The notes beneath the pieces are model-generated. The model was not told where the DNA came from. It was given only the letters and a program-made list of their open reading frames with translations, and ran no database searches. The position numbers and the translations under genes were made by a program. From a virus (taxonomy: Duplodnaviria; Caudoviricetes), in the IMG/VR virus record IMGVR_UViG_3300006120_000085, positions 1-25,437 of that record: 25,437 nt of DNA, one strand, 5' to 3'. Shown here piece after piece: positions 1 to 25,437 of this stretch (its first letter is position 1; each line of letters begins with the position of its first letter).

Positions 1-1136
1 TGTGTACTTGTACCGTAAATCGTTGCAAACCAAGCACTAGTTGACCCAATGTTAATACTTGCGTTAGAACTTGGTACAATGGTTGACGATGTAGTTATAC
101 CAGCAAATGTAGGAGCATCTGTGGTTCTCAAGTTCTGGTTCAAGTTGACGCTAGCACCTAGTGTAACTGTATAGCTACCGTTGTTAACACCAGTACCACC
201 ATAAGTTGGACCAACTACAGCAGACTGCCACGCACCTGTACCAATAAAGTTATTTTGTAGTGTAATAGATCCGCTGTTAATTGATGAATTACCCTGCAGA
301 TATGCAGTTTGAACAACGTTTGCAGTCTCAGTTGTAAAATTTGTAATGGTGTTAATCTGTGTAGTGTTGCCGCTAACAGTCAAGTTACCCGAAATGTAAA
401 CGTTACCATTACCTGCAATAAACATACTGTCACCGGCCGTGGTCACAGCGTTGGTAATAAAGTGAATGCCGTTGTTGTTCCAAGTACCAACAACTAAATC
501 GCCACCCTGTGAGTAAGCATAGCTCGCACCTGCTGTATTCAATGAGTTATTAACAAATCCACTAGCGCCTGCGTTAAAACCACTGCTATTAACACCAACG
601 TCAATAAAACTAGTACCAGTGTTGTTGTATGCTGTAAAACTTGCACTGGCGTTACCAGTGTTGCTCAAGTTTTGTACCGCAACGTAGTTATAGCCAGGAA
701 TGTTAGATACAAACGATGCAACAAGACCATAGTCTGGGCCATAGTTAATTGGACCACCTACGTTCAATTGCCCATAGCTAGATGTTGTACCTGTGCTGGT
801 CAATGTCACTGGGTTGGAGATGTTGCTGCCAATATATGTTGCACCAACGTTACCAATTGTGGCTGCATTAATTACACCTGTTACTAAAGTACCGTTTACA
901 GTCTGACCAGTTGAGCTGATGTTTACAACGTTGGTGTTAGAGATGTTTGCAAATATGTTATTTGCCGAAACACTGACGTTACTTGACCCGTTAAAGATAC
1001 TTGCTGGATTTAAACCACCAAAGCTGCCACCAATGGTTGAGATATTACCAGTGGTTGTGATATCGCCGTTGCCCGCGAAGATTGTTAAGTTACCAACTGA
1101 TAACCCGTTTTGTACTACGAAATTGCTGTTTGCCAT
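1..1136 (-). CDS. Tail fibre / virion structural protein, 5' part (runs off the left edge; absent from the ORF track)
   Basis: ATG at 1136-1134 follows a GGGGAAATAA purine tract. Hand translation gives MANSNFVVQNGLSVGNLTIFAGNGDITTTGN...SAWFATIYGTST and the frame reads open to the edge. It has the same G/N/T/S-rich composition and the ASASF.A...GT..ID.G.NSSGF module seen in the neighbouring 1046-aa protein. Confidence 0.85.
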   Translation of the reverse strand, partial: MANSNFVVQNGLSVGNLTIFAGNGDITTTGNISTIGGSFGGLNPASIFNGSSNVSVSANNIFANISNTNVVNISSTGQTVNGTLVTGVINAATIGNVGATYIGSNISNPVTLTSTGTTSSYGQLNVGGPINYGPDYGLVASFVSNIPGYNYVAVQNLSNTGNASASFTAYNNTGTSFIDVGVNSSGFNAGASGFVNNSLNTAGASYAYSQGGDLVVGTWNNNGIHFITNAVTTAGDSMFIAGNGNVYISGNLTVSGNTTQINTITNFTTETANVVQTAYLQGNSSINSGSITLQNNFIGTGAWQSAVVGPTYGGTGVNNGSYTVTLGASVNLNQNLRTTDAPTFAGITTSSTIVPSSNASINIGSTSAWFATIYGTST

Positions 1137-1174
1137 TTATTTCCCCGGTTCCATATTCCCCGAAAAGGAAGTTA

Positions 1175-1201
1175 AGTTGGGCCAGCCTATCCAGCCCAAC
1201 T
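1175..1201 (-). other. Intergenic stem-loop (processing, stability or attenuation element)
   Basis: Minus strand AGTTGGGCTGG-ATAGG-CTGGCCCAACT forms an 11-bp stem with two G-U pairs just after the stop of the 1647-aa gene. It has only a weak U tail. Confidence 0.5.
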
Positions 1202-1203
1202 AC

Positions 1204-4200
1204 TTAGATTGCCATATAATCTCGTTTGATTCTCAAGATTGTATTTGCGTTGGTTGTTGTAGCCTGTAACTGAGCAATGTTACCGCTAGTTGTTGCGCTC
1301 CAAGTTACCAATGTGTTACCAGCAGTGTTTACTCTGCCGTAGCTCATTACTGTTGCTGTACCAGCACCCGCTGCGCTACCATTGTGAACCATCAATAGCT
1401 CACTGATTTCACGAATGTTTGTGCCCTGAATTGTTGCTGTGATTGTGTATTTTGCACTGCTATAGTTGTTAGCATACAAACTATCAACTGTGGTCGCAAT
1501 GCCAGCTGTACCAACTGTTACGTTTGGACTTAGTGTTACAAAGCCACCGTTTGTATCAACTGCGTACTGACTGGTTGCACTGCCACCGATAACACCAGTT
1601 GTGAACAAAATACCAACGTTGCTGCTTGTAGCAGAGAATGTCTGAATACTGTTAAAACCAGTAGTATCATTCAACTGACTTACAGTACTTGTTGTAGTCA
1701 ATACACGAACATCGATCACGTCACCGTTAGCTGGGTTTTCTGTGAATGTCAGTGTTGTACCGCTTATGCTGTAAGCCAGTGTTGGAATCTGCAACACACC
1801 GTTGATACTTACAATAGTACTTGCAGTTGTTGCTGCACTGCTTAGAGTGAACGCTGCTGTGCTACCAGTGCCAGTAAACTGTTGGTCTGTGATAACTGTA
1901 ATAGTACTAGATGGAGCTTGCCAAGCAGTTCCGTTATAGAATTCAAGGCCACCGCTTGTTGTGTTATAACGCAACATACCAACTGTGTCAGTACCACCAG
2001 TTGAGCCCGGACGCTGTGCTGTAGTACCTGTTGGTAGCAACATCGAATCAGTTGAGTTAACAACCAACTTAGCGCCTTGTGGGAATGATGTAGTTGCGCC
2101 GCTTCCACCAATGATAACTGCATCATAAGCAGTCAATGGTTTAGCGTAAAGCAATGTGCCGTCATTTGCACCTTTTACGATAAGAGCATTTTGGTTAGCT
2201 GCTCCGCTTGTACCTGCACTAGCCTGAGCAGTGTTGAATACTGCACCACCTACTTGTGTGCTGTAACCACCGTGATATACGTTACCACTGATACTTGCAC
2301 CACCCCAAACTTGTAGAGCACCAGTGTTTGCGCTCAATGTGTTTGTGGTTGGTAGTTTTACTACGAATGTACCACTGTTGCTTGTATTACCGTGGAAGCG
2401 AGCAACTTCTGCGTTAGCATAGAAGCTACCAACACCGATTACGATATCGTTGTAGTTACCAGCATAGTCTGTGCTTAGAACCAAGTTGCCGCCAACTGTG
2501 TTGTTTGCAGCACTAGCGAACAAATAGCCGTCATTGGCTTTAGTGATTGAGTAAACTGGGTCGTTGAATCCGTCACCGGTAAAGCCCATGTCCATCCAGC
2601 CGTGATCGTTGTTTGGACCAGGATAATTATTTGCATACGCAATAAAGTCGCTTGATCCAGTGTTAGTGCCGTTGATCAATGCACTTTGTGTATACTGTGT
2701 ACCAGCACCTGTAGTACTTGTACCACGAGCAACTGTCAAAGCGCCAGTCAATACAGTAGACTGTGAGCTTGTACCAACAAAGAACTGACCAGCAGTGTTA
2801 ATGTTGCCGCTAGTAGCAATACCACCCTGTACTATCAACGCACCAGTTGTTGTGCTGTTTGTAGGAGTAGTATTTGAAATTGTAACTAGCCCGTTAAAGT
2901 TTGCAGTGCCAGTAAAGTTTGATACACCCATAACTGCCAAGTTTGTGTTTGCAGTTATGTTTGCCAACGAAGTTAGACCAGTAGCAACTGTCAATGTTTG
3001 AGTTGCTACGATGTTACCACCGCTGTCAATAGTCATTGCACTAAATGCAGTGTTACTATTCAACGGAGTAACGTTAAGCTGCATCGTAGTACCCTGGGCA
3101 GTATCAGTAAAGTTCTGAGCTGCTTTGACTACCAAACCGTTACTTGATACAGCGTTTGCCAAGTTAAAGCTAGTAGCTCCGTAACCACGAATAACAAATG
3201 CGCCCAGTGTATCACCACTTTGTGATGCTGATGGACTAGCTGCCGTGCCTCTTGCACTACGAGCAACAATCAATGATGTAACGTTTGATGTACCAACACT
3301 GTCAACTGTTAATTTTGCAGCAGTGTTTGCAATACCAAATATGTGTACAGTAGACGTACTGTTGAATGGACCTGCGTTGTTTTGGTTGACTTCAAGTGCT
3401 GTCAGAGCACCAGCTGAACCGTTACCTGTACCGATAACAACGTTACCCAGAAGTTGATGCACACCTGTGCTAGAACCAGCGTTCAAGTTACCAGTGATAC
3501 CAGCACCACCTGTTACTTGTAGTGCACCAGTGCCTGTACTTGTACTTGCGACTCCGCTACCAGCTATGATTGCCCCGCTGGCACTCAACTGTCCGTTGAC
3601 TTGTAGTGTTTGGATATAAGAAGTACCTGAGCCGTTAAATGCTGTTGCACTCAATGTACCAGTGTTTGGGTTAACGTTGATAGAAGTATTAGTATATGCA
3701 CTTGCATTACCAGTTGCTACGTTGTAGAATGGGACATAGAACGTAGCGTTAGTTGTACTGTTGGTCAACTGTTCGTACAGTGCGACGTTGGCTGTTGGCA
3801 CTGTGGCTGTGATACCACTAGCGTTGATGTTAGTCAAATAAGCACCAGACCCAATGAATGCTGTTGCAGCCAAATTGCCTGTGCTTGGGTTATATGTTAA
3901 CGCACTGTTAGTATATGTTGCAACGTTACCAGTTGTAGCATTAACAAATTCAACATAGTATGTTGCATTTGTAGATGAAGTTGCTACGTTATCATAATAT
4001 GACACGTTAGCAGTTGCCACTGTACCAGAAACTGATGTTGCTGCCAAAGTACCAATCAACGTAGTTGCATTAACTGTGGTAGCAAAGATTGTATTAACCC
4101 CGCTGATGTTACCGTTCGAACCAGCAGTAATTAAGTTACCAACTGTTGCATTACCAGTCAATGTAGCTGTTGCACCACTGAATGCTGTGTTTGTATTACC

Positions 4201-6147
4201 AATCGTAGCTGCGTAGACGTTGGTTGCATTGGCTGTTGTAAAGTAACCCAAGTTTGGAGTTACGTTACCGATTACGCCTTGGAAGCTAGCACCTGTTGCA
4301 GTGTTCAAACTGGTTGAACCACTTACAGTCAGACCAGTTAATGTACCAGTGCTTGTAATATTTGGTTGAGCTGCTGTACTTAATGTTCCAGTTAATACTG
4401 CACCAGCATTACCAATAGTAGCAGCCTGTAATGTAGTAGCATTAGCAGTTGTAAAGAATGCAGTTGTTGGGGTTATGTTACCAATAACACCCTGAAAGCT
4501 ACCTGCAGTCATGGTCGTAAATGCGCCAGTACCAGGAGTTACGTTACCAATTGCCACTGCTTGCAATCCACCGACTGATTCAGTATTTGCTGTGACTGTT
4601 GTAAAAGTAGCTGCCGATGGGGTTACGTTACCAATAACACCTTGGAAACTAGCACCAGTTACTGTAGTGAATGCACCAGTGTTAGGGGCAGCGTTACCAA
4701 TCGGAGTATTTTGAACACCGCCACCAATGTAGGCCGCGCCGGTGATGCCTGCTCCGCCCAATACTTGTAAAGCCCCGCTTGTTGTGCTTGTGCTTGCAGT
4801 GCCGCTGTTGGCCTGTAAAGTACCAGCAACAACTTCACTACCGCTTAACTGAGTAATAGTAGTGTTCAAATATGTTAATATACCGTCAACTTCTAAGTTG
4901 CCAGTGACTTTTACGTTGCCACCAACAAACAAGTTGGCCTGTGTACTGATACCACCAGTAACTTGCAGAGCACCAGTTGTTACACTAGTTGCTTGAGTAC
5001 TGTTTGTTAATTGAGTGACTCCGCTGGCTGATAATGTAGTAAATGCCGCTGTGCCAGGAGTTACGTTACCAATTGCCACTGCTTGCAAACCACCAGTTGT
5101 AGCTGTAGTGAATACTGCTGTGCCAGGAGTTACGTTACCAATTGCCACTGCTTGCAATCCACCAGTTGTAGCTGTAGTAAACACAGCAGTACTAGGAGTT
5201 ACGTTACCAATGATACCTTGAAAGCTAGCACCAGTTATTGTGTTTAGTGTGCTAGTACCACTGGAGTTTAATGTAGCAAATGTGCCAGTAGTACCGCTGA
5301 AAGCTGTTGCAGATAATGTACCTGTACTTGGGTTAACGTTTACTGTTGTAACTGCACCAGTTACACTATTGCCGCTGGTTACGTTAGCAAATTCTAAGTA
5401 ATATGTTTGATTGTTGCTCAGTGGGGTGATAACATCATAATATGCAACGTTGGCACTTTGAGCAGTAGTTGCACCACCAGTCAACGTACCAGTAAAGTTA
5501 GCAGCATAGACGTTACCATTGGTCAATACCAAGTTACCGTTTACACTGGTTATGTTGCCTACTACGTTGATGTTTGCATAGTTAGTAATACCAAGAGTAC
5601 CAGTATAGACAGCACCCATCGCATAAACAACGTTTGATACGTTGGCTGCGGCTGCTGGCACACTAGTATCAGCAAAGTTAATAATACCTGCCTGATAGTC
5701 AAAGAACCAGCTATCGTTGGCACCTGAACCCGCAACTGGTAGCTGTGTAAAGTTTGCTACGCTAGATGCACTAGCGCCCGGAGGACCTGCGTATAGTTTC
5801 AATTGATAACCAGAACCAAAGCTAGGAGGAATCCAGTTTGTAATACCTGTGTTCCAAGTTTCTTGGCTCACACTTTCACTCAATGCAGTTGCCTGTACTA
5901 CTGCACTTGTGTTTGTGTTATATACTGAAACAATTGTACTGCCGTTGACTACAGTGTTACTAGTTGGAGCAGATGCTGTGCTTGGGATATAATAGTCTTG
6001 CTGCCAAATATATTGACCTGGTGTTAATAATGGGCTAGCTATACTTTCGTTAAACGGATATTTTGCGGTAGATGTATCCGTTTTGGCTACACTATAACCA
6101 ACCTTTTTATTTAAGTAGTCAACAATTTGCGTTTGTGATATTGCCAT
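1204..6147 (-). CDS. Large tail fibre / virion structural protein (1647 aa) with internal repeats
   Basis: Very T/G/A/N/S-rich. Contains repeated IGNVTP..A.FTT and T.TGALQV.GG.GI motifs, an LPTGTTAQRP...G.LRYN...E.YNG..W motif and a C-terminal module shared with the 497-aa protein. Lies in the structural cluster. Confidence 0.8.
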   Translation of the reverse strand: MAISQTQIVDYLNKKVGYSVAKTDTSTAKYPFNESIASPLLTPGQYIWQQDYYIPSTASAPTSNTVVNGSTIVSVYNTNTSAVVQATALSESVSQETWNTGITNWIPPSFGSGYQLKLYAGPPGASASSVANFTQLPVAGSGANDSWFFDYQAGIINFADTSVPAAAANVSNVVYAMGAVYTGTLGITNYANINVVGNITSVNGNLVLTNGNVYAANFTGTLTGGATTAQSANVAYYDVITPLSNNQTYYLEFANVTSGNSVTGAVTTVNVNPSTGTLSATAFSGTTGTFATLNSSGTSTLNTITGASFQGIIGNVTPSTAVFTTATTGGLQAVAIGNVTPGTAVFTTATTGGLQAVAIGNVTPGTAAFTTLSASGVTQLTNSTQATSVTTGALQVTGGISTQANLFVGGNVKVTGNLEVDGILTYLNTTITQLSGSEVVAGTLQANSGTASTSTTSGALQVLGGAGITGAAYIGGGVQNTPIGNAAPNTGAFTTVTGASFQGVIGNVTPSAATFTTVTANTESVGGLQAVAIGNVTPGTGAFTTMTAGSFQGVIGNITPTTAFFTTANATTLQAATIGNAGAVLTGTLSTAAQPNITSTGTLTGLTVSGSTSLNTATGASFQGVIGNVTPNLGYFTTANATNVYAATIGNTNTAFSGATATLTGNATVGNLITAGSNGNISGVNTIFATTVNATTLIGTLAATSVSGTVATANVSYYDNVATSSTNATYYVEFVNATTGNVATYTNSALTYNPSTGNLAATAFIGSGAYLTNINASGITATVPTANVALYEQLTNSTTNATFYVPFYNVATGNASAYTNTSINVNPNTGTLSATAFNGSGTSYIQTLQVNGQLSASGAIIAGSGVASTSTGTGALQVTGGAGITGNLNAGSSTGVHQLLGNVVIGTGNGSAGALTALEVNQNNAGPFNSTSTVHIFGIANTAAKLTVDSVGTSNVTSLIVARSARGTAASPSASQSGDTLGAFVIRGYGATSFNLANAVSSNGLVVKAAQNFTDTAQGTTMQLNVTPLNSNTAFSAMTIDSGGNIVATQTLTVATGLTSLANITANTNLAVMGVSNFTGTANFNGLVTISNTTPTNSTTTGALIVQGGIATSGNINTAGQFFVGTSSQSTVLTGALTVARGTSTTGAGTQYTQSALINGTNTGSSDFIAYANNYPGPNNDHGWMDMGFTGDGFNDPVYSITKANDGYLFASAANNTVGGNLVLSTDYAGNYNDIVIGVGSFYANAEVARFHGNTSNSGTFVVKLPTTNTLSANTGALQVWGGASISGNVYHGGYSTQVGGAVFNTAQASAGTSGAANQNALIVKGANDGTLLYAKPLTAYDAVIIGGSGATTSFPQGAKLVVNSTDSMLLPTGTTAQRPGSTGGTDTVGMLRYNTTSGGLEFYNGTAWQAPSSTITVITDQQFTGTGSTAAFTLSSAATTASTIVSINGVLQIPTLAYSISGTTLTFTENPANGDVIDVRVLTTTSTVSQLNDTTGFNSIQTFSATSSNVGILFTTGVIGGSATSQYAVDTNGGFVTLSPNVTVGTAGIATTVDSLYANNYSSAKYTITATIQGTNIREISELLMVHNGSAAGAGTATVMSYGRVNTAGNTLVTWSATTSGNIAQLQATTTNANTILRIKRDYMAI
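5048..5178. repeat. 69-bp-period coding tandem repeat (TTATTGGLQAVAIGNVTPGTAVF), with further copies at 4532-4572 and 8747-8802
   Basis: 5048-5109 and 5117-5178 match at 61/62 nt. 4532-4572 is identical to 5123-5163. 8747-8802 matches 5108-5163 at 51/56 nt. Confidence 0.9.
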
Positions 6148-6162
6148 TTTATATTTCTCTTA

Positions 6163-9100
6163 TTATGTAGCGATGCTTAATGCAGTCAACGATTGTCCGC
6201 TAGTCAGTTTAACTCTGACATAGATTTCATTACTCTTATTACCAGCACTTGATGTATTTACAGATCCTAGTGTTACTTGGACGCTGTATGATCCGTTTGA
6301 GTTCAGTGTTGCGTTACCACCAACAGCACAGCCGTTAGTACCGTTACCGCCAGTACCTGTACCTGGAACACCAGCACCACCATAAGCAGAAGCACAGTTT
6401 AACCATCCGTTGGTTGGACTTGCTGGAGTATCTGTTACACCTGGACAAGCCATCCACAAGCCAGCCAATGTGCCTGTATAGTTGATGTGGAATGTAGACA
6501 AAGCTGCCAATGAAAACTTGAATGTGTAATATTGGCTACTGCTACGACCCGAACTTAAGTTTGGTCCTACTGGATAATAACCACTTGAGTAGTTTGTAAT
6601 ATCATATTGTAGTTTTGCAGCCACCACTGTTGCGTCTGTTGACAACAATGTACTAGACGAACTGTTAAATGCACTTTCGCTACCAGTGTAAGCAGGAGTA
6701 TCTGCCGCAGTTCCGCCGTCTGGGTTGACAATACGGAATGTACTTGGCGCACCACTCAATGTGTTGGTCATTGCAGTTTCTTCAATCTGCGTAGTCGTAC
6801 CTGTCTTATACAAAATAATGTTTCCTGGGGCAAATGCTCCGCTGCTAGTAGTTGCATATGGAGTTGAAACACTTACTGCTGGTCCAAGTGTTGAAGCTGC
6901 ACTACCAAATCCTGTTGTTACGTTTGACGTAGTTGAGAATGAATAGGGTGATGCATTATTGCGTGTCAGCGGAAGAGGAACACCCACCTGCGCTAGTGTT
7001 CTGTTGGCCGGAGCTAGTAGAGCCCCACCCGATCCAGTTGATGAGAAGAAGTTAGCACTAGTGCTTGACCAAGCTGAATAATACAAGTCACCGCTCAAGT
7101 TCTGCACAGTACCAGATAGAGTAAAGCCAGCACTGCTGTTCAAGTGAGGGATAGTACTTGAATATGTAACTGTGTTACTACTCAATACCATGCTTGTTGC
7201 ACTGAAAGCAGGGGAGCTAGGAGCACTTGCGTCATAGTACCAAGTAATTGTGTTTGTGCTTGCACCGTCACCAGTATAGTACAAGTTAGTTCTGTTCCAG
7301 CCACTAGAGATACCAGTCAGACTGCTAGAAACACTGAAAATATACCAGAACCCAGCTGGCACACTGCTTGATACTACGTGATAATCTTCTGCCGCAGAAA
7401 TTGTTATTTGTCCATATGATCCGTTGTCTGCGCTTGAAGCAGTAGAACTAAAATTATGATAACTGTTTGATGGAATAGAGCCATTGACAAACAACTGAAT
7501 ATTGCCGCCACTGGCAGTTGTACCGTTGTTTGATATTGTATTAAGACCAAATGTACTTACTCTGGTAGAAGTTGAAACTAAAGTACCAGCACTTACTGCC
7601 AAGTTACCCCAACCACTGTTGTCTACCTGAGACCAACCACTTGTCATATAACCCGAGTACTCGCCTGTACTTGTAGTCAGAGTGCTTGTTGGGAAACTTG
7701 ATGGAGCGCTTGGTACTAGCTTACCTAAAATTGCGTTCAATTGAGCCACAGCATCTGTTATATCAGTGCTACTAGTCAATGATACAGCGTTACTTACTAA
7801 CTGTCCTGCTGTGTTAGCGCCAAGCTGAATACTATTACCCAGCAATGATGCGAAGCTCAAGTTACCCGCACCGTCAGTAACGATAGTATAGCCACTAGAG
7901 CCACCAGTGATCTGTACGTTGCTGATACTACCTAGACCAATCTTACCAGTGTTGCTACTAATTGCATTACCGTAAATAGTCAAGCTACCAACACCAGAGT
8001 TAGCGACAATGTTACCAGTAGTGTTTACTGTAGTGAATACTGCTGTGCTCGGAGTTGTACTACCAATTGGGGTAGCCTGAATGCTACCAGCGTATAATGA
8101 ACCCTGAATACCAACACCACCTGCAATCTGCAATGCACCTGATGTAGTGTTTGTGGCTGCTGTAGTAGATTTAACTACGAAAGCGTTACCGTTGGCCTTG
8201 ATACGACCGTATTCATAGACATTACTAATGTCTGTACCGTTTGTAGCAAATATGATATCGTTATGAACAGATGCTAGTAATAGATTACCGCCACCAGTAT
8301 TTGTATTACCATGAATATACAAATATCCGTCATTTGGACCTTGTGTTGCTGTGGGAGTGAAACCACTTGAGTTAATACCAAAGTCAATATATGTATCAAC
8401 TGCTGTACCGTTGTCCGCAGTGGCCACATAGTCTGTACTTGCGTTCGAACCGCTGCTGATGTTTTGATGGTTAAGCTGTGCGTATCCGTTGAAGTTTGTA
8501 CTGTTTTGTATTACTGTTTGTGGTTGATATACGTACCCACTATTGATACCAGCATACACTGCACCAAAGCCACTGGCATTACCAAAAAACTGAGCGCTGT
8601 TACCAGTAATAGTGCTTACTGCATTAGGAGTAAAGTTAATGTTACCAGCGACCCACAAGTTACCAGCAATGTAAGTGCCGCCCGCAACTTGTAATGCCCC
8701 AGATCCAATGCCTGTTGTTGCTGTAGTTGCTGTAATGTTTGCTGTTGTGAATACTGCTGTACCAGGAGTAGCGTTACCAATTGCAACTGCTTGCAACCCA
8801 CCCACTGTGGCAGTGTTTAAAGTTGTTGGGCCAGTTACGACCAATGTACCAGTTGTTTCGCTGACTGATACCAAGTTACCGACTTTGACGTTAGCAAACC
8901 CACTGCTGGTTAAACTTGTAGCATTTGTCGCAGTACTAGTTGTAGCAATAGCTTCAAAGGCCTGATCGTTTTCGACCCAAACCCAAGCAGTGTTGACTGA
9001 ACCGTATGGGGCTAATGGTGTCAAGTTACGATTGATCAACATACCAATGTCGTAACCGCTCAGAGAGCCACCGTATCCGTTGTTGAAAGTAACGATTGGG

Positions 9101-9303
9101 TCGTTGATGTACGTGTTAGTAGCGTTAATGGTTGCAGCATTACCAGTATTCGCCAAGAACAAGTTACCGTTGATTGTGACGTTGCTGTTAAGCGTTAGTG
9201 ATGACGCAAATAAGTTACCTGTCAAAGATCCAGATTGCAACTTCGCATAGGCTACGATGGTACTATCTGTGATCTGATTATTCTGAATACGGGTTATAGA
9301 CAT
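6163..9303 (-). CDS. Virion structural / fibre protein (1046 aa)
   Basis: S/T/G-rich. Shares the GGLQAVAIGN.TPGTAVFTT and TSGALQ..GG repeats with the 1647-aa protein and the TDG.GN.SF...GN.I.LG...SNAVS block with the 497-aa protein. CAGGAAG RBS and an AATAAATA promoter variant lie upstream. Confidence 0.8.
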   Translation of the reverse strand: MSITRIQNNQITDSTIVAYAKLQSGSLTGNLFASSLTLNSNVTINGNLFLANTGNAATINATNTYINDPIVTFNNGYGGSLSGYDIGMLINRNLTPLAPYGSVNTAWVWVENDQAFEAIATTSTATNATSLTSSGFANVKVGNLVSVSETTGTLVVTGPTTLNTATVGGLQAVAIGNATPGTAVFTTANITATTATTGIGSGALQVAGGTYIAGNLWVAGNINFTPNAVSTITGNSAQFFGNASGFGAVYAGINSGYVYQPQTVIQNSTNFNGYAQLNHQNISSGSNASTDYVATADNGTAVDTYIDFGINSSGFTPTATQGPNDGYLYIHGNTNTGGGNLLLASVHNDIIFATNGTDISNVYEYGRIKANGNAFVVKSTTAATNTTSGALQIAGGVGIQGSLYAGSIQATPIGSTTPSTAVFTTVNTTGNIVANSGVGSLTIYGNAISSNTGKIGLGSISNVQITGGSSGYTIVTDGAGNLSFASLLGNSIQLGANTAGQLVSNAVSLTSSTDITDAVAQLNAILGKLVPSAPSSFPTSTLTTSTGEYSGYMTSGWSQVDNSGWGNLAVSAGTLVSTSTRVSTFGLNTISNNGTTASGGNIQLFVNGSIPSNSYHNFSSTASSADNGSYGQITISAAEDYHVVSSSVPAGFWYIFSVSSSLTGISSGWNRTNLYYTGDGASTNTITWYYDASAPSSPAFSATSMVLSSNTVTYSSTIPHLNSSAGFTLSGTVQNLSGDLYYSAWSSTSANFFSSTGSGGALLAPANRTLAQVGVPLPLTRNNASPYSFSTTSNVTTGFGSAASTLGPAVSVSTPYATTSSGAFAPGNIILYKTGTTTQIEETAMTNTLSGAPSTFRIVNPDGGTAADTPAYTGSESAFNSSSSTLLSTDATVVAAKLQYDITNYSSGYYPVGPNLSSGRSSSQYYTFKFSLAALSTFHINYTGTLAGLWMACPGVTDTPASPTNGWLNCASAYGGAGVPGTGTGGNGTNGCAVGGNATLNSNGSYSVQVTLGSVNTSSAGNKSNEIYVRVKLTSGQSLTALSIAT

Positions 9304-9336
9304 TTAATCTTCCTGAGTTTTCGTCTTCTGTTCTTG

Positions 9337-9344
9337 TATTTATT
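9337..9344 (-). promoter_or_regulatory. T4-type late promoter variant AATAAATA
   Basis: One mismatch to TATAAATA, intergenic, 33 nt upstream of the 1046-aa gene start. Confidence 0.6.
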
Positions 9345-9384
9345 AATCCCGTGGTAGTACAGCCCTCGAACTAACTGTCTGAGA

Positions 9385-10878
9385 TTAGATATTAAAGTAA
9401 GTTCTTTGGATTCTGAGTTGATTTGAACTTGTAGTGCTTTTTGCAATAAAGTTCACTGTACTACCCGAGGCATTCGCATAAAAAGTCAAGTAGTTTGAGC
9501 CAGTATTGACGTTACCCAACGTACCAATACTCACAGTTCCGCCAAATTGAGTCAACAATACTGTTGACATAGAAGCATCGACTCCGTTACTGCTGGATAC
9601 TACGTATTCTACGCTTCTGTATACACTAGAACTGAAACTGTCCACGATTACATTAGAAGTCCCAACTACCACGTTGGCCACGTCTACTATTTCATAGTCT
9701 AAGGTAGTTGTTCCAGCGCTGGCAATGAAACGAACGTCAATGATATCAGTTGTTCTTGGAACTTCTGCAAATACCAGTGTTGTACCTGAGACAGTGTATG
9801 CTACTCCGGGTAGCTGCATTGTACCGTTGATGCTGACCATCAAGCCAGCTGCGGTACTTGCCTGACTTAGAATATAGCTGTTGCTGATTCCATCAGGAGT
9901 AATTTGTTGATCGGTAATTTGGTTATTGAACGGAATCCAACTTGTACCATTATAGTATTCGATTGTTGCTATGTCAGAGTTGTATCTGAAATATCCAGCA
10001 ATACCGTTTGGTCGTGTGCTAGTACTACCGCTGGGCAATTTGACTGCTGTGTTGTTTGTGAACACTACGACGTTGGTCTGATACGGGGTAATTGTATCTG
10101 CTATGATATTACCAACAAAATCTGCACCTGATGTTACGTTACCAGTCACAGTTAGATTGCTCAGTGTGCCCACGCTGGTTATATAAGGCTGCGCTGCTGT
10201 GATCAAGTTTCCGCTGATGTTTGCAAAAGTTGCATTAGTACCATTGACGTTACCAGAGATAGTACCAGAGAAATTACCTGCAAAGTTGCCAGAGAATGTG
10301 TTGGCTGTCACAACGTTGGCTGTGATGTTACCACTGTAAACTGTAAGATAAGATGCAGCATTTGCATTTGAATATTTTGCAGACTGTAGCGTGGTGACGT
10401 TTGCAGTGACGTTGCCTAAATTTTGATTTATCAGAGCAATACTATCTGCGATGGTATACTGAGAACTAATGCTCACAGCATTGCTTAGACTGCCCTGTGT
10501 GGGTGTGCCCAATGTTATGCCGTTGCCAGTGAATCCCTCAAGCATGGCAACTGTGTTCAGTGTGCCAAACGTGATGTTGCCAAATCCGTCTGTGTACATA
10601 ACAGAGTTTGCTGTACCACCGCTGATCGTCAGATTGCTGACGTTGCCCAGATTTAGTTTGTAACCATTGTCAGTGGTAATTGTGTTGCCCTTGATGTACA
10701 GATTACCCAAGTGAGCGTTGCCGCCGATATCAAGAGCGTAAGATGGAGTAGTAGTATTGATACCAACGTAACGATTGTTTACGTCCCAATACATCAGATT
10801 TGCATCTAGGGCGATGTTGACCCCTTGGCGTTCCAAGTTGGGTTGTAACATTGGCCCATTAATGCGTCCTAACGACAT
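9385..10878 (-). CDS. Virion structural / fibre-associated protein (497 aa)
   Basis: Has VGINTTTPSYALDI, LPSGSTSTRP..G.FRYN...EYYNG..W and VSING..Q.P..AY.VSGTTL.F.E.P motifs paralogous to the 1647-aa protein. AAGGAG RBS. Confidence 0.8.
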   Translation of the reverse strand: MSLGRINGPMLQPNLERQGVNIALDANLMYWDVNNRYVGINTTTPSYALDIGGNAHLGNLYIKGNTITTDNGYKLNLGNVSNLTISGGTANSVMYTDGFGNITFGTLNTVAMLEGFTGNGITLGTPTQGSLSNAVSISSQYTIADSIALINQNLGNVTANVTTLQSAKYSNANAASYLTVYSGNITANVVTANTFSGNFAGNFSGTISGNVNGTNATFANISGNLITAAQPYITSVGTLSNLTVTGNVTSGADFVGNIIADTITPYQTNVVVFTNNTAVKLPSGSTSTRPNGIAGYFRYNSDIATIEYYNGTSWIPFNNQITDQQITPDGISNSYILSQASTAAGLMVSINGTMQLPGVAYTVSGTTLVFAEVPRTTDIIDVRFIASAGTTTLDYEIVDVANVVVGTSNVIVDSFSSSVYRSVEYVVSSSNGVDASMSTVLLTQFGGTVSIGTLGNVNTGSNYLTFYANASGSTVNFIAKSTTSSNQLRIQRTYFNI

Positions 10879-10886
10879 ATTGCTCC

Positions 10887-11315
10887 TTATGCAGGCACGT
10901 TAGTGCTGTTGATATTGTGAATCACAATAATTGTCGTTGGGTTAACTGTGCCCAATGGGGGCGCTGTAGTAAAACTTAGGCCATATCCACTGACTGTGTA
11001 GTGTGTTGTTGGCTGCTGATATACGCCACCCACAAACACTGCCACTGCTGTTGGATCAGTTTCTTGTTGACTCATGGTAAAGTTAATGGTCATACCATCG
11101 CCAGGACCCAACGTATCTACTACGATTTGTACGCTACCGATCTTGGCAATCTGACTCCACGCACCGTTGTAGAAAAACTCAATACGATTGGTTGCCTGAT
11201 TGAAACGAATCAGTCCGTTGGTTGGTACATCACCATAAGCACTACTAGGCACAATGGGCAATTTAGCTGCTTGTGCATTGTATGCCAGGTCAGGATTTTT
11301 AAGAAATCTTGCCAT
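10887..11315 (-). CDS. Small virion structural protein (142 aa)
   Basis: G.IRFN...IEFFYNGAW plus GDG....F...V.V.GVYQ.P...YTVSG..L.FT.AP: a single copy of the module in the larger fibre proteins. Tightly packed in the operon. Confidence 0.75.
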   Translation of the reverse strand: MARFLKNPDLAYNAQAAKLPIVPSSAYGDVPTNGLIRFNQATNRIEFFYNGAWSQIAKIGSVQIVVDTLGPGDGMTINFTMSQQETDPTAVAVFVGGVYQQPTTHYTVSGYGLSFTTAPPLGTVNPTTIIVIHNINSTNVPA

Positions 11316-11317
11316 TA

Positions 11318-11629
11318 TTAGAATCCTAGTGAACTTACTGTTGCTGTTACTGCACTACCTGCACTTACGTTGGCATAAATTGTATCACCGTTGGCTAACA
11401 AGAATTTTTCTTGATAGATAATCAAGGTGTTGTATGCACCAATAGTAACGTTACCATAAATCACTGTTGTACTGTTGGCCACGTTACCAGTGCTAGGAGC
11501 TACATAAACGTTTGCCTGCACACTGCTGCCAGTATAGTTACATAAATGGATAGTAGTGATAGCGTTGTTGCCCGAGCTTACAAAGATTGGACTTGCTGTT
11601 GTTGTTAATGCTGTGTTTTGAATTGCCAT
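11318..11629 (-). CDS. Small virion structural protein (103 aa)
   Basis: Beta-rich small protein (LCN...ANVYV...EKFLLANGDTIYA) of the kind found in T4-like baseplate/fibre clusters. GGAA RBS; operon context. Confidence 0.7.
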   Translation of the reverse strand: MAIQNTALTTTASPIFVSSGNNAITTIHLCNYTGSSVQANVYVAPSTGNVANSTTVIYGNVTIGAYNTLIIYQEKFLLANGDTIYANVSAGSAVTATVSSLGF

Positions 11630-11641
11630 TTTGTTATTCCA

Positions 11642-12214
11642 TTATCCAAAAATAATACTGTAGACAATGCTTTTAGTCTTAGACATTAGCTCTACGTTTG
11701 CGTATGTTGAGTTAGTTACAGTAACGCCAGTGCCTCCTGCGCCCGGTGCGCTCACGCTCCAAAGCTGAACCCCGCTGACGTTACTGTAAATTGAGTGATT
11801 ATAAATGTTTAAATTACCACCGAGAACTGGACTTGTGTCTTGAGATACACTAGACAACAATACCCCAGTGCCAGTCTGTGTAGCAATATTTGCAGTAGTA
11901 TAGCTACCGTTGACTACTTCACTGATTTGCCAAGCACCCAGTGTCTCATTCCAAGTAATTGCAGCATTTGATTGACCACTTGTGCCACGACTTACTACAA
12001 TACTTGCACCTGCAGGATTGGGGCTAGTTACCCCAGCGTTCAACGTAATAATGTGATCATTGATAGAAGTGTTGTTTGATGTGTAGCTCTGAGTGTTTCC
12101 AGAAACCCAAAGATTACCTTCAATATAAACATTACCACTATTGATGATAACTTTATCACCAGTGTTCACACTCTGAATGGTATAATCACCGCTAATTCTT
12201 TTAAATGTAGACAT
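11642..12214 (-). CDS. Virion structural protein (190 aa), fibre-like
   Basis: V.IEGNL.V.G.T.......I.D.IITLN motif, similar to the N-terminal region of the 1046-aa protein, and DTSP.LGGNLN. First gene after a terminator and promoter. Confidence 0.7.
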   Translation of the reverse strand: MSTFKRISGDYTIQSVNTGDKVIINSGNVYIEGNLWVSGNTQSYTSNNTSINDHIITLNAGVTSPNPAGASIVVSRGTSGQSNAAITWNETLGAWQISEVVNGSYTTANIATQTGTGVLLSSVSQDTSPVLGGNLNIYNHSIYSNVSGVQLWSVSAPGAGGTGVTVTNSTYANVELMSKTKSIVYSIIFG

Positions 12215-12238
12215 TCTACTTTCTGCCCTGTTATATAC

Positions 12239-12246
12239 TATTTAGC
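12239..12246 (-). promoter_or_regulatory. Late promoter variant GCTAAATA
   Basis: TAAATA core located between a terminator and the 190-aa gene start. Confidence 0.5.
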
Positions 12247-12269
12247 TTACAGACAAAGTTAAAATCCAT

Positions 12270-12298
12270 AAAAAAATGGTCCCCGAAGAGACCATTTT
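12270..12298 (-). terminator. Rho-independent terminator
   Basis: AAAATGGTCT-CTTCGG-GGACCATTTTTTT: stem with a C(UUCG)G loop followed by a U run. Confidence 0.9.
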
Positions 12299-12332
12299 AA
12301 CTTGTCGTGCTATATCAATATAGCTTATTGTT

Positions 12333-13070
12333 TTAGTTGCTTTGAACTTTTACAAAAGTTGCGTTAGGACCTGCACTTGAGTTTAATACATAACGATACT
12401 TGGTAGGGTTGTAACCACTTGTGTAGTAAGTCACTGTACCATTTGTACTGTCCATTTGACCATCACTTGTGAAGTCATAGACAAACTTGTTAGTGATACG
12501 ACTTGCATATGTGCTAGTTGTAACACCAGTTACGCTGCTTTGTGCACCAACGTTACCGTTTGTAGCAATAGTTACGTTACTTGTACTGTTGATTGCAGTA
12601 ACACGTGCAACACCTGCGTTACCAGCGAAACCGATGATGTAATCACCGACACGTGGAGTAGCATAAATGCCAGTTGGAGTAGAACCCCAAGTGACGTAAG
12701 TGCTTGTTGCGCCACCAGCTACGTTGGCTGCTGCTACAGAAGCTGTACCAGTGTTCAATGTAATCAAGATGTTCATTTGACCAGCTGTCAAGTTTGGACT
12801 GTTTACCAATGTGCAATCACCTGTACGTGTACCGTCAGTGACGCGGAACTTGTGAGCACCTTTTTGTGCAACAATACTACCAGTAGTAGATGAACCACCA
12901 GTCAAGTAGACCTGAGGTTGAATCTGTAGACCAGTATCGCTTGTCAATCCGCCTACGCCGCCAACGTGATAACCGTTGACCAATGTTGGGCTTACAAAAC
13001 GATCACCTTCTGGTTGTGGATATGTGACGCTAGTTTGTGTTGTCTGATTTGCTATTTTTAGTTTTGCCAT
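12333..13070 (-). CDS. Probable head accessory/decoration or other virion protein (245 aa)
   Basis: Monocistronic unit with a perfect TATAAATA, AAGGAG RBS and its own terminator, just downstream of gp23. T/G/S-rich. Function is inferred from position only. Confidence 0.6.
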   Translation of the reverse strand: MAKLKIANQTTQTSVTYPQPEGDRFVSPTLVNGYHVGGVGGLTSDTGLQIQPQVYLTGGSSTTGSIVAQKGAHKFRVTDGTRTGDCTLVNSPNLTAGQMNILITLNTGTASVAAANVAGGATSTYVTWGSTPTGIYATPRVGDYIIGFAGNAGVARVTAINSTSNVTIATNGNVGAQSSVTGVTTSTYASRITNKFVYDFTSDGQMDSTNGTVTYYTSGYNPTKYRYVLNSSAGPNATFVKVQSN

Positions 13071-13134
13071 TTTGTTCTCCTTGTTACGGTGTTCTAGACC
13101 GCCACTTGGCTAAGTGGAACTCAGTTGAGTAGTG

Positions 13135-13142
13135 TATTTATA
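13135..13142 (-). promoter_or_regulatory. T4 late promoter TATAAATA
   Basis: Exact gp55-dependent consensus, directly after a terminator and upstream of the 245-aa gene. Confidence 0.85.
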
Positions 13143-13153
13143 GTTTGGTCAAT

Positions 13154-13174
13154 AAAAAACCCGCCGAAGCGGGC
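13154..13174 (-). terminator. Rho-independent terminator
   Basis: GCCCGC-TTCG-GCGGGT-TTTTT. Confidence 0.9.
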
Positions 13175-13178
13175 TTGT

Positions 13179-13232
13179 TTATTCTTCTTCGCCGTCGTCT
13201 TCGTCTGGGCCGTAGATAGCTAGAGTGTTCAT
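13179..13232 (-). CDS. 17-aa acidic micropeptide MNTLAIYGPDEDDGEEE
   Basis: ATG...TAA with an AAGGA RBS 7 nt upstream, TCTAAATA upstream and a terminator 4 nt after the stop. Confidence 0.6.
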   Translation of the reverse strand: MNTLAIYGPDEDDGEEE

Positions 13233-13265
13233 TTTAGTTCCTTGTTAAGAGCTTACGCTCACCTG

Positions 13266-13273
13266 TATTTAGA
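13266..13273 (-). promoter_or_regulatory. Late promoter variant TCTAAATA
   Basis: Directly after the gp23 terminator. The same 8-mer occurs at 17533-17540. Confidence 0.6.
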
Positions 13274-13284
13274 GTATAGCCAAC

Positions 13285-13308
13285 AAAAAAGAGCCTTGCG
13301 GCTCTTTC
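13285..13308 (-). terminator. Rho-independent terminator of the gp23 transcript
   Basis: AAAGAGCC-GCAA-GGCTCTTTTTT. A second hairpin, AGCCCAGT-TTCG-ACTGGGTT, precedes it at 13323-13342. Confidence 0.9.
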
Positions 13309-13355
13309 TTGACTCCCTCTGTAACCCAGTCGAAACTGGGCTCCCGAACAGAAGA

Positions 13356-14528
13356 TTACTGGAACGACAAGTTAGCGATAGAGATTTCGCTAACGTAGTC
13401 ACCTGCGTTACCTAGAGATGACGCAGTGTTTGTCAATTCAACATATCCGTAACGAGTCATAAAGCCTACGACTGGTTCGAATGTGTTTGGATCTAGAACA
13501 ACACCAGAAGACATCAATGGAATGTATGGGCAATAGAATGCTGGAGCATCTGCCTCAGACGAACCTTTGTAGCCAACCAATACTGGTGTGCTGTCGTTTG
13601 CGTATGCGTTTACATAGATGCGCATTGCGCCGTTCAATGTACCGACATATTTTGTGTTTGTTGGAGCTTCGAATGTACCTTCTGTAGTACGTGCGAATGC
13701 ACTTGTTGTAGCAGATTGCAATACTGTCAAAGCAGCTGGGGATACAATCGCCCAGTTACCAGCACCACGACGTGTACGTTGTGCGATCAAGTTTGCAGAG
13801 CGGTTAATCAAAACAGCCAATGCAGCGTGTTCGTCACCAACGAATGTTGCTGTACCAGATACAGCAGATTGGTCGTATGCGTAGTCAGTAGCTGCCAATG
13901 CGCTCAAAGAACCGATGATTTCTTGGTCAATTTCAACAGTGATTTCTTGAGCCAAAGCTGCCATGATTTCTGCTTCGATATCCAAGCCGTGCATAGCTTG
14001 AGCATCTTGAGCAGCTTCAAATGTCCAACGTGCTGACAATTTGCGAGTTTTAGCTTCGACAACTTGTTTCAAGATTTGGACGTTGATGCGGTTTCCAGGT
14101 ACACCTTCCAATGTCGCTGTAGAAGTTGCATAACCTGACGATGTACCAGAATATGCAGTAGCGATTTTGAATGGAGACAATGCTTCGTCACCAGGAACAG
14201 TACCAGTAGCACCGTTTGTGCCAGATACACCGTCAGTGTAACGAACACGTAGAGTGTGAATCTGAGATACTGGACCAGTCATTGGTTGAACACCAATGAT
14301 TTCGTTAGCGATAACTGTAGGCATAACACGACGAATAACTGGAAGAATAACACGGTTAAGTGTTGCTACGTTACCAGCTGTTGTTGCGCCAGCAGTAGCA
14401 TTTTCAGCCAAGTGCTTGCGTGTGTTTTCCAAAATTACTGCCATAGAGGTTCTTTTCGAACCTTGTAAGCCCTCTAACAGGGCTTCTTTTGTCTCGCCCC
14501 AACGGCTTTCTAATAATGCTTGTGTCAT
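13356..14528 (-). CDS. gp23: Major capsid protein (T4 gp23-like)
   Basis: RR..P..IA.EI.GVQPMTGP...I..LR.RY, VEAKTRKL.A.WT.E.AQD..A.HGLD.EAE, YCPYIPL and DP.TF.P..GFMTRYG are hallmark gp23 motifs. Confidence 0.97.
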   Translation of the reverse strand: MTQALLESRWGETKEALLEGLQGSKRTSMAVILENTRKHLAENATAGATTAGNVATLNRVILPVIRRVMPTVIANEIIGVQPMTGPVSQIHTLRVRYTDGVSGTNGATGTVPGDEALSPFKIATAYSGTSSGYATSTATLEGVPGNRINVQILKQVVEAKTRKLSARWTFEAAQDAQAMHGLDIEAEIMAALAQEITVEIDQEIIGSLSALAATDYAYDQSAVSGTATFVGDEHAALAVLINRSANLIAQRTRRGAGNWAIVSPAALTVLQSATTSAFARTTEGTFEAPTNTKYVGTLNGAMRIYVNAYANDSTPVLVGYKGSSEADAPAFYCPYIPLMSSGVVLDPNTFEPVVGFMTRYGYVELTNTASSLGNAGDYVSEISIANLSFQ

Positions 14529-14560
14529 TTTTTTATTTCCTTTTTCCTTTTAGGGTTAAG

Positions 14561-15670
14561 TCACTTAAGCCCTGCTAATCTTTTTAATTCAAATACATTT
14601 GCTGTTTCTACAACTTCTTGTTTTTGAACTGGCTTAGCAGTTTTATCTCCTGTTACTTCGACTTTGCTTTCTGTCAACGCAACTTTTTGTGTTGCTTTGA
14701 TAGCAGCGCCACCGTTTAGTACAGCAGGAAGATACTTATCAAATGCAGATTGTAACTTATCTGTCTGCACTGATTCGAGAAGTTCACTCATTACAGTGGC
14801 TTTCTCTTTGTTCAATGGCTTCAACATTTCAGCAAGTTTTGCCTTGCGATCTGCCGATTCCTTGATGATGCGTAATTCACGTTCTTTTGATTCAACTAAT
14901 TTTGCTTTTTCTTGAGCAGCTCTACGTGCTTCGGCAACGACAGCTTTTTGTGCATCGATGACTTGACGTAGTTTTGCGATTTCTGTGTTCTCATTTAAGT
15001 GAGTAACTGCGAATTCACTTGCGAATGCTTCGAATAAGCGACGGCCAAACATGTTCTCACGAGCAATTTGGATATCTTCTTTTAGCTGAGTCATTTCAGA
15101 CTCTAGTTTAGCAGTAACGGATTCTTTAACCATCTCTGCGCTACGAGCAACAAAAGCAGCTTGTAGTTCAGCGAGTTTAGCTTTAGCGCCTGCAACAAGT
15201 TGGACTTTAGTCTCAACTACGGCACGCTTGTCTGCTTCGAATTCTTGGATTTCTTCTGCCAGAGCTTTCATCACAAATTGTTCTAACTTGCCAATACTGT
15301 TTTGGTATTGTTGACGGTCAGCACGTAATTCTTGAATTTCTTCTGCTAGTTTAGTAACTAAGAAATTGTCAAATTTTTGTGTAGCTTCAACCATACGAAC
15401 ATTGAATTTCGCACGATCTTCTGCCAATTTTTGTGTCTCTGTTTGGAATTCCGAAATTTCGGCTGTTAAAGATTCTGTCACCATCTTGTCTAGAGCTTCA
15501 ACCATAACTTGTTTGTCGTGTTGGTAACGTTGTGAAAACTCCTCACGCAATTCTGCACGAACTTGTTCGCGGGCTTCGTTGATACGAGCCTCGAACGCTT
15601 CGCTTAGAGCTTGCTGAGTACCTTCGTTAATGATACCAGACTCCAACAATGGTTTGATAGCGTCTAACAT
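14561..15670 (-). CDS. gp22: Prohead core scaffold protein (T4 gp22-like)
   Basis: E/K/A/Q-rich coiled-coil protein between the protease and MCP genes. Start moved to ATG 15670 (MLDAIKP) because AAGGAG is only 1 nt from ATG 15679 but 10 nt from ATG 15670. Confidence 0.85.
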   Translation of the reverse strand: MLDAIKPLLESGIINEGTQQALSEAFEARINEAREQVRAELREEFSQRYQHDKQVMVEALDKMVTESLTAEISEFQTETQKLAEDRAKFNVRMVEATQKFDNFLVTKLAEEIQELRADRQQYQNSIGKLEQFVMKALAEEIQEFEADKRAVVETKVQLVAGAKAKLAELQAAFVARSAEMVKESVTAKLESEMTQLKEDIQIARENMFGRRLFEAFASEFAVTHLNENTEIAKLRQVIDAQKAVVAEARRAAQEKAKLVESKERELRIIKESADRKAKLAEMLKPLNKEKATVMSELLESVQTDKLQSAFDKYLPAVLNGGAAIKATQKVALTESKVEVTGDKTAKPVQKQEVVETANVFELKRLAGLK

Positions 15671-15685
15671 TGGTTCCATACTCCT

Positions 15686-16324
15686 TTATATTTTAAGGTC
15701 TTTGATAAGGCGTTTGATGCCTTCTTGCACGTACTTCTGTACTTTTTGATCTTGAGATGCCTCACGAGCTACCTCAAATAACTGTGCGCCACCACGCATG
15801 TTCATCAGGCCTTCGTAAATCGCTTTAGGATAAGCATGAGGAGCACTTGGTTGTGCAACAATGTCCACAGTAATGATTTCAAAATCACTCACATGACCAC
15901 TGCTTTCGTTAACATTACCACTACCGCGGCTGCTAACACCTAACTTAACCCCACTGGTCAACATTGATTCAACAATCTTGCCCATCGGAGTCGGTAATAC
16001 TTTTAACTTCCCATAACCACAGGGACCGTCCATCCACATTTGTTCAATCATATGAGTGACACGGTCTAGGTTAATTTTTAAGTCATCAGGGTGATCTAGT
16101 TCACCCAAGACACTGTAACCACCTTTTAACTGTTCATTGATGGTGTCAACGGCTTTTGAAATTTCGTGAACGGGATACACACGTTGGTTAGCGTTCTTCA
16201 CACCTCCCTCGATGAATATCCCCTTCATATAGAGATTTTTACCTTTACCATCAGCCGAATCTTCAGATATAATCTGCATATTCGCCTGATTGAAAGTCAA
16301 ATCTTCTTTTAGGTACAAAGCCAT
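15686..16324 (-). CDS. gp21: Prohead protease (T4 gp21-like)
   Basis: GIF.....KN.N.RVYP, GELDHP (catalytic His), GVSSRG.G (catalytic Ser) and D.V..PSAP.A motifs. Confidence 0.95.
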   Translation of the reverse strand: MALYLKEDLTFNQANMQIISEDSADGKGKNLYMKGIFIEGGVKNANQRVYPVHEISKAVDTINEQLKGGYSVLGELDHPDDLKINLDRVTHMIEQMWMDGPCGYGKLKVLPTPMGKIVESMLTSGVKLGVSSRGSGNVNESSGHVSDFEIITVDIVAQPSAPHAYPKAIYEGLMNMRGGAQLFEVAREASQDQKVQKYVQEGIKRLIKDLKI

Positions 16325-16337
16325 TTTCGTGTCCTAA

Positions 16338-17498
16338 TTACTTAGCGCCTGTGTTCTGCTTTTGAACACTGGTTTTGTTTACTGGGCGGCTACCGTCAGC
16401 ACCAACTAGCTTGCCTTCTGGTCCAGATTTTTTCTCTGCGCCGTGACCTGGCTCTTTTGTTTTGAACGCTGTCTTACCTGCGTTGCCACCGGGAACGTTT
16501 TTAAACTGTCCTGCGCCTGGCAAGTCTCCGCGGCCTTTTGTGTATTCATTGCTTGGAGCTTTGAATGCTTTGCCGTCTGGATTAGCGTTGTCACCTTTGC
16601 CGCTAACGATATTTTCGTTAGTTCCGCCAAAGTCAGCGCCTGGGCCTTCGATAGACTTGTGGTTGATAGTTGGCTCATCGCCGCCTGTACCAACTGTCTT
16701 ACCTTCGCCACTAGCTGGCTCTTGTTTGTAGATTTCGCCGATCTTGTCAACGTATTCTTTCATGATTTCAACTTCTGACTTACGGCGTGTTACAGATTCC
16801 ATTTTGCCAGAACCGCTTTTGCCTGAACCGGATTTGCCCATGCTTGTACCGCTACCAGATTTTCCAGAACCAGATTTAGCAAATGGGTTAGCAGATTCCA
16901 TTTTACCAGAACCAGACTTGCCAGAACCGCTCATGCCAGAACCGCTCATGCCAGAACCCATAGTTTCCATCATGCCTTCATCTGCTTCTGCAGAACCAGA
17001 ACCACTTGTGTGTTCTTCGCCGCCGTCCATGTCAAAGTCGCTTTCGCCTGCCTCGCCACCCTCGACGTCGCTAAAGTCTTCGCCGTGTTCAGCACCTTCG
17101 TCGCCCAACATGGCTTTCAATTCAGCCAATTGAGCTTCTAGGTCATCTAGTTTAGAAGTGATTTCTTCGTGTTCACCGTGCTCGCCGCCCATGCCCATTT
17201 CGCCGTCACCGCCGAATGTTTCTTCGTCACCGAATTCTTCGCCGTCCATGTCGCCACCGTCTAGTTCGATGTCGCCACCTTCCATGTCGTCTTCGCCCAA
17301 GCCCATGTCTTGAGCTTGATCGTTTTGGTTAGTAATGTCTTGAACGAAACCTTGTGAAGCGTTTCCGCCCATTTCTTCGTCCATTAGACTTTCGTAGATT
17401 TCACGTGACTTAGCAACCACGATATCGTGGAATAAAGCACGTGCTGCTTGTTCGTCTTCATTAAGAATGCTCTCAATGAGTTGTTCATACTTGTTCAT
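16338..17498 (-). CDS. Putative prohead core / internal protein (386 aa), acidic and low complexity with SGSG(M/K) repeats
   Basis: Sits between portal and protease genes (the T4 gp67/gp68 slot). D/E/G-rich N-half. AAGGAG RBS and TCTAAATA upstream. Confidence 0.65.
   Translation of the reverse strand: MNKYEQLIESILNEDEQAARALFHDIVVAKSREIYESLMDEEMGGNASQGFVQDITNQNDQAQDMGLGEDDMEGGDIELDGGDMDGEEFGDEETFGGDGEMGMGGEHGEHEEITSKLDDLEAQLAELKAMLGDEGAEHGEDFSDVEGGEAGESDFDMDGGEEHTSGSGSAEADEGMMETMGSGMSGSGMSGSGKSGSGKMESANPFAKSGSGKSGSGTSMGKSGSGKSGSGKMESVTRRKSEVEIMKEYVDKIGEIYKQEPASGEGKTVGTGGDEPTINHKSIEGPGADFGGTNENIVSGKGDNANPDGKAFKAPSNEYTKGRGDLPGAGQFKNVPGGNAGKTAFKTKEPGHGAEKKSGPEGKLVGADGSRPVNKTSVQKQNTGAK
16798..16960. 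repeat. 15-bp coding repeats (SGSGM/SGSGK pentapeptides, about 8 copies in two blocks each ending KMES)
   Basis: For example CCAGAACCGCTCATG twice at 16921-16950, with degenerate CCAGAACC units on either side. Confidence 0.85.
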
Positions 17499-17532
17499 TT
17501 AAGGAACTCCTTTTGTTTGGCTTTGTATAATT

Positions 17533-17540
17533 TATTTAGA
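17533..17540 (-). promoter_or_regulatory. Late promoter variant TCTAAATA
   Basis: Intergenic, 34 nt upstream of the 386-aa gene. Confidence 0.6.
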
Positions 17541-17597
17541 TAACTACGCAGATTTGGGGGTTTTATGCGTGTTTTTTGAGGATTTTTCCAAGATAAA

Positions 17598-17840
17598 TCA
17601 GATACCACCTGGCCCCGCAACTGGTTCAGCACTGGCACCGTACTGATCCTTGATATCTTTCATCTTGGTTTCGAATTCAAATTTACGCACATCGTTAGCC
17701 ATACGTAGACGGTTTAGATGTGCTAGAGTAAGACGAGTCTTGCGTAAATCACTGAGTTTCATTACGCTGTTATCATCTTGTTCACTCTGATAGCCTGGCT
17801 TTGCAGGCTCTGGTGATTCAAATAAATCTGATATAAACAT
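17598..17840 (-). CDS. Small conserved-looking head morphogenesis protein (80 aa)
   Basis: Directly after the portal gene with its own TATAAATA. RKTRLTL..LNRLR basic helix. Function is inferred from position. Confidence 0.65.
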   Translation of the reverse strand: MFISDLFESPEPAKPGYQSEQDDNSVMKLSDLRKTRLTLAHLNRLRMANDVRKFEFETKMKDIKDQYGASAEPVAGPGGI

Positions 17841-17845
17841 ACTGT

Positions 17846-17853
17846 TATTTATA
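17846..17853 (-). promoter_or_regulatory. T4 late promoter TATAAATA
   Basis: Exact consensus, 5 nt upstream of the ATG. Confidence 0.8.
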
Positions 17854-17860
17854 TCTTTGG

Positions 17861-19570
17861 TTACATTACACCGGGTGGGCTTGCTGCGGGAGCGCCTGCA
17901 GCAGGAGCTGCGCCAGCTTCTGCACCCTGATCTAATGCACCGCCAGCTGGTTGTGCGCCAGCTTCGGGAGTAACGTTTTCAAGATCACTTGCAAGACCGC
18001 CAGGAGTAACACCAACGTTACGCAAGTTGGCTTGACCAGCATCTGCGCTTTCTGCTTTGCCTTTTTCTTCGGCCCACATAATCTCGTTTTCGCTCATCTC
18101 CATCTCACTTAAGCCCAAATAACGCTTCATCAAGAAACGTTTTGAGAAGTATGGATATTGCTCTAACTGTGTGAATGTCCCAATCTTGGCACCGTCAATA
18201 TCTGCCTGACGATACTGCGCAAAGTTCTGTGGCTCATTGAACTGTAGATCAAAAATCTGTCCGTCAATGTTGATGCCTCTCCAGCGCATAAACATCTTAA
18301 ACTCTTGATCCAGCTTGTCAATGACCATACCCTGTAAGCGCTTACAATACTGATTGAAACGCCATTCCTGAATCAGGGCTGTACCAACTTTACCATCGCT
18401 GATAGTCTGTGAACCATCGTCAATACCAGTTGGCAAGTAACTTGCAGGAATACGTAGACCACGGAATAGTTTGTTAGTAAAGAACTTCAAGTCTGTGATC
18501 TCACCTAAGTTTTGACCACCTGGTAAGATTTCAACGCTACTACCACGACCGTCAGCCGTCTGTGGGAAGAAGAAGTCTTCGTTAGTCTGCAATGGATTGT
18601 ATGTAGCATCCATCATATTCTGACCACTTGCTGATTGTGTTGGGATTCTGCGTTGATTGATTTCGTTTTTAATACGTTCAATAAAGGCCATAGCCATATG
18701 TGTTGGCATATTACCCACGTCAATCTTGAACATACGGCGTTCTGGCGCACGTTGCACACGATAGATAATGATCGAATCTTCAAGCAATTCTTTTTGTTTG
18801 AAAACTTTAAAGATGTTTTCTAGTACTGAGTTACCAAAAGGCCAGAATATATCAAGACCTTCAGTTAAACTTAAGTGTACAACGTGTTCAGCGTTGACCA
18901 CTGCTTCGTTTTGTGCGTGACTAAATCTTGAACCACCACTGTAAGGGCTGCGAGGTTGAACATAACTACCGCTTGGGCCACCTACTTGTGGGTGATTAGT
19001 GAATGTGTCTGACGTACTAACCGCAGTCACAGTCAAGTTTTGAAAGTTAGGGTTAATGTCTTTGACAACGTATTGTTCTGGCTTTTTGCCATCACTCTCG
19101 TTAACAATAACTTTGGTAACTTTTGACATTTCAACCCAAAATAACTTGAATGTCTCTGGGTCTCTGATGAAAACTTGATCGCCATACTTGATAGTATTGC
19201 GGAAAATTTTAAAGATACGCTTGTTAAATTCATTCAAAGTAATCCACTGTTGTAGCTGTTCTTTGATGATTTTGACTTCGTTGTCTGTGGGTTTTTCGTG
19301 GAAGTGCAGATCAAATGCACTGACGTTCTCTGTATTCTTCTGTGTGCTGAACTCAGCAAGAATGTCTAGGGCAGCGTTAACTTCGCTGTCCATGTCCATT
19401 TGTTCGTACTGATTATAACGTTCAATACGGTTTGGGTGTCCGATATAAACTTCAGGTAGTGTGCTGGCTGTGGCACGATACGCTGGGTTTACTGTCTGTG
19501 ACCCGCTGCCAATCGGGCTTACTGAACCCTGAAAGTTGCTGGTCTTAAAATACTTTTTCCATCCGGCCAT
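17861..19570 (-). CDS. gp20: Portal vertex protein (T4 gp20-like)
   Basis: LLED...IYR..RAPERR.F.IDVGNMP...A, EDFFFP...GRG..VE.LPGGQNLGEI.D..FF..KL.R.L.IP.S and E.RF..YC.RLQ are hallmark gp20 motifs. Confidence 0.97.
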   Translation of the reverse strand: MAGWKKYFKTSNFQGSVSPIGSGSQTVNPAYRATASTLPEVYIGHPNRIERYNQYEQMDMDSEVNAALDILAEFSTQKNTENVSAFDLHFHEKPTDNEVKIIKEQLQQWITLNEFNKRIFKIFRNTIKYGDQVFIRDPETFKLFWVEMSKVTKVIVNESDGKKPEQYVVKDINPNFQNLTVTAVSTSDTFTNHPQVGGPSGSYVQPRSPYSGGSRFSHAQNEAVVNAEHVVHLSLTEGLDIFWPFGNSVLENIFKVFKQKELLEDSIIIYRVQRAPERRMFKIDVGNMPTHMAMAFIERIKNEINQRRIPTQSASGQNMMDATYNPLQTNEDFFFPQTADGRGSSVEILPGGQNLGEITDLKFFTNKLFRGLRIPASYLPTGIDDGSQTISDGKVGTALIQEWRFNQYCKRLQGMVIDKLDQEFKMFMRWRGINIDGQIFDLQFNEPQNFAQYRQADIDGAKIGTFTQLEQYPYFSKRFLMKRYLGLSEMEMSENEIMWAEEKGKAESADAGQANLRNVGVTPGGLASDLENVTPEAGAQPAGGALDQGAEAGAAPAAGAPAASPPGVM

Positions 19571-19591
19571 GAATATATCCCTGTAATGCTA

Positions 19592-19599
19592 TATTTATA
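19592..19599 (-). promoter_or_regulatory. T4 late promoter TATAAATA
   Basis: Exact consensus, 21 nt upstream of the portal ATG. Confidence 0.85.
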
Positions 19600-19601
19600 G
19601 A

Positions 19602-21878
19602 TTACATACTTACATTAAGAAGTTTCTGCATTAGGTCTTTGTTGTCTTTAGCGTGGACAGCCATTTCTGAGCTTATATCTAGATGCTTGGCCATCATATC
19701 TTGTAGACCATTGAATGCGTTTGCAATCATATCGCCCTTATCAGACTGTGCTACTACTGTTGCACCAGTCTGTGCTCCCAATACTGTAATCAATTGATCA
19801 ATTTTTTGCATCAATTCTTCGCTACCACCACCTGCTCCTGACGCAGGAGTTCCGCCAACAGCTTTAACCAATTCGGTATATCCAGTGCTATTAGTGTCTA
19901 GCATACCTCCAGTTGTTGGAATGACAAGTTCAGTACCGTGTAGTTTCTCTAAGAATCCCGATGGGTCACCTGAAGCCCATCCACCGTCAGCCATACCAGA
20001 CCAACCCTTAAATCCACCGTAGATTGCGCCACCAATACCACCAAGCGCAGCACCAATGGCTGTACCAACCAATGGAACAACGCTGCCAACAATAGCACCT
20101 GCACCTGCGCCGACAGCGCCATAACCCAATGCTTGCTCACCAGCGCCAATGGCTTTTTCTTTTGTGGTCATATTAGCCATATGCACACCCTTCATCACAG
20201 TGTCAGATGCTTCTTTAAATGTATCTGCCAATAACTTAGCATACGTGTCAAGATGACTGCCAGTAAACTTCTCCATCGCAGCCGCTGCTTTTTGAGATTG
20301 TGCTGTGATGTTGGCAAAACTTTGTTCTGTACTACCAGTTTTGCCAGCAAGATTAGCCTGTGCATCTGCGCTCTTACTGCTGCTGTCTACCATCTCACCT
20401 AAATTTTGAGTACTCAACGATAGCATAGAGTTTTGAGTTTGAGAGAATGCGTCAATAGCTTCACCCGTTGCACCCATACCTTTTGCAAAGTCAGTAGCAG
20501 CCCCAACAGATCCTTTGTTTGCTGCGGCGGCTTCTTTTGAAGCGCTAGCCATTGTACCAATAGCACCTTTAAAGTCCATAGTACCAGACTTGACACCTTT
20601 GGCCATGTCTTCAATCATCTTACGAGCAGGACCCGAAGTATATCCAACAACGTTAGTAGTACCAGTTTTCATAATCTGATACAACGCTTGTCGTGCTTTG
20701 TCAGCGTCTGGGCCCATTTTCTCTAGCGCAGCAAAGCTAGCCTGATACGCAGTCTTTTGTTTTGCATCCAAATCACTCATCAAACTTGCTCGTTGTGTTT
20801 CAGCCGCAGCTTTGTCCATGAGTTTTTTAGCATCTTGACCAGTAATGTCACTGATAACTTTTAAATTCTTAGCATATTCACGAGTACCTTGGGCAAGCTC
20901 TGTGGGAGAAAGATTCTTTAAATCTACCCCAGTACGTTTTAGCTGAGACATATAATCAGCCTGAATAGCCATTTGGTCTTCATAGCTGTAACCCAAAGCC
21001 AACATTTCGTTACTCAGACTTGCACCGCTTTTACCAATAGTTTTGGTAGCTGCCGCAAACCCCTTTGCCAGCATTGCAGTACCCTCACCCTGTGAAAATC
21101 CTGCTTGTCTCAACGATTCACTTGATGTTGATGATGCCTTAGATAAGGTGGTAAGACTTAGACCAGCGTCATTGGCAAGATTACGCATCTCTGCCATACC
21201 ACCAGCAAAACTAGCACCCTGTTTGGTATAATCTTTCAGAGCCTGTGTAGACTTCTGAAATTCTTTGGCCATAACTTCGTTTGTGGCTTTTAGGATAGCA
21301 GCCGCAGCGTCACTGATACCAGTGACCAGACTGGCTAGCCCACCGACAAATGCGCCTGCAACAGGACCGAATGCATTAGCAAGTCCAGCAGCAGCATTGG
21401 CTACACCGTGAACTGCTGTGTTACCTGCGTCAATCCCAGCATTTAATACAGCGGCACCAGCAGCAATAGGATTGTTGGCAATGTCATCGTATGATGTTAA
21501 GAATGCAGTAGCTACACTGACAGCACTTTTTGCAATACTACCAAACGCACCAAATATCTCTTTGCCTGCGGCACCCATACCAGTTTTGGTCTTGTCCCAC
21601 ATCTCAGTGCGTTCTTTTTCACGCTTTTTCTTATCCTCAGCGGCCTTTCTCTCAGACGCAGTGAGTCCTTCTAAAGACTTTTCCCACTCTTTTGCAGCTT
21701 TTTGTGCTTCTGCTTCTTGCTTCTTGAGTTCAGCAGAACGTGCCTTTTCTTCTTTTCTCTTAGTGCCTTCGCTTTTCTGCATTGCTGCTAAGATTGCCAA
21801 GAGCGTGGCTTCACTGGCCGCATTTTCTGCTTCTACTGTGCCCACTCCGGGAATGTTGACCTTTACTGAACTTGCCAT
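19602..21878 (-). CDS. Tape-measure-like protein (758 aa)
   Basis: Ala-rich helical protein with a charged N-terminal coil, Gly/Ala hydrophobic stretches (GAGAGAIVGSVVPLVGTAIGAALGGIGGAIYG) and a C-terminal A.GG...G...G....LHG.E.V.P motif typical of tape measure proteins. Confidence 0.75.
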   Translation of the reverse strand: MASSVKVNIPGVGTVEAENAASEATLLAILAAMQKSEGTKRKEEKARSAELKKQEAEAQKAAKEWEKSLEGLTASERKAAEDKKKREKERTEMWDKTKTGMGAAGKEIFGAFGSIAKSAVSVATAFLTSYDDIANNPIAAGAAVLNAGIDAGNTAVHGVANAAAGLANAFGPVAGAFVGGLASLVTGISDAAAAILKATNEVMAKEFQKSTQALKDYTKQGASFAGGMAEMRNLANDAGLSLTTLSKASSTSSESLRQAGFSQGEGTAMLAKGFAAATKTIGKSGASLSNEMLALGYSYEDQMAIQADYMSQLKRTGVDLKNLSPTELAQGTREYAKNLKVISDITGQDAKKLMDKAAAETQRASLMSDLDAKQKTAYQASFAALEKMGPDADKARQALYQIMKTGTTNVVGYTSGPARKMIEDMAKGVKSGTMDFKGAIGTMASASKEAAAANKGSVGAATDFAKGMGATGEAIDAFSQTQNSMLSLSTQNLGEMVDSSSKSADAQANLAGKTGSTEQSFANITAQSQKAAAAMEKFTGSHLDTYAKLLADTFKEASDTVMKGVHMANMTTKEKAIGAGEQALGYGAVGAGAGAIVGSVVPLVGTAIGAALGGIGGAIYGGFKGWSGMADGGWASGDPSGFLEKLHGTELVIPTTGGMLDTNSTGYTELVKAVGGTPASGAGGGSEELMQKIDQLITVLGAQTGATVVAQSDKGDMIANAFNGLQDMMAKHLDISSEMAVHAKDNKDLMQKLLNVSM

Positions 21879-21888
21879 ATTGTGTCGC

Positions 21889-21896
21889 TATAAATA
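21889..21896 (+). promoter_or_regulatory. T4 late promoter TATAAATA (drives the plus-strand gene pair)
   Basis: Exact consensus, 35 nt upstream of ATG 21932. Confidence 0.8.
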
Positions 21897-21911
21897 TTGT
21901 ATTACTACATC

Positions 21912-21919
21912 TATTTATT
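21912..21919 (-). promoter_or_regulatory. Late promoter variant AATAAATA (drives the tape-measure gene)
   Basis: One mismatch to consensus, 33 nt upstream of ATG 21878. Confidence 0.6.
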
Positions 21920-21931
21920 GGAGTTCGAACC

Positions 21932-22777
21932 ATGGTTAACCAAGCTAATCCATTAGCCAAGCATTTCCGCCAACCCGCACTGTATCTTAGTCTACCCAGC
22001 AGAGGAGTGTTTTACCCTGAGGGAACAGTGGAACTATCTGCCACTGGGACTATACCCGTTTACCCAATGACAGTCAAAGATGAGTTGGCCTTGAAGACAC
22101 CAGATGCTTTATTGAACGGTCAAGCAGTTATTGATGTTATTCGCAGTTGCTGCCCTGGAATCAAGGACCCTTGGGAGATTCCTGCTGTGGATCTTGACCC
22201 TATATTCATTGCCATCAGATTGGCAAGTTATGGGAAAGTCATGGATTTCAGCGCTACTTGTACGCACTGCAAGACAGAAAGCGATTACTCAATAGACTTA
22301 AACATGGTTCTAGACAGTGTTGGTAAAGCAGATTACAACAGACCGTTTACGTTTGATAATCTAGTGTTCAAGTTCAAACCACAAAAGTACAGAAACATCA
22401 ACAAGATGGGTATGATTACATTTGAACAAGACAAGCTAATACAAAACGTTGTCAAGAATGAGACCCTGAGCGAAGAACAAAAGATGCTAGAATTCAAAAA
22501 GGGATTTGAAAAGATACGACAGTTGAATATCGATACTGTAGTAGACAGCATTGCCAGTGTTACCACAGAAGAAGGTGTAGTTGTCACAGACCCTGCAATG
22601 ATTGCTGAGTTCTTGGATAGTTGTAGTCGTCAGATATATGAAAGTATCAAATCATCTGTACAAGAACTAACAGATACTTTTAAGATCCAACCCCTACAAC
22701 TTAAATGCGATAATGAAGAATGCCAAAAACAATTTAGCACTGAGCTGACATTCGACCATAGCAATTTTTTCGGTTAA
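21932..22777 (+). CDS. T4 gp26/gp51-like baseplate hub assembly / tail chaperone protein (281 aa)
   Basis: LPS.G..Y......PMT.KDE..L, D...I.IAIR..S.G......C..C and a C-terminal C....C.......FF, matching the T4-like baseplate hub family pattern. True start is ATG 21932 (GGAG RBS, downstream of TATAAATA), not 21872. Confidence 0.75.
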   Translation: MVNQANPLAKHFRQPALYLSLPSRGVFYPEGTVELSATGTIPVYPMTVKDELALKTPDALLNGQAVIDVIRSCCPGIKDPWEIPAVDLDPIFIAIRLASYGKVMDFSATCTHCKTESDYSIDLNMVLDSVGKADYNRPFTFDNLVFKFKPQKYRNINKMGMITFEQDKLIQNVVKNETLSEEQKMLEFKKGFEKIRQLNIDTVVDSIASVTTEEGVVVTDPAMIAEFLDSCSRQIYESIKSSVQELTDTFKIQPLQLKCDNEECQKQFSTELTFDHSNFFG

Positions 22778-22782
22778 GGCTT

Positions 22783-23001
22783 TTGCGGATGGATGAAGCT
22801 GAGATTATCAGTTTCATTGAAGAACTAGAATCATCGGCAAAAGCCCTTAAACAAGAAACTCTATCTTTGTGCTGGTATATGCGTGGTGGTGTGACCTATG
22901 ACGAGGCAATGATGCTAAGTTTAGAAGAAAGAAACATCATCGGGGATATAGTTAAGAGCAATATGGAAGCTACTAAGAAGTCAGGACTTCCATTCTTCTA
23001 A
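22783..23001 (+). CDS. Small tail-assembly ORF; possibly the -1 frameshift extension of the upstream gene
   Basis: WYMRGGVTYDEAMMLSLEERNII. The frame is -1 relative to the upstream gene and open back through the slippery T TTT TTC at 22765-22771. Its own RBS is weak. Confidence 0.7.
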   Translation: MRMDEAEIISFIEELESSAKALKQETLSLCWYMRGGVTYDEAMMLSLEERNIIGDIVKSNMEATKKSGLPFF

Positions 23002-23090
23002 GATGTGCTACGCACATCCATTGATTCGCTTGCGCTCATCAATATTATTTTTAATTTATTGAAGGAATATAATCAAGGGGAGCGAAGCGA
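23002..23090. other. Hairpin cassette flanking an AT-rich core (origin-like, or bidirectional termination region)
   Basis: Minus strand GATGTGC-GTA-GCACATC (23002-23018) and ATTGAT-GA-GC-GCAA-GC-GA-ATCAAT (23020-23043), AT-rich 23041-23073, plus strand GA-GC-GAA-GC-GA (23080-23090). Confidence 0.45.
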
Positions 23091-23094
23091 CATT

Positions 23095-23469
23095 ACTGTT
23101 CATCTAGATTAATCGTCACACTTTGCCCGGTTACCCGGGACAAAAGGAAAGAGTTGCTTTCATCTGAGTAGCACATCACCTAGCGTTAGAGCAATTACAG
23201 AGGCGGTTGACCGGTACCTCGAGCTCCGTCTTATCAACGGCGATTCATATAATATACGCTAACATACTATATGAACGTGTAGCATCGCTGCTACGTCTTT
23301 TTGCCTATATTACATCCTATTCAAACAACCAAATCGCAGGTCTTACAAGCGATCTTCATCCAACTGGGTAGTGGTTGAGCACTCTTTACAGCAAAGAGAT
23401 TTCCGTCCGAGTGATCCTAGATCCTCTTATCGTGGGCACACGGAGTTAGCCTGTGCGAGCCGTACTGTA
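23095..23469 (-). ncRNA. Candidate large structured non-coding RNA, family not recognised
   Basis: ORF-free, GC-richer than the adjacent ORF, at least 9 helices. GNRA loops (GCGA at 23279-23294, GTAA at 23122-23144) and G-U pairs work on the minus strand. Boundaries are approximate. Confidence 0.6.
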
Positions 23470-24150
23470 TTACAATTTTTTTAAATCGGGGATTATGTTA
23501 GGATGCTGTTTAGAGAGCCAATAGTTTATGAGGTCGTATCTGATTAATTTGTATTTTAAGTTTAAGTGTTCTGTAATTCGCTGATAAGTTTGTTCAAATT
23601 TGTCTTGATTAATAATGTCAGATAGAGTTAGATTTAATACACTGGGATGTTCTATGTGATTATACGAGTACGCTTTGTTTGTTACAACAAAATCAGTCAA
23701 TTGATTTTTATTTTTTAAATTTGATAACCAATTTACTATATCGTTTTCGTAAGAGTTTGCCGGAGTGATTCTTATGATTTTTGCCTGAGAGAAATTTTCT
23801 AAAATTTTAGTGACTTCAATTATGCCATGATTGTGATTTGAAAGTATGATTTGATCGATTTTGCTGTAGTTGCTATTGTATTCGTTGGATAAAGTTTTGT
23901 TTATGTTCTCTACTACTAGTTCTAAACGTTTGTCGTTGTTAAGTTTTTTACTATTTGAATCCCGAAATATGACTTGTCCATTATCTGCTATACCCAAGAA
24001 TCTTGCTGCGGGTTTAGCATAATGTAATGAAATCATAGAAGCTATCAAATCTCCTGCTGCGCCAGCAGTGAAAACAACCCATATACAGGGATCGTCTTTG
24101 GTAAAATCTACAAAATCTACAAATTTCTCTACTTCAGGATTATAATCCAT
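23470..24150 (-). CDS. Hypothetical protein (226 aa), possibly sulfotransferase-like P-loop fold
   Basis: N-terminal beta-strand and Gly loop WVVFTAGAAGDLIASMI, central KIIRI strand and C-terminal VLNLTLSDII...F...Y.RI.EHLNL resembling the sulfotransferase 'l.i.yedl...l..i..fLgl' pattern. AT-rich; overlaps the upstream gene by 11 nt. Confidence 0.6.
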   Translation of the reverse strand: MDYNPEVEKFVDFVDFTKDDPCIWVVFTAGAAGDLIASMISLHYAKPAARFLGIADNGQVIFRDSNSKKLNNDKRLELVVENINKTLSNEYNSNYSKIDQIILSNHNHGIIEVTKILENFSQAKIIRITPANSYENDIVNWLSNLKNKNQLTDFVVTNKAYSYNHIEHPSVLNLTLSDIINQDKFEQTYQRITEHLNLKYKLIRYDLINYWLSKQHPNIIPDLKKL

Positions 24151-24577
24151 TGAGTTTGTTTAAAATGTGTGAGCCATGAACACGGACTGAGATTTGTCCG
24201 TTATAATAATCTGTTGATTCTAATACTCTGTGTGTAAATTGTTCTCGGGCTTCAATGTAGCTACATTCTGCCTTTGATTTACAAATATAAAGTATTTCTC
24301 TGGTAAAGTTTTCGGTGCCGTGAGTTTGAACGTCTTTGTTTAGTTGATCGTTTGAGCCATAATAGGTTTGCCAATCAGAGTCGATTTTGCTTCGAATCTT
24401 TTGCTTTTTCTTTTTGCCGTTCTTGAGTTTTACTGTTTTATAAGTGGTTTTTGCGAATTTCGCTAGTTTTTTGCCTATGTACTTTTTGCCAGATAGATTA
24501 TTTGTGATGAGATAGACGAAACCCACGCAGTCATCGGGAAGAGTTTCCACTGGTTTTCCTTGAAATATCCATGTCAT
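24140..24577 (-). CDS. Stand-alone GIY-YIG family nuclease (about 145 aa)
   Basis: GFVYLITN..SGKKYIGKK (GIY-YIG), W..Y.GS, F.REIL, conserved Glu helix (YIEAREQ) and YYN. Start at ATG 24577 or TTG 24580. Confidence 0.85.
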   Translation of the reverse strand: MTWIFQGKPVETLPDDCVGFVYLITNNLSGKKYIGKKLAKFAKTTYKTVKLKNGKKKKQKIRSKIDSDWQTYYGSNDQLNKDVQTHGTENFTREILYICKSKAECSYIEAREQFTHRVLESTDYYNGQISVRVHGSHILNKLNGL

Positions 24578-24617
24578 CAACTACTTAGTTTTCAATGTGC
24601 CATGATAAAAATATTAG

Positions 24618-25437
24618 TTAAACTATGTCTACGTCTGTATTGTACGTAGTATAGCCGCTTTCCTTAACAACTTTTAGCGTGTTATTTACCCGCCCAGCTA
24701 GTTCGTCTTTGTGACTGACTAACCAAATACTTTTGCGATTGTCTCTGCTCATCTTTTTCAGAATAGCCAAAGCATTTTCTACTCCAGAACTATCCATACC
24801 CGAATCAACCAACTCGTCAATAAACAGCAAGTTGATGGGCTGATACAGACTTTCCCAAACATCTCGGAAGGCCCAGCTCAGTGACAGGATCAATCTGTTG
24901 CGCTCACCACGACTCAAGTTGTCAAAGTCTAGATCACGTCCTAGTTCTGTAATACTTACAGTTAAGTCGTTGTTGAATTTTACAGTATGCGGCAAGCCAA
25001 TGCGATCTAAGTATTGTCCTAATCGAGCATTTAGATAGCTCAAGTTCTGATCAATGATACGCTTACGAATAAAACTATCTTTGTTTGTCAGTAGTTTCAA
25101 CAAGAATTCCTGGTGATTTTTAAGATCATCCAAAGCATTCATTGTGTCATAGGTAATTTCTTCCAGAGCCTGTTCTTGCATTTCTCGGATCTGTTCAACA
25201 TAGGGATCAGATTCATTTTGTTTTGCAGTAAGCTGAGCCAACAGCGCACCCATACTACTACGATGTTCAAACGCATCGCTTTCGTTGTCGTAGAAGACTT
25301 TGGGTACAGTGCCTAATTCGCCCAATGCAGCTAGTGCATCCTGACGTTCCATTAACTGTGTGTTGGTTGCTAGTGCTTGCAGGGCTGTTTCCTGTAGTGC
25401 TCGACGTTTTTCTTCCAGCAACTGTTCTTGTTTGTCA
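24618..25437 (-). CDS. gp46: Recombination endonuclease ATPase subunit (T4 gp46 / Rad50-SbcC-like), 3' part; 5' end outside the window
   Basis: Coiled coil followed by the ABC signature LSRGERNRL, Walker B/D-loop LFIDELVDSGMD and H-loop VSHK. The frame stays open from 25421 to the edge. Confidence 0.93.
   Translation of the reverse strand, partial: DKQEQLLEEKRRALQETALQALATNTQLMERQDALAALGELGTVPKVFYDNESDAFEHRSSMGALLAQLTAKQNESDPYVEQIREMQEQALEEITYDTMNALDDLKNHQEFLLKLLTNKDSFIRKRIIDQNLSYLNARLGQYLDRIGLPHTVKFNNDLTVSITELGRDLDFDNLSRGERNRLILSLSWAFRDVWESLYQPINLLFIDELVDSGMDSSGVENALAILKKMSRDNRKSIWLVSHKDELAGRVNNTLKVVKESGYTTYNTDVDIV

Follow-up and report, generated by a model that had tools for sequence, protein, structure and literature searches.

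Which RNA fills the long gap near one end of this phage DNA, and what does it do for the phage? The window, by which we mean the whole stretch of 25,437 nt analysed here, is a virus record of 25 kb that carries T4-like genes for portal, protease, capsid, baseplate hub and gp46. The preliminary description had pointed to a long ORF-free interval, and 23002-23469 (468 nt) is indeed the longest intergenic gap of the window, the next longest being 285 nt; a 54-aa ORF inside it is in frame and open in only 1 of 45 aligned homologues. The structured RNA sits in this gap between a 72-aa gene on the plus strand and a 226-aa gene on the minus strand. The surrounding genes are as follows.

21872..23001, plus strand: baseplate hub gene (PF12322) and 72-aa gene, which converge on the RNA and serve as synteny markers
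23470..24150, minus strand: 226-aa cargo gene, inserted between nuclease and RNA, of no Pfam or PHROG family
24140..24580, minus strand: stand-alone SegE-like GIY-YIG nuclease gene (PF19835) with a product of 146 aa, the usual but exchangeable upstream neighbour
24618..25436, minus strand: gp46/SbcC-like gene (phrog_77), truncated by the window end

The best cultured relatives of the baseplate hub protein come from Phosso, Atu_ph07, PA5oct and Rak2-like jumbo phages, with 29-37% identity. For the 226-aa cargo protein a sulfotransferase-like fold is predicted (TM about 0.6), to be taken as a lead only; viral look-alikes of this protein exist and belong to no family. ARAGORN found neither tmRNA nor tRNA in the window, and a promoter scan of it gave 8 sites against 6.6 expected. 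The (A/T)TAAATA sites at 9343, 6114, 13141, 17852, 19598 and 21918 (minus strand) and at 21890 (plus strand), mostly just 5′ of structural genes, are probably the late promoters of the window. A small unit after the capsid gene (13071-13355, minus strand) holds a hairpin with a terminator, a TAAATA site, a strong ribosome site, a 17-aa acidic ORF (13179-13232) and a second terminator. At about 20 other loci and in L031 a recurring plus-strand cassette of three genes, with products of about 166, 143 and 110 aa, lies downstream of the 72-aa gene and before the RNA; the last product is DUF6614.

The RNA had been described as unrecognised and possibly a new class. This was wrong on both counts: Rfam RF01718 (Polynucleobacter-1) matches 23323-23461 on the minus strand with 101.8 bits against a gathering cut-off of 37, over positions 1-141 of its 141-position model, and a published alignment of about 280 nt, including a central pseudoknot (PMC2864571), refutes the novelty as well. 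The statement that it matches none of GOLLD, ROOL, HEARO, RNase P, tmRNA or group I/II introns was borne out by Rfam and ARAGORN, and Rfam gave no ribozyme match for the RNA. The Polynucleobacter-1 motif was catalogued by Weinberg et al. in 2010, with no function stated in those passages of PMC2864571 that treat it; the table there assigns it to Burkholderiales from fresh water or estuary and scores it 'cis-reg: y', whereas here it is an element of jumbo phages. The longer rows of the alignment (PMC2864571, supplement file 5) reach about 280 nt and stop at about position 23180 of the window. The central helices and the loop pseudoknot drawn in this full alignment are all found in the window RNA. 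However, the alignment ends before the repeat-hairpin-repeat and the tail, and it shows one pseudoknot as against five supported here. The window interval is a genuine member of a known orphan RNA family, of which the 3′ module (the last ~85 nt) is unpublished; our literature searches found no paper on this module, on the paralogues described below or on the replication origin of Rak2-like jumbo phages.

How widely is the RNA distributed? We gathered 80 viral loci via the 72-aa protein and 120 via the core pattern (about 1100 stretches estimated); the RNA is present in 118 of the 120 viral core-pattern loci. The 152 near-full copies were reduced to 125 by removal of near-duplicates, namely 64 that have the Rfam 5′ domain (type A) and 61 in which a different 5′ domain takes its place (type B). 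Type C, found in five loci (L035, L038, L058, L068, L069), has a different body and the same CTC/TCT with an ACATGAA repeat. Rfam gave no match to type C in the four loci scanned and none above the cut-off in 11 loci with type B, C or other divergent copies, and blastn of the three types against cultured phages found nothing real. A pattern scan of bacterial genomes located the RNA in 2 of 120 loci, one of which (L256) also has the phage 72-aa gene. No common promoter was seen upstream of the RNA in types A and B.

Single-sequence folding of the 375 nt is no better than that of shuffles (z -0.25 for the minus strand and -0.84 for the plus strand), so the evidence for the fold is comparative. 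The covariation alignment has 45 rows, all of type A: the window RNA plus 44 of the 63 others. In this alignment 91.4% of cells are paired as against 35-41% in slid controls, which are lenient because the structure was partly derived from the same rows; one helix, drawn partly out of register, is 54.5% paired. Two-sided changes occur at 44 of 73 pairs, which none of 500 shuffles reached, and G-U cells exceed A-C cells (252 vs 33), which fixes the strand as minus. The large structured minus-strand RNA that had been claimed is thus supported by covariation. The helices listed earlier are all in the sequence, but three details are not conserved as drawn: the two outer pairs of the CCGTT/GACGG stem hold in only 27/45 and 29/45 rows, and its 5′ arm makes a pseudoknot; of the two inner GG/CC pairs in the first hairpin, one is kept in 30/45; and one pair of the inner CGG/CCG holds in 38/45. 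That description did not mention pseudoknots, the matching of the direct repeat or a DNA-type tail. The body of the RNA has the following parts.

23099..23468, minus strand: whole structured RNA, about 370 nt, Polynucleobacter-1 family, type A, with ends inferred from conservation
23323..23461, minus strand: 5′ domain matched by RF01718
within 23388..23468, minus strand: pseudoknot of the 5′ end (23465-23468) with a hairpin loop (23388-23391), two-sided change in 3 of 4 pairs
within 23388..23468, minus strand: small pseudoknot of 23459-23460 with 23449-23450, two-sided change in 1 of 2 pairs
23436-23456, minus strand: first hairpin, two-sided change in 4 of 5 pairs
23304..23340, minus strand: pseudoknot of loop 23338-23340 with 23304-23306, supported by covariation
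23181..23294, minus strand: central domain, with covariation in the 45 rows, also drawn in the 2010 alignment
23279-23294, minus strand: GNRA hairpin of the central domain
23246-23273, minus strand: long stem of the central domain, whose loop 23257-23261 pairs with 23181-23185
23223-23226/23189-23192 and 23217-23220/23200-23203, minus strand: central-domain helices
23206..23238, minus strand: core pseudoknot of 23234-23238 with 23206-23210, present in Rak2-group elements too

Comparison of the homologues supports five pseudoknots. That between 23338-23340 and 23304-23306 can form at least three Watson-Crick pairs in all 51 parsed RNAs (of 64), while shuffles give a mean of 39 and a maximum of 46. 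Of 125 freshwater RNAs tried, 123 could be parsed, and 120 of these have all five pairs of the core pseudoknot; in the Rak2 group 22 copies were tried and 20 parsed, of which 17 have all five.

If the body of the RNA belongs to a known family, then we can ask: What is encoded in its last ~85 nt? They fall beyond the 2010 alignment, and in them a 7-nt direct repeat flanks a hairpin. The module and the tail that follows it are arranged as listed.

23159..23165, minus strand: direct repeat copy 1, AGATGAA, following an invariant CTC
23122..23144, minus strand: hairpin between the repeat copies, 94.7% paired, two-sided change in only 1 of 5 pairs
23099..23105, minus strand: direct repeat copy 2, AGATGAA, following an invariant TCT
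23080..23090, plus (template) strand: GA-GC-GAA-GC-GA mini-hairpin, 1 match vs 0.01 expected
23021..23042, minus (RNA-sense) strand: tail hairpin with a GA-GC-GCAA-GC-GA core, the conserved tail motif
23002..23018, strand not applicable: small hairpin just after the stop of the 72-aa gene

By mutual information, three column pairs covary by identity, and all of them belong to the repeat. All 64 type-A RNAs have two identical copies of it, with eight different 7-mers among them, and on a tree built without the repeat columns the 7-mer changes 27 times, every time in both copies; shuffles gave a mean of 11 and a maximum of 21. The first repeat position agrees in 10 of 10 independent pairs (p 0.002). 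Identity in type B, scored by column, is 58/61; two of the three misses are misalignments and one is real. Among the aligned RNA columns, which the partner search covered, the variable repeat columns have no Watson-Crick partner, the next-best score being 0.11-0.29 vs 0.84-1.07. Both copies are preceded by a similar GTGAC, and the flanking CTC and TCT remain different in all 45 aligned rows. If these positions paired with the complementary DNA strand, identity of this kind, with no partner inside the RNA, would be the expected trace, and copy 2, in view of the role we ascribe to it, is likely the DNA site of hybrid formation. The RNA contains a segment that is repeated at a downstream DNA site and matched to it in cis, as would be expected of an R-loop primer origin.

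The tail has another character. Downstream of the RNA the pattern GA-GC-G(N1-3)A-GC-GA occurs on the RNA strand at 87 of 124 loci and on the opposite strand at 18 of 124; about 109 of its 120 matches in 985 kb of these loci fall in tails, and the window has one on each strand. The four-base loops are non-GNRA in 33 of 68 tail cases, while all 34 parsed examples (of 64) of a body hairpin are GNRA, a bias with a Fisher p of 5e-8 on rows that are not independent. Since the tail loops break the RNA GNRA rule and the body loops do not, we suggest that the tail folds as DNA, and hairpin 23021..23042 likely acts as single-stranded DNA. The pattern, fixed beforehand on phage loci, occurs once in ColE1 (1332-1342), downstream of two G6 runs, in what we take to be the primosome assembly region; a literature search found no paper for a primosome-site consensus. 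A single tail-like motif of relaxed form in phiX174 was not counted; 14 of 200 shuffles contain one as well.

It is instructive to follow the element into cultured phages. GAP32, Ecwhy_1, PA5oct and Phosso have gaps of 0.8-1.5 kb at the same slot, and Atu_ph07 has no comparable gap there. The gene immediately downstream of the syntenic gap in Phosso (L326, 5337-5723), on the same strand, encodes RNase HI. Matches to the GAP32 element were located at 285 places in 72 phage records, and many of these phages grow on E. coli. GAP32 and XaC1 have five copies each and Ecwhy_1 four, and within each genome all copies share a strand; K64-1 yielded two. The copies are evenly spaced in GAP32 (p 0.0014), XaC1 (p 0.021) and Ecwhy_1 (p 0.031), but not in PA5oct (p 0.37). 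The Rak2-group copies share the core pseudoknot, the repeat-hairpin-repeat end and mostly an extended -10 promoter, and their repeat copy 1 has a one-base bulge relative to copy 2. In the 20 of 22 copies that were parsed, the repeats match within the element at 173 of 180 positions vs 143 when shuffled, and some repeat variants are private to single paralogues (GAP32 at 99 kb, XaC1 at 117 kb, Ecwhy_1 at 250 kb). Together these two observations point to pairing in cis. One repeat position is mismatched in 7 of the 20 copies, and the last repeat base is common to all parsed paralogues of a genome (G in 5/5 for GAP32, A in 5/5 for XaC1).

Sequence profiles gave no genome-wide cross-detection between the freshwater elements and those of the Rak2 group or PA5oct, so the case for their kinship is made by synteny, by layout and by the one pseudoknot they share; a small-set profile search gave weak matches in 2 of 10 Rak2-group sequences. 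A core motif, chosen post hoc, finds four of the five copies in GAP32 as well as the one copy in each of the freshwater genomes G001 and G002, and nothing else in four genomes. No further copies were found in G001 and G002, which are near-complete and have one detected copy each. ARAGORN places a tmRNA in both of these freshwater jumbo phages (G001 287900-288233, G002 110821-111310), besides 27-28 tRNAs.

Three co-oriented copies in PA5oct (W05; 12900-13143, 75668-77178 and 246155-246817) have a strongly conserved 5′ block in common. A paralogue of the syntenic element overlaps ncRNA004, an ORF-less RNA of 619 nt (246116-246734) whose share of the phage reads falls from 0.08% early to 0.02% late (PMC7318152). 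A TTGACA promoter precedes this RNA, and at its listed end stands a CATAAG, behind the last hairpin, that was picked by eye, as was the PA5oct repeat. ncRNA004 is a transcript; it resembles the window RNA in being ORF-less and as a paralogue of the element at the same genomic slot. However, the two have no profile-level similarity, and ncRNA004 is listed in PMC7318152 without a structure or a function; that list of four ncRNAs does not include the syntenic PA5oct copy itself.

What could such an RNA do? Building on the directly observed fold, strand, matched repeat and tail motif, and by analogy with ColE1 RNA II, we tentatively propose that it serves as a pre-primer for replication and would form an R-loop with the DNA that encodes it. 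This reading heads our ranking, with somewhat less than an even chance of being right. The RNA would be transcribed as the end of the gp46-nuclease operon or, in some relatives, from its own promoter. Its folded body would present repeat copy 1, and during passage of the polymerase this copy may pair with the template DNA strand at copy 2, one base bulging out, so that a lasting RNA-DNA hybrid is left. The RNA 3′ end near copy 2 could then prime the leading strand, and the displaced strand could fold GC-GNNA-GC hairpins through which a helicase or primase would be recruited. We count for the primer the repeat identity, the in-cis variants, the tail loops, the ColE1 motif, the even spacing and the early, scarce transcript of PA5oct.

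The R-loop precedents in ColE1 and T4 are drawn from two reviews, PMC5043065 and PMC4412123. ColE1 needs an rG stretch that pairs with a dC stretch of the template (PMC4412123). RNA II, too, is a long structured RNA in which a short run, G6, occurs twice, upstream at 928-933 and close to the RNA end at 1175-1180 (NC_001371), and GA-GC-GTA-GC-GA lies downstream on the sense strand. However, these G runs lie ~245 nt apart, whereas the variable AU-rich 7-mers of the window lie 60 apart; ColE1 is a plasmid, not a phage, and neither RNA II nor RNA I has sequence or Rfam similarity to the window RNA, the claim being that RNA II and the window RNA may work alike. T4 origins use R-loops, and oriF and oriG resemble the present case as several promoter-linked sites of a T4-like phage with an RNA-DNA hybrid as primer (PMC4412123). 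In contrast, they consist of a promoter and a DNA unwinding element, and a conserved folded RNA is not described in the passages of PMC4412123 on these origins.

Several observations count against the primer. The skew at four-fold sites in four genomes gave no consistent replication signal at the element, and whole-genome GC skew showed no switch there, although a one-way origin need not give one. The repeat has only 7-9 nt and is AU-rich, unlike the G runs of ColE1. The single detected copies of G001 and G002 also speak against it, as do the profile searches, which do not link the freshwater elements with the cultured ones, and the co-orientation of the elements, which follows the majority strand (73-85% of coding DNA). 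The mismatched position and the last base shared genome-wide in the Rak2 group would fit a protein factor too. RNase HI, present in 2 of 5 genomes and over the cut-off in one, gives the primer no support.

Foremost among the alternatives, and in our view unlikely, is a cis-acting transcription element, either a put-like processive antiterminator or a pause or anchor element, by which the host polymerase would be kept running along long operons and in which the repeat would pair within the transcription bubble. It would agree with copies on the majority strand, with the extended -10 promoters ahead of the Rak2-group copies, with the head operon lying downstream on the same strand in the window, and with the 'cis-reg' score of Weinberg et al. 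(PMC2864571). However, the next genes at the syntenic site are on the opposite strand, and DNA-type tail hairpins on both strands are left unexplained. Known put RNAs, moreover, are small and are not known to need a direct repeat.

Next in rank, and also unlikely, comes an R-loop or anchor at the element's own locus that does not prime, and serves a start of recombination-dependent replication, DNA entry, or packaging and segregation. The same in-cis repeat evidence supports it, even spacing fits an anchor as well, and the adjoining slot always holds recombination genes, gp46 together with a GIY-YIG, PD-(D/E)XK, EndoVII or RusA-like nuclease. Most Rak2-group paralogues are nevertheless located away from the gp46 locus, and packaging fits poorly with the early, scarce expression in PA5oct (PMC7318152).

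More doubtful is the view that one phage protein binds the repeats as tandem sites, in DNA (like iterons) or in RNA, and that the adjoining RNA has a function of its own. The uniform last base per genome and the similar GTGAC before both copies are what it would predict, but private variants occur in both copies of single paralogues, and 27 exact joint changes, A/G swaps included, are hard to ascribe to protein specificity.

Could the RNA be a guide or scaffold of the adjoining GIY-YIG nuclease? We consider this very improbable. Of 80 loci found via an RNA pattern, 52 have the nuclease gene ending no more than 150 nt before the RNA start, and 12 have it further upstream with an inserted gene, the window with its 226-aa gene being such a case. 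But a PD-(D/E)XK nuclease takes its place in 4 loci and neither is present in 2 (8 were too short and 2 had no RNA); one such locus has its own TTGACA/TATAAT promoter for the RNA. Cultured phages have EndoVII, a RusA-like or another resolvase at the slot, and in four cultured phages no gap of comparable size follows the GIY-YIG gene. As the GIY-YIG gene is replaced or absent at some loci, the nuclease is not an obligate partner. HEARO/omegaRNA and group I introns with GIY-YIG genes are likewise large RNAs beside a nuclease gene, but Rfam finds no match to them here, and the nuclease of the window RNA is exchangeable or absent. Depending on the phage, the slot after gp46 is occupied by GIY-YIG, PD-(D/E)XK, EndoVII or RusA-like genes (L005, L009, L325, L326, L328, L329). 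Given this variety of nucleases and resolvases, the SegE-like protein, which carries the PHROG label 'NAD synthetase', may be a junction resolvase.

Least probable of all is a trans-acting ribozyme or scaffold in which slippage or gene conversion over the hairpin maintains the likeness of the repeats: in size and in its five pseudoknots the RNA resembles catalytic RNAs, and no mismatched intermediates were seen in type A, but homogenisation would erase the CTC and TCT difference, and no Rfam ribozyme matches.

Returning to the primer, a wider proposal is possible, which we put forward with still more reserve. Polynucleobacter-1 may be the 5′ part of an ancient pseudoknotted RNA family serving as the origins of Rak2/PA5oct-like jumbo phages, each member reading its own DNA by a short bulged guide of changeable sequence, with enterobacterial members spacing four to five of them evenly round a 350-kb genome. 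The matched repeat makes the function of this orphan RNA family genetically testable. If the primer model is true, the origins of a large phage group would be named, and an RNA-defined, multi-origin mode of phage replication would be added.
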